64,000 nucleotides of DNA, taken from an uncultured Acidobacteriota bacterium (GTDB taxonomy: Bacteria > Acidobacteriota > Thermoanaerobaculia > Multivoradales > UBA5704). Every line of letters begins with the position of its first letter. Position 1 is the first letter of the stretch. The notes beneath the pieces were generated by a model. The model made no database searches. It saw nothing but the letters and a program-made list of their open reading frames with translations, and had not been told where the DNA came from. Positions 1-64,000 of the stretch are shown piece by piece. The stretch spans positions 1,748,240-1,812,239 of the forward strand of contig CAVWLA010000003.1 of assembly GCA_963755825.1 (NCBI GenBank), in the 5' to 3' direction. Position numbers and translations under genes: made by a program.

Positions 1-87
1 CCGAAGCCCCGGAGACGAGGAGGGCGATGCGGTGCGGTCCGTCGCTCAAGGGAGGGATCTCAAGAGCAGGCGCTCAGGCGATGCCGC

Positions 88-1509
88 TCAATCGAGGTGG
101 AACTCCAGGTTGTAGGCGTAGCGGCCGCGCTGCACCACCAGCAGGAGGGTGCCGCGGTCGAAGCCGCGGAGGACCTCCTCGCCGAGCGCGTCGGGCTTGT
201 CGACGTCGCGGCCGTTGGCCTGCAGAATGGCGTCGCCCGCCCGCAGGCCGGTCTGCGCCGCGTCGCTGCCGGCGGCGACGCGAGCGATCGCCAGGCCGTC
301 GCGGCCGCCGTCGACGGAGAGGCCGACGCGCTCGGCGAGGATGCGCAAGCCGAGGTCGTGCGGCGGGTGGATGGGCGCCACCTTGAGGTCGAGGGTGCGG
401 CCGCCGCGCTGGACGCGGAGGGCGATCGGCGTCCCCTCGGGGAGCGAGTAGAGCGCCGTCGTGACGTCCTCGCGCGCCAGCACCGGCTGGCCCTGCACGG
501 CGACGATCTCGTCGTTCTTGGCGAAGCCCGCCTGCGCCGCCGGCGAGTCGGGGTAGACGCGGTAGACGAGGGCGCCGCGGGCGCTCGGCAGGTCGTCGCG
601 GCGGGCCTGCTCCGGGCTCACCGTCACCAGGCGGAGGCCGGTCCACAGCGGCCGCAGCTCGCCGAAGCGCAGCAGGTCCTGCACCACCCGGCGGGCGCGA
701 TCGGCGGGGATGGCGAAGCCGATGCCGTTGGCGCCGGAGACGATCGCGGTGTTGATGCCGATCACCTGCCCGGCGAGGTTGACCAGCGGGCCGCCGGAGT
801 TGCCGGGATTGATCGAGGCGTCGGTCTGCAGGAAGTCGGTGAAGACGCGCGCGCCGGCCTCCGAGGGGACGGTGCGGCCGCGCGCCGAGATCACCCCGGC
901 GGTCACCGAATGGGAGAGGCCGAAGGGGTTGCCGATGGCGACCACCGTCTCGCCGATCATCAAGTCGGCGGACGAGCCGAGCGGCACCGCCGGCAGGTTC
1001 TTGCCGGCGACCTTGAGGACCGCGAGATCGGCGTCGGCGTCGGAGCCCAGGACGGCGGCCTGCAGCTCGCGGCCGTCGAGCGTGGTGACGACGATCCGCG
1101 AGGCGCCGGCGACGACGTGGGCGTTGGTGACCACGATGCCGTTGGCGTCGACCAGGAAGCCCGAGCCGAGCGACTGCGAGCGGCGGGCCCGCGAGCCGAG
1201 GAGGCCGCCGAAGAAGGGGTCGGCCTCGCGGACGATCGACTCGGCGGAGACGTTGACCACCGACGGCGAGACCTTCTCGGCGACGGCGACGATCGGCGTC
1301 CGCCGGAGCTGCCGGGAGGCGGCATCGGCGGCGGGCGCCCGCGGCAGCACGACGGGCGGCGCCGGCGCGCGATTGGCGGCGGGCACCGCGACGGCCGAGC
1401 CACCGGCGTCGGCATCGAGGACGGCCGGGGAACGGAAGCGGAGGGCGGTCAGAGCGACGAGACAACCGGCGAAGAGGGCGAGCGGCAGCAGGAGGAGGAC
1501 GCGTCTCAT
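88..1509 (-). CDS. htrA: periplasmic serine endoprotease, DegP/DegQ/HtrA family
   Basis: 473-aa ORF. N-terminal hydrophobic signal/anchor (LLLLPLALFAGC). Trypsin-like catalytic Ser motif GNSGGPLVN. C-terminal PDZ-like regions. Typical HtrA architecture. Confidence 0.9.
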   Translation of the reverse strand: MRRVLLLLPLALFAGCLVALTALRFRSPAVLDADAGGSAVAVPAANRAPAPPVVLPRAPAADAASRQLRRTPIVAVAEKVSPSVVNVSAESIVREADPFFGGLLGSRARRSQSLGSGFLVDANGIVVTNAHVVAGASRIVVTTLDGRELQAAVLGSDADADLAVLKVAGKNLPAVPLGSSADLMIGETVVAIGNPFGLSHSVTAGVISARGRTVPSEAGARVFTDFLQTDASINPGNSGGPLVNLAGQVIGINTAIVSGANGIGFAIPADRARRVVQDLLRFGELRPLWTGLRLVTVSPEQARRDDLPSARGALVYRVYPDSPAAQAGFAKNDEIVAVQGQPVLAREDVTTALYSLPEGTPIALRVQRGGRTLDLKVAPIHPPHDLGLRILAERVGLSVDGGRDGLAIARVAAGSDAAQTGLRAGDAILQANGRDVDKPDALGEEVLRGFDRGTLLLVVQRGRYAYNLEFHLD

Positions 1510-1580
1510 GGCACCGCTATACTATCGTCCGGCCTCCCGGGAGCTGCCGGGGACCTCCCGCTCAAAAGGAGATTCCACCC

Positions 1581-3026
1581 GTGAACCTTCGCCCGGGCCT
1601 CGCGCTCGCCGCCTCGCTCACCCTGGCCGCCGCCGTCCCGGCCCTCGCCGCTCAGGGCGCCGCTCCCCCAGCCAGCGAGAAGCCCTCCGCAAAGCCCGCC
1701 GGCAAGCCTCCCGGTAAAACCGCCGGCCGCCGCGAGGCCGCCTTCCCCTACCCCATCCACCAGGCGAAGCTCGCCAACGGCTTGCGCATCGTCGTCGTCC
1801 CCTTCGACAGCCCGGGGATCGTCGGCTACTACTCGGTCGTCCGCACCGGCTCGCGCGACGAGGTGGAGGCCGGGCACAGCGGCTTCGCCCACTTCTTCGA
1901 GCACATGATGTCGCGCGGCACCGACCGCTACTCGAAGGATCAGTATTCGGAGCTCCTCGAGCGCATGGGCGCCGACTCCAACGCCTTCACCACCGACGAC
2001 TTCACCAACTACTACATCATCGGCCCGTCGGCGCGCCTCCCGACGATGATGGACATGGAGTCCGATCGCTTCAAGAACCTGAAGTACGCCGAGGACGCCT
2101 TCCGCACCGAGTCGCAGGCGGTGCTCGGCGAGTACAACAAGGGCGCCTCGTCGCCCTTCCAGCCGATGGAGGAGAAGCTGCGCGACCTCGCCTTCTCCGC
2201 CCACACCTACAAGCACACGACGATCGGCTTCCTCGCCGACGTGCAGGCGATGCCCGGCTACTACGACTACAGCCGCGGCTTCTTCGCCCGCTTCTACCGG
2301 CCGGAGAACGTCGTCCTGGTGGTCGCCGGCGACGTCTCGCCGGAGAAAGTCTTCGCCCTCGCCAAGCGCTACTACGGCGACTGGAAGCCGGGCTACCAGG
2401 CGCCGGCGATCGCGCCCGAGCCGGCGCAGACCGCGGCGCGCGAGGCGCACCTCGACTGGCCGAACCCGGGGCGGCCGCAGATGGTCCTCGCCTACCACAC
2501 GCCGGCCTTCTCGACCGCGACGCCGGACTCGGCAGCCCTCGACCTCATCGCCCAGCTGCTCTTCGCCGAGTCGTCGCCGCTCTACCAGGACATCGTCGTC
2601 AAGCGCCAGTGGGCGGACAGCCTGATGGGCGATGCCGACCCGCACCGCGACCCCTACCTCTTCACCGTCGAAGCCCGCGTGCGCTCGGCGGACCTGCTCC
2701 CCCAGGTGCAGCAGGCGGTCGAGGCGGCGCTCGCCGACCTCGGCAGCCACCCGGTCGACACGGCGCGCCTGGCGCGCGTCAAGTCGCACCTGCGCTACCG
2801 CCTCGCGCTGTCGCTCGACAGCCCCGCCGCCGTCGCCCGCGCGCTCGCCTCGGCGATCGAGCTGACCGGCGACCCGCAGGCGCTCAACCGCCTCTTCGAG
2901 CAGTACGACCGTGTCACGCCGCAGGACATCTCGCGGGTCGCCCGCCAGGTGTTCCGCCGCGACAACGAGACCCTGGTGACCCTGGCGCACCGCGCGGCGA
3001 CGGCGCCGGCGGCGGGAGGGAAGTGA
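1581..3026 (+). CDS. M16 family zinc peptidase (insulinase/pitrilysin-like), catalytic subunit
   Basis: GTG start preceded by AAAGGAG. Signal peptide. Inverted zinc-binding motif HxxEH present (HFFEH in GFAHFFEHMMSRGT). Confidence 0.9.
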   Translation: MNLRPGLALAASLTLAAAVPALAAQGAAPPASEKPSAKPAGKPPGKTAGRREAAFPYPIHQAKLANGLRIVVVPFDSPGIVGYYSVVRTGSRDEVEAGHSGFAHFFEHMMSRGTDRYSKDQYSELLERMGADSNAFTTDDFTNYYIIGPSARLPTMMDMESDRFKNLKYAEDAFRTESQAVLGEYNKGASSPFQPMEEKLRDLAFSAHTYKHTTIGFLADVQAMPGYYDYSRGFFARFYRPENVVLVVAGDVSPEKVFALAKRYYGDWKPGYQAPAIAPEPAQTAAREAHLDWPNPGRPQMVLAYHTPAFSTATPDSAALDLIAQLLFAESSPLYQDIVVKRQWADSLMGDADPHRDPYLFTVEARVRSADLLPQVQQAVEAALADLGSHPVDTARLARVKSHLRYRLALSLDSPAAVARALASAIELTGDPQALNRLFEQYDRVTPQDISRVARQVFRRDNETLVTLAHRAATAPAAGGK

Positions 3027-3028
3027 CG

Positions 3029-4594
3029 ATGAGCTCGCACGCCGGATCCGCCGCGCTCCGCGGCCCCCTCAGCCTGACCGTCCTCGCCGTCCTCACCGTC
3101 CTCGGCGGCCTCCTGCCGCCCGCGGCGCCCGCCGTCGCGGCTGCCAACCACCCGGCGGCGAGCCCGGCGGGCGGCCTCGTCACCCTGCCGAGCGCGGCGA
3201 CGCCGGTCGTCGCCATCCGGCTGGTCTTCGCCGCCGGCTCGATCGACGACCCGCCCGGCAAGGAGGGCCTCGCCCGCCTGACGGCGCGCATGGTCGCCGA
3301 CGCCGGCAGCGCGCGGCGCTCCTACAGCGAGGTGCTCGACGCCCTCTACCCGCTGGCGGCGTCGATCGGCGGCGAGGTCGACCGCGAGGTGACCGCCTTC
3401 AGCGGTCGCGTCCACCGCGACCGGCTGGACGAGTACACCGCCCTCTTCACGGACGCGCTCCTCCACCCCGGCTTCGCCGCCGCCGACTTCGAGCGCAACC
3501 GCGAGGAGCTCCTCGCCGAGCTCACCTCGAGCCTGAGGAGCGGCAGCGACGAGCTCCTCGGCCTCGAGGCGATCCAGGACCGCATCTTCGCCGGCCACCC
3601 CTACGGCCATCCGACGGCGGGGACGGTCGCCGGCCTGAAGGCGATCACCCTCGACGACGTCAGGGCCTTCCACCGCGCACACTACGTCCGCGCCCGCCTG
3701 CTCACCGGCGTCGCCGGCGGCTACCCGGCGGCGTATCCGGCGCGGCTCGCGGCGATCCTCGCGGCGCTCCCCGCCGGCGAGCCCGGCGCTGGCCGTCCGC
3801 CGCTGCCGCCGGCGCCACCGGTCGCGGGCCGGCGCTTCACCCTGATCGACAAGAAGACCGCCTCGGTGGGCATCGACCTCGGCTACCCGCTGGCGCTCGG
3901 CCACGCCGACCCCGACTACTTCGCCCTCCTGCTCGCCAACAGCTACCTGGGCGAGCACCGCACCGCGCACGGCCAGCTGATGAACGAGCTGCGCGCCAAG
4001 CGCGGCCTCAACTACGGCGACTACTCCTACATCGAGTACCGCGCCAACCCGCCGCGCACCTCGACGCCGGTGCCGGGGGTGCCGCGCCGCGAGCAGTTCT
4101 TCTCGGTGTGGATCCGGCCGGTGGCGCCGGAGAACGCCCGCTTCGCTCTGCGCGCCGCGCTCTACCAGGTCGAGCGGCTCCGCGACCACGGCATGACCGA
4201 GGAGCAGCTGGCGCTCACCCGCGACTTCGTCGTCAACTACGCCAAGCTCTGGGGGCAGACGCTCGAGCGCAGGCTCGGCTTCCTCATGGACAGCCGCTTC
4301 TACGGCACGCCGAGCTTCCTCGACGAGATCGCCGCCCGCGTCCCGAAGCTGACGCTCGACGAGGTGAACCGCGCCGCCAGGAAGTACCTGCAGACGGCCG
4401 ATCTCCAGGTGGTCATGGTCGCCGACCAGGCGGCCGACCTCAAGGCCGCCCTCGAGGCGGACGAGCCCAGCCCGAAGCAGTACAACGCCAAGGTCGACGA
4501 CGACGTGCTCGCCGCCGACAAGGAGTTCGTCGGCATGAAGCTCCACCCGGCGGCGGTCGACATCGTGCCGGTGGGCCAGATGTTCGAGCAGTAG
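3029..4594 (+). CDS. M16 family peptidase-like protein, probable non-catalytic partner
   Basis: ATG at 3029 (or GTG at 3023) overlaps or abuts the stop of the upstream M16 gene. Signal peptide. M16 fold-like sequence, but GLARLTARMV replaces the HxxEH motif. Paired M16 genes are a common arrangement. Confidence 0.85.
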   Translation: MSSHAGSAALRGPLSLTVLAVLTVLGGLLPPAAPAVAAANHPAASPAGGLVTLPSAATPVVAIRLVFAAGSIDDPPGKEGLARLTARMVADAGSARRSYSEVLDALYPLAASIGGEVDREVTAFSGRVHRDRLDEYTALFTDALLHPGFAAADFERNREELLAELTSSLRSGSDELLGLEAIQDRIFAGHPYGHPTAGTVAGLKAITLDDVRAFHRAHYVRARLLTGVAGGYPAAYPARLAAILAALPAGEPGAGRPPLPPAPPVAGRRFTLIDKKTASVGIDLGYPLALGHADPDYFALLLANSYLGEHRTAHGQLMNELRAKRGLNYGDYSYIEYRANPPRTSTPVPGVPRREQFFSVWIRPVAPENARFALRAALYQVERLRDHGMTEEQLALTRDFVVNYAKLWGQTLERRLGFLMDSRFYGTPSFLDEIAARVPKLTLDEVNRAARKYLQTADLQVVMVADQAADLKAALEADEPSPKQYNAKVDDDVLAADKEFVGMKLHPAAVDIVPVGQMFEQ

Positions 4595-4607
4595 GAGAGG
4601 TCTCGCC

Positions 4608-5114
4608 ATGGCCATGTTCGTCCACCTCGCGGATGCCCGCCAGCAGCGCTCGATCGAGCGCTCGGGGATCCGCCCCGCCGGCCGCCGCGGCGCCCCTGGA
4701 TGGGCCGTCTATGGAATGCCCGTCCTCGCCAACTACTTCGTCTCCCACCAGTGGCTTCGCGAGCTGAAGCGACGCGGCGCGAAGACCATCGTCGCCGTCC
4801 ACTTCCGCCTGCCGGACGAGGAGCCCGTCGTGGTCGGGTACTTCAATGTCCCCCACGAGGCGATGACCGCCGCGGCCGCCGTTCGCCGCGTCATGGACAC
4901 CGCGGACGCGCGCGGCTACGAGATTCTCGTACCGCGAAAGGTCGAGCCATCGGAAATCCACGCCATCCGGCCCGCCAACCAGGTCGTCGGCTGGCGCTAT
5001 TACCCCGGCGCTCACGGCCAGCGCATCTGCGGCTGCCCGGTCTGCGTGCCGCGCGGCAGCATCCGGTCGCGCCGCCTGCGCGACGCCTTCGAAGCGTCGA
5101 CGAGCCGGCCATGA
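4608..5114 (+). CDS. hypothetical protein, 168 aa, C-terminal CxC-x2-C cluster
   Basis: ORF starts 14 nt after the M16B stop. Its stop overlaps the next start (ATGA). Non-artefactual composition. C-terminal CGCPVCVPRG. No family recognised. Confidence 0.6.
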   Translation: MAMFVHLADARQQRSIERSGIRPAGRRGAPGWAVYGMPVLANYFVSHQWLRELKRRGAKTIVAVHFRLPDEEPVVVGYFNVPHEAMTAAAAVRRVMDTADARGYEILVPRKVEPSEIHAIRPANQVVGWRYYPGAHGQRICGCPVCVPRGSIRSRRLRDAFEASTSRP

Positions 5115-5716
5115 TCGCGCCCGCGCCCGTCACCCTCGAAGGCCATGGGTTGCGGCTGGAGCCGCTCGAGCCGGCGCACGAACAGGCTCTCGCCGCCGCC
5201 GCGGCCGACGGCCGGCTCTGGGAGCTGTGGTTCACCTCCGTCCCGGCGCCCGCGGAGACGGCCGTCTACATCGCCGACGCGCTCGCCGGCCAGCGGGCTG
5301 GGCACATGCTGCCCTGGGTGGTGCGCGAGCTCTCGACCGGCGCCATTGTCGGCACCACGCGGTACCACGACATCGTGGCGCCGATCGATCGGGTGGAGAT
5401 CGGCTACACCTGGTACGCCAAGCGGTGGCAGCGCAGCCACGTCAACACCGGCTGCAAGCTCCTCCTCCTCGCCCACGCCTTCGAGAGCCTGGGCTGCGGC
5501 GTCGTCGGCCTGCGCACGGACAACTTCAACTTCGCCTCGCAGAAGGCGATCGCCGGCCTCGGCGCCCACCGCGACGGCGTCATCCGCCACCACCAGGCGC
5601 GCCGCGACGGCACCGTCCGCGACAGCGTCATGTGGAGCATCCTCGCCACCGAATGGCGCGACGTGAAGCGCCACCTGACCGGCCGGCTGGCGCGCCACGG
5701 CGTGGGCGAGCGCTGA
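5111..5716 (+). CDS. GNAT family N-acetyltransferase (RimJ/RimL-like)
   Basis: The internal ATG at 5111 is in frame with track ORF 4700..5716. N-terminus LEGHGLRLEPLEPAHEQAL and the core RVEIGYTWYAKRWQRSHVNT..LLLLAHAFE are typical of RimJ/L-like GNATs. Confidence 0.85.
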   Translation: MIAPAPVTLEGHGLRLEPLEPAHEQALAAAAADGRLWELWFTSVPAPAETAVYIADALAGQRAGHMLPWVVRELSTGAIVGTTRYHDIVAPIDRVEIGYTWYAKRWQRSHVNTGCKLLLLAHAFESLGCGVVGLRTDNFNFASQKAIAGLGAHRDGVIRHHQARRDGTVRDSVMWSILATEWRDVKRHLTGRLARHGVGER

Positions 5717-5751
5717 CGGCGCGCCGGGCTCAAAGCGCAATACTTTCAATT

Positions 5752-5808
5752 ATTTGGAGCGCTCCCTCCCCCAGATCCTCCGCTTCGCTCAGGACGACCA
5801 TTTGGAGC
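5752..5808. repeat. short interspersed repeat of the ILRFAQDD / VILSEAKDL type, flanked by a 9-bp direct repeat
   Basis: ATTTGGAGC (5752-5760) and ATTTGGAGC (5800-5808) flank a 39-bp core. The core contains GATCCTCCGCTTCGCTCAGGACGAC (reverse complement GTCGTCCTGAGCGAAGCGGAGGATC). A 10-bp perfect palindrome GGAGCGCTCC lies at 5756-5765. The element sits in the convergent intergenic gap. Confidence 0.55.
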
Positions 5809-5856
5809 CCGTCGCGGGATGGGAACCACCGCAAACTTTGGCGAGCGCCCGATCCC

Positions 5857-8133
5857 TCACTCCTCCACCAAGCGGAAATACCGCACCGAAGCCCCCACCT
5901 CGACCTCACAACCCGCGGGCACGGCGAGCGCCTCGCCGCCGCGGCCGCGGACGGCGGCCGCCGGGCGGGGGAGGGTGGCGCGCGCGGCGCCCTCGACCGC
6001 CCAGCCGGCGACGGTCTCGCCGCCGTCCGGGCGGCGGAAGCGATAGAGGCGGACGGCGGGCGGCGCGGGGAGGATCTGCTCGAGGCGGCTGCCCTGCAGC
6101 TCGTCGACGAGAGTGCGGAGGGCGTGGAAGGCCGGCCGGCGGCGGGACGGGGCTCCCGGCACCGGCGCCAGGAGACCGTAGCCGCGCGCCGCCAGCTGCC
6201 ACCAGAAGACGGCCTCGACGAGGCCGGTGCCGAGGACCAGCAGGTAGTAGCGCGCCAGGTAGTCGGCCTGGGTCTCCTCGTCGACCGCGACGGCGCGGCC
6301 GGCGGGCGAGTGCGGCCCCTCCCAGAGCGGCCAGTTGACCTCGGTCACCCAGCAGCGGGCGGCGCCGCCCCCGGCGACGTTCGGCGCCGTCTCGGCGATC
6401 GCCTTCAAGAGCGCCACCTTGTCGACGGTGTCGAAGCCGGCCTGGCGGTTCTCCGGCGCTCCGCGGCGGTCGACGTAGAGAAGGGCGGAGACGCCGTCGA
6501 AGGCGAGGCCCGGCCGCCGCAGGTTGAGCACCGCGGCCGTCGCGTGGTACTCGAAGTCGATCACCGCCGGCCCGAGGATCTCGACCTCGCCCAGCCGGCG
6601 CAGGATCTCCATGGCGTCGCCGGCGAGCGCCAGGTACTCGCCGAGGTTCCAGATCCCCCACTTGCTGCGGTTGATGGCGTGGCCGATCTGGAAGCGGCGG
6701 CCGTACGGCAGGAAGCGGCTCCCCAGCTCCTCGACCGTGGCGCGCCAGCGGGCGGGGTCCTTCACCAGCTCGCGGTTCTGCGGCAATGCGAACGTCAGCT
6801 CGACGCCGGCCGCGGCGAGCGCGCCGGCGAGCGCCTCCTCGGCGGCGTGGTCGCTCGCCCAGGGGTGGAGGCGGAGGAGGACTTGGCGCACCCCCAGCTC
6901 GCGGACGGCGCCGAAGACCTCGCAGTCGGCACCCGGCGACGCCGGCCGCTCGGGATCGGGGCGCACGCCGAGGCCGAGGCCGGTGAAGGGGATCGGCGCG
7001 CCGCCGGGCGGGGCCTCCGCCAGGCCCCGGGAGATCTGCCGGTAGCGCGCCCAGATGCGCGGCGCCGCCCGCGCCACCACCGCGAGCTCGGCGAGGTGCG
7101 CCGGCGCGTCGGCGAGGCGGACCCCCAGCTTCTCGAGGCGGCCGGCGTGCTGATGCGGCTGGTCGGAGAGGGCGTCCCACACCGCCTTGTCGCGCGCCGC
7201 CGCCCCCGGCGCCGCCGGCGGGATGTGGGCGTGGGCGCGGCGCGGCAGCAGGGCGCGCAGGCGGGCGCGGCCGGCGCGCAGGCCGCGCTTGGCGTCGTTC
7301 TTGGCCAGGAAGGCGCGGCGGTAGATGGCGTAGAGCGACCGCCTGAGCGGCGTCGCGCCGCCCTCGCCCCAGTAGGCGGCGAGCAGCCGCTCGCGGTCCG
7401 CCGCCACGAAGAGGGCGAGGCGGCAGAGGTCGCGGCTGCGCTCGCTCACCGTCGGCACCCGCCCGAGCCGCGCCCGGTTGAGGTCGATCAGCGCCAGGTC
7501 GCGCGGGGTGATCGGGTCAAGCGGAATCGTCGGAGCAGGCTCGGCGCCGCCGGCGAGCGCCGCGGGGACGAGGACGTTGCCGCCGGAGAGGTCGCGGTGC
7601 CAGACGCCGGCGTCGTGGAGACGGCGAACGAGGACCCCCAGGGCGTCGACGAAGGCCGCGAAGTCGAGGCCGGGGTAGGCGGCGGCGAGGGTGCCGTCGT
7701 TCCTGGCGCGGAAGAGGTAGCGCGCCTCGACCGTCGCCGGCAGGTAGCGGCAGACGTAGAGGCAGGGGCCGCAGGGGCCCGTCGACTCGGCGACGAGCAC
7801 CGGCTCGGGGGTGGAGATGCCGGCGGCGGCGAGGGCGCGCGCCGCGTCGAAGCTCCGCGCCGCCTTGCTCGCCGGCCGCCGCCGCTCGCGCCGGCCGTCG
7901 CGGCGGAACTGCTTGACGACGACGTCGAACGGCCCCGCCGCGCCGCCCGCGAAGCGGGCGACGTAGAGGTAGTTGCGCCCCCAGTGGAGGGTCTTCCAAC
8001 CGGACGCTGGATCGGCGAGGCGCGCGATTTCAGCGGCGAGGGCGGTGGGCGCCGGAAAATGGCGGCGGACGATCCGGCCGGTCCAGCCGGGGACGGCGAA
8101 GGTCGCGAGGTCCGCCGGCTGCTCCCCCGGCAA
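5857..8133 (-). CDS. fusion protein: lipopolysaccharide kinase (Kdo/WaaP/RIO-like) N-domain plus TIM-barrel glycoside-hydrolase-like C-domain
   Basis: 758 aa. TTG start directly abuts the rng stop. The N-terminal ~250 aa carry VVKQFRR (ATP Lys) and a catalytic loop WHRDLSGGNVLV ... LIDLNRA. The C-terminal ~500 aa carry a clan GH-A-like WVTEVNWP (nucleophile-type TE.N) segment. Confidence 0.7.
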   Translation of the reverse strand: MPGEQPADLATFAVPGWTGRIVRRHFPAPTALAAEIARLADPASGWKTLHWGRNYLYVARFAGGAAGPFDVVVKQFRRDGRRERRRPASKAARSFDAARALAAAGISTPEPVLVAESTGPCGPCLYVCRYLPATVEARYLFRARNDGTLAAAYPGLDFAAFVDALGVLVRRLHDAGVWHRDLSGGNVLVPAALAGGAEPAPTIPLDPITPRDLALIDLNRARLGRVPTVSERSRDLCRLALFVAADRERLLAAYWGEGGATPLRRSLYAIYRRAFLAKNDAKRGLRAGRARLRALLPRRAHAHIPPAAPGAAARDKAVWDALSDQPHQHAGRLEKLGVRLADAPAHLAELAVVARAAPRIWARYRQISRGLAEAPPGGAPIPFTGLGLGVRPDPERPASPGADCEVFGAVRELGVRQVLLRLHPWASDHAAEEALAGALAAAGVELTFALPQNRELVKDPARWRATVEELGSRFLPYGRRFQIGHAINRSKWGIWNLGEYLALAGDAMEILRRLGEVEILGPAVIDFEYHATAAVLNLRRPGLAFDGVSALLYVDRRGAPENRQAGFDTVDKVALLKAIAETAPNVAGGGAARCWVTEVNWPLWEGPHSPAGRAVAVDEETQADYLARYYLLVLGTGLVEAVFWWQLAARGYGLLAPVPGAPSRRRPAFHALRTLVDELQGSRLEQILPAPPAVRLYRFRRPDGGETVAGWAVEGAARATLPRPAAAVRGRGGEALAVPAGCEVEVGASVRYFRLVEE

Positions 8134-9681
8134 TCAGACCTCGAGGACGTCGAAGCGCTCGTGGTGCAGCTCGGGGTCGCTCTGCAGGAGGATGGTCACC
8201 CCCAGCGAGCGCTCGAGCTCTTCGAGGATGGCGCGCTCCTCCTGCTGCAGGGCGCGCGACACCTCGGGGTGGACGCGCAGCAGGAGCTCGCCCGGCACGG
8301 CGCGGCCGCGCAGGCGGAGCAGCTCCTTCCTGAGGTTCAGGCAGATGGTGGTGATCGCCTGGATGCGGCCGCGGCCGCTGCAGTAGGGGCAGGGCTGGGT
8401 GAGCAGCCGCTCGAGGTTGGCGCGGCTGCGCTTCCTGGTGACTTCGACGAGGCCGAACTCCGAGATGTTCAGCATCTTGGTCTTCGCCCGGTCCTTGCGG
8501 ATCTCGGCCTCGAGCTTGGCGAAGACCTCCTCGCGGTGCGCCGGCTCGATCATGTCGATGAGGTCGATGACGATGATGCCGCCGAGGTCGCGCAGGCGGA
8601 TCTGGCGGACGACCTCGGAGACCGCCTCGAGGTTGGTCTGCAGCACGGTGTCCTCGAGGTTGCTCTGGCCGACGAAGCGGCCGGTGTTGACGTCGATCGC
8701 CACCAGCGCCTCGGTGGGGTTGATGACGATGTAGCCGCCGGACTTCAGCCAGACCTTGCTCTTCAACGCCGCCTCGATCTGGTCCTCGATGCCGAACTGC
8801 TCGAAGAGGGTGGCGTTCTGGCGGAACAGCCGCACCTTGCTGACCAGGTTCGGCTGCACCTGGTCGAGGAACTCGACGATCCGCTCGTAGGTCTCCTCGC
8901 CGTCGACCCAGAGGACGCTGAAGTCCTGCGACAGGAGGTCGCGGACGACGCGCAGAGCGAGGTCGAGGTCTTGGTGGAGGAGGGTCGGCGCCGAGACCTT
9001 GCTGGCGCGCTGGCGGACCTTGTCCCACAGCCGGGTGAGGTAGGCGAGGTCGGTCTCGAAGGCGTCGCGCTCCTTGCCCTCGCCGACGGTGCGGACGATG
9101 AGGCCGCCGGCGACCGGCAGCTGGGTGAGGACGGCGAGGAGGCGCTCGCGCTCGGCCTCCTCCTCGATGCGGCGGGAAACCCCGAAGTGGCGGACGGTGG
9201 GGAGGAGGACCAGGTAGCGGCCGGGGAGGGTGACGTGGGTGGAGATCCGCGCCCCCTTGTTGGGCAGCGGGTCCTTGACCACCTGGACGATGATCTCCTG
9301 GCCCTGCTTGAGGAGGTCGCCGATCTGCGGCGCCGGCCCGTGCGCCGGGTGCGCCGACGATCCAGAGCCCCCGGAGCCCCCCGCGCCGCCCGGCTCGTCG
9401 TGGCCGGCGCCGTTTCTCGCCTCCTCGATCTCCAGCTCCTCCATCGCCTCGACGTCGCCCGCCACGTCGCTGACGTAGAGGAAGGCGTCGCGGTCGAGGC
9501 CGATGTCGACGAAGGCCGCCTGCATGCCGGGGAGGACGCGCGTCACCCGCCCCTTGTAGACGTTGCCGACGACGCCGCGGTGGCGGTGCCGCTCGACGAA
9601 GATCTCGGTGAGGCGGTCGTCCTCCAGCACCCCGATGCGGGTCTGGTGCGGGTCGCTCTCGAGGAGCATCTTGAGCGTCAT
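8134..9681 (-). CDS. rng: ribonuclease G/E family (Rne/Rng)
   Basis: ATG at 9681 is in frame with track ORF 8134..10266. S1 domain GNVYKGRVTRVLPGMQAAFVDIG. Catalytic-core motifs IVIDLIDM and SEFGLVEVTRKR. Lies downstream of rodA, as in many mre/mrd clusters. Confidence 0.9.
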   Translation of the reverse strand: MTLKMLLESDPHQTRIGVLEDDRLTEIFVERHRHRGVVGNVYKGRVTRVLPGMQAAFVDIGLDRDAFLYVSDVAGDVEAMEELEIEEARNGAGHDEPGGAGGSGGSGSSAHPAHGPAPQIGDLLKQGQEIIVQVVKDPLPNKGARISTHVTLPGRYLVLLPTVRHFGVSRRIEEEAERERLLAVLTQLPVAGGLIVRTVGEGKERDAFETDLAYLTRLWDKVRQRASKVSAPTLLHQDLDLALRVVRDLLSQDFSVLWVDGEETYERIVEFLDQVQPNLVSKVRLFRQNATLFEQFGIEDQIEAALKSKVWLKSGGYIVINPTEALVAIDVNTGRFVGQSNLEDTVLQTNLEAVSEVVRQIRLRDLGGIIVIDLIDMIEPAHREEVFAKLEAEIRKDRAKTKMLNISEFGLVEVTRKRSRANLERLLTQPCPYCSGRGRIQAITTICLNLRKELLRLRGRAVPGELLLRVHPEVSRALQQEERAILEELERSLGVTILLQSDPELHHERFDVLEV

Positions 9682-9755
9682 GGCAGGGTCGGTTCGCGGG
9701 CTCGGACCGTCGAGTAGATCAGAAGGGCGCCCGCCGCCGCCAGCCGGGGGCTCGC

Positions 9756-10895
9756 TCACCGATTGACGTAGCGGCGCAGGTCGACCCCCAGGATGAGCCC
9801 GGTGGCGACGAAATTGAACAGCACGAAGGTGCCGCCGTAGGAGAGGAAGGGGATGGGGATGCCGGTGATGGGGACGAAGCCCACCACCATGGCGCTGTTG
9901 TAGAGCACGTGGAAGCAGAAGACGGAGAGCAGCCCGACGACGAGCAGGATGCCGGCGCGGTCGCGGGCGCGCATGGCGATGCGGGCGCCGCTGATGATGA
10001 AGAGGATGTAGCAGCCGATCACCGTCGCCACCCCCAGGAAGCCCCACTCCTCGGCGAGCACCGCCATGATGAAGTCGGTGTGCCGCGCCGGCAGGAAGCG
10101 GAGCTGGCTCTGCGTCCCCTGCATGTAGCCCTTGCCCATGAGCTCGCCCGAGCCCACCGCGATCTTGCTCTGCCGCACCTGGTAGCCGGCGCCCAGGGGA
10201 TCGTTCTCCGGCTGCAGGAAGGTGATCACCCGCTGCCGCTGGTACCCCTTCATGCCGAAGCTCCACAGGCCGGCGCCGCCGATGATGACGAGGAGCGTGG
10301 CGATGAGGAGGAGCCGCCAGCGCACCCCGGCGACGAGCAGCATGCCGACCAGGAGCGGCACGAACATCGCGGCGCCGCCCATGTCTGGCTCGACGACGAT
10401 CAAGAGCATGGGAAGGCCGACCAGGCCGACGGCGGCGGCGATCTGCGGCAGGTCGAGGACGCGGCGGTTGAGGCCGGCCAGGAAGCGGGCGAGGAAGAGC
10501 GCCGTCGCCAGCTTGGCGAACTCCGAGGGCTGGAACTGCCAGGGGCCGACCTGGATCCAGCAGGTGGCGCCGCCGCGCTTGACGCCGATGAAGAAGACGG
10601 CGACCAGCGACAGCAGGCCGAGGCCGTAGAGCACCAGCGAGAAGTCGAGGAGAACGTGGTAGTCGACCGCCATCGCCATGACGAGGAGGATCAGCCCGAG
10701 GCCGATCCAGGCCGCCTGGCGCGGCAGGTAGTCGGTCGTCATCTCGGCGCTCGCGCTGTGCACCGTGGCGAGGCCGATGAGGGCGAGGCAGAGGGCGGCG
10801 AGCACGAGGCCGCCGTCGATCGAGGAGAGCGCCCGCAGGCGCGGCTTCTCCTCAGGAAGCGAGGGGATGGCGATCGACCGCGAGAAGCTTTTCAT
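9756..10895 (-). CDS. rodA: rod shape-determining protein RodA (SEDS family peptidoglycan polymerase)
   Basis: 379 aa with about 10 TM segments. FtsW/RodA/SpoVE signatures (HTDFIMAVLAEEWGF, PITGIPIPFLSYGGT). Overlaps the mrdA 3' end. Confidence 0.9.
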   Translation of the reverse strand: MKSFSRSIAIPSLPEEKPRLRALSSIDGGLVLAALCLALIGLATVHSASAEMTTDYLPRQAAWIGLGLILLVMAMAVDYHVLLDFSLVLYGLGLLSLVAVFFIGVKRGGATCWIQVGPWQFQPSEFAKLATALFLARFLAGLNRRVLDLPQIAAAVGLVGLPMLLIVVEPDMGGAAMFVPLLVGMLLVAGVRWRLLLIATLLVIIGGAGLWSFGMKGYQRQRVITFLQPENDPLGAGYQVRQSKIAVGSGELMGKGYMQGTQSQLRFLPARHTDFIMAVLAEEWGFLGVATVIGCYILFIISGARIAMRARDRAGILLVVGLLSVFCFHVLYNSAMVVGFVPITGIPIPFLSYGGTFVLFNFVATGLILGVDLRRYVNR

Positions 10896-12672
10896 ACAGC
10901 GCCTTCGCTATCGGAGTCGCCCCGTGCGAGCCGCCGCCGTGCTCGGCGAAGACGACGAGCACGATCTTGGGATCGTTGGCGGGGGCGAACGAGGTGAACC
11001 AGCCGTGGTCGCGGTACTGGAAGGGTAGGTTCTTGGCGTCGGTGCGCACCTTCTGCGCCACCACCTGCACCGAGCCGGTCTTGCCGGCGATGTCGGCGCC
11101 GTCGAGGTGGACGCTCGAGTAGGCGGTGCCGCCCTGGTCGTTGACCACCGCCCAGAGGCCCTGGCGGACGACGTCGAGAGCATGGGTGAAGCGCTGGCGG
11201 AACTCGGGGTCGTCGGGGCCGACCGGCCGCGGCGGCGCATAGGCCGCGCCGCGCACCAGGTGGGGGGTGACGCGCTTGCCGCCATTGGCGACGACCGCCG
11301 TCATCACCGCCATCTGCAGCGGCGTCAGCAGCACCGGGCCCTGGCCGATGGCGACCGAGATCGTCTCGCCGGGGTACCAGGGCATCTTCCGCGTCGCCAT
11401 GCTCCACGCCTGGTCGGGCACCACGCCGCGCTTCTCGCCCTCGATGTCGACGCCGGTCGGCGAGCCGAGGCCGAAGAGCCGCGCGTAGCGGGCGATGCGC
11501 TCGATCCCCAGCTTCTGGCCGAGGTGGTAGAAGAAGACGTCGCAGGAGTGCTCGATGGCGTCGTGGACGTCGACCGAGCCGTGCCCCTCCTTGCGCCAGC
11601 AGCGGAAGGGGTGGTTGTAGATCACCGTCGAGCCCGGGCAGAAGACGCGGTCGTGCTCGCCGATCACCCCCTCGGCGAGCCCCGCCGTCGCCATCACCAT
11701 CTTGAAGGTCGAGCCCGGCGAGTAGGTGTTCTGCAGAGCGCGGTCCTGCAGCGGGTTGTAGGGCCCCTCGATGAGCGCCTTCCAGTCGTCCGCCTGCAAG
11801 CGGCGCGAGAAGAGGTTGGAGTTGAAGGACGGCGAGGAGACGAGGGCGAGGATCTCGCCGTTCCGGGGGTCCATGGCCACGATGGCGCCGATCTTCTCGG
11901 GGCCGTCCAGCCAGTGCGCCGCCTCCTCCTGGAGGTCGAGATCGAGGGTGAGGGTCAGGTTGGTGCCCGGCACCGCCGGCTGCTTGCCGTACTCCTCGAG
12001 CAGCCGGCCGCGGCTGTCGACGACCACCACCCGCTCGCCGTCGCGGCCACGGAGCTCGGCGTCGTAGCGCTTCTCGAGCCCCTTCTTCCCCACCAGGTCG
12101 CCGCCGGTCAGGCGGCCGCCGGCGCTCTCCAGCTCGTCGAGCGACGCCTCGCCGAGGTAGCCCAGGATGTGGGCGGTCTGCGCCCCGTGGCGGTAGAGGC
12201 GGAAGTTCTGCACCTCGACCTCGAACTCCGGATACTCCAGGTTGGAGACGCCGATGCGCGCCACCTGGGCGAGCGAGAGGTTCTCCCCCACCAGCACCGG
12301 CTTGAAGTTCTGCACCCCGCGGTAGCGGTCCATGAGCGCTGCCATCTCCTCGCGCGGCCGGCCGAGGATCTCGGCGGCGAAGGTCAGGGCGCGCTTCAAG
12401 TCGGCGCTCCGGCTGCGGTCGATCATCAGGTTGTAGCTGGGGATGTTCTCGACCAGGATGCGGCCGTTGCGGTCGACCATCAGGCCGCGCGGGGCCTGGA
12501 TGGGGAGCTTCCTCAGGCGGTTGTTGTCGGCGAGCTCGCGGTAGTAGTCGCCCTGGACGATCTGCACGAACCAGAAGCCGGCGGCGATCACCACCAGCAG
12601 GCCGGCGACGGTGTAGGTGAGCAGGCGCACCCGCTGCACCAGGTCGTCGCGATATTCGCGGACGACTTTCAT
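10852..12672 (-). CDS. mrdA: penicillin-binding protein 2 (elongasome transpeptidase)
   Basis: 606 aa. N-terminal TM. PBP dimerisation domain. Transpeptidase motifs STFK (PGSTFKM), SCD (EHSCDVFF in the SxN position) and KTGS (AGKTGSVQ). Confidence 0.9.
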   Translation of the reverse strand: MKVVREYRDDLVQRVRLLTYTVAGLLVVIAAGFWFVQIVQGDYYRELADNNRLRKLPIQAPRGLMVDRNGRILVENIPSYNLMIDRSRSADLKRALTFAAEILGRPREEMAALMDRYRGVQNFKPVLVGENLSLAQVARIGVSNLEYPEFEVEVQNFRLYRHGAQTAHILGYLGEASLDELESAGGRLTGGDLVGKKGLEKRYDAELRGRDGERVVVVDSRGRLLEEYGKQPAVPGTNLTLTLDLDLQEEAAHWLDGPEKIGAIVAMDPRNGEILALVSSPSFNSNLFSRRLQADDWKALIEGPYNPLQDRALQNTYSPGSTFKMVMATAGLAEGVIGEHDRVFCPGSTVIYNHPFRCWRKEGHGSVDVHDAIEHSCDVFFYHLGQKLGIERIARYARLFGLGSPTGVDIEGEKRGVVPDQAWSMATRKMPWYPGETISVAIGQGPVLLTPLQMAVMTAVVANGGKRVTPHLVRGAAYAPPRPVGPDDPEFRQRFTHALDVVRQGLWAVVNDQGGTAYSSVHLDGADIAGKTGSVQVVAQKVRTDAKNLPFQYRDHGWFTSFAPANDPKIVLVVFAEHGGGSHGATPIAKALYEKLLAVDRHPLAS

Positions 12673-12726
12673 GGGCTCGGCAGCGGGCGGCGGCGAGTTG
12701 CTGCGGTGAGTCGATGCATCGTTCTG

Positions 12727-13245
12727 CTATCCCATCCGCAGCTTGCTCATGCGGCCGCGGCGGCGCACCTCGTAGGCGTGCCGGAAGCGCTCGGTGGCGG
12801 CGTAGACCAGCATGGCGAGGGCGCCGCTCACCACCGCCTTGATCCCCACCCACGGCAGATGGGGGAACGACGGCCCCGGAAAGAGCATCCAGGCGAGGCC
12901 GATGACGATCGCCTGCTGCGCGAGGGACGCCATCCCCGCCACCGCGAAGACGCCGGTCGCCCGCTGGATGACGAGGCGCTGGGCGAGCCGCGCCGTGCCG
13001 TAGCCGATGATGGTATCAGCGATGCCGTAGAGACCGTAGAGGCCGCCGGTCAGGGTGTCCTCGATGAGGCCGACGGCGAGGCCGGCCAAGAGCGCGCTGA
13101 AGGAATCGCCGGAGAGGCCGTAGAGCACCACTACGACGAGGAAGACGTCGACAGCGCGCGGGAAGTCGGGGAGCAGCCGGGCGCCCACGAAGTGGACGAT
13201 GACGGCGAGCGCCAGGCCGAGGGCGAACCTAACGGGCGCGGGCAC
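12727..13245 (-). CDS. mreD: rod shape-determining protein MreD
   Basis: 172-aa polytopic membrane protein in the canonical position between mreC and mrdA. Overlaps the mreC stop. Confidence 0.8.
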   Translation of the reverse strand: MPAPVRFALGLALAVIVHFVGARLLPDFPRAVDVFLVVVVLYGLSGDSFSALLAGLAVGLIEDTLTGGLYGLYGIADTIIGYGTARLAQRLVIQRATGVFAVAGMASLAQQAIVIGLAWMLFPGPSFPHLPWVGIKAVVSGALAMLVYAATERFRHAYEVRRRGRMSKLRMG

Positions 13246-14083
13246 CGGGGATCGCTTTCTGCACCTCGCCGGGGACCGGCAGATGATCGAGCAGGTAGAC
13301 CTGGTCGAGGGTGCCGAAGTCGACAGTGGGGACGAGGCGGATGCGGTGGAAGAGCTGGCCGCCGGGCTCGACCGAGGCGACGGTGCCGACCGGGATGCCG
13401 CGCGGGTAGACGCCGTCGATGCCGGCGGTGACGATGCGGTCGCCGGCGCGGATCTCGGCCTGCAGGGGGACGTAGTCGAAGTCGAGGCCGTCCGAGGGGT
13501 CGCCGCCGCCGCGCACGACGCCCTGGCGACGGTTGCGGAGGTCCATGCCGCCGACCGCCGCGGCGCGGTCGGTGATGAGCTGCACCTTGGCGTAGGGCCC
13601 GGCGACCAGCACCACCCGCCCGACCAGGCCGCCGGGGGCGAGCACCGGCTGGTTGATCCGCGCCGGTGCCTTCCCCGAATAGAGCACCAGGGTTCGCAGC
13701 CAGGAGGCGTGGTCGACGTAGACGACGTCGGCGGCGCGGATGTCGCCCATCGGCGAGGCGGCGTACTGCACCGCCTCGCCGAGGCGGGCGAGCTCGCCGC
13801 CGAGGTCCTCGAAGCGCAGCACCTCGAGCTTCAGGCCGAGCACCTCGCGATGGAGGGCGCGGTTCTCGCGGATCAGGCTGTCGCGGAGAGAGAGGTCCTC
13901 GCGGGTGACGGTGAAGGTTTCGCCGGCCGCCGCGACGCCGCGCGCCACCGGCCCGAGGAGGCGGAGGACGAGGGAGCCGATGAGGGTGCCGGAGCCGGCG
14001 GCGCCGGGCACCCGGATGGTCAGCACCACCAGCTGCGTGGCGAGGACCAGGATCAGAACCCAGGCGGTGCGGCGCTCATCCAC
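13229..14083 (-). CDS. mreC: rod shape-determining protein MreC
   Basis: 284 aa. N-terminal TM, coiled-coil region, then an MreC beta-domain (GDRIVTAGIDGVYPRGIPVGTV). Lies directly downstream of mreB. Confidence 0.85.
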   Translation of the reverse strand: MDERRTAWVLILVLATQLVVLTIRVPGAAGSGTLIGSLVLRLLGPVARGVAAAGETFTVTREDLSLRDSLIRENRALHREVLGLKLEVLRFEDLGGELARLGEAVQYAASPMGDIRAADVVYVDHASWLRTLVLYSGKAPARINQPVLAPGGLVGRVVLVAGPYAKVQLITDRAAAVGGMDLRNRRQGVVRGGGDPSDGLDFDYVPLQAEIRAGDRIVTAGIDGVYPRGIPVGTVASVEPGGQLFHRIRLVPTVDFGTLDQVYLLDHLPVPGEVQKAIPGARAR

Positions 14084-14102
14084 GGTTCGGCCCGCATCGC
14101 AC

Positions 14103-15146
<1,044 letters not shown>

Positions 15147-15248
15147 CTACGAGCTCCGCGGCGGGGGCGGAGTGCGGCCGGTGGCGCGCAGGTTGGGGGT
15201 CGATCGGCCGACGTCCATCGCGTGAGGGTGTCCGCCCGCTCGAGCTTG

Positions 15249-16862
15249 TTAAGGGTTTTCGACGAAGACGCGGCGGCGGCGGACCGTCTGGTTGCCCCAG
15301 CCGTCGCGCACCTGGATATCGATGAAGCTCCAGCCTTCCTTGGTGAACTGCACGGTCTTCTGAAAGGTTCCGTCCGCGTTGACCTTCACCGCTTCTCCGT
15401 TGACCTCGATCCGAACGCCCGGATCGCTCTTGCCGCGGACAATATAGATACTACCGTAGGATTTGACGTCTTCGAGGTCAAGCGGCGGCGGATTGGCGTT
15501 CTTGTCGCCGGCGCCGGCGTGCCGCGAGGCGACGTGGAACCGCCGCGGCAGGCTCCATGGCCCCGGCGAGCCCTCCTTGCCCATCACCGCCACCCGCCAC
15601 TGGAAGGTCCCCTCGCCGCGGATGCCGAGCGTCGCCCGTGTCTTGGTGCGGTTCGAGACGTCGACGATGTTGTCGACGAAGAGCCGGTTGCGCGACACCT
15701 CGAGGGCGTAGCGGGCGACCCCCGGCACCGGCTTCCAGGCGAGCACCAGCCGCTGCACGCGGCTGGCGTCGACCTCCAGGTTGTCGGCGGGCTCGAGCGG
15801 CAGCGGCCGGTCGGGCACCGCCTGCGGCGCCGAGAGCAGGTCGCCGGTCTGCACCACCTGCTGGAACTTCTCGACCGTCCGCTTCATGCCGCCCTTCGAC
15901 TCGACATCCATGCCGCCGCGCAGAGCGCCGAAGCGGCCGCGGTTGGTGCTCTTGTCGAAGACGACGAAGCCCTCGGAGTCGTGCTGCACGCGCGCCTCGG
16001 CGCCGGGCGTCTTGACGTTCTTCGGGTGGGTGGTGGTCGAGAGGTCGACCCAGCCGTAGTCCATCTCGATCGACTGGCCGCCCCCTTCGCTGCCGGAGGC
16101 GGCGGCGGAGACGATGAACTGGGTGTTGGGGCGGACGGTGTAGAGGGAGCGGTCGGCGAACATGATCTCCGCCGAGCCGTTGGCGGAGGTCCGCACGTAG
16201 TCGCCGGGGTGGAGGGCGACGCGGCTCTTCGCCTCCTCCCAGTCGCCGCCCTCCCGCCGGCGGTACTCGACGCCACCCTGGATGGTGATGAAGCTGACCT
16301 CGGCGTCCGCCGCCGGCTCGTCGCGGGCGCCGAGGAGGGAGAGGAGGACGTTCTTGCTGCGCTGGGCGCTGGCGAGGGCCCGGCGGTAGTCGGCGCGGCG
16401 ATATTCGATGCGCGCCTCGCCGAGGCTCTGGAGGGCGGCGTCGTAGTCGCTCTTCGAGCTCCCCGCGGCCTGGCCCCCCGGCACCTGGGCGATCAGCCGG
16501 ACGGTGTCGGCGATCGCCGACGCCGCGTCGTGCTCGAGGGTGCGCTGCTCCCAGAACCGGTAGCCGAGATAGCCGCCGCCGACGACGGCGAGGGCGAAGA
16601 GGAGGAGCCCCCAGCCGCGCAGGGTGTCGACGGAGATGCTGTACCAGTCCTTACGCGGGCTTTTTGCCTTCGCGGAGGGCAAACTCGAGCTCCCCTTGGC
16701 CTGCGGCGATGTGAGCGATGCGCGGCGGCGAATATTAGCACGCAAGTGTCGATGGCGGCTGCGATTTCTCGCCTCGGCACGGGGCGACGGAGGGGCCGGG
16801 GAGGCCGCCGGAGCGCAGCGGACGCCGCCCGCGGCTTGACGGAGCGGTGCGGTTTCCGGCAA
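15249..16862 (-). CDS. FecR domain-containing membrane protein with C-terminal Ig/Fn3-like domains
   Basis: TM segment [19 protein letters not shown]. FecR-like block [45 protein letters not shown]. The start is uncertain: the longest ORF reaches to just upstream of rpsU, and an internal GTG/TTG start is possible. Confidence 0.6.
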
Positions 16863-16951
16863 ACTCGCCGGCCGGGAGCGGCTCGCCCAAGGGCGGAGCT
16901 GCCTTCCCGCGTCCGCAAGGACAATCCGAGAAGAGAAAAGAGGTGAGCCTG

Positions 16952-17158
16952 ATGCCGGTAGTGCATGTGCGCGAGGAAGAGAGCTTCGAGAACGCCCTGC
17001 GCCGTTTCAAGCGCAAGGTGGAGAAGTCGGGGATCCTGACCGAGCTGCGCAAGCGACAGCATTTCGAGAAGCCTTCCGTCAAGCGCAAGCGCAAGGCCGT
17101 GCAGGCGCGCAAGAAGATGCTGCGCAAGCTGGTCGAAGAGCGGCGCCAGGGCCTCTAG
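16952..17158 (+). CDS. rpsU: 30S ribosomal protein S21
   Basis: The internal ATG is in frame with track ORF 16847..17158. [42 protein letters not shown] is canonical S21. An AGAGGTGAG ribosome-binding site lies upstream. Confidence 0.95.
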
Positions 17159-17202
17159 ACGAGCGGCCGAAAGGCCCCTCGGACCAGAGCCTGCAGTCCC
17201 CA

Positions 17203-17235
17203 GGAGCGAGGCCGCAGCCTCGCTCCTTTTTCTTT
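17203..17235 (+). terminator. rho-independent terminator/attenuator after rpsU (copy 1)
   Basis: 10-bp stem GGAGCGAGGC / GCCTCGCTCC with CGCA loop, followed by TTTTTCTTT. Confidence 0.8.
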
Positions 17236-17238
17236 GTC

Positions 17239-17267
17239 CGAGGCCGCAGCCTCGCTCCTTTTTCTTT
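17239..17267 (+). terminator. second, tandemly duplicated terminator-like hairpin (copy 2)
   Basis: An exact 29-nt duplicate of 17207-17235 (CGAGGCCGCAGCCTCGCTCCTTTTTCTTT), offset by 32 nt. Here the stem is only 6 bp (CGAGGC/GCCTCG), plus the T tract. Confidence 0.6.
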
Positions 17268-17272
17268 CTCCG

Positions 17273-19792
17273 ATGGAACACGAACTCCTCCTCGACACCC
17301 CCCCGCCGCCGGCCTCCGCCGTCGTCTCCGCCGCCTCCGCGGCCGCGCTCGAGCTGCCGAGCTTCCTCGCCGTCCTCGCGCGCCTGGCGGCGACGGACCT
17401 CGGGCGCGACCGCGCCCTGGCACTGGTCCCCGCGGCGGACGACGAGGAGCTCCGCCGGCGGCGGCGGCGGTTCGAGGAGGCGAGCCGCGTCACCGGAGGC
17501 TCCGGCGGGCCGGGGCTCGTCCCCGACTTCGAGGTGCCGATCGGCTCCCTCCTCTCCGGCATCGCGACCGGCCGGCCGCCGGTCGAGGGGAGCGACCTCG
17601 TCCACCTCGCCGACCTCATCAAGGCGAGCCGCGCCGCCGCCCTCCGCATCGCCGCCGTCGACCCGGCCGCCCGCGAGCTCGCCGGCCTCGCCGCCGCCCT
17701 CCCCGACCTGGGCGACCTGCAGCGGCGGATCGACCGCACCCTCGACCGCCGCGGCGAGGTGCGCGAGGACGCCAGCCCCCTCCTCGCCAGCCTCCGCGGC
17801 CAGATCCGCCGCGTCCGCGATCAGCTCTACCGCGAGCTCGGCGACTTCGTCTCCGGCCACAAGGACGAGCTCTCCGAGGAGACCATCCCGATGCGCGGCG
17901 GCCGGCTCGTCCTGGTGCTCCAGGCCGGCGCCCGCGGCCGGAGCAGCGGCCTCGTCCACGGCCGCTCGGCGACCGGCAAGAGCTTCTACTTCGAGCCGCT
18001 GGGCGTCGTCGAGTCGAACAACAACCTGCAGCAGTCGGTCGAGGACGAGGAGGCCGAGCGGCGGCGCATCCTCGCCGAGCTGATCGACCTCGCCCACCGC
18101 GCGCTCGCCGACCTCGAGGTCCACGCCGCCTTCCTCGGCGAGCTCGACCTGCTGCAGACGGCGGCCCGCTTCGCCGAGCTCTCCGGCGGCCGCCTCGCCG
18201 AGACCTCGCCGCGCGGCGAGCTGCGGCTCCGCGCGGCGCGCCACCCGCTCCTCGACGGGCGGCTGGCGGAGCTCCGCGAGGCGGCGCTCGGCCACGCCGG
18301 GCACGCCGGCGACATCGTGCCGCTCGACCTCGACTTCACGCCCGACCGCCGCATCCTGGTGGTCACCGGCCCCAACGCCGGCGGCAAGACGGTGGCGTTG
18401 AAGACGGCCGGCCTCCTGGCGCTCATCGCCCAGTGCGGCCTGCCGATCCCCGCCGCCGCCGGCAGCCGCGTGCCCTGCCTCTCCCGGCTGGTGGCGACAG
18501 TCGGCGACGAGCAGGATCTCCTCGCCGACCGCTCGACCTTCAGCGGCCGGCTGCTCCGCCTGAAGGAGGCCTGGGAGGCGGCGGGACCGGACAGCCTGGT
18601 GCTCCTCGATGAGCTGGGCTCGGGGACCGATCCGGAGGAGGGCGCGGCGCTCGCCGTGGCGCTTCTGGAGGGGCTCCTCGAGCGCGGCGCCCTGGGCGTC
18701 ATCACCACCCACCTCTCCCAGCTCGCCGCCGCCGCCATCGAGCTCTCGGGAGCGACCTGCGCGGCGATGGAGTTCGTCCCCGAGACCGGCCGCCCCACCT
18801 TCCGCCTGGTGCCCGGACCGCCCGGCGGCAGCGAGGCGCTCGCCCTCGGCCGCCGGCTCGGCCTCCCCGCCGAATGGCTCGACCGCGCCGAGGCGCGGCT
18901 GGGGACCGAGCACCGCGACCTCCGCCGGCTCCTCGCCGAGGTCGACCGCGTGCGCACCGAGCTCGGCGAGGCCCGCGACCGCCTGGAGGTCGAGGCGGCC
19001 GACGCCGAGAAGCTCCGCCGCCGGCTCGCCGACGAGCGCGCGGCGCTCGAGGAGGAGCGCAAGGCCGTCGGCCGCCGCTTGAAGGGCGAGGTCGACGCCT
19101 TCCGCCGCGAGGTGCGCGATCAGCTGCGGGCCGAGGTCGAGCGCCTGCGCGAGGAGGTCGCCGGCGGCCGCCGCCGCGGCCTCGAGGCGGCGGCGGTCGA
19201 CCGCCTCTTCGCCACCGCCCCCGAGCTCCCCGACGAGGCGCCGGCGGCCACCGGCGGCAGGCTCGCCGTGGGGTCGCCGGCACGCCACGCCCTCCTCGGC
19301 TGGCAGGGCATCGTCGAGAAGCTCGAGCCCGGCCGCGCCGAGGTCTCGGTCAAGGGCAAGCGCCTGCGCTGCCGCCCCGAGGAGCTGGTCCCGATCGCCG
19401 CCGACGCCGGCACTCCTCCCGCGGGCGAGAACCGCGCCGAGCGCCGCGCCGAGGCGTCGACGCGGCGGAGCCGCGGACCCCTCGCCGAGGAGGTCGCCGC
19501 CCGCGATCCGCGCGGCGCGGCGGGCGAGGGCTTCGGCGCCGAGGCCAAGGTCGAGATCAACCTCATCGGCCGCCGCGTCGAGCCGGCGCTCGAGGAGCTC
19601 GACGCCTATCTCGACCAGGCCCTCCTCTCCTCGCGCCGCGAGGTGCGGGTGATCCACGGCCACGGCACCGGCCGCCTGCGCGACGCCGTCCGCGAGCACC
19701 TCCGCGGCCACTCCGGCGTCGCCGGCATCCGCGCCGGCGAAGCGAACGAAGGCGGCAACGGGGCGACCGTCGTCACCCTGCGCGGGGCTTGA
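17273..19792 (+). CDS. mutS2: endonuclease MutS2 (MutS domain V ATPase plus C-terminal Smr domain)
   Basis: Walker A VVTGPNAGGKTV. MutS signature STFSGRL and DELGSGTDPEEG. C-terminal Smr block VRVIHGHGTGRLRDAVREHL. The start is taken at ATG 17273 (MEHELL) and has no obvious Shine-Dalgarno sequence. Confidence 0.88.
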   Translation: MEHELLLDTPPPPASAVVSAASAAALELPSFLAVLARLAATDLGRDRALALVPAADDEELRRRRRRFEEASRVTGGSGGPGLVPDFEVPIGSLLSGIATGRPPVEGSDLVHLADLIKASRAAALRIAAVDPAARELAGLAAALPDLGDLQRRIDRTLDRRGEVREDASPLLASLRGQIRRVRDQLYRELGDFVSGHKDELSEETIPMRGGRLVLVLQAGARGRSSGLVHGRSATGKSFYFEPLGVVESNNNLQQSVEDEEAERRRILAELIDLAHRALADLEVHAAFLGELDLLQTAARFAELSGGRLAETSPRGELRLRAARHPLLDGRLAELREAALGHAGHAGDIVPLDLDFTPDRRILVVTGPNAGGKTVALKTAGLLALIAQCGLPIPAAAGSRVPCLSRLVATVGDEQDLLADRSTFSGRLLRLKEAWEAAGPDSLVLLDELGSGTDPEEGAALAVALLEGLLERGALGVITTHLSQLAAAAIELSGATCAAMEFVPETGRPTFRLVPGPPGGSEALALGRRLGLPAEWLDRAEARLGTEHRDLRRLLAEVDRVRTELGEARDRLEVEAADAEKLRRRLADERAALEEERKAVGRRLKGEVDAFRREVRDQLRAEVERLREEVAGGRRRGLEAAAVDRLFATAPELPDEAPAATGGRLAVGSPARHALLGWQGIVEKLEPGRAEVSVKGKRLRCRPEELVPIAADAGTPPAGENRAERRAEASTRRSRGPLAEEVAARDPRGAAGEGFGAEAKVEINLIGRRVEPALEELDAYLDQALLSSRREVRVIHGHGTGRLRDAVREHLRGHSGVAGIRAGEANEGGNGATVVTLRGA

Positions 19793-19898
19793 TGGTGTCT
19801 GAGCGAGAGCGCGTAGACCGCGGGAGACGTGAATCGGGCGCAACCTCGGCCGCGCACCGTATGAAGGGGAGGAGCGCCGCGGAGCCGGCTGGAGACCG

Positions 19899-21743
19899 AT
19901 GGCCCTAGGCAACACCAACTTGACGCCGCAGCTGGTGCAGGCGGTGCGCGACGCGGCGGACATCCTCGCCATCGCCGGCGAGCACACCCGCCTGCGCAAG
20001 GCCGGCCGCCGCTACCAGGGCCTCTGCCCGCTGCACAAGGAGAAGAGCCCGTCGTTCAGCGTCGATCCCGTCCAGGGCCTCTTCTACTGCTTCGGCTGCG
20101 GCCAGGGGGGCGACGCCATCAAGCTCCACATGCTGACCACCGGCGACGACTTCCCGGCCGCCATCGAGTCGCTCGCCGGCCGCTTCGGCATCCCGCTGCC
20201 GCGGCGCGACCGCGGCACCGCCCCGCGTGGGCGCGAGGAGCGCGACATCGGCGGCGCCCTCGCCGTCGCGGCGCGCTACTTCACCGAGCAGCTCACGCGC
20301 TCCGCCTTCGCCCGCGACTACCTCGCCAAGCGCGCCATCCCGCCCGAGCTCGTCGAGCGGTTCGGCCTCGGCTATGCGCCCGACTCCTGGGACGGCCTGC
20401 GCAAGGCGCTGACCGGCAAGGTGCCGCTCGCCGACCTCGAGGCCGCCGGCCTCACCGGCCGCTCCGAGCGCACCGGCGACCCCTTCGACCGCTTCCGCCA
20501 CCGGCTGATGTTCCCCATCCACAACCAGGCCGGGCGCCTGGTCGGCTTCGGCGGCCGCACCCTGGGCGACGACCGCGCCAAGTACGTCAACACCGCCGAG
20601 ACCGACCAGTTCCACAAGGGGAACCTGCTCTACGGCCTCCACCTCGCCAAGCGCGACATCCGCGAGACCGGCCGGGCGGTGCTCGTCGAGGGCTACTTCG
20701 ACGTCATCGGCGCCGTCGCCGCCGGCGTCGACGGGGCGGTCGCCAGCATGGGGACGGCGCTCACCCCGGAGCAGGCGCGGCTGCTCTCCCGCTATGCCGA
20801 GACGGTGGTCGTCGGCTACGACGGCGACGGCGCCGGCGAGGGCGCCTTCCGCCGCGCCCTGCCGCTCCTCCTCGCCGAGAAGCTCGCCGTGCGGCGCGCC
20901 CGCTTCGGCGACGGGCACGACCCCGACTCGCTCCGCCTCGCCCAAGGGCCGGAGGCGGTCGCCGCCGCCGTCGCCGAGGCGCCGGACGGCATCCTCCTCG
21001 AGATGGAGCGCCTGATCCCCAAGGACGCCGGCCGCGACCCCCACCAGACCGCCATCGCCGGGGCGGCCGTCCGCCAGCTCGTCGGGGTGGTGACCGATCC
21101 GGTCGCCCGCCACAATTACCTGCGGCGGGCGGCGGAGCGGCTGGGGATCGCCGAGAAGGTCTTCTTCGCGCAGCTCGAGCATCGGCCGGCGGGCCGCCCG
21201 GCGCCGGCCGCCCCCCGCCAGGAGGGGCTGCCGCGCGAGGCGGGCGTCGTCCGCAGCCACGAGGACCGGGTGCTGGCGCGGCTCTTCTCGGGCGGCGACG
21301 TGCCGGCGCGCGGGGACCTGCCGGTGGCCGAGGTCTTCCTCGACCCGCAATGCAGGAATATTTACCAGGTCTACTGCACTCTATATGGGGACGCGGGGAG
21401 CGGCGGATCGCCGCCCGACGCGCGCGCGGTGCTCTCTCAGCTCGGCTCAAACGGGGATTCGATTGACCGGATGGCCCAGATTCTGGTAGAAGCGCCTGCT
21501 GATTCCAGGGAGCCGGAGTCGCCCGATACAGCTCAAAAAGAGCCGGGTTTGACCGCGCTCCTGGCCGAGCTCACCCACCGCTTCGAGCAACAGCGGCTGA
21601 GAGAGCTGGTGAGCGAGATCAGCGAAGCGCAGCGCCAGGGCGGGGACGGTGCGCTCCTCGCACGCCTCTACGACGAAAAGAGACGCTTGAGCCTGAGCCT
21701 CAAAGCGACGGCGAAGACGGGCTCCGGCAAGGGAGCCGCTTGA
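19899..21743 (+). CDS. dnaG: DNA primase
   Basis: CHC2 zinc finger CPLHKEKSPSFSVDPVQGLFYCFGCGQGGD. TOPRIM domain VLVEGYFDV ... GYDGDGAG. Confidence 0.95.
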   Translation: MALGNTNLTPQLVQAVRDAADILAIAGEHTRLRKAGRRYQGLCPLHKEKSPSFSVDPVQGLFYCFGCGQGGDAIKLHMLTTGDDFPAAIESLAGRFGIPLPRRDRGTAPRGREERDIGGALAVAARYFTEQLTRSAFARDYLAKRAIPPELVERFGLGYAPDSWDGLRKALTGKVPLADLEAAGLTGRSERTGDPFDRFRHRLMFPIHNQAGRLVGFGGRTLGDDRAKYVNTAETDQFHKGNLLYGLHLAKRDIRETGRAVLVEGYFDVIGAVAAGVDGAVASMGTALTPEQARLLSRYAETVVVGYDGDGAGEGAFRRALPLLLAEKLAVRRARFGDGHDPDSLRLAQGPEAVAAAVAEAPDGILLEMERLIPKDAGRDPHQTAIAGAAVRQLVGVVTDPVARHNYLRRAAERLGIAEKVFFAQLEHRPAGRPAPAAPRQEGLPREAGVVRSHEDRVLARLFSGGDVPARGDLPVAEVFLDPQCRNIYQVYCTLYGDAGSGGSPPDARAVLSQLGSNGDSIDRMAQILVEAPADSREPESPDTAQKEPGLTALLAELTHRFEQQRLRELVSEISEAQRQGGDGALLARLYDEKRRLSLSLKATAKTGSGKGAA

Positions 21744-21805
21744 CGCGCGGCTGATCGCCTCTCGTCGGCTTCCGCTCGGAGGCGAGCAAACACTAGGAGG
21801 TCCCA

Positions 21806-23515
<1,710 letters not shown>

Positions 23516-23546
23516 GCGGTCCTCCGCCCGAGCCTCCCCCGACCCC

Positions 23547-23578
23547 GAGCGGCGGCCCCCCGGGCCGCCGCTCGTTTC
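23547..23578 (+). terminator. rho-independent terminator after rpoD
   Basis: 12-bp GC stem GAGCGGCGGCCC / GGGCCGCCGCTC (23547-23573) with a 3-nt loop, followed by GTTTC. The T tract is weak. Confidence 0.6.
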
Positions 23579-23595
23579 AGTCCCGGCCCATCCAA

Positions 23596-23625
23596 TTGAC
23601 AACGCCCGCGCCGGGTGCCTAAGAT
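23596..23625 (+). promoter_or_regulatory. sigma-70-type promoter for tRNA-Asn
   Basis: TTGACA (23596-23601), 18-nt spacer, TAAGAT (23620-23625). Lies about 38 nt upstream of the tRNA 5' end. Confidence 0.6.
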
Positions 23626-23663
23626 CCGCCTTCCGGGCGCACTTGTCGGAGCGCCTCCTAGAT

Positions 23664-23738
23664 TCCTCGGTAGCTCAATGGTAGAGCGTTCGGCTGTTAA
23701 CCGAAATGTTGGGGGTTCGAGTCCCTCCCGAGGAGCCA
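23664..23738 (+). tRNA. tRNA-Asn (anticodon GTT), CCA encoded
   Basis: Manual cloverleaf: acceptor TCCTCGG/CCGAGGA, D stem GCTC/GAGC, anticodon stem TTCGG/CCGAA with loop CTGTTAA, T arm GGGGG-TTCGAGT-CCCTC, discriminator G, then CCA. Confidence 0.9.
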
Positions 23739-23911
23739 GCTCCCCGCATTCTCCGCCTCACGCTCCCCTCACGTAGGCCCCAGGCAGCCGCCTCGCCGGC
23801 TTCTCTCGGCGATCTCGGGGCGAAGGAAAATCATCCCGCGGCCAACGATCTCACCCCGCCGGTCGCCTGGCTCGCATTCCGCTAAAATCCTCCGTCCAGG
23901 AGGTCCCTCTC

Positions 23912-25801
23912 ATGAACGCATCCGCAGAGCCGTCGCGCCGGCTGCTCCCTCACCGTGCGGTCTCCGTCTCTCGTGCCCTCGTCGCACTGGCTCTCGGGCT
24001 CTCGCTCACCGGAGTCGGCCAGGCCGCCTGGGCCGCTCCCGCGGCGGGAACCGCTGCCGAATCCGCCGGCGACCTCGCCGCGGCCCGCCAGCTCTTCGAG
24101 CGCAATCTGCAGGCGATCCGCGACAAGGACAAGGCGGCCTACCTCGCCTGCTATCTCGAGTCGCCGGGATTGGCGCGCACCGGCTCGACCGGCTTCGAGC
24201 TCGGCTACGAAGGGCTCGCGAAGTCCGCCGGGGAGGGGTGGCCGGACCACTTCGGCGCCGAGGACCTACGCCTGACGCCGATCGCGCCGGGCGTCGTCTA
24301 CGGCACCTATCGCTACCGCGTCCGCTACGGCGCGAGCGAGGAGGAGGGGCTCTCCGAGCGCGTCTTCCTGCACACCCCAGCGGGTTGGCGGATCGCCGTC
24401 TCCACCGCCTTCCGCAACCAGCCCGGCGTGCCGCCGGCGCCCCGCGCCCTGGTCGGCGCGACGCTCGTCGACGGCACCGGCAGGCCGCCGATCCGCGACT
24501 CGGCCGTGCTGCTCCGCGACGGCCGCATCGAGTGCGCCGGCGCCCGCGCCGACTGCCCGGTGCCGGCGGGCGTCGAGGTGACCGACCTCGCGGGCCGCTT
24601 CATCACCCCCGGTCTGGTCGACGCCCACGTCCACTTCTCGCAGACCGGCTGGGCCGACGGCCGGCCCGACGCCCTCGACCTGCGCGCCCGCTACCCCTAC
24701 GAGAAGACCGAGGACGACCTGCGCCACCATCCCGAGCGCTTCGGGCACACCGATCTCTGCAGCGGGGTGACCGCGGTCTTCGACGTCGGCGGCTACCCCT
24801 GGACGCTCGAGCTGCCGCGCCGCTTCGAGCCGGACACCACGCTCCCGCACGTGGCGGCGGCCGGGCCGCTGCTGTCGACGGTCGACCACTGGCTGAACCT
24901 CCCCGCCGAGCGGCAGTTCATCTTCCTCAAGGACGAAGCCGCCGCCCGCGACGGCGTCGACTACCTCGCGGCGAGCGGCGCGCAGGCGATCAAGGTCTGG
25001 TTCATCGGCAGCCGGGAGAAGGTCCCCGCGCTCGCCCCCCTCGTCGCCGCCGGCGGCGCGGAGGCGAAGCGGCTCGGCCTCCCCTTGATCGCCCACGCGA
25101 CCACCCTCGCCACCGCCAAGGCGGCGCTCCGGGCGGGAGCCAAGGTCCTCGTCCATAGCGTCTGGGACATGCCTATCGACGGCGAGTTCCTCGAGCTCGT
25201 GAAGGCGAACGGCGCGAGCTACGTGCCGACCCTGACCGTGCCCGCCGGCTACGTGCGGATGTTCGACGCGGCCGCCGCCGGCAAGGCGCCGGCGATCGAC
25301 GATCCCAACGGCTGCGTCGATCCGCTGACGCGGGCGAAGCTCGCGGCGACCGCCGAGGCCCGCACCGACAAGGTCGCCGCCGCGAAGATCGCCAAGCGGC
25401 CCCCGGCATCCCCCGAGCCGGACCACACCGGCGACGCGAACCTGAAGCGCGTGCGCGACGCCGGCATCACCATCGCCATGGGCACCGACGCCGGCAACCC
25501 GCTCACCCTCCACGGCCCCGGCGTCTACGCCGAGATGGAGGCGATGCAGGCGGCGGGGATGACGCCGCTCGAGGTGATCGTCGCCTCGACCCGGAACGGC
25601 GCCCATGTGATGGGCCGCGAGAAGGATTTCGGCACCGTCGAGAAGGGGAAGCTGGCCGACCTCCTGATCGTCGGCGCCGACCCCACCGCCGACGTCGCCA
25701 ACCTGCGCCAGGTGAAGGCCGTCGTGCGCGGTGGCGTGCTGCGCTCGATCGACGAGCTCCGCGCGCTGGCGACGGTCGAGGAGAAGCCGACCGCGCAGTA
25801 G
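23912..25801 (+). CDS. secreted amidohydrolase family protein with N-terminal NTF2-like (DUF4440/SnoaL-like) domain
   Basis: AGGAGG ribosome-binding site. Signal peptide. The N-terminal ~150 aa are NTF2-like. The metal-dependent hydrolase core then carries GLVDAHVHF and the later IAHA and GTDAG motifs. Confidence 0.85.
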   Translation: MNASAEPSRRLLPHRAVSVSRALVALALGLSLTGVGQAAWAAPAAGTAAESAGDLAAARQLFERNLQAIRDKDKAAYLACYLESPGLARTGSTGFELGYEGLAKSAGEGWPDHFGAEDLRLTPIAPGVVYGTYRYRVRYGASEEEGLSERVFLHTPAGWRIAVSTAFRNQPGVPPAPRALVGATLVDGTGRPPIRDSAVLLRDGRIECAGARADCPVPAGVEVTDLAGRFITPGLVDAHVHFSQTGWADGRPDALDLRARYPYEKTEDDLRHHPERFGHTDLCSGVTAVFDVGGYPWTLELPRRFEPDTTLPHVAAAGPLLSTVDHWLNLPAERQFIFLKDEAAARDGVDYLAASGAQAIKVWFIGSREKVPALAPLVAAGGAEAKRLGLPLIAHATTLATAKAALRAGAKVLVHSVWDMPIDGEFLELVKANGASYVPTLTVPAGYVRMFDAAAAGKAPAIDDPNGCVDPLTRAKLAATAEARTDKVAAAKIAKRPPASPEPDHTGDANLKRVRDAGITIAMGTDAGNPLTLHGPGVYAEMEAMQAAGMTPLEVIVASTRNGAHVMGREKDFGTVEKGKLADLLIVGADPTADVANLRQVKAVVRGGVLRSIDELRALATVEEKPTAQ

Positions 25802-25869
25802 CTGTAGCGGCGAGCCGCTCGCCCGAGCCCGCGCGGAATCCTCTCCGGCCGGCGGCGGTTTGTACTTCC

Positions 25870-27021
25870 ATGGACGCCGAGATCGAGCGCGGCGCGAGCG
25901 TCGTCCCGACGCGCTATTGGCATGCGCTGGACGATGGCCGCGTGCAGTGCGACCTCTGCCCGCGCTTCTGCAAGCTGCGCGAGGGGCAGCGCGGCCTCTG
26001 CTTCGTGCGCGCGCGGCTGGATGACGAGATCGTCCTCGCCACCTACGGCCGCTCCTCCGGCTTCTGCATCGACCCCATCGAAAAGAAGCCGCTCGACCAC
26101 TTCCTCCCCGGCACGCCGGTGCTCTCGTTCGGCACCGCTGGCTGCAACCTCGCCTGCAAGTTCTGCCAGAACTGGGACATCAGCAAGTCGCGGCAGACCG
26201 ACACCCTGGCCGACCAGGCGTCTCCCGAGCGGATCGCCGCCGCCGCGGCGCGCCTCGGCTGCCGGAGCGTCGCCTTCACCTACAACGACCCGGTGATCTT
26301 CCTCGAGTACGCGGTCGATGTCGCCGACGCCTGCCACGCGGCGGGCGTCAAGACCGTCGCCGTCACCGCCGGCGAGATCTGCCCCGAGCCGCGACGCGAC
26401 TTCTACCGCTCGATCGACGCCGCGAACGTCGACCTCAAGGGCTTCACCGACCGCTTCTACCGGAACGTCTGCGGCGGCGACCTGACGACGGTCAAGGAGA
26501 CGCTCGAGTACCTGAAGCACGAGACCGCCGTCTGGCTCGAGATCACGACGCTGCTGATCCCCGGGGAGAACGACTCCGACGCCGATCTCGACGCCATGAC
26601 GCGCTGGATCGGCGAGCGCCTGGGCCCCGACGTCCCCCTCCACTTCACCGCCTTCCATCCCGACTACAAGATGCTGGACCTGCCGAGCACGCCGCCCGCC
26701 ACCCTCACCCGCGCCCGCCGCATCGCCCGCGCCAATGGCCTCCGCTACGTCTACACCGGCAACGTCCGCGACCGCGAAGGCAACACCACCACCTGCCACG
26801 CCTGCGGCGAGACGCTGATCGGCCGCGACGGCTACGAGCTGACGCGCTGGAACCTGACACCGGAAGGAACCTGCCCCGCTTGCGCCACCCACTGCGCCGG
26901 TCGCTTCGAGGCGGTGCCGGGAAACTGGGGAGCCCGGCGGCAGCCAGTGCGCCTCGCCGACGAAGGCGACCCGGCCTTCACCCGCTCGCACCTCTTCGGC
27001 CGGCTGCCGGCGCTCCCCTGA
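25870..27021 (+). CDS. AmmeMemoRadiSam system radical SAM enzyme (PflA-like activase family)
   Basis: N-terminal CDLCPRFCKLREGQRGLCFVR. Radical SAM CxxxCxxC in GCNLACKFCQNWDIS. C-terminal Cys pairs CHACGE...CPAC. The overall pattern matches the AmmeMemoRadiSam-type family as I recall it. Confidence 0.8.
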   Translation: MDAEIERGASVVPTRYWHALDDGRVQCDLCPRFCKLREGQRGLCFVRARLDDEIVLATYGRSSGFCIDPIEKKPLDHFLPGTPVLSFGTAGCNLACKFCQNWDISKSRQTDTLADQASPERIAAAAARLGCRSVAFTYNDPVIFLEYAVDVADACHAAGVKTVAVTAGEICPEPRRDFYRSIDAANVDLKGFTDRFYRNVCGGDLTTVKETLEYLKHETAVWLEITTLLIPGENDSDADLDAMTRWIGERLGPDVPLHFTAFHPDYKMLDLPSTPPATLTRARRIARANGLRYVYTGNVRDREGNTTTCHACGETLIGRDGYELTRWNLTPEGTCPACATHCAGRFEAVPGNWGARRQPVRLADEGDPAFTRSHLFGRLPALP

Positions 27022-27030
27022 GACCAGGCA

Positions 27031-27142
27031 GCCAGCCGCCGGCGCACGCCTCGTAGCGCGCGATGTAGTCCTCCGGCAAGATGCCGGCGATGAGTTCGCC
27101 GAGGGCTTCGAAGGGGAGGTCTTCGAGCTTCTCGAAGCGGAC
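27031..27142 (-). pseudogene. truncated duplicate of the 3' end of the DUF1801 gene
   Basis: Encodes VRFEKLEDLPFEALGELIAGILPEDYIARYEA. The intact gene has VRFKKLEDLPLEALGELIAGISPEDYIERYEAVRRR. It has no 5' part, and an indel removes the native stop. Confidence 0.75.
27048..27142. repeat. left copy of the 95-nt direct repeat bracketing the low-GC islet
   Basis: Manual alignment with 28512-28606 gives 88 of 95 identical bases. Confidence 0.8.
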
Positions 27143-28511
27143 CCTATTTGTGGCGGGCCAAAATCTCACCCGAGCCTACATCTCCAGTCGCACCTCGGTC
27201 GAGCGCGGACTTGAGTAGCTCAACAGCACCAGACGCACTAGCAAGCAGCGCATCGATGTCAGGATCATCGATGCCCCGAGCCCGCAGCTGCAGCAGATTG
27301 AACATCGTCGCGGAGCTGTCACCCGTCGTCGCTTCGCACTTAGCTAAAAACGCTCGCGTCACCTTCGCAAGCTTCGAGCCTTCACCCTGATTGTCGAGCG
27401 CGCCGAGAATGCGGAGTGCAGAACGCTGGCGCAAACGGGATGCAACTCGTTCCTGACGTCTTGCCTTCGAGAGTTCTGCGACGACCGGGCTCAAGAGATT
27501 GAAATGCTCGCCAGCATTCTCTTTGAGCTTTTTGAGGAGAACTTTCTCCTCCGAGTCATCACCCCGTAGATCTCTTCGCGTAGACCACCAATCGCCGAGC
27601 TTTGGGAACAGGTGGCGCCGCCGAGTCAGCGAGAGAACGCGACGATCGTTGGCCGCTCCGGCGGCTTCGCAAAATTCCTGCAGGAACCCACAGGCTTCCG
27701 AGAATGCTTCGCGATCCGGCAATATCAGATGTTGCAGAAGCAAGCGGTGCAATCCGGACATCCCAACAGGAGGCATGCCGGGATCTCGCCCCTTCAGCTC
27801 CTTGTATTCAGGCTTGTTGCGCATCGCAAAGATCAAAAATGAGTCGAGGAGGAACAGCATCCGCAGCCTGGTCTCCACTTCCGCAAACGCCGCCTGAACG
27901 AGCGGGAGTCGATTGCCCAGGTCTGCACGCAGCTTGCCAAACTCCAAAGCCTCGCTCTGGAATCTCTCGATCACCTTGGAGTCGCGCAAGGATTTCTCGA
28001 CGATGCCCTCGGCAAGTAACTGCTCGGACAGGAACTCGGCTATTTCGTGATCGGCTGGCGCCTTCCCGATTCTTTCTTCGACCGCCTCACGGATCTGCAT
28101 TACGCTTGCAGCGATCAAAGAAGGCGGACTGCCGAGCAGGGACCACTCGAGGACGTACGTCTTTGTACCCAGGCTATTGAGAACCCCGCGAACCGAAACC
28201 GCGTCGTCGTGATCGCGTTTGATCCTCGCCTGCCGAACACTCTGGAGAAATCCCAGTGCTGCGATGATGATCGACAGAGGAGCAAATTTGGCAATTATTC
28301 CTAAGATGCTCGCCATCATGTTAAGAACTCTACCTTTCTGCTCCCCTTCGCCGCATCTTGGATCTTCCTGTTGGCCTGACGTCGGACTCCCAGGGCCGCT
28401 CCTCCGCGGACACCCGGGCGGCGTCCAGACCTAGAGACCCGCCGCAGGACGGGTTGTTTAGCGACGGAGCCCTGCCACGTCCGCCGGTCGGCCGCTCACC
28501 GCCGCCGCACC
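27143..28511. other. low-GC insertion (single-gene genomic islet)
   Basis: The base composition drops visibly relative to the flanks. For example, line 27781-27840 has 29 of 60 G+C. The segment is bounded by the direct repeats and contains one gene. Confidence 0.65.
27144..28319 (-). CDS. orphan hypothetical protein, 391 aa, N-terminal TM anchor plus a long region that looks helical
   Basis: It is the only long ORF in the low-GC segment and has non-artefactual amino-acid composition. N-terminal TM ILGIIAKFAPLSIIIAALGFL. No motif I can assign to a family. Confidence 0.75.
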   Translation of the reverse strand: MMASILGIIAKFAPLSIIIAALGFLQSVRQARIKRDHDDAVSVRGVLNSLGTKTYVLEWSLLGSPPSLIAASVMQIREAVEERIGKAPADHEIAEFLSEQLLAEGIVEKSLRDSKVIERFQSEALEFGKLRADLGNRLPLVQAAFAEVETRLRMLFLLDSFLIFAMRNKPEYKELKGRDPGMPPVGMSGLHRLLLQHLILPDREAFSEACGFLQEFCEAAGAANDRRVLSLTRRRHLFPKLGDWWSTRRDLRGDDSEEKVLLKKLKENAGEHFNLLSPVVAELSKARRQERVASRLRQRSALRILGALDNQGEGSKLAKVTRAFLAKCEATTGDSSATMFNLLQLRARGIDDPDIDALLASASGAVELLKSALDRGATGDVGSGEILARHK

Positions 28512-28939
28512 GCCTCGTAGCGCTCGATGTAGTCCTCGGGTGAGATGCCGGCGATGAGCTCGCCGAGGGCTTCGAGGGGGAGGTCTTCGAGCTTCTTGAA
28601 GCGGACGCAGGACTTTCCCATGTCGAGCTTTTTGCCGGCCTTCGCGAAGGCTTCGCGGAGCGCGGCCTCCTGCTCGGGGCTCATGTAGACGCACATGAGG
28701 TAGAGCGCGAAGTGGCTCTTCTGCGCCGCCAGCGCAACATAACCGAGCGGCTGGCCGTTGTAGGTCTCCGCGTAGCGCTCGAGCGGAATGACGTAGTTGA
28801 TCATCCCGTAGCCGATGACCTCGCGGTAGCCCGCCGGCAGGTGGCGGACGACCATGTCGCGGACGGCGGCGACGACCTGGCGGCGCTGCGGCGGCAGCTC
28901 GGCCAGGTATTCGTCGACGGTTGCGGCGGCGCTCTTCAT
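28496..28939 (-). CDS. DUF1801 (YdhG-like) domain protein
   Basis: ATG at 28939 is in frame with track ORF 28496..29158. MKSAAATVDEYLAELPPQRRQVVAAVRDMV is typical of DUF1801. The start overlaps the gltX stop (ATGA). Confidence 0.85.
   Translation of the reverse strand: MKSAAATVDEYLAELPPQRRQVVAAVRDMVVRHLPAGYREVIGYGMINYVIPLERYAETYNGQPLGYVALAAQKSHFALYLMCVYMSPEQEAALREAFAKAGKKLDMGKSCVRFKKLEDLPLEALGELIAGISPEDYIERYEAVRRR
28512..28606. repeat. right copy of the 95-nt direct repeat (inside the intact DUF1801 3' end)
   Basis: See 27048-27142. Confidence 0.8.
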
Positions 28940-30393
28940 CCTGGCGCTGCCGGCACGCTCGCCGCGAGGAAACGGCCAAAGTGGGCGAAGTGGCGGTCGC
29001 TCTCGTCGCGGCCCATGGCCTCGATGAGGTCGAAGACGGGCGGGCCGGCGGCGGCGCCGGAGAGGGCCATGCGGGTGGGGTGGATGAGGGCGCCGGCCTT
29101 GAGGCCGCGCTCGGTGGCGAGCGCGCGGAGGGCCGCCTCGAGCCCCTCCTTGGTCCACTCCGGGAGCGCCGCGAAGCGCGCGCGGAGGGCGTCCAGGTGG
29201 CCGCCGAGGTCGGGGTCGGCGCGGAACTTGGCGGTGGCCTCGGGGTCGTAGTCGAGCCGCTCGCGGAAGTAGGGCACGACGAGCTCGGCGAGGTCGCCGA
29301 GGGTGCGGGCGCGGGTGCGGTGGAGCTCCAGGGCTCGCGCCAGGCGCCCCGGGTCGGCGCCGGCGAGGCCGGCGGCGGCGAGGAAGGGCTCGAGGTGCGG
29401 CAGGATCGCCGCCAGCGGCAGCTGCGAGAGGTACTGCGCGTTCACCCAGAAGAGCTTCTCGCGGTCGAAGATCGCCGCCGAGGCGTTCAGGCGGTCGGTC
29501 GAGAAGATCGCCGCCATCTCGCCGCGGGAGAGGATCTCGCGGTCGCCGCCCGGCGACCAGCCGAGGAGCGCCATGTAGTTGTAGAGTGCCTGCGGCAGCA
29601 CGCCCTCGTCGCGGAACTCCTCGACCGAGGTGGCGCCGGTGCGCTTGGAGAGGCGCTTCTTGTCCGGCCCGAGGATGAGCGGCAGGTGGGCGAAGGCGGG
29701 CACCGCGGCGCCCAGGGCGCGGAAGAGCGGCACGTGCTTCGGCGTGTTCGAAAGGTGGTCCTCGCCGCGGATGACGTGGGTGATCCGCATGTCGATGTCG
29801 TCGACGACGACCGACATGTGGTACGTCGGCGAGCCGTCGGAGCGCAGCAGGATGAAGTCGTCGAGCGCCTCGGGCGGGAAGTCCATGCGGCCGCGCACCA
29901 GGTCGTCGAAGACGACGTGGTCGTCCGGCATGCGGAAGCGGACGACGAACGGCCGGCCGGCGGCGAGCCGCGCCGCGACCTCGCCGGGGTCGAGCCGCAG
30001 GCAGGTGCGCGGATAGAGGAAGGCGAGGCCCTTCGCCTGCGCCGCGGCGCGCTCGGCGTCGAGCTCCTCGGCGGTGCAGAAGCAGCGATAGGCGCGGCCG
30101 GCGGCGAGCAGCTCCTCGCCGCGCTCGCGATGGCGGGCCAGCCGCTCGCTCTGCAGGTACGGCCCCTCGTCCCAGGCGACGCCGATCCAGGCGAGCGCCG
30201 CCTGGATCTGGCGCGTCATCGCCTCGTCCGAGCGCTCGCGGTCGGTGTCCTCGATGCGCAGCACGAAGGCGCCGCCGGCATGCTGGCGCAGCAGGTCGTT
30301 GTAGATCGCCGTGCGCACGCCGCCGACGTGGAGGAACCCCGTGGGGGACGGGGCGAAACGCACCCGCACCGCGCCATCGATCTCGTTCGCCAT
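28936..30393 (-). CDS. gltX: glutamate--tRNA ligase
   Basis: ATG at 30393 is in frame with track ORF 28936..30813. Class I HIGH motif in RFAPSPTGFLHVGGVRTA. KMSKS-type KRLSKR. Confidence 0.95.
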   Translation of the reverse strand: MANEIDGAVRVRFAPSPTGFLHVGGVRTAIYNDLLRQHAGGAFVLRIEDTDRERSDEAMTRQIQAALAWIGVAWDEGPYLQSERLARHRERGEELLAAGRAYRCFCTAEELDAERAAAQAKGLAFLYPRTCLRLDPGEVAARLAAGRPFVVRFRMPDDHVVFDDLVRGRMDFPPEALDDFILLRSDGSPTYHMSVVVDDIDMRITHVIRGEDHLSNTPKHVPLFRALGAAVPAFAHLPLILGPDKKRLSKRTGATSVEEFRDEGVLPQALYNYMALLGWSPGGDREILSRGEMAAIFSTDRLNASAAIFDREKLFWVNAQYLSQLPLAAILPHLEPFLAAAGLAGADPGRLARALELHRTRARTLGDLAELVVPYFRERLDYDPEATAKFRADPDLGGHLDALRARFAALPEWTKEGLEAALRALATERGLKAGALIHPTRMALSGAAAGPPVFDLIEAMGRDESDRHFAHFGRFLAASVPAAPG

Positions 30394-30409
30394 CGCTCGC
30401 TCCCCCTCC

Positions 30410-31768
30410 CTACTTGATCCACACCGTCTTGATGTTGACGAACTCGCGGATGCCGAAGGCGGCGAGCTCGCGGCCGTAGCCCGAGCTCTTGATGCCGCCG
30501 AAGGGGAGCCGCGGATCGGACTTGACCATGCCGTTGACGAAGACCGAGCCGGCCTCGATCTCCCGCGCCAGATCCTCGCCGCGCGCCGCGTCCGCCGTCC
30601 ACAGGCTGGCGCCGAGGCCGTAGGGCGAGCGGTTGGCGAGCTCGATCGCCTCGGCGGCGTCGCGGGCGCGGACGACCGCGGCGACCGGGCCGAAGGTCTC
30701 CTCGTCGAAGGCCGCCATGCCGGGGCGCACGCCGGTGAGGACGGTCGGGGCGTAGAACCAGCCCTTCCGTGCCAGGCGCTCGCCGCCGGTCGCCAGCCGG
30801 GCGCCGGCGGCAAGCGAGCGCGCCACTTGGTCGTCGAGCGTGGCGAGCAGATCCTCGCGGGCGAGCGGCCCGACCTCGGTCTCGCGGTCCATGGGATCGC
30901 CGACGCGGAGCCCCTCCATGCGGCGGACGAATTCCTCCTCGAAGCGGTCGGCGATCTCCTCCTCGACGATGAAGCGCTTCGCCGCGATGCAGCTCTGGCC
31001 GGAGTTGACGGTGCGCGCCTTGGCGGCCTGCGCCGCGGCGGCCCGCGGATCGGCGTCGGCGAGGACGACGAAGGGGTCCGAGCCGCCGAGCTCGAGGACG
31101 GTCTTCTTGAGCTGGCGTCCCGCCGCCGCGGCGACTTCGCGGCCGGCCCGCTCGCTGCCGGTGAGCGTCACGGCACGGATCTCCGGCTGGGCGATGAGCT
31201 CGGCGGTGCGCGCCGAGGGGACGAGGAGGGTCGTCATCACCCCCTCGGGGAAGCCGGCGTCGCGGAACAGCTCCTCCATGGCGAGGGCACAGCCGGGGAC
31301 GTTCGAGGCGTGCTTCAAGACGGCGACGTTGCCCGCCATCACCGCCGGCGCCGCGAAGCGGAAGTGCTGCCAGAACGGGAAGTTCCACGGCATGATGGCG
31401 AGCACCGGGCCGAGTGGGTCGAAGCGCACGAAGCTCCGCGCGGCATCGGTCTCGACCGCCTCCGGAGCGAGGAACGCCGCCGCGTGCTCGGCGTAGTAGT
31501 CGCAGACCCAGGCACACTTGTCGACCTCGGACTCGGCGGCGGCGATCGGCTTGCCCATCTCCTCGGTCATCAGCCGGCCGTAGGCCTCGCAACTCTCGCG
31601 GAGCCGCTCGGCGAGGCGGCTCATCAGCTCGGCGCGCTCGGCGAAGGAGAAGTCGCGCCACGACGAGGCGGCGGCCGCGGCGCGCTCGAGCCGCCGCCGC
31701 ACCTCGCCGGCGTCGTGCTCGCCGTATTCGTGGATCACCTCTTCGGTGGCCGGATTGACGGATCTCAT
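30410..31768 (-). CDS. NAD(P)-dependent aldehyde dehydrogenase, succinate-semialdehyde dehydrogenase-like
   Basis: 452 aa. ALDH family motifs: FPFWQ, KHASNVPG, ELGGSDP (catalytic Glu region) and GQSCIAAKR (catalytic Cys). Size and sequence resemble Sad/YneI-type SSADH. Confidence 0.88.
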   Translation of the reverse strand: MRSVNPATEEVIHEYGEHDAGEVRRRLERAAAAASSWRDFSFAERAELMSRLAERLRESCEAYGRLMTEEMGKPIAAAESEVDKCAWVCDYYAEHAAAFLAPEAVETDAARSFVRFDPLGPVLAIMPWNFPFWQHFRFAAPAVMAGNVAVLKHASNVPGCALAMEELFRDAGFPEGVMTTLLVPSARTAELIAQPEIRAVTLTGSERAGREVAAAAGRQLKKTVLELGGSDPFVVLADADPRAAAAQAAKARTVNSGQSCIAAKRFIVEEEIADRFEEEFVRRMEGLRVGDPMDRETEVGPLAREDLLATLDDQVARSLAAGARLATGGERLARKGWFYAPTVLTGVRPGMAAFDEETFGPVAAVVRARDAAEAIELANRSPYGLGASLWTADAARGEDLAREIEAGSVFVNGMVKSDPRLPFGGIKSSGYGRELAAFGIREFVNIKTVWIK

Positions 31769-31911
31769 GATCGGGGCTCCTGCGGGGGCTCCAGCGCGGC
31801 TCGGATGGGGATGCTTGGGTGCCGAGGGGTGGATCGTCCGAACGATGGGACCGGCGGGCCGCGAGGGCCGGCCGCGGCGCGAAGGTGGTTCAGATGAGCC
31901 AGCTGTTCAGC

Positions 31912-32004
<93 letters not shown>

Positions 32005-32023
32005 GAGGTCCGGCAGAACGGCC

Positions 32024-32052
32024 ATTCTAGAGGGGGGTGGGGCAGGAGTCAA
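32024..32052 (-). promoter_or_regulatory. sigma-70-type promoter for tRNA-Ser
   Basis: On the minus strand: TTGACT (32052-32047), 17-nt spacer, TAGAAT (32029-32024). Lies about 20 nt upstream of the tRNA 5' end. Confidence 0.65.
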
Positions 32053-32136
32053 AAGCACCCTGTTCGGCCAGCCCTTTCCTCCGCCGGCCGCTTGGAGGAT
32101 GATCCGCGGGTCCCCAACCGAGGAGGCCGACATCCC

Positions 32137-32706
32137 ATGCCCTGGAACCACGGCGCCGTCCCGCGCGGTCTCCGCGCCTCTCTGACCCTCGCCGTCCTCG
32201 CGATCCTCGCCGCGGCATCGGCCGCCATCGCGGCGGACGCCCCGCCCGCCCCTCCAGCCGCCGCAACCGCTCCGGCCGCTGCCGCAGCTCCGAGCGCTGC
32301 CACCGCTCCGGCGGCGGACGATTCGGCGCGCCGCGAGATCGAGGCCGCGATGCAGCGCTACACGGCGCTCCTCAAGAGCGGGCCGGTCGAGGCGCTCGCC
32401 GGCTCGTATACGGCGGACGGCGAGCTCCTGGAGCCCGGCATGGCCGCCCTCCACGGGCGCGAGGCGATCCGCAGCTTCCTGGCGCCGATCTTCACCGCCG
32501 TCGACGTCGAGTCGGCGACCACCGCGAGCGAGGCGGTCGAGGTCTACGGCGACGCCGCCTACCAGTGGGGGACCTACCGCCAGCGCGCCGCCGAGCACGG
32601 CAAGCCGGCCGTCGACTACCACGGCCGCTACGTCGCCTCGTGGCGCCGCGAGGCGGACGGGCAGTGGCGGATCGCGCGCTTCATCGTGCAGCCGTTTCCG
32701 GGCTGA
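32137..32706 (+). CDS. secreted NTF2-like (DUF4440/SnoaL-like) protein
   Basis: ATG at 32137 follows AGGAGG (32121-32126). Signal peptide with Ala-rich linker. C-terminal WRREADGQWRIARFIVQP is typical of DUF4440. Confidence 0.75.
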   Translation: MPWNHGAVPRGLRASLTLAVLAILAAASAAIAADAPPAPPAAATAPAAAAAPSAATAPAADDSARREIEAAMQRYTALLKSGPVEALAGSYTADGELLEPGMAALHGREAIRSFLAPIFTAVDVESATTASEAVEVYGDAAYQWGTYRQRAAEHGKPAVDYHGRYVASWRREADGQWRIARFIVQPFPG

Positions 32707-32733
32707 GGGACGGCGGCCGAGGCCGCGCCGGGG

Positions 32734-33108
32734 CTAGCGGTACTTGTAGACGTCGACCGCCACCCGCGCCGGGTCGCGGGGATCGACGCGCACGGGGATG
32801 ACCTGGCCGGGCTGGAAGCGCGGCACGTCGAGGCGGGAGACCAGGCTCTTCGCGATCGTCGCCTCGTAGGGCGCGCCGCTCGCCGGCCGCACCCGCACCT
32901 TGAGGCCGATCACCGGGTCCTCGTTGACGGTGATCCCGGTGTCCCAGAGCGACAGGATCTCCGCCTCCGCCGCCACCCCCGTCGCCTGCAGCTCCTTGGC
33001 GGTGCTGACGCCGCTCAGATGGTCGAAGGCGCCGCAACCGAGCGCACCGGCGAGGCTGAGAGCGACGACCGCGGCGAGGAGCGGGCGCGAAAGCCGCCGG
33101 CGGCGCAT
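32734..33108 (-). CDS. small lipoprotein, unknown function
   Basis: ATG at 33108 is in frame with track ORF 32734..33690. Lipobox LAGALGC in MRRRRLSRPLLAAVVALSLAGALGCG. The mature part is beta-rich. Confidence 0.7.
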   Translation of the reverse strand: MRRRRLSRPLLAAVVALSLAGALGCGAFDHLSGVSTAKELQATGVAAEAEILSLWDTGITVNEDPVIGLKVRVRPASGAPYEATIAKSLVSRLDVPRFQPGQVIPVRVDPRDPARVAVDVYKYR

Positions 33109-33116
33109 CGAACGTC

Positions 33117-33851
33117 TTACCAGCCGAGCACGGTGACGAGGACGCCCACCGCGGCGATGGTGCCGCCGGCGGCGGCATCGCCGTAGCGGTCGAGGAACTT
33201 GAAGTTGAGCATGCGGGCGCCGGCTCGCGCCGGCAGGACGAGGGCGACCATCGTCGCCAGCGTCGCCGCCTCGTAGAGGAGGACGACGCCGGTGGCGCGG
33301 GCGGCGCCGAGCGGCGCGGCGGCGAAGATGATCGGCACCACGGCGACGCAGGGGTCGGCCGAGAAGAGGAGGAAGAGCGTCCAGACCGTCGTCCGCTCCG
33401 GCTCGTGGACGTGGTCGTAGTGGTCGTGGACGTGGCCGTGGAAGTGCGCGCCGGCGCTCCGGCGCAGGCCCCAGATGGCGTAGGCGAGGCCGAAGCCGAT
33501 GAGGAGGATGCCGGCGAGCGCCTCCATCCGCTTGCCCACCGAATCGAGGACGCGCAAGCCGAAGAGGAGGCCGAGGAAGCCGAGGAGCGCCGAGGTGGTG
33601 ACGTGGCCGAAGCCGCAGAGGAGGGTCACCCGCGCCGTCCGCCCCGCCGACCAGCCGCGGGCGCGCGCCACGGCGGCGAAGGGCGCCCAATGGTCGGGCG
33701 CCAGGGTATGGATCGCGGCGACGGAGACCGCCGCCGTCGCGAGAGCCCAGAACACCCCGCCGGTCAGCATCGCGGGGCGGCGGCCGGGAGGCGGCAGCGA
33801 TCGGTCGTCATGCAAGGCACTATATAGCTCTAGAAGTTGAAGAGCGTCCAT
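33117..33851 (-). CDS. nickel/cobalt transporter-like membrane protein (NiCoT/NicO-type HX4DH motif, His-rich loop)
   Basis: 244 aa, polytopic. HTLAPDH matches the HX4DH signature of the NiCoT family. Cytoplasmic His-rich loop HFHGHVHDHYDHVHEPE. Confidence 0.65.
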   Translation of the reverse strand: MDALQLLELYSALHDDRSLPPPGRRPAMLTGGVFWALATAAVSVAAIHTLAPDHWAPFAAVARARGWSAGRTARVTLLCGFGHVTTSALLGFLGLLFGLRVLDSVGKRMEALAGILLIGFGLAYAIWGLRRSAGAHFHGHVHDHYDHVHEPERTTVWTLFLLFSADPCVAVVPIIFAAAPLGAARATGVVLLYEAATLATMVALVLPARAGARMLNFKFLDRYGDAAAGGTIAAVGVLVTVLGW

Positions 33852-34927
33852 AGGCCGAACTCATCGTACTTGCCCTCGGCGCGGGCTACCGCCGAGCCGA
33901 CCGTGCCGTTCGGCTCCGAGATCGTGCCCCCCTCGACCGTCTCGTGCTTGTAGGCGAGCGCGGCCTGAAAGTCCTTGTTGACCTTGATCTCGATGCCGGC
34001 GTTGGCGTAGCGGTCCTCGAGGCCGGGCTTCAGGTCCTGACTGGGCCTGGCGTCGTCGTAGCGGCCGAAGAGCGCCACCCTGGGAGCGAGCGCGAAAGAG
34101 ACCCAGGCCGAGAGGCCGTTCGAGCGGTCGCTCGCCGCCGACGTGACGGTGTTCCAGTCGTTGGCCCGGAAGTACTCGCCGCCGAGCCGCAGCCGACTGC
34201 CGACATAGCCGATCGCGGCGTCCAGGCGCGTCGCGGTGTGGAGGGCCGGCAGCGCGGCGGTCTCCAGGCCGCGCTTCCCCGAGTAGCCGCCGAGCCCCAC
34301 GTTCCAGCCCGGCGCCGGCTCGAAGCCGATGCGCCCCTCGAAGTCGACGCTCTTGCTGCGCGTCGGGTCGCTGTAGCCGCGGCCGTTCTCGGCCGAGAGC
34401 TGATAGCTCCACTTGGTGTCACCGCCGGTGCGGCCGACGAAGTGGGCGCCCCAGTCTGCCGAGACGCCGAAGCCGAGGCGGTCGAGCACCTCGTTCTCGA
34501 CGTAGCGGTAGCCGTAGAGGCTCTCGGCATAGGGCACCCAGGCGGTGTCCGCCGAGCCGAGCTGGAGGATCGCCTGCGGGCTGAGCTTCGCCTGCACGAA
34601 CGCCTTCTTGACGAAGAGGTCGTAGCGCTTGGCGCCCTTGTCGCCGATGTCGGAGGTGAAGCTCGCCGACCAGACGCTATCGAAGGAGTGGGTGACGCCG
34701 ACGTAGAAGCGCTTGACGTCGGCGCCGACGCCGCTGTCGCTCGTCTTCGCCCCCGTGCCGTCGTCCCTGTTCTCCTTGCCGGTGAAGTCGGCGAAGACGC
34801 GGCCGGTGATCGTCGTCGCCTCCTGTGCCATCGCCGGCCGGCCGCCGCCGATCGACGCGGCGACCGACATCATCATCAGAATTGCCGCGAGCGCGGCCCT
34901 GCCCATCTCCTGGTTTCGCATCGTCAC
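33830..34927 (-). CDS. outer-membrane beta-barrel porin-like protein
   Basis: Signal peptide ending AMAQE. Alternating beta-strand pattern rich in G/Y/S/D. C-terminal aromatic residue (WTLFNF). The 3' end overlaps the next gene by 22 nt. Confidence 0.7.
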   Translation of the reverse strand: MTMRNQEMGRAALAAILMMMSVAASIGGGRPAMAQEATTITGRVFADFTGKENRDDGTGAKTSDSGVGADVKRFYVGVTHSFDSVWSASFTSDIGDKGAKRYDLFVKKAFVQAKLSPQAILQLGSADTAWVPYAESLYGYRYVENEVLDRLGFGVSADWGAHFVGRTGGDTKWSYQLSAENGRGYSDPTRSKSVDFEGRIGFEPAPGWNVGLGGYSGKRGLETAALPALHTATRLDAAIGYVGSRLRLGGEYFRANDWNTVTSAASDRSNGLSAWVSFALAPRVALFGRYDDARPSQDLKPGLEDRYANAGIEIKVNKDFQAALAYKHETVEGGTISEPNGTVGSAVARAEGKYDEFGLWTLFNF

Positions 34928-35125
34928 GTCTCCTCGCCCGCGATCCGCCCGATGAGAGCCACCGCGCGTCTGCCGGTGGAACCGCAGCCTAGGGACCGCG
35001 AGTGACGACGTCAGTCGAAATCCGGTGACAGGCGAACGGGCCGCTCGTCACCGGCGGCGCCTGGACGTCGAGCGGCCGTCGCGCCGGGGAGGCGGTGGCG
35101 CACCCTGGCAGTTGAGGAGGCTCCG

Positions 35126-35884
35126 ATGCTGCGAGACGCGGGCAAGTGGCTCACCTACCGGCGCGAGAGCGCGCACCCCAGGCTCCGCCTGTTCTGCTTC
35201 CCCTTCGGCGGCGGCGGCGCCTCGGCCTACTCCGCCTGGCAGGCGGCGATGCCCGCCGGCGTCGAGGTCTGCCCGGTGCAGCCGCCGGGCCGCGAGAACC
35301 GGTTCGTCGAGCCGGCGATCACCCGCATGCCGGCGATGGTGGCGGCGGCGACCGAGGTCCTGGCGCCCTACCTCGATCTCCCCTTCGCGCTCTTCGGCCA
35401 CAGCGTCGGCGCCATGACCGTCTTCGAGCTCGCCCGCGAGCTGCGCCGGCAGGGCATGAGCAGGCCGGAGTGGCTCTTCGTCTCCGGCCATCCGGCCGTC
35501 CACCTGCCGCGTCGCCGGCCGCTGGTGAGCGGCCTCGGCCGCCCGCAGTTCATCCGCTCGATGCGCGTCGACTTCGGCGTCGACCCGGCGCTCCTCGACA
35601 ACCCGGACCTGATGGACATCGTCTACCCGACGCTGCGCGCCGACTACGAGCTCGTCGAGACCTACGCCTACCGCGACGAGCCGCCGCTCGACGTGCCGCT
35701 CACCGCCTTCGGCGGCACGGTCGACCCGGAGACCACCGAGCCCGAGCTCGAGGCCTGGCGGCGGCACAGCAGCGGACCCTTCCGCAGCCTCGTTCTCCCC
35801 GGCAACCACATGTTCGTCAACACCGCCCGCGCCGCCCTCGTCGCCGAGGTGGCGCAGGACCTCGCGCGGACCGCGCTCGTCTGA
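35126..35884 (+). CDS. type II thioesterase (alpha/beta hydrolase, GrsT/SrfAD-like)
   Basis: GAGGAGG ribosome-binding site. LFCFPFGGGGASAYSAW and the nucleophile elbow GHSVGAM are characteristic of stand-alone editing thioesterases. Confidence 0.85.
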   Translation: MLRDAGKWLTYRRESAHPRLRLFCFPFGGGGASAYSAWQAAMPAGVEVCPVQPPGRENRFVEPAITRMPAMVAAATEVLAPYLDLPFALFGHSVGAMTVFELARELRRQGMSRPEWLFVSGHPAVHLPRRRPLVSGLGRPQFIRSMRVDFGVDPALLDNPDLMDIVYPTLRADYELVETYAYRDEPPLDVPLTAFGGTVDPETTEPELEAWRRHSSGPFRSLVLPGNHMFVNTARAALVAEVAQDLARTALV

Positions 35885-35895
35885 GGAGGGGCGGT

Positions 35896-38754
35896 TTAGG
35901 CGAGCCGCCGGCGGCGGGCGAGGAGAGCCGCGCCGAGGACGGCGAGCAGCGCCGCCGCCGACCCGGCGATGGCGAGCTGGCGGCGATGGATGAAGCCCCA
36001 GCTCCGCCCGCCGGGGGCGGGCACCAGGTCGCCATCGCCCAAGACGACGAAGCCGGCCCATGCCGAGGTGGGGATTTCCGGATTCTCGCGGCGGAGGTCG
36101 CGCTGCGCCGCGGCGAGAGCGGCCGAGTAGCTCATCCCCGCGGCGAGATGGCGGTAGAACCACTGGAAGAAGTTCCGCGCCTCGTCGTCCCGCTGCGGCC
36201 AGAGGCTCGCCACCACGACGCTCGCCTTCGCCTCGAAGAAGGCACGAGCGAGCGACAGGACTCCCTCGCCGCGCACCAGCTCACCGCGGGCGCTGCTGCA
36301 GGTCGAGAGCACGACGGCTTGCCCTGGGCGGAGCGGCAGCGCGGCGATCTCCGACGTCCGCAGCAGGCCGTCCTCGCTGGGAGATCCAGGGGACAGCCAG
36401 ATGCCGGCGCTCTCGGGTTCGTGCTCGTCGGCCAGCGAGTGTGTGGCGAAGTGGAGAATGGCGAAGCGCTGCAGGCTCCTGCTCTCGGCCATCTTTTTGA
36501 AGGCGCTCTCCGAGACGTCGTCGCCGACGCGGCGATCACCGCCCAGCGAGTCGACGGCAGTGCGCGCCTCGCTGGCGGCAAACTGCAGCGCCTCGGCCGG
36601 CAGGTCGACGCCTTCGAGCCGCGTGCGCAGGGCGGCATCGGGAAGCGGCGGATTGGCGAGGGCGAGCACCGGCCGGCCACCGGGGAGCGCCTTCTCCTGG
36701 TGCCAGAGCTGCCAGAGGGTGGCGGAGGGCACCTCCGAGAGCAGGAAGCGCTCGCCGAGCGGTGGCCCTGCCGCCAGATGCAGAGCGGCGAAGGGGAGGC
36801 GGCTCAGGGCGTCGTCGGGGACGACGATCAGGTGGTCGATCGCCGCCGGCAGGCCGGCGAGGGCGGGCGCCACGAGCTGCCCGTAGAGGCCGGCGGCGAG
36901 CGCCCTCTCGCGGCTCGTGCCGGGCCCGGAGCCCGCGGCGGCCGCGAGGTACTCGTCGACCGCCGAGCGCATAGCCTGGCGACCCATCCCGCCGAGGCGG
37001 ACCACACGGGGCGGCGCGTCGCGGGTGATGACGACGAGCCAGGAACCGCCACCGAAGTCCCCCGTCCAGTCGTTCCAGGGCGCGACCTGAAACGAGAGCA
37101 GGGCCTCGTTCGCGAGCAGGTGCGCGCGCACTTGAGAGAGGCTCGCGCGAGCCTTGGCGGGCGGTGCCGGGGGCACGGCGCGCTCGGCTTCCACCGCGCG
37201 TTGGTCTCGCCCGAGCGCGGCGAGGTCCTCCGTCGCCTCGCCGCGTTCGCTCGGAGAGAGAGAGGCGTCCCTTGCGCGGTCGGCGACGCGCTTGATCTCC
37301 TTCTCGAGCAGCGAAGCTCGATCGTCCAGCTCCTTCTCGGTCGCCGGGTTTGCGGGCGTTTTCTCGAGCGTCTCGAGCAGCGTCTGCGCGCGCAGGCGCT
37401 CGATGACATCGAACGCTCGCGAGAGGAGATCCGCGTCGTGCCCGGCCGCGGCCGCTAGGAGGTGTCCGGAAGACCAGTAGAACTCGTCCGACCAGGTCGA
37501 AAAGAACCTCGCCTGGCTGTTCCCGCCCTCCTGGCTGCCGCGAAGCGCCTCGATGTCGTGCAGCGCCGCCTCCGTCGCCGCCAGTGCCTCGCCGCGAGAA
37601 CCGCTCCTCCAAGCAGCGCGCATCGCGCTCTCGCGCGCATAGATCGCCGCCCACGGATCGGAGCCGGCGAGCTTGATCGCTTGGTCCGCCGCCGCCTTCG
37701 CCGCCGCCGGATCGCTCGCGGCAAGATTGCGAGCGCGAGCGCCGAAACAGTAGCTGCGATTCATGTTGGCAATTTTCTGCCGCGGATCGAGGCAGGCGTC
37801 GAGATCCGCCTCGGCAGCGGCGCCGCCCAGCAACTCGGCAAGCACATCGTGCTCGGTGCTGGCATTGCTGGAATCGCGCACGGCCTCGGCAACGCGGAGC
37901 GCTCGCTCCATGGCAGCGACCGCCTCGGCACGTGCTTCCGCGCTCGGCAGCACGGCCAGCCTTTCGACCACAACGCGAGCGATCCCGTAGAGGGCGGTCG
38001 ATGCCGCACTATTTTCGGGCTTGTGGCTCGCTAGATCATAGCTGCGCTTGTAAGCGGTCTTTGCCTCGTCGAAGAGACCGAGCTCGAGGGCGACGCTGCC
38101 GAGAGTCGCCTGGCAGTCCTGCTGAACCGCTTTCCCTCCGAGAAGCCCTGGGTACGCCGCCAGCTGCCGATCGACATTCTTCAGGAGAGCTTCGGCACGA
38201 CGCAGCGCCTTGCCGGATCGGAGGTGCTGCTTCGCCTCCAGGATCTTCCGCTTCGCCACGCTGATCGTATCGGTCGCGGAGGCGGAAGCCGCGAGGGCGC
38301 GAGCGGTCTCCAGCTCGACTTCATCGAGAAACTTCTCGCCGTACAGCACGCGGATGAGACTCGTCCGCGCCACCAACTCGCCCGCACGATCCCCTCGCAC
38401 GGCGAAGCCGGCAGCCGCCGATCGATAGCCCACCTCGTCGGTAACAGACGGCGAAGCGTCGGGCTCGAGCAGATGAGTGGTGCTGTAGGAGATCCAGGGA
38501 TGGAGAGGAGCGCTGCCAGGAGCGTGCGCGGCGAGAGCCTGCATGCGGCGAACGATCTCCAGGCCCTTCGCGTCGTCCAGCGGATGATGCTGATCGGGCA
38601 GAGCCTCGAAACACGCTGCCGTCTCCCTGGCTTCGGGGCTCGCGGCGAACCTCTTCTCGCAGCTGGCTACGTCACCGGCCTGCGCCTGCCCAGCCGCGGC
38701 GAGGAGCAGGAGCAGGCCGGCGACGGCGGCATCTCCGGCGGCATTTGGCGTCAC
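35896..38754 (-). CDS. TPR-repeat CHAT-domain (caspase-like) protease with signal peptide and C-terminal membrane anchor
   Basis: 952 aa, GTG start. N-terminal h-region AVAGLLLLLAAAGQAQA. About 500 aa of TPR-like helical repeats. CHAT dyad candidates are His in FAILHFATHS (about residue 772) and Cys in VVLSTCSS (residue 819, codon 36298-36300). C-terminal TM LAIAGSAAALLAVLGAALLA followed by RRRR. Confidence 0.88.
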   Translation of the reverse strand: MTPNAAGDAAVAGLLLLLAAAGQAQAGDVASCEKRFAASPEARETAACFEALPDQHHPLDDAKGLEIVRRMQALAAHAPGSAPLHPWISYSTTHLLEPDASPSVTDEVGYRSAAAGFAVRGDRAGELVARTSLIRVLYGEKFLDEVELETARALAASASATDTISVAKRKILEAKQHLRSGKALRRAEALLKNVDRQLAAYPGLLGGKAVQQDCQATLGSVALELGLFDEAKTAYKRSYDLASHKPENSAASTALYGIARVVVERLAVLPSAEARAEAVAAMERALRVAEAVRDSSNASTEHDVLAELLGGAAAEADLDACLDPRQKIANMNRSYCFGARARNLAASDPAAAKAAADQAIKLAGSDPWAAIYARESAMRAAWRSGSRGEALAATEAALHDIEALRGSQEGGNSQARFFSTWSDEFYWSSGHLLAAAAGHDADLLSRAFDVIERLRAQTLLETLEKTPANPATEKELDDRASLLEKEIKRVADRARDASLSPSERGEATEDLAALGRDQRAVEAERAVPPAPPAKARASLSQVRAHLLANEALLSFQVAPWNDWTGDFGGGSWLVVITRDAPPRVVRLGGMGRQAMRSAVDEYLAAAAGSGPGTSRERALAAGLYGQLVAPALAGLPAAIDHLIVVPDDALSRLPFAALHLAAGPPLGERFLLSEVPSATLWQLWHQEKALPGGRPVLALANPPLPDAALRTRLEGVDLPAEALQFAASEARTAVDSLGGDRRVGDDVSESAFKKMAESRSLQRFAILHFATHSLADEHEPESAGIWLSPGSPSEDGLLRTSEIAALPLRPGQAVVLSTCSSARGELVRGEGVLSLARAFFEAKASVVVASLWPQRDDEARNFFQWFYRHLAAGMSYSAALAAAQRDLRRENPEIPTSAWAGFVVLGDGDLVPAPGGRSWGFIHRRQLAIAGSAAALLAVLGAALLARRRRLA

Positions 38755-38830
38755 GTCATCAGGTTATCCCAATTGCGCAAGAACGGAATGGGGGCGCGTG
38801 TCCTGACTCGCGGCCCCCCAAAACTCTCCG

Positions 38831-38962
38831 CTAGGCGGGGGGTTTGCTTTCGGTCGGCGGCGGCGTCACGCACTGCGCGCCGAGCTGGCCGCCGAGCTGA
38901 ACGGAGTACACGTCCTGGTCAGACGGGTCGTCTGGGCCCAGATCCTCGATTCCATCGAACAT
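38831..38962 (-). CDS. unannotated 43-aa acidic, Pro-rich mini-protein
   Basis: It is too short for the ORF track and was found by hand. GAGGAGGA lies 5 nt upstream of the ATG. The sequence is MFDGIEDLGPDDPSDQDVYSVQLGGQLGAQCVTPPPTESKPPA. Third codon positions are mostly G/C, as in genuine genes here. Confidence 0.5.
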   Translation of the reverse strand: MFDGIEDLGPDDPSDQDVYSVQLGGQLGAQCVTPPPTESKPPA

Positions 38963-39019
38963 CGCGATCCTCCTCGTCGGTTGTGGTGGCGCTGGCCCAC
39001 GGCCGCGCGTCAGCCGGTT

Positions 39020-39283
39020 TCAGCCCCTGAGATCGGGCTTCCGCTCGTTCGCTCTGTCGTCCACCTGAATCGCTGTCCCGCGCGGCACGGACCGCCGCTT
39101 CGGCCGAGTGACCTTGAAGCCGAGGTTCCAAAAGAGGCTGATGGCGTATCTCCTCGGCTTCGGCTGCGGCTTCGGCTTCGGCTCGTTCCGGACCGACACC
39201 ATCTCGACGGACCGCGGGGCGGCCGGGCGCTGCGGGTCGACTGCCTCGTCGCAGTTCTCTTTCTTGTGTACAAAATCGAGCAT
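39020..39283 (-). CDS. 87-aa basic protein with (K/Q)P repeat
   Basis: AAAGGAAGG lies 4 nt upstream of the ATG. G/C-rich third codon positions. EPKPKPQPKPRR is encoded by a hexanucleotide repeat. No family recognised. Confidence 0.55.
   Translation of the reverse strand: MLDFVHKKENCDEAVDPQRPAAPRSVEMVSVRNEPKPKPQPKPRRYAISLFWNLGFKVTRPKRRSVPRGTAIQVDDRANERKPDLRG
39154..39183. repeat. hexanucleotide tandem repeat (TCGGCT-like, 5 units)
   Basis: The plus strand reads tcggct tcggct gcggct tcggct tcggct. It lies in frame inside the 87-aa ORF and encodes PKPKPQPKP on the minus strand. Confidence 0.8.
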
Positions 39284-39400
39284 ACCGCCTTCCTTTCTGT
39301 CTCCGGCCCTGAGGAGTCCCAGGACGATCCCGGGTCTGTGATCAAGAACGAACGAAAGGTGGGTATTCCCTCAACTGGCGCGCGAGGGGCGCGAAATGTT

Positions 39401-40054
39401 TCAGTGCAGGGTGAGATTTCTTACGGAGTAGGCCGTGCGGTGGCCGTCGGAAGAGGTGGCCGTCACCAGCAGGTGGAGCTTGGTCTGCGGCGGATAGATG
39501 GCCAGCTCGTCCGGGAGAATGCTCGCCTTCAGCACGGTGAGCCTGTGCCACTCGGCGACGACGTCTCCGGTCGCCGTGGTGACGACCACGTCGTAGGTGG
39601 CGCCCGGCGTCTCCTGCCAGCTCACGATGGCGTTCTCGCGATCGAGGGCCGGCGCCGCCGCGCTCACGGCGCTGTGCCCGCCGCCGCGCGGAACAGACGC
39701 CGGGCCGCCGAGCATCATCTCCACGATGAGCGCCGCCGCCGCGGCCGCCGACGCGCCCCAGACCGCGAAGCGGGCACGGCGGGACCGCCGCCGCATCTCC
39801 GGTGCCGTCATCGGCTGGTCGGCGACGGTGTCCAGGCCGACGGCCGTGGCGAGGCGCCAGTCCTCGACGCAGGACGGGCAGCCGGCGAGGTGATCGATCA
39901 CGGCGCGGAGCTCCGCCGGCGGCAGCTCGCCGGCGGCGGCGGCCCAGATCGACGCCGACGGCGGGCAGGTGGCGGGCGCCGGCGCGGCGCCCGGCGCGGT
40001 GAATGCCCGCCGCAGCTCGGCGAGCGTTCGGCTGTCGTCGCTCTCGTCCGTCAT
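39401..40054 (-). CDS. anti-sigma factor (zf-HC2 type), single-pass, with periplasmic beta-rich domain
   Basis: ATG at 40054 is in frame with track ORF 39401..40645. Putative zinc motif HLAGCPSC. TM segment FAVWGASAAAAAALIVEMMLGG. A C-terminal domain of about 100 aa. The start overlaps the sigma gene stop (ATGA). Confidence 0.8.
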   Translation of the reverse strand: MTDESDDSRTLAELRRAFTAPGAAPAPATCPPSASIWAAAAGELPPAELRAVIDHLAGCPSCVEDWRLATAVGLDTVADQPMTAPEMRRRSRRARFAVWGASAAAAAALIVEMMLGGPASVPRGGGHSAVSAAAPALDRENAIVSWQETPGATYDVVVTTATGDVVAEWHRLTVLKASILPDELAIYPPQTKLHLLVTATSSDGHRTAYSVRNLTLH

Positions 40055-40590
40055 CTCGTCACCCCCGAGGACTTCAGGCAGCCGCGCAGGTCGGCGAGGC
40101 CTCGATAGACGAGGTTCTCGAGCCGCTTGACGCTCCAGCCGAGGAGCCGCGCCGCCTCCGGCACGCTGTGCCCCATCAGATGCAGGGTTACCGCCAACCG
40201 GCGCGGCCGCACCAGGCGGCCGAGGCAGCCCTGGATGACGGCGCCCAGCTCGCGACCGGCCGCCGCCCGTTCGGGGTCCGGCGCCTCGACCGTCCGCTCG
40301 CCCAGCGCACCGCTCTCCTCCAAGGGCACCTCCCGCCTGCGCCGCAGCCGGCGTATCTCGTCGACCAGGGCGCTGTAGGCCGCCTTCCGCAGATAGAACG
40401 AAGAGAACTCCGCCGTTCCCTCGCTCCGGCGGTGCACCTCGATCACCCGCATGAGGGCGACCTGGACCAGATCCTCGGCGCGGTCGGCGAGCCAGGAGGG
40501 GCAGATGCGGCGAACGGCGGAGGCGAGATCGGCGCGCAGCGCGGCCAGATCGCTCGCGCCGAGAGAAGAACCGGGAATGGGTTGCTCCAC
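40051..40590 (-). CDS. ECF (group IV) RNA polymerase sigma factor
   Basis: 179 aa, GTG start. Sigma-70 region 2 (AEDLVQVALMRVIEVHRR, FSSFYLRKAAYSALVDEIRR) and region 4 HTH (HSVPEAARLLGWSVKRLENLVYRGLADLR). Confidence 0.9.
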   Translation of the reverse strand: MEQPIPGSSLGASDLAALRADLASAVRRICPSWLADRAEDLVQVALMRVIEVHRRSEGTAEFSSFYLRKAAYSALVDEIRRLRRRREVPLEESGALGERTVEAPDPERAAAGRELGAVIQGCLGRLVRPRRLAVTLHLMGHSVPEAARLLGWSVKRLENLVYRGLADLRGCLKSSGVTR

Positions 40591-40730
40591 GGGACCGGGC
40601 GTCTCCAGGGAGCTCGAGGGAGCTCCACGAGAGCGTTTGCGTCAATGATTTGGAGAATCGAGCCTACCATGGAAGGAGGCGGGCCACCGGACCTTCCGCC
40701 TCGGCGACGCCGGGCGCCCGGCCCGCCGCC

Positions 40731-41816
40731 CTACTGCCGCGCCGCCGCCGGCCCTTCGACGAGCCGGAGGGCCGGCCGGCCGAGCTCGATGCCGCGCTCT
40801 GCGAGCGCCGCGAGGAGCGCCAGGTTTACCGCCTGCTGGCGGTCCATGTAGGTGGCGAAATCCGCCGTCAGCACGACGTAGGTGGCCTCGAAGTCGAGCG
40901 TCGCGGCGCCGAGGGTCTTGAGGTGCGCGCGCTCGAAGCGCACCGTCGGCAGCGCCTCGACGATCTGCCGCACCAGCGCCGGGATCTCCGCCGCCGCCGC
41001 GGCGGGGGTGTCGAGGGCGACGCCGAAGGCGAGCGTCACCCGCCGCTCGGCCATGCGCTGAAAGTTGTGGATGCGGCTCTTCAGCAGTTCGCCGTTGGCG
41101 CAGACGACCTGTTCGCCGGTGGGGCTGCGCAGCCGCGTGGTCTTGAGGCCGATGCTCTCGACGACGCCCGAGACGTCGCCGGCGGTGATCGAGTCGCCGA
41201 GGACGAACGGCTTGTCGATGACGATCGAGAGCGAGGCGAAGAGGTCTCCCAGGATGTTCTGCACGGCGAGCGCGACGGCGACGCCGCCGACGCCCAGGCC
41301 GGTCACCAGCGCGGTGACGTTGACCCCCAGATTGTCGAGCGCGAGGAGGAGGAGGAGCGACCAGAGGGCGAGCTTGCCGGCGAAGCGCAGCACCCACACC
41401 GTCGTCGCCGCCGCGGCGTCGGTCGGCAGCCGCCGGCGGCGGTAGCCGGCGACCCAGACGTCGATCCCGATCGACAGCCAGAAGGCGAGCTGCAGGAGGA
41501 TGGCGACGATCGCCGCCGAGCGCAGCAGGTGCTGGCTGATCGGGAAGGCGTCGAGGGCCAGGCTCCCCAGGTAGAGGGCGGGGAAGAAGAGCAGCAGCGA
41601 GCGCGTCTGCCGCAGCAGGTCGACGCCGAAATCCTCGACCCCGAGGCCGCTGGCGCCGGCTCCGGCCATGCGGGCCACCCGGCCGAGCACGACGCGTTTC
41701 AAGACCAGCGCGGCAAGGAAGGCCGCCGCGGCGATGGCGGCGGCGAGCAGCCAGTGGCCGATCGCCTCGCCGAGGAAGGTCGCGGCGAGGAGCCTGGCGA
41801 GCGGCATGACCGTCAT
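40731..41816 (-). CDS. mechanosensitive ion channel, MscS family
   Basis: The start is taken at the internal ATG 41816 so that it does not overlap the divergent gdh gene. TM region, then the MscS beta-domain NILGDLFASLSIVIDKPFVLGDSITAGDVSGVVESIGLKTTRLRSPTGEQV. Confidence 0.85.
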   Translation of the reverse strand: MTVMPLARLLAATFLGEAIGHWLLAAAIAAAAFLAALVLKRVVLGRVARMAGAGASGLGVEDFGVDLLRQTRSLLLFFPALYLGSLALDAFPISQHLLRSAAIVAILLQLAFWLSIGIDVWVAGYRRRRLPTDAAAATTVWVLRFAGKLALWSLLLLLALDNLGVNVTALVTGLGVGGVAVALAVQNILGDLFASLSIVIDKPFVLGDSITAGDVSGVVESIGLKTTRLRSPTGEQVVCANGELLKSRIHNFQRMAERRVTLAFGVALDTPAAAAAEIPALVRQIVEALPTVRFERAHLKTLGAATLDFEATYVVLTADFATYMDRQQAVNLALLAALAERGIELGRPALRLVEGPAAARQ

Positions 41817-42001
41817 CAGGGCCGTCGTTCCTCGCTGGGGTGGGCGTCGGAGCGGGAAGGGGGAGCGAGCGGGTGCAGCGACTTGCGCGCTGAAGCGATA
41901 GAATGCTATCACTCCCTTCGCCCCGGCCGATCCCGCCGCCCATTCGACCACGAGCCATCGAGGCCGCTCCCCAGCCACGGCAACCTTGCCAAGGAAAACC
42001 A

Positions 42002-43417
<1,416 letters not shown>

Positions 43418-43451
43418 CCGCCGCGCGCTGCGGGCGCACCGCCGCGAAGGG

Positions 43452-43480
43452 TTGACCTGCCGCAACCCTTTCGCTACGCT
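43452..43480 (+). promoter_or_regulatory. sigma-70-type promoter for tRNA-Gln
   Basis: TTGACC (43452-43457), 17-nt spacer, TACGCT (43475-43480). Lies 14 nt upstream of the tRNA. Confidence 0.5.
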
Positions 43481-43494
43481 TCGTGAGCCTCTGC

Positions 43495-43568
43495 TGGGAG
43501 GTCGTTCAATGGTAGGACATGCGGCTCTGGACCGCAGAATCGGGGTTCGAGTCCCTGCCTCCCAGCCA
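43495..43568 (+). tRNA. tRNA-Gln (anticodon CTG), CCA encoded
   Basis: Acceptor TGGGAGG/CCTCCCA, D stem GTTC/GGAC, anticodon stem TGCGG/CCGCA with loop CTCTGGA, T arm CGGGG-TTCGAGT-CCCTG, discriminator G, then CCA. Confidence 0.9.
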
Positions 43569-43733
43569 ATCTATAGCGCCCGCCGTTAAAAAACCTCTCT
43601 CCTCCCTCGGTCCCCGAGCGCCCTCGTTTTCGGCGCGGATGCGGACGCGCCGTCCTCTCACCTTCGGCATCAATCTGCGCCGTCGCACGACCAGCACGCC
43701 GGGCTCGGGTGACGCGGGCATCCAGCCAGCCGG

Positions 43734-44165
43734 CTAGATGCTGATGCTGTACTTCGCCGAGCCGCCGACCGGGAGCTTCAAGGTCTGCAGGGCGAGCGGG
43801 ATGGTGCCGTCGACAGTCGAGGTGGCGAGGAAGACGGTGCCGCTGACGTTGTAGTCGATCAGGCCGGGGGTCTCGTTGAGGATGGTGACGGTGACGGTGT
43901 GGGGGCCGGGGGCGGGGAAGGTGCCCTGGGCTCCCTCGATGAGGCAGGTGCCGATGCAGCCGCCGATGCTCGACCAGTCGCTGCGGCCGATCTCCCGGCC
44001 GTCGAAGGAGACGGAGGCGGCGAGCAGGCTGCCGGTGCTGAAGGTATCGAGGAGCACGTTCACCGCGAGCTGACTCTGCGGAGCCGTCGGATTGGACTTG
44101 GAGCTGCTCCCACAGGCGAGGAGGACGAGGAGCGGGAGGGCGGCGGCGCAGCGGACGATTTTCAT
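43734..44165 (-). CDS. lipoprotein, unknown function (beta-sandwich-like)
   Basis: ATG at 44165 is in frame with track ORF 43734..45032. Lipobox LLACG in MKIVRCAAALPLLVLLACGSS. The mature part is rich in T/S/G/V. Confidence 0.65.
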   Translation of the reverse strand: MKIVRCAAALPLLVLLACGSSSKSNPTAPQSQLAVNVLLDTFSTGSLLAASVSFDGREIGRSDWSSIGGCIGTCLIEGAQGTFPAPGPHTVTVTILNETPGLIDYNVSGTVFLATSTVDGTIPLALQTLKLPVGGSAKYSISI

Positions 44166-44296
44166 CGGGATCCCCCTTCCAGAGCGGGCCGGCGGGGCCG
44201 TCGAAGCCCCGCGCCGCCCCGAGTTGCAGATCTCTAGAGTACGCCGAAACGGCAGGGAGGGCTCGGGCGGCTGGAGCGCTGCGGCCGCGAGCCGTT

Positions 44297-45601
44297 TCAG
44301 CCGGCGTGCTGGGGCCGGTTCCAGGCGCGGCGGAGATAGGTGGTGAGCTCGCGGAAGATGCTCCCCCGGACCTGCTTCTCGCGCAGCGAGCGCAGCGCGA
44401 GGAGGAGGACGGCGAGCCCCTCCTCGTGCATCCCCCAGCCCGCGAGCGAGCTGTGGATCTGCCCGACGATGTCGAGCGTCTCGTCGAGGCGGCCCTGGGC
44501 GGCGAAATTCTCCGCCAGGTCGATCATCATCAGGACGTACTCCTGATGGAGGCCGTAGCGGAGCAGCTCCTCGGCCGTGCCGGTGAGGATCGCCTCGGCC
44601 TCGGCGAGCCGCCCCATGCCGCGGTGGATCTTGGCCTCGAGCCAGAGGCGGCGGATCTGGGCGGCGCGGTCTCCGAAGCGGTGATAGAGCCAGCGGGACT
44701 TCTGCAGCAGCTCCTGCGCCTCTTCCGGTCGGCCGAGATCGCAGAGGAAAAACGCCGAGGTATGCCGGATGGAGAGCTCTAGCCGGGGCTCGCGGTGACC
44801 GTCGATCAGGGCGTGGGCGTCGCGCAGCAGGGCGACGCCGCGCTCGGGATCGACGTAGCCGATCGCCAGCGCCTCCTGGATGTTGACGCGGCCGATCATG
44901 TGCCGATCGCGCACCCTCTCGTAGATGGCGCGAGCCTTGGCGAGAACAGCGACAGCCTTGTCGAAGCGACCGAGATCGGTCAGTAGCGAGGCGGTGAGCG
45001 AATAGATGTGCGCCAGCTCGAGCCGATCGCAATCGTCTTGCTCGAGGAGGATGCGCTCCGCCAGCGCGAGCGAGCCGGCGGCGGCCTCAAAGTCGGCTGC
45101 CAGGCGCTGAGCGTTGCCGAGCGCGGCGAGAGCGGCGGTCCTGATCTCCAGGATCGTGGGCTCTCCGTAGCTGGCCCCGTCGAGCTTCTCGGCGACAGCG
45201 AGAGCGAGGCGAGCCAACTCCACAGCGTCGATCGGCTCGTCGCGTGCCCGCTCCTTGGAAACCTCGAGGAGCCGCTCGTACAGACCATAAGTGAGGTAAC
45301 TGGGGTCGTTGTTGATGCGGAGCTGGCGCTGCCGGGGGGAGAGACGCTCGAGATAGGCCCACTGCTCGCGGGCTCGCAGCCGCTCCGACCGCGGCTCGCT
45401 CGGCCACGCTGATCTCGTGCTCATCAATCGCCAGAAGACGGCGTCGTACTCGGCCGGCGGCTCCTCGTGAGCAAAAACGTCGCTCGCGAGCTGTCGGCAG
45501 ATCCGGCAACCGGACAGCAGATGCCGCAGGATCCGGTTGCGGTCCTCGCTACCCATGGAATTGTCGAAAAAACTCCGAAGCTCGCCCCGCATCACGTGCA
45601 T
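44297..45601 (-). CDS. cytoplasmic TPR-repeat protein with N-terminal zinc-finger-like motif (anti-sigma-like)
   Basis: ATG at 45601 lies 5 nt after GGAGGG. N-terminal HLLSGCRICRQ resembles the zf-HC2 motif of anti-sigma factors. There is no TM segment. The remaining ~350 aa are TPR-like helical repeats. Confidence 0.7.
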   Translation of the reverse strand: MHVMRGELRSFFDNSMGSEDRNRILRHLLSGCRICRQLASDVFAHEEPPAEYDAVFWRLMSTRSAWPSEPRSERLRAREQWAYLERLSPRQRQLRINNDPSYLTYGLYERLLEVSKERARDEPIDAVELARLALAVAEKLDGASYGEPTILEIRTAALAALGNAQRLAADFEAAAGSLALAERILLEQDDCDRLELAHIYSLTASLLTDLGRFDKAVAVLAKARAIYERVRDRHMIGRVNIQEALAIGYVDPERGVALLRDAHALIDGHREPRLELSIRHTSAFFLCDLGRPEEAQELLQKSRWLYHRFGDRAAQIRRLWLEAKIHRGMGRLAEAEAILTGTAEELLRYGLHQEYVLMMIDLAENFAAQGRLDETLDIVGQIHSSLAGWGMHEEGLAVLLLALRSLREKQVRGSIFRELTTYLRRAWNRPQHAG

Positions 45602-45745
45602 GGCACCCTCCGAAGGGGCTGTCGCGAATCCAGCGCGGATTCTACAACCTTGCGAAGGTACGGAGAAGGGCTGAGCTCGGAAGACGCAAGCCTCCCCAGG
45701 GAGGGTCACTGTCCTCCCAGCCCCGAAGTCCTGATTCGAGAAGGG

Positions 45746-46036
45746 TCAGGAAGCGCCGTTGGGATCGAATCCGCCTCGGCTGTCGTCCAAGGGCGAGCTG
45801 CAACCGAACACTGAATTGGCGCTCGTTGCCTGGCAGCTGCCGTTCGAGCTGTCCGAAGCCCCGCTCGCTTTCAGACCCAACACATGGAGAATTCGGTTCA
45901 AGAAGAGCCCGACCGGAGAGGCGCTCGCTGGAGCGACATGCCGAGAACCCCGCGCAGGCTGCGCGCTCAAGGGAGCCAAGCCAAGGCTGACCACCAACAC
46001 CGCGACGAAGATCACTCGACGGCTAGAGGGGCGCAT
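45746..46036 (-). CDS. small secreted protein with one Cys pair
   Basis: ATG at 46036 lies 8 nt after GGAAAGG. Signal peptide RRVIFVAVLVVSLGLAPLSA-QP. The mature ~70 aa are Ser/Gly-rich and contain CQATSANSVFGC. Local GC is lower than in the flanks. Confidence 0.5.
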   Translation of the reverse strand: MRPSSRRVIFVAVLVVSLGLAPLSAQPARGSRHVAPASASPVGLFLNRILHVLGLKASGASDSSNGSCQATSANSVFGCSSPLDDSRGGFDPNGAS

Positions 46037-46193
46037 GAGCGTCACCTTTCCGAGGATCGCGACCGGCTCTCAGATCCGATCAGTCTCCCCCTGGGTTTTC
46101 TGGATCTTCGTCTGCCAGCACCCGTCGGATTCATGCAACCGGAGGTATACAGAGGCCTGTGCGGCGCGGCTGCCAGGCGCTCGCCTCGGCTCG

Positions 46194-47297
46194 CTAGCCC
46201 GCCGGCAGGAGGTGTCCGCGCCCGGCGCGGAGACGCATCCACACCGCGCTGCCCTCGACCGGCGCGCTGCCCGGAGGCAGGTGGGCGAGGAGCTCTTCTC
46301 CGTCGGCGAGGCGCAGGACGGTGCGGTCGTAGGCGCCGAGACCGCGCGCGGCGACGACGGCCGCTCGGACGCCGGGCCCGGCGGCGCTCGCCGCGTCGAG
46401 CCCGTCGGGCGCCGCGATCTGCAGATCCTCGGGCCGCACGAGGAGCGTCCCCCGGCGCTGGGCGGAAGCGGCGGGCAGCTCGACCGTCCCCAGCGGTGTC
46501 GCGAGACGCAGCATGCCGCCCGCCGCGCCCACCACCTCCGCCGCCAGCAGGTTCGCCTCGCCGAGGAAGCCGGCGACGAAGGCGTCGGCCGGACGGCGGT
46601 AGAGGTCGAGCGGCGACCCCTGCTGCCCGATACGGCCGCGGTCGAGGACGACGAGATGATCGGCGAGGAGCATCGCCTCCTCCTGATCGTGGGTGACGTA
46701 GAAGACCGTCGTCGCCAGGCGGCCGAGGAGGGCCGCGAGCTCGGCGCGGACGGTTCGGCGCAGGCGCGCGTCGAGCGCCGAGAGCGGCTCGTCGAGGAGG
46801 AGGAGGGCCGGGCGCGGCGCGATCGCCCGCGCCACCGCCACCCGTTGCTGCTCGCCGCCGGAGAGCGCCGTCGGCCGGCGATCGAGGAGCGGCTCGATGG
46901 CGAGGAGCTGTGCCGCGTCGCGCACCCGCCGCGCCACCTCCGCCGCCGGATCGCCAGCTCCCGCGCCGCCGGCGAGGGCGCGCCGGCCGCGCGCGCTGCG
47001 CAGGCCGAAGGCGAGGTTCTCGGCGACGGTGAGGTGCGGGAAGAGGGCGTAGGACTGGAAGACGACGCCGACGTCGCGCCGCTCGGTGGGCGTCGCCGCG
47101 ACGTCGCGCCCGTCGAAGAGCACCGCGCCGCGCGCCGGCGCGAGGAGGCCGGCGAGGATGCCGAGGAGGGTCGACTTCCCCGAGCCCGAGGGGCCGATCA
47201 CCACCGTGATCTGGCCTTCCGGGAGCGCCAGCGAGACGCCGTCGAGGACCGGCGCGCGATCGTAGGAGAAGGCGATCTCCCGCAGCTCGACCCTCAT
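46194..47297 (-). CDS. ABC transporter ATP-binding protein (PotA/FbpC-like importer ATPase)
   Basis: ATG at 47297 is in frame with track ORF 46194..48047. Walker A GPSGSGKST, signature LSGGEQQRVAVAR, Walker B LLLDEPLSALD. C-terminal regulatory/TOBE-like domain. Confidence 0.9.
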   Translation of the reverse strand: MRVELREIAFSYDRAPVLDGVSLALPEGQITVVIGPSGSGKSTLLGILAGLLAPARGAVLFDGRDVAATPTERRDVGVVFQSYALFPHLTVAENLAFGLRSARGRRALAGGAGAGDPAAEVARRVRDAAQLLAIEPLLDRRPTALSGGEQQRVAVARAIAPRPALLLLDEPLSALDARLRRTVRAELAALLGRLATTVFYVTHDQEEAMLLADHLVVLDRGRIGQQGSPLDLYRRPADAFVAGFLGEANLLAAEVVGAAGGMLRLATPLGTVELPAASAQRRGTLLVRPEDLQIAAPDGLDAASAAGPGVRAAVVAARGLGAYDRTVLRLADGEELLAHLPPGSAPVEGSAVWMRLRAGRGHLLPAG

Positions 47298-47350
47298 CGC
47301 GCGCCACCCGCGATCCGGCAGCGGAGGAAGGCTCGCCACGACATCGGGCG

Positions 47351-48172
47351 CTAGGCCTGGAGCCCGCGGTGGAAGGCATCGCCGCCGAGGGCCTGGATGG
47401 CCCATAGCGCCGGCGCCACCGGCAGCAGGAAAACGATCGTCGCCGCGGCGGCGACCGGGAAGGAGTTGGTGGTGTAGGTCGCGTAGAGCGCCGCCGGAAA
47501 GGTCTGCAGCAGCGGCGTCGCGAGGAGGAACGAGGCGTTGAACTCGCCCCAGGAGACGGCGAAAACGAGGAGCGCCGAGAGCACCAGGGCGGGCCGGAGG
47601 AGCGGCACGACGATCCGCCGCGCCACCTCTCGCGGCGGCGCGCCGAGGGTCCGCGCCGCGGCCTCGAGAGCGCCCAGGTCGGGCTCGCGCCCCGCCGCGG
47701 AGTTGCCGACCGTCTTCACCACCAGCGGCACGCTGTAGGCGAGGTGGCCGGCGGCGAGGAGGACGAAGCGCGGCAGGCCGCCGGCCGTCTCGATGAGGGC
47801 GACGGCGAGGGCGATGCCGGGGATGGCGAGCGGCGTCAGGGCGGCCGCCTCGAGGGCCCGCGAGCCGCGGAAGGGGCGGCGGCGGAAGGCGTAGGCGGCG
47901 GGCGCGCCGAGGGCGAGGGCGAGCGGCACCACCACCGCCACCAGCTCCGCCGAATGGACCAGCGCGCCGCCCCAGATCGCCAGCACGTAGCGGAAGAGCG
48001 CTCCGCTCCCCACCACCGCGGCGCCCTCGGAGCGCTGCCCGTACCACTCGGAATGCCAGAAGGCGCCGGTCACCATCACCGCGAGCGGAAAGGCCAGCGC
48101 GAGGGCCGCCGCGGCGGTCGCCGCGATGCCCGCCCGGCGCGGCCAGCCGCCGCGGTGCCCGGCCGCGCTCAC
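47351..48172 (-). CDS. ABC transporter permease
   Basis: GTG at 48172 overlaps the upstream stop (GTGA). Six-TM MetI-like permease with an EAA-type loop (ALEAAARTLGAPPREVARRIVVPLLRP). Confidence 0.85.
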   Translation of the reverse strand: MSAAGHRGGWPRRAGIAATAAAALALAFPLAVMVTGAFWHSEWYGQRSEGAAVVGSGALFRYVLAIWGGALVHSAELVAVVVPLALALGAPAAYAFRRRPFRGSRALEAAALTPLAIPGIALAVALIETAGGLPRFVLLAAGHLAYSVPLVVKTVGNSAAGREPDLGALEAAARTLGAPPREVARRIVVPLLRPALVLSALLVFAVSWGEFNASFLLATPLLQTFPAALYATYTTNSFPVAAAATIVFLLPVAPALWAIQALGGDAFHRGLQA

Positions 48173-49008
48173 TCGGTGCCGCCTCCCAGCAGGCGATCGG
48201 CGGCGAGGGTGAGCACGGCGAGGGCGATGCAGAGCGCGCCGGCGACGGCGTCGTCGAGGAATCCCACCAGCTCGGTGTAGACCTCGAGCGGGGCCACGGT
48301 GAAGCGGCGGGCGAGGAGGAGAGCGACGCCGAAGGAGCCCATCGAGGCCGAGAAGGTGACCGCGACGGTGGCGCGAAGGGCGGGCGCGAGGAGCGGCAGG
48401 GCGATCTTCCGAAGGCGCTCGAGCGGCTCGGCGCCGAGGGTGCGCGCCGCCTGCATGAGCTCCCAGGGGAAGCGGTGGAAGGACGATTCGAGCGTCACCA
48501 CCGCCCGCGGCACCTCGAAGTAGAGATAGGCGAGGAAGAGGCCGGCGACCGTGTAGGCCGAGCCGGCGAAGAGCGCGCGGCCGGTGACCCACTGGGCGAG
48601 CTGCGGCAGGGCGCCGACGCGGCCGAGGACGACGACCATGAGGAAGCCGACGAGGACGCCCGAAAAGGTGAGCGGCAGGGTGATCGCGGCGCGCAGCAGG
48701 CGCGCGCCGGCGAAGCGCTGGCGGGCGAGGGTCCAGGCGGGGAGGATCGAGAGGGCCACGGCGGCGAGCGCCGCCGCGGCCGAGAGCGCCAGCGAATTGA
48801 CCAGCGACGTGCGGTAGCGGCCAGCGCCGAGGACCGCCGCGAGGGCGGCCGGCGAGCGGAGAGCGGCGGCGGCGAGACGGACGAGCGGCCAGGCGACGAG
48901 CGCGGCGAGGAAGAGCGCCAGCGGCAGCGCGAGGAGCGCTCCCGAGGCTCCGGCTCTCCTCACCCCGCCGCCGGTTCGGCCGGCCGCTCCGCCCGCGCTA
49001 CCGCCCAC
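48169..49008 (-). CDS. ABC transporter permease
   Basis: 279 aa. EAA-type loop (ELMQAARTLGAEPLERLRKIALPLLAP). Overlaps the 3' end of the binding-protein gene. Confidence 0.85.
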   Translation of the reverse strand: MGGSAGGAAGRTGGGVRRAGASGALLALPLALFLAALVAWPLVRLAAAALRSPAALAAVLGAGRYRTSLVNSLALSAAAALAAVALSILPAWTLARQRFAGARLLRAAITLPLTFSGVLVGFLMVVVLGRVGALPQLAQWVTGRALFAGSAYTVAGLFLAYLYFEVPRAVVTLESSFHRFPWELMQAARTLGAEPLERLRKIALPLLAPALRATVAVTFSASMGSFGVALLLARRFTVAPLEVYTELVGFLDDAVAGALCIALAVLTLAADRLLGGGTE

Positions 49009-50050
49009 TGCCGCGGATCTCGTCCACCCAGGCTTTCTTCAGGGCGTCGGCGGCCCCCGCCATCTTCGCGAGATCGAGCGAGCGGGCCCGCGCATACTCG
49101 CTCTCGGGGAGGAACCTGGCGGCGATCGCGGCGGGCAGCGTGCCGGCGACGACGGGCTTGAAGTAGGCCTTGGCAAACTCCGCCTGCGCAGGCTTGGTCA
49201 GCAGCCAGTCGAAGTAGCGCTCGGTCTCCTCCCGGTGCGGCGCTCCCTTCGCCATCCCCATCACCAGCGGCATGGTGAAGGTTCCCTCCCGCGGGATCAC
49301 CACCTCGACCGGCCCACCGTCGACGTGGCGCATCTTGTAACCGTTGCCGTCGGCGTTGATCCAGATCGGGATCTCGCCGCGGAGGACGGCGTTGTAGACC
49401 GACTCGCGCGGATAGGAGGAGACGTTGGCGTCGAGCTTCTTGAGGTAGGCGAGGCCGGGCTTGAAATTGGTCTCGCTGCCCCCCATCAGCTGGTTGAGGC
49501 CGTAGATCAGCGTGTACGAGGTGCCGCCCCAGCTCGGATCGTCGTAGGCGATCTTCCCCTTGTAGATCGGCTTCAGCAGATCCTGCCACGAGCGCGGCAC
49601 CGGCGCGCCGCCGAGCGCCTTGGTATTGACGACGAGGGCGATGGCGCTGGTGTGGACGGTCCACCAGAGGCCGCCGGGATCCTTGAGATCAGCCGGGATC
49701 AGCTCCCAGCCCTTCGGTTTGTAGGGCTGGTGGAGCCCCTTCTCCGCCGCCTGGAAGCCGATGGCGCCGGAGTAGTAGGCGCAGTCGGCGACGGGGTGGT
49801 CCCTCTCCTTCTCGAGCGCCGCGAGGGCGATCGACGAGCCCTTGGGGTCGGGCGGCACGGTGACGCCGGCGACCTGCTTGTAGAGGGCGGTGACGCCGCC
49901 CCAGTTGGCGTAGTTGGGGATGCAGTCGTACTGGATGACGACCTTCTCCGCGGCGGCCGCGGGAGCGACCGCGGCCACCAGCGAGAGAAGGGCGACGGCA
50001 GCCGTCCGAGCGGCACGGGCGAGCCTGAACGATTTCGCTGAGCGATGCAC
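48998..50050 (-). CDS. ABC transporter periplasmic substrate-binding protein (family 1, PotD/AfuA-like)
   Basis: GTG at 50050, with AGGAGA overlapping the porin stop. Signal peptide AVALLSLVAAVAPAAAA. Family 1 solute-binding fold-like sequence. The substrate cannot be assigned from sequence. Confidence 0.8.
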   Translation of the reverse strand: MHRSAKSFRLARAARTAAVALLSLVAAVAPAAAAEKVVIQYDCIPNYANWGGVTALYKQVAGVTVPPDPKGSSIALAALEKERDHPVADCAYYSGAIGFQAAEKGLHQPYKPKGWELIPADLKDPGGLWWTVHTSAIALVVNTKALGGAPVPRSWQDLLKPIYKGKIAYDDPSWGGTSYTLIYGLNQLMGGSETNFKPGLAYLKKLDANVSSYPRESVYNAVLRGEIPIWINADGNGYKMRHVDGGPVEVVIPREGTFTMPLVMGMAKGAPHREETERYFDWLLTKPAQAEFAKAYFKPVVAGTLPAAIAARFLPESEYARARSLDLAKMAGAADALKKAWVDEIRGSGR

Positions 50051-50058
50051 GGTGTCTC

Positions 50059-51195
50059 CTAGAAGCTGTCGTGGAGAACGAGGTTGTAGCTCTTGTCGAT
50101 GAAGGTGTCGGGGCCGTGCTCGGGCTCGCTCTTCCACCAGTCGTACTCGACGATCAGATCGAGCTTGTCGCGCAGGGTGACCACCGCGCCGGGCACCAGC
50201 TCGACCTCGGTCGCCTTGAGGTCGGTGTAGTCGACCTGGCTGTAGTTGACGCGCAGGTTGAGGCGCGGCAGCGCCTGCCAGCGGACGCCGGCGAGGAGGT
50301 AGGTGCCGTCGAGGTAGCCGAGGCGGAGGTCGGGGGTCAGCTCGGGCTTGATGCCGTTCTGCTTCAGCAGCTCGACGTAAGCGATCGCGGGGCCCCAGGT
50401 GAGGGTGCCGTCGACGGCGGCCTGCGCCAGCGAGAAGCTCGGCGTCGCGGCGCCGCCGGTGCGCTCGATGCGGCCGGAGAGACCGGAGAGACCGAGGGCG
50501 AACGAGCGGCCGGCGCCCAGCGACCAGGTGGGGACGAGGCGGGCGGTCACCGTGTCACGCTGCATCGCGGTGGGGTCGCTCTCGACGTCGCGGCCGGGGA
50601 GCGAGCCGGCGACGTGGTCGTTGTTGGCGAAGTATTGGGCGGAGTAGTCGAGCCCGAAGCGCGGGGTGACGGCGCGCTTGCCGACCAGCTCGACCCCGTA
50701 GTCCGGGTTGAGCTTCAGGCCGTTGAAGTACTGCACGTTGCCGAAGAACGAGTCGTCCCAGAGGACGCCGACCTTGCGGTAGAACTTGCCGGCGTGGACA
50801 TCGCCCACCGGCGTCTTCGCCCACACGTACGCCTCCTGGAACCAGACGTCGGAGACGAAGTACGAGCGCAGCTTGGAGTCGCGGGCGCGCGTCTGCACGT
50901 GGAGACCGTAGCTCTTGTCGGTCGACGCGGCATCGATGTTCAACAGGAAGGCGTAGATCTCGAACTTCTGGTCGGCGCCCTTCAGATCGGGCAGGTATTC
51001 GAAGAGATAGATGCCGCCGGAGAGGTCGAAGGTACCGGCCGGGGCGCGCACGGAGAGGGCGGGCGCCGGCTCGTCGGCGCGGGCGGCGAGCGCCGAGAGG
51101 GCGAGCAGGATCGACAGCAGGCCGGCGGCGCCTGGAAGGGGCGAGACGCGGGACGGACGGAGCAAGGCAAACCTCCTCGGCGGAGCCGGAGGCAT
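50059..51195 (-). CDS. outer-membrane beta-barrel protein (porin-like), first gene of the ABC importer operon
   Basis: ATG at 51195 is in frame with track ORF 50059..51501. Signal peptide LLSILLALSALAARA. Beta-strand periodicity. C-terminal LVLHDSF with a terminal Phe. Confidence 0.65.
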   Translation of the reverse strand: MPPAPPRRFALLRPSRVSPLPGAAGLLSILLALSALAARADEPAPALSVRAPAGTFDLSGGIYLFEYLPDLKGADQKFEIYAFLLNIDAASTDKSYGLHVQTRARDSKLRSYFVSDVWFQEAYVWAKTPVGDVHAGKFYRKVGVLWDDSFFGNVQYFNGLKLNPDYGVELVGKRAVTPRFGLDYSAQYFANNDHVAGSLPGRDVESDPTAMQRDTVTARLVPTWSLGAGRSFALGLSGLSGRIERTGGAATPSFSLAQAAVDGTLTWGPAIAYVELLKQNGIKPELTPDLRLGYLDGTYLLAGVRWQALPRLNLRVNYSQVDYTDLKATEVELVPGAVVTLRDKLDLIVEYDWWKSEPEHGPDTFIDKSYNLVLHDSF

Positions 51196-51230
51196 CCGCG
51201 CGGAACCAGCTTTCGATGACGACGGCGAGG

Positions 51231-51959
51231 TCAGCGGGCGAGCGCGCCGGCTGGCGGCGGCCCGCGCGTCGCGCGGCTGGCGGCGAGGAGGAGCGACGAG
51301 ATGCGGCTTCGCCGGGTGGCCCAGCCGCTGGCGAGCGGCGCCACCGGCAACAGGCGGAGGATCCAGCGCCGGAGGTCCGCCGGCAGCTCGCCGCCGAGGA
51401 GCGCCGCGAGATCGCCCGGCGCGTCGAGATCGGCGAGCGGCGACAGAACGGCGGCGTGCGCGTCGCGGGCGCGCAGCTCGGCGAAGACGCTCGCACGGCA
51501 CCAGGCGATGCCGGCGAGGAGATCGGAGCTGGCCGGCTTGCAGCCGAGGAGGTAGACGCCGCCGTCGGGCGACGGGCCGAGGACGGTGCGGTGTCTCGCC
51601 AGGAGGTCGAAGGCGCGCGCCAGCAACGCCGCGCCGAGCTGCGGCACGTCGCCCGGCACCGCGACGATCTCTTCGTAGCCGCGGGCGAGCGCGTCGGCGA
51701 AGGCGTTCTCCAGCCGCTCGCCGAAGCTGCCGCCGCGCTGGGGGAGGGAGGGCAGGCCGGGCGCCGGCGCCGCGCCGACCACCAGGAGATCGACGCCGGA
51801 GAGCTCGGCGACCGCCGCGACGACGCGGCGTCGCGCGTAGCCGAGCAACAGGCCCGCCCGCCCCAGCCGCTTGGCGCGCACCTCCATCGCCGTGGAGACG
51901 GCGAAGAGGAGGACGCAGCGGCGGTTCGCGGATCGATCCATCGAGCTCGGGCTTTGCAC
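51231..51959 (-). CDS. DUF2064 family protein (glycosyltransferase-like, TIGR04282-type)
   Basis: The pattern RGGSFGERLENAF ... VAVPGDVPQL ... VLGPSPDGGVYLLG ... WCRASV ... LADLDAPGDL matches my recollection of DUF2064. Confidence 0.65.
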   Translation of the reverse strand: MQSPSSMDRSANRRCVLLFAVSTAMEVRAKRLGRAGLLLGYARRRVVAAVAELSGVDLLVVGAAPAPGLPSLPQRGGSFGERLENAFADALARGYEEIVAVPGDVPQLGAALLARAFDLLARHRTVLGPSPDGGVYLLGCKPASSDLLAGIAWCRASVFAELRARDAHAAVLSPLADLDAPGDLAALLGGELPADLRRWILRLLPVAPLASGWATRRSRISSLLLAASRATRGPPPAGALAR

Positions 51960-52096
51960 GCGGAGCTTAGTACGAGTCAGCCTGCCGGCGCGGATCGACG
52001 GCGACCGGCGGCGCTCGGCGATGGAACGCGATCGCTGCGACGGGCTGTGCTAGCGTTCGGGCGTTCGGACGCCTGAACGTCCGGGCATCCACCCCT

Positions 52097-52621
52097 ATGT
52101 CGACACCCTCGCCCGCTCCAGACGCTCCGGCCCATGCGGCGCAGCCGCTGGTCAGCGTCATCATGGGGAGCCGCTCCGACTGGGAGACGATGCGCCATGC
52201 CGCCGAGATGCTCGCCCGCTTCGCGGTGCCGCACGAGAGCCTCGTCGTCTCCGCCCACCGCACCCCGGAGTGGATGCGCGAGTTCGCCACCACGGCGGCC
52301 GGCCGCGGCATCGAGGTGGTGATCGCCGGCGCCGGCGGCGCCGCCCACCTGCCGGGTATGGTCGCCGCGCAGACCCTCCTGCCGGTGCTCGGCGTGCCGG
52401 TCGAGAGCCAGGCGCTCAAGGGGATGGACTCGCTCCTCTCGATCGTCCAGATGCCCTCCGGCGTGCCGGTGGGGACGCTCGCCATCGGCCGCGCCGGCGC
52501 CGCCAACGCCGCCCTCCTCGCCATCCGCATCCTCGCCATCGCCCGTCCCGAGCTGGCGCGGCGCCTCGCCGACTTCGCCGCCGAGCAGGCGCGGGCGGTG
52601 CGCGCCGAGACCCTGGCGTGA
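52097..52621 (+). CDS. purE: N5-carboxyaminoimidazole ribonucleotide mutase
   Basis: [14 protein letters not shown] and VSAHRTPE ... [13 protein letters not shown] are canonical PurE motifs. Confidence 0.95.
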
Positions 52622-53799
52622 GCGCCCGCCGCGCCGCGGCCGTCCTCCCCGGCGCCACGATCGGGGTCCTCGGCAGCGGCCAGCTGGGGCGGATGTTCGC
52701 CATCGCCGCGCGGCGGATGGGCTACCGCGTCCACACCCTCTCTCCCGACACCGACACGCCGACCGGCCAGGTCGCCGACCGCGAGGTGACCGCCGACTAC
52801 GACGACCTCGACGCCGTGCGCGCCTTCGCCCGCGGCGTCGACGTCGTCACTTTCGAGTTCGAGAACGTCCCCGCGGCGACCGCCGAGGCGGCGGCCGAGG
52901 CGGCGCCGGTGCGCCCCGGCGGCGCGGTCCTGCACACCACGCAGAACCGGCTGCGCGAGAAGAGCTTTCTCGCCGGCGCCGGCTTTCCCGTCACCCCTTT
53001 CGCCGCCGTCCGCGGCGACGGCGATCTGGCGGCGGCGATCGCGGCGATCGGCCTCCCCGCCGTCCTCAAGACCGCCGGCTGGGGCTACGACGGCAAGGGG
53101 CAGACGGTGATCCGCACCGCCGCCGAGGCGCCGGCGGCCTTCCATTCGCTGGGCACCGGCGAGGCCATTCTCGAGGCCTTCGTCGACTTCGAGCGCGAGG
53201 TCTCGGTGGTGGCGGCGCGCGGGCCCCACGGCGAGGCCGCCGAGTTCGCGCCGATCGAGAACCGCCATCGCCATCACATCCTCGACCTCTCGATCGCCCC
53301 CGCCGAGCTGGCGCCAGCGCTCGCTCGCGAGGCGGCGGAGATCGCCCGCGGCATCCTCTCGGCGCTCGACGTCGTCGGCGTCCTCTGCGTCGAGCTCTTC
53401 GTCACCCGCGACGGCCGGCTGCTGGTCAACGAGCTGGCGCCGCGCCCCCACAACTCGGGCCACCTGACTTTCGACGCCGCGGTGACCAGCCAGTTCGAGC
53501 AGCAGCTCCGCGCCGTCTGCGGCCTGCCGCTCGGCGCCATCGACCTCCTCCGCCCGGCGGCGATGGCGAACCTCCTGGGCGACCTCTGGGAGGGGGGCGA
53601 GCCCGACTGGGCGGCGGCGCTGGCGTACCCCGAGGTCAAGCTGCATCTCTATGGCAAGGCGGCACCGCGGCCCGGCCGCAAGATGGGGCACCTGACCGCC
53701 CTCGCCGCCGACCGCGAAACGGCCATGGCGCGCGCGCTGGCGGCGCGCCGGGCGCTCGGCGGCCCGGCCGACCGCGGCACGCCGGAGGAGCGCAGATGA
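52618..53799 (+). CDS. purK: N5-carboxyaminoimidazole ribonucleotide synthase (ATP-grasp)
   Basis: GTG at 52618 overlaps the purE stop (GTGA). [13 protein letters not shown]-terminus. ATP-grasp core [26 protein letters not shown]-terminal GRKMGHLT. Confidence 0.9.
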
Positions 53800-55796
53800 G
53801 CACGCCGAGCCACCGACCGCCGATCTCCATCTTCCAGAAACCGATCTGGATGCTCCTTCTGGTCGCCGGCGCCCTGCCGATGGCCGCCGGCGCCCTGCAG
53901 CCTGCGACGGCCGAGGCACTGGCGCCTGTGCGCTGGACGGCGCTAGGTCCCAACGGCGGCACCGTCCTCTCCCTCGCCGTCGCCCCCGGCGCAACGCCCG
54001 CGGTCTATGCCGCGACCGCCTCGGGAGTCGACGAGAGCGCCGACGGCGGCAGCAGCTGGCGGCACCTCGATGGCGGCCTGGGTGGACGCTACGTGGCGGT
54101 CCTCGCGGTCGATCCGAGCGACGCCCGCATCCTTTACGCAGGCACCGGCGGCAGCGGCCTCTGGAAGAGCGAGGACGGCGGCGCCACCTGGCGGCCGCGG
54201 CCGATCGCTCCCGGCGTCGCCGACATACGGGCCCTGACGGTCGACGCGCGAAATCCGCAGACCGTCTTCGCCGCCGCGACGGCGACCTTCCCGCCGTCGG
54301 TCGGCGGCCTCTTCAAGAGCACCGACCGCGGCGACACCTGGCACGACGTGGCAGGGAGCAGCCCGTGGCGCGGCTCGGTGAGCAGCATCGCCGTCGACCC
54401 GGCCAGCTCTTCGATCGTCTATGCCGCGGCCTTCGGCGTCCTGCGCAGCAGCGATGGCGGCGAGACCTGGACCGCTCTGCCTGGCGCGCCGAATTTCGCC
54501 CTGCAGGTCGTGCTCGATCCGCGGCGGCCGGGGACGATCCTCGTCGGCTCGACCTCCGGCCTCGAGATCTCCGCCGGCAACGCCTTCGCCCGCAGCACCG
54601 ACGGCGGCGCCACCTGGGCCTCCATCACCCCTCCAGGGTCCACCGCCATCATCGGCCTGCCGCTGGCGCTCGCCGCCGACGGCACGCTCTACACCGCCGG
54701 TTTCCGCAGCGCCGACGACGGCGCCACCTGGACGCCGACCGCGCCGCTCGCGGCGCGGACGACGGCGATCGCCACCGCTCCCGACGCCCCGGGCACGCTC
54801 TACGCCGCGAGCGTCGACCGCGGCGTCTTCCGCAGCGGCGACGGCGCCCGCTCGTGGCAGGGCGCCAGCCGCGGCCTCCGCGCCGCCGGCATCGGCGCGG
54901 TCGCCGCCGTGGCGGCGGGGCGCGCGGCGGCCGACCTCTACGTCGAGGTCCCTCTCGTCGGTCTGCTCCGCGAGCACCGCTCGACCGCCGCCGCCTGGGT
55001 GCCGCTCCTCGCGTTCGATAGGCCGTCCTTCATCGCCGCCGCTCCCGGCCGCCCGTCGACGCTCTACACCTCGAGCTTCGACGACGACACCGGCAGCCGG
55101 CTGCTGCGGAGCGCCGACGGCGGCGCCACCTGGAGGTCCCTGCCGGTGCCGGAGAGCTGCGCCATCCTGGCGCCGGTCACGATCGACCCGCGCTCGCCAG
55201 CGACCCTCTATCTCGGCGGCACAGGGTCCACCAACATCTGCGACTCCGAGCAGCGCTTCGGCTTCAAGAGCGTCGACGCGGGGAAGACCTGGACGCCGCT
55301 GGCCGGCCTCCACGATCCCATCGCCTACGCCATCGATCCGCGGCGCCCGGCGAGCCTCTACGCCATCGACAGCTGGAACGGCATCCTCTCCTCGCGCGAC
55401 GGGGGAGCGAGCTGGTCGCCCGCGACGCAGGGCTTCAGCGGTACGCCCGTGCGCCTCGCGGTCGACCCCACCAACTTCGCCGTGCTCTACGTGGCGGCGG
55501 ACAGCGGCCTCTTCGTCTCGACCGACCGGGCGCGCCATTGGCGCCTGGTCAGCACATTCGTCGCCGACGCCAGCGCCCTCCTCGTCGATCCGCGCTCGCC
55601 GGCGACGCTCTATGCCGGCATCGTCGGCCGCGGCGTCTTCCGCAGCCTCGACCGCGGGCGCACCTGGACGAGCCTCAACGTGGCCGGCGCCGCGGCGCAG
55701 TTCTCCGGCGCCCTGACGCTCGATCCCGTCCAGGCCGGCGTGCTCTACGCCGGCACCGCGAGCGGCCTCTTCCGCATCGACGCCGGCACGCCGTAG
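53796..55796 (+). CDS. secreted or anchored BNR/Asp-box repeat beta-propeller protein (Ycf48/sialidase-like)
   Basis: 666 aa. The start overlaps the purK stop (ATGA). N-terminal hydrophobic segment. About 12 SxDxGxTW-type Asp boxes (SADGGSSW, SEDGGATW, STDRGDTW, SSDGGETW, STDGGATW, SADDGATW and others). Confidence 0.8.
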   Translation: MSTPSHRPPISIFQKPIWMLLLVAGALPMAAGALQPATAEALAPVRWTALGPNGGTVLSLAVAPGATPAVYAATASGVDESADGGSSWRHLDGGLGGRYVAVLAVDPSDARILYAGTGGSGLWKSEDGGATWRPRPIAPGVADIRALTVDARNPQTVFAAATATFPPSVGGLFKSTDRGDTWHDVAGSSPWRGSVSSIAVDPASSSIVYAAAFGVLRSSDGGETWTALPGAPNFALQVVLDPRRPGTILVGSTSGLEISAGNAFARSTDGGATWASITPPGSTAIIGLPLALAADGTLYTAGFRSADDGATWTPTAPLAARTTAIATAPDAPGTLYAASVDRGVFRSGDGARSWQGASRGLRAAGIGAVAAVAAGRAAADLYVEVPLVGLLREHRSTAAAWVPLLAFDRPSFIAAAPGRPSTLYTSSFDDDTGSRLLRSADGGATWRSLPVPESCAILAPVTIDPRSPATLYLGGTGSTNICDSEQRFGFKSVDAGKTWTPLAGLHDPIAYAIDPRRPASLYAIDSWNGILSSRDGGASWSPATQGFSGTPVRLAVDPTNFAVLYVAADSGLFVSTDRARHWRLVSTFVADASALLVDPRSPATLYAGIVGRGVFRSLDRGRTWTSLNVAGAAAQFSGALTLDPVQAGVLYAGTASGLFRIDAGTP

Positions 55797-55810
55797 GGAG
55801 CCCGCCCGCC

Positions 55811-56872
55811 ATGTGGATGATCTACGGCGCCAACGGCTACACCGGCGAGCTCGCCGCGCGGGAGGCGGCGCGGCGCGGCCTGCGGCCGCTCCTCGCCGGC
55901 CGCAACGCCGCGGCGCTCGCGGCGCTGGCGGGCGAGCTGGGGCTGGAGAGCCGTGTGTTCGGGCTCGGCGATTCGGCGGCGATTCGCGGCGGGCTCGAGG
56001 GGGTCGCCGCCGTCCTCCACTGCGCCGGCCCGTTCGTCCGCACCAGCGCGCCGCTGGTCGCCGCCTGCCTCGCGGCGGGCGTCCACTACCTCGACATCAC
56101 CGGCGAGATCGCGGTCTTCGAGACCATCCTGGCGCGGCGGAGCGAGGCCGAGCGCGCCGGCGTCGCGCTGCTGCCGGGCGTCGGCTTCGACGTCGTCCCC
56201 AGCGACTGCCTGGCGGCGCGGCTGGGCGAGGCGCTCCCCGACGCCACCGAGCTCGTCCTCGCCTTCGGCTCCGACCGCGGCGGCTACAGCCGCGGCACGC
56301 TGAAGACGATGATCGAGAGCCTGCCCCACCTGGGCGCCGTGCGGCGCGGCGGCCGCATCGTGCCGGTGCCGGCCGGCTATGCGACGCGCGAGATCGACTT
56401 CGGCGGCGGGCTTGGGTCACGCTGGACGATGACCATCCCCTGGGGCGACGTGGCGACGGCGTTCCACACCACCGGGATCCCCGACATCCGCGTCTACACC
56501 GCGGCATCGCCCAGGTCGGTGCGGCGGCTCCGCCGCCTGGCGCGCCTGGCGCCGCTGGCGGCGATCGGCCCCGTCAAGCGCTGGCTGCAGCGCCGCGTCG
56601 ACCGCCGGGCGCCCGGCCCGTCGGCGGAGGACCGCGCCGTCGCCCGCACCTATCTCTGGGGGGAGGCGAGGAACGCCGCCGGCGACACGGTGACGGCGCG
56701 CATCGAGACGCCCGAGGCCTACGCCTTCACCGCCGTCTCCGCGGTGGAGGCGGCCGTCCGCGCCGAGAGCGGCGCCGTCGCGCCCGGCGCCTGGACCCCC
56801 GCCCGCGCCTTCGGCACCCGCTTCGTCGACGGCCTGCCGGGCGTCACGGCGAGCCCGGTCGAGCGCGCCTGA
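55811..56872 (+). CDS. saccharopine dehydrogenase NADP-binding domain protein
   Basis: ATG at 55811 is in frame with track ORF 55538..56872. N-terminal Rossmann IYGANGYTGELAAREA. HYLDITGE motif. Confidence 0.8.
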   Translation: MWMIYGANGYTGELAAREAARRGLRPLLAGRNAAALAALAGELGLESRVFGLGDSAAIRGGLEGVAAVLHCAGPFVRTSAPLVAACLAAGVHYLDITGEIAVFETILARRSEAERAGVALLPGVGFDVVPSDCLAARLGEALPDATELVLAFGSDRGGYSRGTLKTMIESLPHLGAVRRGGRIVPVPAGYATREIDFGGGLGSRWTMTIPWGDVATAFHTTGIPDIRVYTAASPRSVRRLRRLARLAPLAAIGPVKRWLQRRVDRRAPGPSAEDRAVARTYLWGEARNAAGDTVTARIETPEAYAFTAVSAVEAAVRAESGAVAPGAWTPARAFGTRFVDGLPGVTASPVERA

Positions 56873-56890
56873 CGCTCCGCCAGGTCCGAA

Positions 56891-57370
56891 TCAGCTCGTC
56901 GCCTTCTTGAGCAGCGCGATCTGGCCGGCGTGGTAGGCGTCGTGCTGAGCGAGGCCGTGGAGCATGACGTAGGCGTCGTAGCCCTTGCCGGGGACGGCTT
57001 CGGCGAGCTTCGCCTCCGGCAGCGCGGCGAGCTGCCGGCTGAGCTCCCGATGGGCGTCCTCCAGCCGCGAGACCGCCTGGTGCCAGGCGTCCTCCGTCGC
57101 GTCTCCCGCTGTGCTTCCGATGCCCGGCCAGTCGGCGGAGCCCTCGGCGACCGTCACCGGCGCGGCCGAGTCCAGCCGGCGGCCGACCGTCTCGGCCCAG
57201 AAGGTCAGGTGGAGGACGATCTCCCAGATGCTGTGCGCCGACGGCAGCGGCTTCGCCGCCGCCTGCGCCGCGGTGACGTCGGTGAGCGCATCGGTGAGCG
57301 ACGGCCCGTGCCACGTCTCGCCGTAGAGCGCCCGCTGCAGCTCGTCGGTGATGCGCTCGATCTCGTTCAT
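56891..57370 (-). CDS. DinB family protein
   Basis: ATG at 57370 is in frame with track ORF 56891..58648. Four-helix DinB pattern with His residues at SIWEIVLHLTFW and LHGLAQHDAYHAGQI. Confidence 0.85.
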   Translation of the reverse strand: MNEIERITDELQRALYGETWHGPSLTDALTDVTAAQAAAKPLPSAHSIWEIVLHLTFWAETVGRRLDSAAPVTVAEGSADWPGIGSTAGDATEDAWHQAVSRLEDAHRELSRQLAALPEAKLAEAVPGKGYDAYVMLHGLAQHDAYHAGQIALLKKATS

Positions 57371-57416
57371 GGGCGGCAGGATACCCCGGCCGCCCGGCGA
57401 CGGGTGGCGCGGCGCG

Positions 57417-57701
57417 TCAGAGGAGCACCGCGACGACGCGGGCGCCGCACCAGAGGAGGCCGACGACGACGAGGAGCGGCAGCAGCGCGGCGCCGACGGC
57501 GAGGAGGGCCGGCGCCAGCACGCAAAGGGCGACGAGCGCCACGATCGGCAGCAACACCAGCTTGAGCAGGGCGCCGAGCAGCGCGAACGGTAAGAGGACG
57601 GCGCGGCAGGCGAGCTTGGCGATGCCGGCGACGAGGGCGACCAGGACGAAGAGCCCGGCGACCCCGGCGGCGACGACCAGCAGTCCGAAGAGCACGAGCA
57701 T
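57417..57701 (-). CDS. small hydrophobic membrane protein (94 aa)
   Basis: Almost entirely L/V/A/G. This requires T at second codon positions, which is unusual for random frames in this GC-rich DNA. GGAGGAGG lies upstream, inside a GGAGGTACCTCC palindrome. Confidence 0.5.
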   Translation of the reverse strand: MLVLFGLLVVAAGVAGLFVLVALVAGIAKLACRAVLLPFALLGALLKLVLLPIVALVALCVLAPALLAVGAALLPLLVVVGLLWCGARVVAVLL

Positions 57702-57761
57702 CGAGGGAGGTACCTCCTCCCCTGCTCTACGAAGCCCGCGCCGCCGGGTTTCGCGCTCCGT

Positions 57762-60251
57762 CTAGTAATTGGCGAAGGCGAGGGCGAGGAGCGCCTTCTG
57801 CTCCATGCCGTGCGCCTTGGCCGAGCCGGTCGCCGGGCTGCCGGAGGCCGAGCGCTTGATGGTGCGCACCGGCCGGCGGCCGGCCACCCGCTGGATGCTC
57901 GGCAGGACGGAGAAGAGCGCCCCCATGTTCGCCGGCTCCTCCTGCACCCAGACGATGTCGCGCGCCGCCGGGTGGCGCTCGAGGATCTCCGCCAGCTCGC
58001 GCTCGGGGAACGGGTAGAGCTGATCGAGAAAGACGATCGCCGTCGTGGTGTTGCCCAGCCGCTCGCGCTCGCGCCGCAGCTCGTGGCCGATCTTGCCGCT
58101 GCAGAGGAGGACGCGGGCGGCGTCCGCCACCTCGGCGTCGGGGACGACGTCGAGGAACCGCTCGCGCGAGAGGTCGGCGAGCGGCGACGACGAGTCCTTG
58201 TGGCGCAGCATGCTCTTCGGCGTGAAGACGACGAGCGGCTTCCTCCACGGCCGCAGCGCCTGGCGCCGCAGCAGATGGAAGTACTGCGCCGCGGTCGACG
58301 GCTGGCAGACCTGGATGTTGTCCTCGGCGGCGAGCTGCAGGTAGCGCTCCATGCGCGCGCTCGAGTGCTCGGCCCCCTGCCCCTCGTAGCCGTGCGGCAG
58401 CAGCATGACGAGCCCGGAGAGGAGCCCCCACTTGTCCTCGCCGGCGGTGATGAACTGGTCGATGATGACCTGGGCGCCGTTGGCGAAGTCACCGAACTGC
58501 GCCTCCCAGAGGACCAGCGTCTCCGGGTAGTCGCGGCTGTAGCCGTATTCGAAGCCCAGCACCGCCGCCTCCGAGAGCATCGAATCGTAGATCTCGAAGC
58601 GCGGCTGGTCGGCCGCGACGTGCTGCAGCGGCAGGTACTCCTCGCCATTCTCGACGTCGATCAAGACCGAGTGGCGCTGGTTGAAGGTGCCGCGGCGGCT
58701 GTCCTGGCCGCTGAAGCGGATCGGCGTGCCGGCGGCGAGGAGCGAGGCGAAGGCGAGCGCCTCGGACATGCCGTAGTCGACCGCCAGCTCGCCGCGGCTC
58801 ATCTTGGCGCGCTGCTCGAGCAGGCGATTGATTTTCTCGTGGACGTGGAAGCCCGCGGGCGCCGTCGTCAGCACTTGGCCCAGCCGCCCGAGCTCCGCCG
58901 CCTCGACGCCGGTCGGCACCTCGTACTCCGGCTTGTGGCGGCCGCCAACATAGCGGTCCCAGTAGGCGGGGAGAGTGCGCAGAGTCGGCTTGCGCTCGAC
59001 CTCGCCCGCCTGCCGCTGCGCCTCGTCGAGCTCGGCGCGGAGCGCCGCCGCCTTCGCCTCGGATTCGGCCTCGGGGATGCCCAGCTGGCGGGCGTAGACC
59101 TTCCACAGCGGCGGATGCGCCGCGATCTTCTTGTAGAGCAGCGGCTGGGTGATGGTCGGATCGTCGACCTCGCTGTGGCCGTGCCGGCGGTAGCCGATCA
59201 GGTCGACCACCACGTCCTCGCCGAAGGCGTAGCGGTACTCGATGGCGAGCGCCGCGACGCGGAGGACGGCGCGGGCGTCCTCGCTGTTGACGTGGAAGAT
59301 CGGGATGGGGAGGCGGCGCGCCACGTCCGAGGCGAAGCGGGACGACTGGAACGACCGCGGCTCGGTGGTGAAGCCGATCAGGTTGTTGACGATGACGTGC
59401 ACGGTGCCGCCGACGTCGAAGCCGGCGAGCGCCGAGAGGTTGAGCGTCTCGGCGAGGATTCCCTGGCCGGCGAAGGCGGCGTCGCCGTGGAGGAGGATCG
59501 GCACCACCTTCTGCCCGCGCGCGTCGCCGGAGCGCACCTGCTTGGCGCGGGCGCGCCCCTCGGCGATGGCGTCGACCGCCTCGAGGTGGCTGGGGTTGGA
59601 GACCAGGTGGATGAAGAGCTCGCGGCCGCCGGAGCCGTGGAAGGTGCCGGTCGCCCCCATGTGGTACTTGACGTCGCCGCCGCCGAGGATGCTCCGCGGA
59701 TCGACGTCCTCGAAGCCGGCGAGGAGCTCGTAGGCCGGCCGGCCGACGGTGTGGAGCATGACGTTCAGGCGGCCGCGATGGCTCATGCCGAGGACCACCT
59801 GGTCGCCGTCGTGCGCCGCGATCGACTCCAGCATCTCCGAGAGCAGCGGGATGAGCGCCGCGACGCCCTCGATCGAGAAGCGCTTGGTGCCCAGGTAGCG
59901 GGCCTGGAGGACCTGCTCGAAGGTCTCCGCCGCGAGCACCTCGTCGAGCGCCCGCGCCAGGCGCCCGCCGTCGACCGCCGCCTCGTTCTCCATCCGCTCG
60001 GCGACCCAGCGCCGGCGCTCGGGATCGGCGATGTGCATGAACTCGACGCCGATCGCCCCGGCGTAGACCCGGCGGAGCGCCGCGACCGCCGGCAGGGTGA
60101 GGTCGCCCAGCGCCGGGTGCTGCTCCGGCCGCAGCCGATCGAGCGGATCGAGATCTGCCGCCAGGTAGCCCCAGCGACGGAAGGCGTCGACCGTCTGGGG
60201 ATCGGGAGTCGGGGGGGCGACGGCGCTCTGCTGCGGTTCGGCGATGGCCAT
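57762..60251 (-). CDS. sucA: 2-oxoglutarate dehydrogenase E1 component
   Basis: 829 aa. ThDP-dependent OGDH motifs (MSHRGRLNVM, HGDAAFAGQG, GYRRHGHSEVDDP, GQDSRRGTF, EAQFGDFANGAQ). Confidence 0.9.
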   Translation of the reverse strand: MAIAEPQQSAVAPPTPDPQTVDAFRRWGYLAADLDPLDRLRPEQHPALGDLTLPAVAALRRVYAGAIGVEFMHIADPERRRWVAERMENEAAVDGGRLARALDEVLAAETFEQVLQARYLGTKRFSIEGVAALIPLLSEMLESIAAHDGDQVVLGMSHRGRLNVMLHTVGRPAYELLAGFEDVDPRSILGGGDVKYHMGATGTFHGSGGRELFIHLVSNPSHLEAVDAIAEGRARAKQVRSGDARGQKVVPILLHGDAAFAGQGILAETLNLSALAGFDVGGTVHVIVNNLIGFTTEPRSFQSSRFASDVARRLPIPIFHVNSEDARAVLRVAALAIEYRYAFGEDVVVDLIGYRRHGHSEVDDPTITQPLLYKKIAAHPPLWKVYARQLGIPEAESEAKAAALRAELDEAQRQAGEVERKPTLRTLPAYWDRYVGGRHKPEYEVPTGVEAAELGRLGQVLTTAPAGFHVHEKINRLLEQRAKMSRGELAVDYGMSEALAFASLLAAGTPIRFSGQDSRRGTFNQRHSVLIDVENGEEYLPLQHVAADQPRFEIYDSMLSEAAVLGFEYGYSRDYPETLVLWEAQFGDFANGAQVIIDQFITAGEDKWGLLSGLVMLLPHGYEGQGAEHSSARMERYLQLAAEDNIQVCQPSTAAQYFHLLRRQALRPWRKPLVVFTPKSMLRHKDSSSPLADLSRERFLDVVPDAEVADAARVLLCSGKIGHELRRERERLGNTTTAIVFLDQLYPFPERELAEILERHPAARDIVWVQEEPANMGALFSVLPSIQRVAGRRPVRTIKRSASGSPATGSAKAHGMEQKALLALAFANY

Positions 60252-60343
60252 GGCGGAGGAAGGATATCGCGTCCGCCGAGGGCCGGTGCCCGGCAGGCCC
60301 GCGAGCCCAACGATCCCAACACCCGGCGAGTTACGATGCGGCC

Positions 60344-60691
60344 GTGTTCGCCGAGTTTCACGAGCCCGACCTCGCCGACCGCCTGCGCGCCGCCGCCGCC
60401 TGGCCGCTCGCCGCCTTCCTCTTCGCCCAGATCTGCGACAGCGTCTATCCGCTCCTCGCGATCGTGCCGCACTGGCTCCTCCAGGCGGTCCGCCTCGGCC
60501 TCCTGGCGGGCCTCGTCGGCGGCGGCACCGGCGGTCTCTTCGCGCTCCGCGAATGGCTCGAAGCCCTCGGCAAGAAGGGCGCCGAGGCCGGCAGCGAGGC
60601 CGCTTCGCGCCCGCCCTTCGGCTTTCCCGTCGCCGGCTGGCTCGGCGGCCTCATCGGCGGCCTCATCGCCTGCGCCTGGACGCTCAAGTAA
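60344..60691 (+). CDS. small membrane protein with Gly-zipper C-terminus
   Basis: 115 aa. Hydrophobic segments. C-terminal GWLGGLIGGLIACAW. No family recognised. Confidence 0.45.
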   Translation: MFAEFHEPDLADRLRAAAAWPLAAFLFAQICDSVYPLLAIVPHWLLQAVRLGLLAGLVGGGTGGLFALREWLEALGKKGAEAGSEAASRPPFGFPVAGWLGGLIGGLIACAWTLK

Positions 60692-60733
60692 CCTCCGTGC
60701 GATACTCCCGCCGCCAATTCTCGGGAGCTGTCG

Positions 60734-61159
60734 ATGGTCTCATCACACCTCTGGGGCAGCCTCTTCCTCGCCATGGGCGCCGCCGTCCTCGCCTACGGCG
60801 CCAGCCTCTTCGTCGCCAAGCTGCGCTTCGTGCGGCACGCCGTGCCGGCGACTGGGATGGTGGTGCGCCGCGAGGCGGAGCCGAACGCCCGCTCCTGGCG
60901 CCCCGCCTGCTACTTCCCGGTGGTCGCCTTCGACACCGCCGAGGGCCGGCAGGTCGTCTTCCGCTCGCCCGAGATCCTGCGCGACCGCGCCTGCCGGGTG
61001 GGGACGGAGCTCGAAGTCCTCTACGACGGTGCCCGACCGGAGCGCGCGCGGATCGCCGCCGGCAGGTGGTACGACGTCTTCATGACGCTCTATCTCGGAG
61101 CGCTGGTGAGCGCGGCCGGGGCGGTTCTCGTGATCGGCCTCACGCCGCCGAGCTGGTAG
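60734..61159 (+). CDS. DUF3592-like membrane protein
   Basis: TM, beta-rich middle (ATGMVVRRE...YFPVVAFDTAEGRQVVFRS...VGTELEVLYDGARPERA), TM. This is the topology typical of DUF3592. Confidence 0.6.
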   Translation: MVSSHLWGSLFLAMGAAVLAYGASLFVAKLRFVRHAVPATGMVVRREAEPNARSWRPACYFPVVAFDTAEGRQVVFRSPEILRDRACRVGTELEVLYDGARPERARIAAGRWYDVFMTLYLGALVSAAGAVLVIGLTPPSW

Positions 61160-61205
61160 CGGCTCGCGCCGATCGCGCAGCCCTGCACGTCGGCGGGCCG
61201 TTGCC

Positions 61206-61394
61206 TCAGAGGCCGTTGACCAGCGAGCCGAGCAGCAGGAGGACGCCGGCGAGCACCAGCATCCAGACCCCCAGGCGATCCGGGAGCGAGAGCGCGCCGA
61301 GGGCGTTGAGCAGCCCGACCAGCCAGAGGATGCCCGCCAGGAGGACGGTGCCCCGCCGCGGCGCCTGCGTGTGAAACCCACGGTTCCTCGCCAT
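61206..61394 (-). CDS. small two-TM membrane protein (62 aa)
   Basis: Basic N-terminus followed by two hydrophobic helices. Weak evidence only. Confidence 0.4.
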   Translation of the reverse strand: MARNRGFHTQAPRRGTVLLAGILWLVGLLNALGALSLPDRLGVWMLVLAGVLLLLGSLVNGL

Positions 61395-61529
61395 GCAGAA
61401 CCTCCAATTCTCGATGCCGGATCGGCGAGCGGACGATATCAGACCGCGCCACGAGGGCTGTCCGCTCTGATCTCGTTTCCGAGCCTTCCCACGGCCGGCG
61501 GCGATCTCCCCGTGGCCCGCGTCGCCAGG

Positions 61530-62167
61530 ATGCCGCGGATCGCCGGCGGCCCGGTCGAGCGGCCGCTCGCCGACCTGCCATGGTCCGCGCTGGCGCCGCT
61601 CCCCCGTTCCGGCTCGCCGACGGCAGCGCCGACGCGGCGCAGCAGACCGCCGTGCGGCTCGGCTGGGACGACGATGCCCTCTACGTGCGCTTCGACTGCG
61701 CCGACCGCGACGCCTGGGGGACCTACACGCGGCGCGACGAGCCGCTCTACGAGGAGGAGGTGGTGGAGCTCTTCCTGGCGTCCGGCGAGGCGGCGCCGGC
61801 CCTCTACTACGAGCTCGAGGTGAGCCCGCTGGGGACGCTCTTCGACGCCCGCATCGACAACCCGGACGGCCGCCGCGACACGCTGCGCGCGACGACCGCC
61901 TGGGACTGCCCGGGCCTCCGCTGGGAGGCCGGCGCGGCCGCTGCCGCGACCGGGGAGGACTGGTGGGCGGCGCTCCGCATCCCCTGGAGCGCCGTCGCCC
62001 CGCCGGGGCCGCCGCCGCCCGTCTGGCGCGCCAACTTCTTCCGCGTCGAGCGGCCGCGGGACGGCACGCCGCCCGAGTGGAGCGCCTGGTCGCCGACGCT
62101 CGCGACGCCGCCGAACTTCCATCTGCCGGACCGCTTCGGCTTGCTGCGACTGGTCGACGGGCGCTGA
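61530..62167 (+). pseudogene. carbohydrate-binding family 9 / DOMON-like protein, reading frame broken at a C5 run
   Basis: The N-terminal part (MPRIAGGPVERPLADLPWSALAPLP) is in the frame of track ORF 61371. The rest (PFRLADG...LGWDDDALYVRFDC...NFFRVERP) is in the frame of ORF 61580. The two frames join if CCCCC at 61601-61605 had one more C. This could be a sequencing error rather than a true pseudogene. Confidence 0.55.
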
Positions 62168-62192
62168 CGTCGCGCGTCGCGTCAGGCAGAGA

Positions 62193-62678
62193 TCAGCCGC
62201 GCTCGGTGCCGTCCGCGGCGGGCTCGCCGTAGAGGCTCTCGCAGATGCGCGACAGCTCGCGGCGGTCGCGGAGCGAGATCCTCGCGGCGAGCTGGCGCTG
62301 CTCCTCGTCCATCGCCGGCTGCATGCGCTCGACGAGGCTCGCCCCCGCCGCAGTGATGCGGGTGAGGGAGAGCCGGCGGTCGCGGGCGGAGCGGTCGCGC
62401 TCGACCAGGCCGCGGCGCTCGAGGCGGTCGACGAGGCGGGTCACATCGGGGGCGCGGTCGATCATCCGCCGCGCGATCTCGCAGCGCGGATGGCCCTCCG
62501 GCGCGCCGCGCAGGATGCGCAGCAGGTTGTACTGCGAGGGGGTGATCTCCCACTTCTCGCACAGCCGCTCCATGCGCTCCTGCACGTACTCCCCCGCCAC
62601 CATCAGGTTGAGCAGCGCTTCCTGCATCGGGCTCTCGAACTGTTCCTGGCGCAGGCGCCGGCGGAGCGCGTCACCCAT
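62193..62678 (-). CDS. MarR family transcriptional regulator
   Basis: ATG at 62678 follows AAGGAAAG. Winged HTH ITPSQYNLLRILRGAPEGHPRCEIARRMIDRAPDVTRLVDRLERRGLVERDRSARDRR. Confidence 0.9.
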   Translation of the reverse strand: MGDALRRRLRQEQFESPMQEALLNLMVAGEYVQERMERLCEKWEITPSQYNLLRILRGAPEGHPRCEIARRMIDRAPDVTRLVDRLERRGLVERDRSARDRRLSLTRITAAGASLVERMQPAMDEEQRQLAARISLRDRRELSRICESLYGEPAADGTERG

Positions 62679-62700
62679 GGCTTTCCTTATAGCACCAATG

Positions 62701-62712
62701 GTGTCTCGACAC
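62701..62712. promoter_or_regulatory. inverted repeat in the marR/phyH divergent region (candidate operator)
   Basis: GTGTC-TC-GACAC between the two divergent starts. Short, and therefore weak evidence. Confidence 0.3.
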
Positions 62713-62768
62713 GGATCGCGGCCCCGCCTGCCGGGTCGCATAGAATCCGGCTCGACAGGGAGGCCCGG

Positions 62769-63806
62769 TTGAAAAACATTCTGCAGCGAGTCTGGAAGCG
62801 CGGCGGCGGCGAGCCGCCGGCGCCGATCGGCGCGGACGGCCGTCTGGCGAGCGACCTGTGGGTCGACCAGCCCGGCGCCGCCGCCCGCATCGCCGCCTGG
62901 AAGCGCCAGGGCGAGATCGGCGACGCCGCGGCCGCGGCGCTGGGGCATTTCGTCGACAAGGGCTATCTCACCTTCGACGCGGGCATCTCGCCCGCCCTCC
63001 TCGACCAGTTCGCCGGCGACGTCGACCGCGTCTGGCGCGAAAGGCCGCCCGACCTCGCCTGGGCGCGCGAGGGTCTGCTGCGCTCCTTCGCCTATGCCGA
63101 CGCGGCGCGCGACCGCCGCGCCTCCTACCGCATCGCCGACTTCCACTCGCACTCGCAGGCGGCGCTCGCGCTCCTCCTCTCGCGGCCGATCTTCGACTAC
63201 GTCGAGCGCATCCTCGGCGCCGAGGCGGTCGCCACGCAGTCGCTCTACTTCGAGTACGGCAGCCAGCAGCCGCTCCATCGCGACCCCATCTTCGTGCAGA
63301 CCAAGCCGCCCTCGCACCTCGTCGCCGCCTGGATCGCTCTCGAGGACATCCACCCCGACAGCGGTCCGCTCGTCTACGTCCCCGGCTCGCACCGCCTCCC
63401 CTACTACCAGTTCTCGCCCGGCGAGCACCGCTTCGACCACGGCCGCCACGGCGACGCGGAGTCGGCGGCGATGGCGGCCTTCGACCGCCAGCAGGTGGCC
63501 GCGGCGGGCCTCGCCACCGAGGCGCTCACCTGCCGCCGCGGTGCGGTGCTCCTCTGGCACGCCTCGCTCCTCCACGGCGGCTCGGTGGTCGCCGATCCGG
63601 CGCGCACGCGGCGCAGCTTCGTCGTCCACTTCTCGACCCTCGCCGACTACCGGATGCGATCGCAGAACCTGCTGGAACGGGTGCGACGGGAGGATGGCAG
63701 CGAGGCCGAGCGGACGCGGATCTTCGAGACCGAGACGGTGCTCGAGGCCAACGGCTGCCACGGTTTCGACAGCCCCATCCGCGGCTACCAGCCGCCGCCG
63801 CTCTGA
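62769..63806 (+). CDS. phytanoyl-CoA dioxygenase (PhyH) family Fe(II)/2-oxoglutarate oxygenase
   Basis: TTG start 6 nt after GGGAGG. 2-His-1-carboxylate facial triad context (QPLHRDP ... VPGSHR ... LLHGG). Divergent from marR. Confidence 0.8.
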   Translation: MKNILQRVWKRGGGEPPAPIGADGRLASDLWVDQPGAAARIAAWKRQGEIGDAAAAALGHFVDKGYLTFDAGISPALLDQFAGDVDRVWRERPPDLAWAREGLLRSFAYADAARDRRASYRIADFHSHSQAALALLLSRPIFDYVERILGAEAVATQSLYFEYGSQQPLHRDPIFVQTKPPSHLVAAWIALEDIHPDSGPLVYVPGSHRLPYYQFSPGEHRFDHGRHGDAESAAMAAFDRQQVAAAGLATEALTCRRGAVLLWHASLLHGGSVVADPARTRRSFVVHFSTLADYRMRSQNLLERVRREDGSEAERTRIFETETVLEANGCHGFDSPIRGYQPPPL

Positions 63807-63837
63807 CGCGCTGCTGAACGCTCGGCCGGCGCCGCGT

Positions 63838-64000
63838 CAGGGCAGCGGCGAGTCGGCGACGAAGGCGGCGGCGAGGGTGCCGAGGTCGCCCGGCACGGCG
63901 AGCGAGGTCTCCGTCCAGCGGAAGTCCTCGGCGCGCAGAGCGGAGCGGCGCGGGTCGGCGAGATCGAGGCGCGCGCCGGCCGGCGCGGCGAGCCCGAAGA
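63838..64000 (-). CDS. 3' end of an unidentified gene running off the window
   Basis: Open minus-strand frame ending ...VADSPLP-stop (TGA at 63838-63840), with G/C-rich third positions. In this GC-rich DNA that is weak evidence. Confidence 0.3.

Follow-up and report, generated by a model that had tools for sequence, protein, structure and literature searches.

Gene content and composition of the locus

In the window (the whole 64-kb stretch of DNA analysed), the gltX gene (28936–30393, minus strand) for a 485-aa glutamyl-tRNA synthetase was identified by its ORF and HIGH-motif sequence, and its orthologous neighbour in the related locus L086 matched tRNA-synt_1c and Anticodon_2. It was followed on the same strand by an intact gene for a 147-aa DUF1801 protein (28496–28939; PF08818, E = 1.1e-14), which aligned full-length to homologs and ended in ...YIERYEAVRRR as in its closest relatives. 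The gltX stop overlapped the DUF1801 start codon (ATGA), indicating that the two genes formed one operon, and gltX-DUF1801 synteny was retained in L004, L084 and L086. Between the DUF1801 stop and low-GC DNA lay a GC-rich spacer of 115 nt (28381–28495, minus strand, 74.8% GC). Next came the 5′ leader of ORF391 (28320–28380, minus strand, 52.5% GC), forming the proximal edge of the compositionally foreign DNA, and ORF391 itself (27144–28319, minus strand; 1,176 nt, 391 aa), intact, co-oriented with gltX-DUF1801 and, as a preliminary description of this DNA had stated, the sole gene of the segment. A convergent radical SAM gene of the AmmeMemoRadiSam system (25870–27021, plus strand; TIGR04337, E = 2.6e-194) lay on the far side.

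The G+C content of 27143–28380 was 56.9%, versus 71.8% for the window and 72.4–72.5% for the 3-kb flanks, which had earlier been put at around 70%. This was the lowest value of all 1,238-nt windows in the stretch (mean 71.7%, sd 3.5%), and the tetranucleotide distance of the segment was 5.5 sd over the window mean. GC3 of ORF391 was 64%, versus 91–95% in four neighbouring genes. The segment 27143–28380 is compositionally foreign, and the islet is a horizontally acquired single gene directly downstream of the gltX-DUF1801 operon. The low-GC islet is ~1.2 kb long and the whole repeat-bracketed unit 1.46 kb. The preliminary description had called the segment poorer in G+C than its surroundings, citing 29 of 60 at 27781–27840; this count was reproduced, as its numbers were wherever recomputed, and by both GC and tetranucleotide composition the islet was strongly deviant rather than indistinguishable from the genome.

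The annotated genes between 17 and 39 kb encoded MutS2, DnaG, RpoD, an amidohydrolase, the radical SAM enzyme, GltX, an aldehyde dehydrogenase, a SnoaL-like protein and a CHAT-domain protein. Neither the islet nor the ORFs tested between 17 and 39 kb yielded a recombinase, and neither IntI nor attI turned up among the latter; Pfam and NCBIfam searches detected no transposase in the islet, and none of the longest 25 of 122 inverted-repeat pairs lay at its ends. An integrase, transposase and terminal inverted repeats had been reported missing from the start. As for an attC-like structure, the spacer and repeats folded no better than shuffled sequence (z −0.1 to −1.6) and had no Rfam match. The 115-nt spacer by itself showed no significant fold (z = −0.1 and −0.3) and no Rfam match, and resembled neither the related loci nor any other part of the window; it would be DNA that naturally followed DUF1801 in a closely related donor.

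ORF391 is an orphan protein with a predicted N-terminal membrane anchor, consisting of one N-terminal hydrophobic helix (residues about 5–23, by hydropathy) and an all-alpha body. It had no match in Pfam, NCBIfam, PADLOC or PHROG or by PDB sequence-profile search, and no relatives in plasmid, phage and IMG/VR collections; Pfam scans of 10 proteins containing its C-terminal ~60-aa module were uninformative. Four homologs were found among 5.8e9 proteins and about 15 full-length representatives among 1.84e9, the nearest at 52% identity. Their C-terminal tails were poorly conserved, and a short C-terminus could be natural variation. AlphaFold2 modelling gave a pLDDT of 84.8 with 17 sequences and 47.6 (unusable) with 5, and a Foldseek search of the model against the PDB returned just generic long-helix matches (E > 0.07, TM <= 0.2), with no fold match. 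The three readable homolog contigs, two of which were profiled, had 52–64% GC, a range matching the islet. At all four loci holding ORF391 homologs the contexts were unrelated, and flanking repeats and a DUF1801 gene were absent. When homolog loci were compared with the islet, nucleotide similarity was confined to the inside of the ORF. Scanning the islet for promoters and terminators revealed promoter-like matches only inside ORF391 and otherwise nothing useful; ORF391 is probably expressed by read-through from gltX-DUF1801.

The duplicated end of the DUF1801 gene

The islet was bracketed by direct repeats. Recomputation gave 88 of 95 identical positions for 27048–27142 and 28512–28606, as first described, and the full ungapped repeat was 96 nt (27047–27142 and 28511–28606, 89/96 identical). 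By BLASTN inside the window it grew, with one gap, to 27036–27142 and 28499–28606 (108 columns, 91.7%, E = 4e-38), and by local alignment the homology extended to about 27027 and 28490, covering ~116 nt with gaps and ending a few bases beyond the DUF1801 stop codon (TGA at 28496–28498, minus strand) and ~6 nt from the radical SAM stop. No third copy was present in the 64-kb window. The right, proximal copy (28490–28606, minus strand; ungapped core 28511–28606) comprised codons 112–147 and the stop of the functional DUF1801 gene, and so was the genuine 3′ end that it had been taken for.

The left, distal copy (27027–27142, minus strand; ungapped core 27047–27142) was a displaced, decaying pseudo-3′ end of DUF1801. 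It carried K115E, L122F, S133L and E139A, mostly at conserved residues (K115E and L122F at nearly invariant ones), and its stop codon had been removed by indels; no in-frame stop was found at the homologous position, which bore out the earlier view of a stop-less duplicate 1 nt from the stop of the inserted gene. At six of the seven sites substituted in the core, the left copy had the derived state and the right copy retained that of the outgroups. The amino-acid changes were four of the six derived substitutions, one codon having two. Both copies had in common derived states absent from L084, L085, L086 and L004. Judged from these letters, the left copy arose by duplication of the DUF1801 end of this very lineage and is decaying. 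Since six of the seven substitutions were derived in it and indels had destroyed its stop, the two copies would have been near-identical when made and would come from this lineage.

That the left copy might be the remnant of an independent DUF1801 paralogue had been raised as an objection; this was ruled out by the lineage-specific derived states that it shared with the resident gene.

Decay of the relic also serves as a neutral clock. Six derived substitutions plus indels accumulated in ~116 nt, a rate at which an unselected ORF of 1,176 nt would have been broken many times. Because ORF391 was intact while the relic had decayed, it is probably under selection and useful to the host.

The window came from a 3.08-Mb metagenomic contig, and repeats are classic sites of mis-joining, so a chimeric join or a collapsed or expanded repeat was considered. 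The Logan assembly of run ERR11718634, made independently, had an identical order across both repeats and identical spacings of 176 nt and 122 nt, which makes mis-assembly unlikely, and the copies differed at seven sites and by indels, indicating that no repeat had been collapsed. An assembly artefact is thus scarcely credible.

At the distal junction (27142|27143) the foreign DNA ended ...CACAAATAG-G and was followed by duplicated DUF1801 sequence from GTCCGC, codon 112, homology with the right copy beginning abruptly at 27142. ORF391 ended in ...LARHK, with its stop 1 nt from the left repeat, and was shorter at its C-terminus than all 16 of 16 homologs, which ran 5–35 residues further. A stop so near the junction, together with the greater length of every homolog, suggests that the breakpoint fell inside the cargo gene and not at a defined element end; a single nucleotide between cargo stop and junction leaves no room for an element arm on this side, and the joint looks like a random breakpoint.

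Capture of foreign DNA during double-strand-break repair or template switching could also have produced a long duplication of this kind, if staggered ends of ~116 nt were filled in and the foreign DNA was end-joined between them as in a long target-site duplication. Near-identity of the copies at their origin, the lack of a recombinase and of inverted repeats, and two junctions without detectable homology to the insert are all consistent with it. However, the 115-nt spacer would on this view be part of the insert, and since its GC content (74.8%) resembles that of the host and not that of the foreign DNA, a composite insert would be required; overhangs of ~116 nt are unusual, and chance would have to explain why the duplicated block ends so close to the stop codon. 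We regard this route as quite improbable.

The position downstream of DUF1801 in relatives

None of 86 DUF1801 loci had a duplicated gene end or a tandem DUF1801 gene. In the relatives compared at this position (DUF1801 identity 79–86%), DUF1801 was followed by an intact PIN toxin gene (L086), by a gene for a 294-aa orphan (L084, L167 and L168) or by genes for orphans of 103 and 182 aa (L085). The inserts were all low in GC, co-oriented and mutually unrelated, and had no repeats; in several relatives the variable DNA began 6–12 nt past the DUF1801 stop. On comparative grounds, the position downstream of gltX-DUF1801 is a variable slot that collects orphan and toxin-antitoxin genes in this uncultured Acidobacteriota lineage. 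The arrangement of the window was not common to its relatives.

The state before insertion was sought as a DUF1801 gene directly followed by the radical SAM gene, and this adjacency was found in no other genome examined. A metagenome scan revealed neither DUF1801 nor ORF391 beside related radical SAM genes (0/80 loci), and no record of an exact copy of the radical SAM protein of the window was found. Among 5.8e9 proteins there was no DUF1801 more than 86% identical, and a genome scan with DUF1801 gave a best match of 81%, with different downstream genes.

In L084 and L085 only the first ~19–26 codons of the neighbouring PIN gene remained beside the insert, a pattern that reads as the signature of illegitimate insertion-deletion. 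A comparable event could have shaped the islet in two steps: a tandem or segmental duplication would have placed a second DUF1801 gene by the radical SAM gene, and foreign DNA would then have replaced its 5′ two-thirds and the intergenic DNA. Besides the truncated PIN genes, this agrees with a left copy that is a lineage-specific duplicate and no distant paralogue, and the abrupt start of homology at codon 112 would fit a deletion endpoint. Yet two rare events are needed where one suffices, tandem DUF1801 genes were seen in 0/86 loci, and a segmental duplication should include flanking DNA, whereas the homology ended just past the stop. This sequence of events is distinctly unlikely.

The preliminary description had read the locus as the footprint of site-specific integration into a gene's 3′ end by an element bringing its own replacement end. 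The foreign segment, the duplicated 3′ end, the intact gene and the stop-less relic stood, but the reading as a whole was only partly borne out. An element of this type may have integrated at the DUF1801 3′ end, supplied a near-identical end and lost its integrase (or been mobilised in trans), after which an internal deletion would have removed nearly all else, leaving attL, one cargo gene and attR. Under the name of CIMEs, elements without an integrase but with attL and attR retained have been described (PMC5704250), and the architecture fits, with its intact target, 3′-end direct repeats, displaced stop-less relic and low-GC cargo. The start of variable DNA 6–12 nt past the stop in several relatives could also mean a preferred site. 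Against this, no recombinase was found in the islet or nearby, and no remnant of other element genes; the distal side held just 1 nt in place of an arm, beside a cargo gene with a shortened C-terminus, and the deletion would have to end exactly at the edge of the repeat. The duplicated end did not recur in the 86 loci, cargo homologs lay in unrelated contexts lacking repeats, and ORF391 had no relatives in phage, plasmid and viral collections. An element-borne replacement end was further disfavoured by a left copy that appears to be the locus's own decayed duplicate, and site-specific integration by the unrelated low-GC orphan genes that relatives hold at the slot without repeats; nor did the search for the same cassette elsewhere reveal one, whether among the DUF1801 loci or at those of ORF391 homologs. 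We consider a decayed or trans-mobilised element fairly unlikely.

A bolder reading is that the 3′ side of DUF1801 in this Acidobacteriota clade is a dedicated acceptor site for unrelated, promoterless single-gene cassettes, all low in GC, about 1 kb long and co-oriented with the operon, which a recombinase would insert in trans. This would be an integron-like, integrase-in-trans system whose attachment site is the end of a protein-coding gene, and the duplication in the window would be the sole case keeping both recombination sites. We hold this reading to be a long shot; if a trans-acting recombinase did serve the slot, the finding would be considerably more interesting.

Origin of the islet and comparison with known systems

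We see in the islet less a new type of mobile element than the apparent scar of a recombination event at a variable position. The explanation that we tentatively prefer, at a little less than an even chance, is that the variable slot underwent homology-anchored illegitimate recombination or a single crossover of Campbell type. DNA of a close relative would already have had the order DUF1801 3′ end, 115-nt GC-rich spacer and ORF391. This donor DNA would have paired with the resident DUF1801 by ordinary homologous recombination, which served as the anchor, and its other end, broken within the last ORF391 codons, would have been attached, with no homology involved, at codon 112 of the resident gene. 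By an equivalent route the fragment would have formed a circle and integrated through one Campbell-type crossover in the ~116-nt homologous stretch. Either way a single insertion event, without a site-specific recombinase, would have duplicated the anchor and deleted no DNA, and the resulting order on the minus strand is intact DUF1801, spacer, ORF391, relic DUF1801 end and radical SAM gene. We infer the donor, the order of the steps and the mode of expression.

Homology-facilitated illegitimate recombination (HFIR), which combines a single homologous anchor with a single illegitimate joint, is well established as a way for foreign DNA to enter a genome. It has been put forward to explain displaced 3′ ends at Rhs and T6SS loci (PMC5361080; PMC3240628). 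Both features may be recognised here: the ~116-nt DUF1801 end, near-identical at its origin, is present in both copies as an anchor, and 27142|27143 links a shortened ORF391 end to DUF1801 codon 112 as the illegitimate border.

Some observations count against a homology-anchored insertion. Published HFIR events are known mostly for deleting recipient DNA, not for duplicating it. The mechanism is drawn from one occupied allele, the closest DUF1801 being 86% identical, and the assumed recipient, with DUF1801 adjoining the radical SAM gene, was seen in no other genome. The same structure could also result if a larger integrated element had undergone an internal deletion.

As it stands, the islet is ordinary horizontal-transfer biology. 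It is a clean, datable example of a single foreign gene stitched into a housekeeping operon without mobile-element machinery, and its cargo family is rare and structurally unmatched (about 15 clusters among 1.84 billion representatives).

From an IS element or transposon the islet differs in having no terminal inverted repeats, no transposase and, in place of a short target-site duplication, a duplication of 96–116 nt. In Campbell-type insertion-duplication, as with suicide plasmids, a circle with a gene fragment integrates by one crossover and becomes flanked by direct repeats of that fragment. The islet resembles this in the ~116-bp internal or terminal gene fragment whose direct repeats flank the insert; unlike it, the islet contains no replicon or vector, and the circle would have arisen by chance circularisation of a relative's chromosomal fragment.

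Integron cassettes share with the islet a single, apparently promoterless ORF co-oriented with upstream transcription; a further likeness is that the slot holds unrelated single-gene units from one relative to the next. However, there is no attC (the repeat begins 1 nt after the stop) and no IntI or attI nearby, and units at the slot were flanked by a duplicated host gene end in one genome only.

Elements that target a gene's 3′ end and supply a replacement end include e14 and phage 21 in icd, ICESt-type elements in fda and tRNA-targeting islands. They have in common with the islet an intact target, direct repeats of the 3′ end, a displaced pseudo-3′ end at the far border and foreign cargo. 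The islet differs from them in the size of its unit (just 1.46 kb), in having no integrase and no att arm on one side, in a cargo ORF that was apparently cut at the junction, and in the lack of a second instance in 86 loci; the differences between its repeat copies appear to be relic decay and not prior synonymous divergence. We know of no cognate integrase-bearing element for a DUF1801 target, and in the nearest relatives, L004 and L084–L086, no integrase adjoined DUF1801. CIMEs, as defined (PMC5704250), likewise lie between repeats at a target-gene end and lack genes for integration and transfer, but the islet, with one ORF, has no ICE or IME remnant, and its repeats are only candidate att sites.

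In C-terminal displacement at Rhs, CDI and T6SS loci, the former 3′ end of the anchor gene comes to lie downstream, as an orphan fragment that retains a short repeat of the conserved part (PMC5361080; PMC3240628). Such displacement and HFIR both resemble the islet in placing foreign DNA beside a conserved gene by one anchor and one illegitimate joint, with no recombinase. DUF1801, by contrast, is no polymorphic toxin, the cargo is no known immunity or toxin module, and the displaced end is a near-identical copy rather than a different variant; unlike HFIR, the event at this locus duplicated recipient DNA instead of deleting it.

Layout and composition of the islet

The end of the gltX gene (28936–30393, minus strand) and the beginning of the DUF1801 gene (PF08818; 28496–28939, minus strand) overlap by ATGA, indicating that the two form one operon. 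Beyond DUF1801 lie a GC-rich spacer of 115 nt (28381–28495, 74.8% GC), a 61-nt low-GC leader and the cargo gene ORF391 (27144–28319, minus strand, TAG stop). The spacer lacked similarity to related loci or anything else searched, and gave no significant fold or Rfam match. The right repeat consists of the last 36 DUF1801 codons with their stop. The left repeat starts at codon 112 of the same gene, 1 nt after the ORF391 stop, and its homology ends about 6 nt short of the point where a convergent AmmeMemoRadiSam radical SAM gene (25870–27021, TIGR04337) terminates. The radical SAM protein extends ~20 residues past the end of its family model (26955–27021; TIGR04337 ends at 362/383), and for most homologs the match stops at residues 362–364. 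On the other strand, read-through of the DUF1801 relic, which has no stop, overlaps this tail, and the rearrangement may also have altered the 3′ end of the radical SAM gene.

The islet (27143–28380) had a GC content of 56.9%, against 71.8% for the window and 72.4–72.5% for the flanks, the minimum of all 1,238-nt windows and 4.2 sd under the mean. Its tetranucleotide distance was 5.5 sd above the mean, and GC3 of ORF391 was 64% versus 91–95% in four neighbour genes. The lower G+C noted in the preliminary description was thus reproduced. The next most deviant regions, rpoD (21800–23500; 63–67% GC) and a 470-aa ORF (44300–45700), each at about +2.3 sd in tetranucleotides, deviated far more mildly. 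A second, independent assembly (Logan, run ERR11718634) reproduced the gene order and matched the spacings across both repeats exactly, which makes an assembly artefact highly improbable.

No recombinase was found in the islet, as reported from the first reading, and none among the ORFs tested between 17 and 39 kb (MutS2, DnaG, RpoD, an amidohydrolase, a SnoaL-like protein and a CHAT-domain protein), a stretch that also holds tRNA-Asn and tRNA-Ser. Of the 25 longest inverted-repeat pairs, out of 122, none lay at the islet ends, again in line with the first reading. The CHAT-domain (caspase-like protease) protein (952 aa, 35896–38754), about 7 kb away, is, as far as can be told, unrelated to the islet.

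Decay of the left repeat and integrity of ORF391

The repeat copies (27047–27142 and 28511–28606) were 89/96 identical without gaps; the 88/95 counted by hand was reproduced on its own coordinates. BLASTN extended the match with one gap to 27036–27142 and 28499–28606 (91.7%, E = 4e-38) and gave no third copy in the window, and local alignment carried the homology to ~27027/28490, a few bases beyond the DUF1801 stop codon. When both copies were aligned with the orthologous gene ends of four relatives (L084, L085, L086 and L004), they had derived states in common that all outgroups lacked (e.g. GGC ATC T.., GAG GAC), and by this alignment are each other's closest relatives. An independent DUF1801 paralogue as source of the left copy was ruled out by these states. 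Six of the seven core substitutions were derived in the left copy and one in the right. Of those in the left, K115E and L122F affect nearly invariant residues, E139A and S133L are further changes, and indels abolish the stop codon of this copy. As derived substitutions and indels lie mostly in the left copy, the duplication gave rise to two near-identical copies, of which the left has since decayed neutrally. That this relic stems from a tandem copy of DUF1801, half of which foreign DNA later replaced, is rather unlikely. The CGG-rich tract at the extreme DUF1801 end (27027–27046; L085:596–625, L084:2045–2074) seems indel-prone: the relic's stop was lost through indels within it, and in L085 a 1-nt deletion moves the stop, adding three residues (SRRREAT*).

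ORF391 (391 aa; 1,176 nt) has an unbroken reading frame and retains every residue that is invariant in its family. Without selection it should have gathered many frameshifts over the time of the relic's decay, and we infer that it is under selection. Its C-terminus (...LARHK*) is shortened, as 16/16 homologs extend 5–35 residues further. This, with a stop 1 nt from the junction, suggests that the foreign DNA was broken in the last ORF391 codons.

The family is very rare: a search of 5.8 billion clustered proteins gave four homologs (40–52% identity), and a set of 1.84 billion contained about 15 full-length representatives. ORF391 had no match in Pfam, NCBIfam, PADLOC or PHROG, and its family was not found in phage, plasmid or IMG/VR collections. 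All four homologs were on short metagenome contigs (GC 52–64% in the two profiled) with varying neighbours (a LON substrate-binding protein, a cupin and others), and at none of these loci was there a flanking repeat or a DUF1801 gene. An AlphaFold2 model from a 17-sequence alignment was confident (pLDDT 84.8), with one N-terminal hydrophobic helix and an all-alpha body, and had no fold relative in the PDB. The C-terminal ~60 residues (~330–390; 27144–27350; ...GIDDPDIDALLAS...ELLKSALDRGA...ILARH) matched about 80 other protein clusters of 56–390 aa, otherwise dissimilar. Pfam scans of ten such proteins gave no match, and the module, which had a weak ankyrin-like match in the PDB (E = 0.96), may represent a small helical domain not yet described.

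A variable slot behind DUF1801 in relatives

In the collections searched the closest DUF1801 was only 86% identical and no conspecific genome was present, so an empty site, with DUF1801 abutting the radical SAM gene, was not found. DUF1801 was near the radical SAM gene at 0/80 radical SAM loci, the duplicated gene end occurred at 0/86 DUF1801 loci, and no relative among the loci examined had the same arrangement.

Five relatives (DUF1801 identity 79–86%) carried at least three different contents right after DUF1801. L084, L085 and L086 have in common the backbone gltX-(AbiEii-like pair)-DUF1801-{slot}-DUF6364-adh_short. The slot holds an intact PIN toxin, paired with DUF6364, in L086 (1930–2314, 385 nt); a 294-aa orphan, frameshifted in L084, in L084 (2085–3129), L167 (507–1297) and L168 (534–1430) (about 1.05 kb, 51–55% GC); and 103-aa and 182-aa orphans in L085 (~619–1590, about 0.97 kb, 55% GC). 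None of the inserts is related to another or to ORF391; all are co-oriented with DUF1801 and begin 6–12 nt past its stop. It is improbable that this slot behind DUF1801 is an integron-like acceptor site at which a recombinase acting in trans exchanges cassettes. In L084 and L085 PIN is reduced to its first ~19–26 codons, the mark of an insertion-deletion, with breakpoints at most about 15 nt apart despite unrelated inserts. For the islet, break-repair capture with a long fill-in duplication is likewise quite improbable.

L004, from the closest genome (an Acidobacteriota MAG; 81% identity), kept aldehyde dehydrogenase-gltX-DUF1801, followed by a short ORF resembling a gene fragment (6436–6525), a MacB-type permease and a 503-aa SIR2-like and TIR protein (9176–10687) of defence-type architecture, another sign that the region is an accessory-gene hotspot. 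Its gltX-DUF1801 gap is 38 nt, compared with the ATGA overlap in the window. In L084 (876–1593) and L086 (717–1437) this gap holds an AbiEii/NTP_transf_5-like nucleotidyltransferase and a 79–80-aa partner, which look like a toxin-antitoxin pair. With this pair upstream and the slot downstream, both sides of DUF1801 are insertion-prone in the clade.

Origin of the islet

The preliminary description had proposed site-specific integration into the 3′ end of a gene, a reading that is borne out in part. The architecture does resemble such integration with a replacement end, but several facts argue against a site-specific element. A recombinase is missing, and so is a distal arm; the junction truncates the cargo ORF; the two repeats started out nearly identical; no other genome examined has the duplication; and relatives carry illegitimate insertion-deletions at the same slot. 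A decayed element like a cis-mobilizable element (CIME; defined in PMC5704250) is therefore unlikely.

The explanation that we favour, tentatively, is a single homology-anchored illegitimate recombination event. A donor fragment from a close relative already bearing DUF1801-spacer-ORF391 would have been anchored through homologous pairing in DUF1801, and its broken distal end joined to codon 112 of the resident DUF1801; alternatively, the fragment could have circularised and entered by one Campbell-type crossover. Such an event would explain the host-like GC of the spacer, the end of homology just beyond the stop codon, its abrupt start at codon 112 and the shortened ORF391. Homology-facilitated illegitimate recombination is well established as a route for foreign DNA, and displaced 3′ ends at Rhs and T6SS loci have been attributed to it (PMC5361080; PMC3240628). 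The islet is a small, horizontally acquired one at a variable slot, with an insertion-duplication scar, and is of a kind already known.

Follow-up and report, generated by a model that had tools for sequence, protein, structure and literature searches.

The window, by which the whole 64-kb stretch of DNA analysed is meant, carries a conserved module of many soil bacteria, in which an ECF sigma factor of the stress type and its anti-sigma factor are accompanied by a CHAT protease and two mini-proteins, A and B (Table 1). The five minus-strand ORFs that the sequence-only reading had delimited are all present at its coordinates, and all five are real genes. The gene order that it described is also kept in related genomes: among 60 species-level loci from Acidobacteriota (mainly Thermoanaerobaculia) and Myxococcota, picked by TPR-CHAT similarity alone, 45 independent loci have a same-strand ECF sigma gene and a zf-HC2 anti-sigma gene directly upstream of the TPR-CHAT gene. 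The closest known system is DdvS/DdvA of M. xanthus, not Craspase, and the module can tentatively be read as a conserved extracytoplasmic signalling device, a split (trans) version of DdvS/DdvA in which CHAT acts on the anti-sigma factor. Sensing seems to be the task of the sigma factor, the anti-sigma factor and CHAT together, with the mini-proteins as the apparent sigma-dependent output.

Table 1. Genes and sequence elements of the module, in order of transcription (window coordinates).
Feature	Coordinates	Strand	Properties
-10-like hexamer TAGGCT, sigma-70-type	40661..40666	(-)	context CCATGGTAGGCT; ~70 nt upstream of sigma start; pattern only
ECF (group 4) sigma factor, 179 aa	40051..40590	(-)	Pfam Sigma70_r2 + Sigma70_r4_2; TIGR02937 (E = 2e-14)
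Class I zinc (CHCC) anti-sigma factor, 217 aa	39401..40054	(-)	zf-HC2, E = 4.8e-8
Bipartite promoter-like motif	39346..39373	(-)	TGAGGGAAT-N12-TTCGTTC; 62 nt upstream of 87-aa ORF
Mini-protein A, 87 aa, basic	39020..39283	(-)	conserved core RRYAISLFWNLGFKVTRPKRR; SD + ATG; GC3 0.85
Mini-protein B, 43 aa, acidic	38831..38962	(-)	C-terminal motif GGQLGAQCVTPP; SD + ATG
GC-rich hairpin after mini-ORF B	38790..38818	(-)	fold z = -0.3, not significant alone
-10-like hexamer TAACCT	38761..38766	(-)	6 nt upstream of CHAT GTG start; pattern only
TPR-CHAT caspase-like protease, 952 aa	35896..38754	(-)	predicted exported, C-terminally membrane-anchored

The protease matches the Pfam CHAT model end to end (residues 618-907, E = 1.8e-48), and the His/Cys dyad proposed for it aligns with the CHAT catalytic residues in Pfam and in homologue alignments. 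Across 44 aligned homologues, C819 (codon 36300-36298) is invariant and H772 (codon 36441-36439) is conserved in at least 90%; with the domain complete and the dyad intact, the protein is predicted to be catalytically competent. Its AF2 model (pLDDT 87.7) consists of an alpha-solenoid (residues 29-545), the CHAT alpha/beta domain and a C-terminal helix (919-951), and its Foldseek matches include Csx29, DdvA and separase, with separase-securin structures among them. The N-terminus is a signal peptide (residues 1-26) that lacks a basic n-region and has an h-region with AQA, followed by the Cys pair C32/C48, while the C-terminus holds a TM segment (~residues 926-947; 35979-35914) and then RRRR. 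An N-terminal h-region preceding the conserved Cys pair is found in 47 of 49 homologues, and a C-terminal TM segment with a basic tail in 62 of 70. Sequence, Pfam and the AF2 model thus bear out the signal-peptide-like start, solenoid, CHAT domain and anchored end described earlier, and topology heuristics agree with an extracytoplasmic TPR-CHAT that shares its compartment with the C-domain of the anti-sigma factor.

The anti-sigma gene overlaps the sigma gene by ATGA, the sigma stop with the anti-sigma start, as had been noticed. Its product has a cytoplasmic anti-sigma domain (ASD), a single hydrophobic segment (~residues 96-116 by hydropathy) preceded by RRRSRRAR, a juxtamembrane linker and an FN3-like domain predicted to be periplasmic. 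One TM segment and a beta-rich C-domain had been expected, and hydropathy and the AF2 model agree; the domain is, however, of ~80 aa, not ~100. Residues 136-217 form a beta-sandwich (pLDDT 85-92) whose FN3-like fold is indicated by the model and by Foldseek matches. C30, H55, C59, C62 and, in the linker, R123 are conserved among 57 homologues.

In DdvS/DdvA, the one system of this kind that has been studied, reported in 2024, a single protein, DdvA, combines a CHCC zinc anti-sigma domain with a periplasmic TPR-CHAT (PMC11506125). The CHAT of DdvA has been proposed, without proof, as a site-1 protease; removal of TPR-CHAT exposes the anti-sigma factor to RseP, and CHAT-dependent autoproteolysis was not observed (PMC11506125). 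The window, in contrast, encodes the two parts as separate proteins. Two further fused proteins (P0042 and P0048) resemble DdvA in carrying both a periplasmic TPR-CHAT and a zf-HC2 anti-sigma domain, and the window ASD, likewise of CHCC type, shares 34% identity with that of P0048. Fused DdvA-type forms have no C-terminal TM segment, whereas the stand-alone TPR-CHAT proteins have one, so that membrane tethering is kept both ways. By joining the anti-sigma domain to TPR-CHAT, the DdvA precedent supports a functional link between the two here as well. The sigma factors adjoining the fused proteins nevertheless have no detectable similarity to that of the window; the module is therefore not a simple fission product of DdvS/DdvA, and the Rosetta-stone argument is one of analogy. 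The label "Craspase-like" given by the sequence-only reading points to the wrong system as the nearest one. Craspase works in the cytoplasm, bound to Cas7-11, whereas the CHAT of the window, although it shares its fold with Csx29 of type III-E systems, is predicted to be periplasmic. With DdvS/DdvA as a close analogue, the idea of a sigma-controlling CHAT is less novel than that reading had assumed.

In the proposed mechanism, the ECF sigma factor is predicted to be held by the single-pass CHCC zinc anti-sigma factor, whose small FN3-like domain is predicted to face the periplasm. The exported TPR-CHAT is predicted to be tethered to the inner membrane by its C-terminal TM segment, with the His772/Cys819 domain beside the membrane and in the same compartment as the juxtamembrane linker of the anti-sigma factor. 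Expressed separately from housekeeping-type promoters, the sigma/anti-sigma pair and CHAT would form a standing sensor. A signal perceived by the TPR solenoid, the FN3-like domain or both would activate CHAT, which would make a site-1 cut in the linker, for which the conserved R123 is a candidate site, and an RseP-type site-2 protease would then free the sigma factor. Cleavage of the anti-sigma factor by CHAT is the step that we infer from this arrangement. The free sigma factor would transcribe from the bipartite motif, with mini-proteins A and B as local targets, and these may act as the output of the module or as feedback modulators of it. The module could in this way show whether CHAT caspase-like proteases switch on sigma factors.

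The spacer that holds the mini-ORFs (646 bp) is GC-depressed, as had been remarked (0.63-0.67 vs 0.72-0.79 in the flanks), and both ORFs, the basic and the acidic one, do stand behind GGAGG-like Shine-Dalgarno sequences. Mini-protein A (K+R 20, D+E 11) has only three relatives among 1.84 billion representatives (E = 3e-20, 5e-12 and 9e-4), all of them encoded between an anti-sigma gene and a TPR-CHAT gene. Mini-protein B (K+R 1, D+E 8) has orthologues in three loci (L001, L086 and L088), and an HMM of its motif, run over the six frames of the loci, finds 25 members immediately upstream of a TPR-CHAT gene and ~4 weak matches elsewhere. Both mini-ORFs thus belong to conserved small-protein families that are specific to the position before the TPR-CHAT gene, which is a new finding, as are the promoter-like motif, the terminator hairpin in relatives and the apparent -10 element and leaderless start of the CHAT gene.

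A single operon of all five genes is improbable. Upstream of the sigma gene, no ECF-type spacer motif is present and a generic promoter scan found nothing; CCATGGTAGGCT recurs upstream of the sigma gene in one relative (L004), and GTAGTACGCT-like elements occur in other loci. The two mini-ORFs seem to be transcribed as a unit of their own, behind a separate promoter-like motif, TGAGGGRAT-N12-TTCGTTC, which is present in a single copy in the window (PWM score 37.3; next best < 12) and recurs with fixed spacing in at least 19 related loci, at the same position ahead of the genes for the mini-proteins. It also precedes further peptide-CHAT cassettes in relatives. Its -35-to--10 spacing differs from textbook ECF spacing, and its assignment to the ECF sigma factor of the module, as a candidate target promoter, is by co-occurrence. 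The mini-proteins accordingly look like local output of the sigma factor and not like passengers in a five-gene operon. At the place equivalent to that of the window hairpin, a hairpin of 10-15 bp (z -2.3 to -5.6), frequently accompanied by a U-tract, is present in 11 of 13 related loci; the window hairpin may be a weak counterpart of it, as a terminator or attenuator. For the CHAT gene, TAACCT may serve as a separate -10 element, possibly with a leaderless start, and in relatives GGTAGACT, GGTACACT or GATAAGCT stands 6-9 nt ahead of the CHAT start, with no Shine-Dalgarno sequence.

The weak window hairpin would allow read-through into CHAT, which could then itself be sigma-dependent output. 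The anti-sigma factor would in that case sense alone, relying on its FN3-like domain and on an unrelated site-1 protease, TPR-CHAT and the mini-proteins would be the sigma regulon, and the exported protease would have envelope or foreign proteins as its substrates and leave the anti-sigma factor untouched. This is conceivable, although on balance rather unlikely. ECF regulons commonly adjoin the sigma gene, and the promoter-like motif, being upstream of the mini-ORFs, also precedes CHAT. Some loci have two or three peptide-CHAT cassettes after a single sigma/anti-sigma pair, and in seven the tandem cassettes each have their own motif (L005, L009, L013, L017, L021, L022 and L047), an arrangement that fits an output at least as well as a sensor. 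Two loci (L008 and L018) have a peptide-CHAT unit with no sigma gene detectable nearby. Against it stand the strong terminator hairpin between the peptide ORF and CHAT in most relatives, the -10-like element of CHAT, the direct functional coupling for which the fusion in DdvA-type proteins argues, and five loci (L050, L066, L069, L076 and L078) in which the two genes are tightly coupled, the CHAT start overlapping the anti-sigma stop or lying at most ~12 nt away.

A role as an anti-phage sensor, in which periplasmic TPR-CHAT would detect a phage-derived protein and the sigma factor would turn on defence genes, is highly improbable. DdvS/DdvA does control an island of CBASS and type III-B CRISPR and protects against a phage (PMC11506125), but its authors place only a subset of DdvA-like pairs near defence systems. 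The fold shared with Csx29 and a weak PADLOC match of the CHAT core to BovA (E = 2.6e-6) also point towards defence. The neighbours scanned against Pfam (35126-35884, 33830-34927, 40731-42002 and ten ORFs in 23.9-30.8, 33.1-33.9 and 44.3-53.8 kb), however, are housekeeping genes (GluRS, GDH, MscS, ABC transporter, PurK) or without assignment, and the sole motif site precedes the mini-ORFs. Neither cas genes nor recognised defence genes occur among these neighbours (~24-54 kb of the window) and no CRISPR-like array was found around the module, in line with the earlier claim that CRISPR is missing here.

Returning to the split DdvS/DdvA version, the mini-proteins might have a closer tie to the protease. 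Mini-protein B, and A where present, would be a ligand, a securin-like pseudosubstrate inhibitor or a substrate of the adjacent TPR-CHAT, and the sigma-driven peptide would close a feedback on CHAT as the controller of the anti-sigma factor, positive if it is an exported autoinducer and negative if it is an inhibitor. This pairing appears unlikely. Both mini-proteins lack a signal peptide and any hydrophobic segment, and the module encodes no exporter, whereas CHAT is predicted to be periplasmic; the same compartment problem weakens the suggestion of the sequence-only reading that CHAT processes them. Compared between the window and L001, the mini-ORFs also show a high dN/dS (0.69 and 0.80). 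In Myxococcus loci this position is taken by the gene for a protein of ~190 aa that has a signal peptide and a C-terminus rich in Cys and Pro, which would suit such a role, but the protein is at most a putative homologue of family B. In favour of the pairing, the family B matches concentrate at TPR-CHAT genes, and what is conserved in the family is a short tail at the C-terminus, C-(C/V)-T-x-P-P...G-P (CVTPP in the window), preceded by a disordered polar stretch. Tails of this kind are typical ligands of TPR solenoids, and securin inhibits separase in this way. Where CHAT paralogues are duplicated, each has its own, different peptide.

The five minus-strand open reading frames (ORFs) described in the sequence-only reading are all present (see the table), and they appear to form a split (trans) version of a TPR-CHAT-coupled ECF/anti-sigma system. 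The sigma, of 179 aa, is an ECF (group 4) sigma-70 factor, in which Sigma70_r2 (residues 18-85) and Sigma70_r4_2 (residues 119-168) each exceed the Pfam gathering score, and TIGR02937 is matched with 53.6 bits (cut-off 42.9). ECF sigmas have a co-transcribed cognate anti-sigma, and here, as had been read from the sequence, the ATG of the anti-sigma gene overlaps the stop codon of the sigma gene in ATGA.

Features of the window and of related loci (L numbers)
Feature	Sequence	Position	Strand
ECF sigma gene	window	40590-40051	-
zf-HC2 anti-sigma gene	window	40054-39401	-
Bipartite promoter-like motif	window	39373-39346	
ORF A (87 aa, basic)	window	39020-39283	-
ORF B (43 aa, acidic)	window	38831-38962	-
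Hairpin after ORF B	window	38818-38790	
TPR-CHAT gene (952 aa)	window	35896-38754	-
Codon of C819	window	36300-36298	-
Type II thioesterase gene	window	35126-35884	+
Porin-like gene	window	33830-34927	
TPR protein gene, no CHAT (470 aa)	window	44297-45709	-
tRNA gene (Rfam RF00005)	window	23664-23735	+
tRNA gene (Rfam RF00005)	window	31915-32004	-
tRNA gene (Rfam RF00005)	window	43495-43565	+
Tandem repeat	window	17207-17273	
ORF downstream of repeat	window	17234-19792	
Motif between sigma and anti-sigma	L006	4505-4532	- (opposite to sigma)
Motif between sigma and anti-sigma	L010	4637-4672	- (opposite to sigma)
Motif between sigma and anti-sigma	L049	4338-4365	- (opposite to sigma)
Motif between sigma and anti-sigma	L052	4508-4535	- (opposite to sigma)
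Motif after CHAT gene	L053	1751-1778	
ORF for RTX-like protein (297 aa)	L053	from 1850	

Transmembrane anti-sigmas of class I (zinc-binding, ZAS) carry an N-terminal H-x3-C-x2-C zinc motif, which is CHCC in the subtype of DdvA, the anti-sigma partner of the sigma DdvS in Myxococcus xanthus. The 217-aa anti-sigma of the window has a zf-HC2 zinc finger (Pfam, E = 4.8e-8) whose C30, H55, C59 and C62, kept across 57 homologues, give the same CHCC pattern. A Kyte-Doolittle heuristic finds one hydrophobic stretch (about residues 96-116) with RRRSRRAR ahead of it, and predicts one transmembrane (TM) helix with the N-terminus inside and the C-terminus outside. Residues 136-217 form an FN3-like beta-sandwich in the predicted model (pLDDT 85-92), in agreement with the single TM segment and beta-rich C-terminal domain noticed earlier. 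A word-indexed protein search with the anti-sigma returned three relatives only.

The class of TPR-CHAT proteases (separase, Csx29, DdvA) is marked by a CHAT domain of caspase fold with a catalytic His-Cys dyad, an N-terminal TPR-like solenoid packed on the CHAT domain, and site-specific endopeptidase activity. The 952-aa protein has the same domain, dyad and, in its model, solenoid, and is thus a putative protease of this kind. PF12770 (CHAT) covers residues 618-907 over positions 2-289 of the 289 of the Pfam model (E = 1.8e-48). The proposed catalytic dyad stood up to comparison with 44 homologues, among which C819 is invariant and H772 is at least 90% conserved, both residues being invariant in the five closest relatives. 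The AF2 model (pLDDT 87.7, pTM 0.85) consists of an alpha-solenoid (residues 29-545), the alpha/beta CHAT domain and a C-terminal helix (residues 919-951). A Foldseek search of the PDB gave Csx29 of Craspase as the best match (8eey_B, E = 8e-17), followed by human separase (E = 2e-14; separase matches include 9hma and 7nj1) and DdvA (8rot_A, E = 6e-12), all three with probability 1.0 over 800-1100 columns, so that the TPR-CHAT assignment is sound. These three were recovered by fold alone: a single-sequence search of the PDB gave no match, and a profile search returned only TPR proteins (LGN/Pins TPRs) and marginal separase matches.

Topology was judged by a hydropathy heuristic together with conservation across homologous loci. 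The window protein has a signal peptide, a Cys pair and a C-terminal TM helix followed by RRRR, and these features are kept: a hydrophobic h-region lies right ahead of a conserved C-x(13-18)-C pair in 47 of 49 proteins of homologous loci, and a C-terminal hydrophobic helix is followed by at least two basic residues in 62 of 70. Many relatives have textbook signal peptides, and that of the window protein is without a basic n-region. Because of these features and of the RRRSRRAR ahead of the anti-sigma TM segment, the TPR-CHAT and the anti-sigma ectodomain are both predicted to be periplasmic, which agrees with the shared extracytoplasmic compartment proposed earlier, and the CHAT domain is predicted to be held near the membrane by the C-terminal anchor. 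A PEP-CTERM-type sorting signal was considered for this C-terminus and rejected, since there was no NCBIfam match; it is taken as a plain TM anchor.

The association extends well beyond the window. A search with the CHAT alignment, limited to a single genome for each species, yielded 80 loci, mostly of Acidobacteriota (Thermoanaerobaculia, Holophagales) and also of Myxococcota, including Myxococcus xanthus, Corallococcus and Pyxidicoccus. Of the 60 loci with enough upstream sequence, 45 have both genes directly upstream of CHAT and co-directional with it, as judged by HMMs built from the sigma and anti-sigma sequences of the window, L002 and L003; this is far beyond chance, and the metagenomic relatives L001-L003 have an identical gene order. 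The anti-sigma and CHAT genes overlap or lie less than about 12 nt apart in L050, L066, L069, L076 and L078, and are separated by 300-700 bp in most loci. In the window they are two genes, with a 646-bp spacer and two mini-ORFs between them.

The nearest known system is DdvS/DdvA rather than Craspase. In DdvA, a CHCC zinc anti-sigma domain (ASD), one TM helix and a periplasmic TPR-CHAT form a single polypeptide; removal of TPR-CHAT makes DdvA an RseP substrate, and the authors proposed, without demonstrating it, that CHAT makes the site-1 cut in trans within the DdvA dimer (PMC11506125). The window shares with it an ECF sigma, a co-located CHCC anti-sigma with a single TM helix, and a TPR-CHAT with conserved His/Cys dyad that is predicted to be periplasmic and tethered to the inner membrane; by analogy, CHAT might also be a site-1 protease ahead of RseP. 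The ASD and TM of the window anti-sigma are 34% identical to those of a fused DdvA-like protein (P0048). Unlike in DdvA, where the anchor is N-terminal, the TPR-CHAT of the window stands alone as a polypeptide, has a signal peptide of its own and is anchored through a TM helix at the C-terminus, and the anti-sigma bears the small FN3-like ectodomain instead. Here one protein would cleave another in trans, whereas in DdvA cleavage would occur between the protomers of a dimer. Fused anti-sigma/TPR-CHAT proteins (P0042 and P0048 are examples) lack the C-terminal TM helix of the stand-alone TPR-CHATs, so that in both designs TPR-CHAT is kept at the membrane beside the anti-sigma. A simple fission of DdvS/DdvA was rejected, as the two designs are anchored from opposite ends and the sigmas beside two fused DdvA-like proteins have no BLASTP similarity to the window sigma; this dissimilarity argues for an analogous split design and not a recent fission. 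The distributions differ too, being centred on Acidobacteriota for the window type and on Myxococcota for DdvS/DdvA.

The putative local regulon of the window consists of two mini-proteins, while that of DdvS/DdvA is a CBASS/CRISPR island. The likeness to DdvA would suit an anti-phage sensor, a role that we regard as very unlikely for the window module: PADLOC returned only a weak BovA match, on which membership in a defence system was rejected, and the scanned neighbours are housekeeping genes (GluRS, GDH, MscS, an ABC transporter, PurK). As already stated in the sequence-only reading, the window has no CRISPR array that could be found, and no cas gene occurs among the ORFs scanned with Pfam in parts of about 24-54 kb.

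Craspase (type III-E) comprises Cas7-11 (gRAMP), the TPR-CHAT protease Csx29, its substrate Csx30, Csx31 and RpoE, and is encoded with a CRISPR array. It resembles the window module in its TPR-CHAT architecture, borne out by the Foldseek match to Csx29, and in the genetic linkage of a caspase-like protease to an ECF-type sigma and small partners. In contrast, Craspase works in the cytoplasm under RNA guidance, bound to Cas7-11, and cleaves Csx30, a soluble sigma inhibitor, whereas the window protease is predicted to be periplasmic, with a membrane anti-sigma of the classical ZAS type as the inhibitor of sigma. Family and PADLOC searches detected no Csx30/31 homologues in the part of the window scanned. 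The earlier observation was confirmed and its interpretation supported in part: the module recurs across genomes, and the name 'Craspase-like' gives way to DdvS/DdvA as the closest system.

The GC-depressed spacer was likewise correctly described (GC 0.63-0.67 against 0.72-0.79 in the flanks), and its basic and acidic ORFs each follow a GGAGG-like Shine-Dalgarno sequence. An Rfam search of the spacer returned nothing. The 87-aa product of ORF A matched only itself in a word-indexed protein search, and a HMMER scan of 1.84 billion representative proteins found three relatives only (P0070, P0071 and P0072). All members of this family share (R/K)(Y/F)(A/S)IS(L/I)FW(N/D)xGxK(V/I)TRPKR and sit between the anti-sigma and the TPR-CHAT gene. 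Orthologues of ORF B occur in L001, L086 and L088 and share the motif ...GGQ(L/V)GxxC(V/A)TPP.... ORF B falls within a larger family of acidic or polar peptides, 38-65 aa long, whose conserved part is the C-terminal tail, for example DG(S/G)CC(T/V)xPPGGDPGPG. An HMM of this motif found 25 members, all 25 immediately upstream of a TPR-CHAT gene, and only about four weak matches elsewhere in six frames of about 1 Mb of loci. As coding proof, dN/dS was uninformative (0.69 and 0.80, from few sites); because of motif conservation and position the mini-ORFs are judged to be genuine genes of two small families. In the window, L001 and L086, A and B lie in frame with a single TGA and about 19 codons between them, but a read-through fusion was rejected, since in L088 the two are in different frames and are hence separate genes.

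In Myxococcus and Corallococcus (L039, L040, L041, L045 and L046), a beta-rich protein of about 190 aa, which carries a signal peptide and ends in a Cys/poly-Pro stretch (...CYFELVPMPRPPPPPPGPVTLKCEPVDPPPPPTR), replaces the mini-peptides between anti-sigma and CHAT. Neither this protein nor ORF A or ORF B belongs to a Pfam or NCBIfam family. L005, L009, L013, L017, L021, L022 and L047 have TPR-CHAT paralogues in tandem, two or three in number; in several genomes two or three peptide-CHAT cassettes lie in tandem behind one sigma/anti-sigma pair, and in at least L005, L017 and L021 each paralogue has its own promoter-like motif. The second cassettes of L005 and L017 encode a distinct small peptide, such as one of 57 aa ending in ...YSVTPEENYAGPPGNVVPP in L005.

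ECF target promoters are bipartite, with an AAC-type -35 and a CGT-type -10 element, and usually include the promoter of the sigma itself. In the window and in at least 19 related loci, the first mini-ORF is preceded at 60-100 nt by a bipartite motif, (G)TGAGGGRAT-N12-TTCGTTC, which recurs ahead of second cassettes; its spacer varies in sequence and is fixed in length. It is unique in the 64-kb window, where its PWM score is 37.3 and no other site reaches 12, and its -35/-10 spacing is not the canonical ECF one. From its co-occurrence with the module, it is most naturally assigned as a candidate target promoter of the window ECF sigma. An autoregulatory copy ahead of the sigma gene was sought and rejected, being absent in the window and found in one related locus only (L020). 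Upstream of the sigma is a sigma-70-type -10-like element, CCATGGTAGGCT, kept in L004; such elements were picked by eye from cross-locus conservation, and a generic sigma-70 promoter scan of the region found no promoter. In 11 of 13 related loci a GC hairpin of 10-15 bp follows the peptide ORF, in many cases together with a U-tract, at z values between -2.3 and -5.6; the hairpin of the window is weak. The CHAT start is preceded at 6-9 nt by GGTAGACT or GATAAGCT in relatives and by GATAACCT in the window; this distance of a -10-like element, with no Shine-Dalgarno sequence, suggests that the CHAT gene has its own promoter and a leaderless mRNA. Three transcription units would result: sigma with anti-sigma, the mini-proteins from motif to hairpin, and CHAT.

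Relatives with sigma and anti-sigma about 100-260 bp apart have a strong motif copy between them on the opposite strand, pointing into sigma (L006, L010, L049, L052), and L049 and L052 also have a weaker plus-strand copy just ahead of the anti-sigma; these copies could serve antisense or feedback control. In L053, the motif stands directly after the CHAT gene and ahead of an ORF whose product, a secreted protein made up of calcium-binding repeats of the RTX-like GGxGxD kind, may also belong to the regulon there.

As a whole, the module is best explained, if tentatively, as a standing sensor made of the sigma, the anti-sigma and a membrane-anchored periplasmic TPR-CHAT. On a signal, CHAT would cut the anti-sigma in its juxtamembrane linker, where R123 is conserved, an RseP-type protease would then complete the release of sigma, and the freed sigma would fire the motif promoter, with mini-proteins A and B as local products. 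Gene content, conservation, folds, the dyad and the heuristic topology are observed or predicted here, whereas cleavage, the promoter assignment, the operon structure and the part played by the mini-proteins are inferred. That CHAT and the peptides are mere regulon output is a rather unlikely alternative; it accords with the motif ahead of the mini-ORFs and of second cassettes. Less likely again is a feedback loop in which the peptides would serve the cognate CHAT as ligands, pseudosubstrates or substrates; this would be partly compatible with the standing sensor. Their position next to the TPR-CHAT gene would fit such pairing, but neither ORF A nor ORF B has an export signal, which is the main difficulty for any peptide-CHAT interaction.

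We consider improbable a peptide-gated proteolytic switch in a diderm bacterium, in which the sigma-dependent mini-proteins, with their conserved C-terminal C-(C/V)-T-P-P...G-P tail, would enter the periplasm by a non-Sec route, bind the TPR solenoid of the cognate membrane-anchored TPR-CHAT and so decide whether the anti-sigma is cut in trans. Once bound, a mini-protein would be either an inhibitor of the protease, as a securin-like pseudosubstrate, or its activator, as an autoinducer-like signal. If true, this would constitute a new class of small-protein/caspase-fold receptor-protease pair controlling ECF sigma release and duplicable as cassettes, of which some genomes have two or three for each sigma. 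The separase-securin pair likewise has a TPR-like solenoid with CHAT/caspase, and the small disordered protein adjoining CHAT in the module could be a pseudosubstrate; separase, by contrast, is a much larger eukaryotic protein of the cytoplasm or nucleus, a compartment other than that predicted for the window protein.

The standing sensor also has parallels in classical regulated intramembrane proteolysis. As in RseA/DegS/RseP and RsiW/PrsW/RasP, a single-pass anti-sigma joins a cytoplasmic sigma-binding domain to an extracytoplasmic one, and a membrane-tethered extracytoplasmic protease is predicted to be placed for the first cut. The candidate site-1 protease, however, is neither a serine protease nor a metalloprotease: it would be a cysteine protease of caspase fold that bears a large TPR sensor, and it is encoded in the module of the anti-sigma itself. 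In ECF54, the only other ECF group with a reported CHAT context found in our literature search, CHAT-domain proteins are conserved neighbours and proposed proteolytic regulators, genes for carboxypeptidases and subtilases lie nearby as well, and the sigmas have no anti-sigma (Casas-Pastor 2021; PMC8999054). The window shares the CHAT context but has a canonical ZAS anti-sigma.

The idea of a periplasmic TPR-CHAT as anti-sigma site-1 protease rests on one system, DdvA, in which protease and presumed substrate are the same polypeptide. The split module makes it directly testable: with protease, substrate and sigma on three genes, a clean trans-cleavage experiment is possible. Fused forms were reported only from several Myxococcota and one Comamonas species (PMC11506125), and the TPR-CHAT/anti-sigma association found here, in dozens of Acidobacteriota species, is far wider. 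No paper on the split module or on the mini-proteins came up in our literature search. New here are the two small-protein families, hitherto undescribed, and the motif as a candidate promoter of this sigma clade; the mini-proteins, as likely direct sigma output, offer a handle on what such modules do.

Several minor features adjoin the module. Third-position GC is 0.83 in CHAT, 0.88 in sigma and 0.85 in ORF A, against 0.93-0.97 in neighbouring genes, and may reflect a different history or expression level. The type II thioesterase gene (PF00975, E = 5e-41) is convergent to the CHAT gene and looks like an insertion relative to the syntenic L001, where CHAT is directly followed by the counterpart of the porin-like gene. 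Another TPR protein (TPR_12 and TPR_10), 4 kb from the module, is encoded next to the third tRNA gene of the table. A 32-bp unit (CGAGGCCGCAGCCTCGCTCCTTTTTCTTTCTC) is repeated 2.1 times with 97% identity just upstream of the ORF at 17234, and includes a hairpin-plus-T-tract-like sequence.
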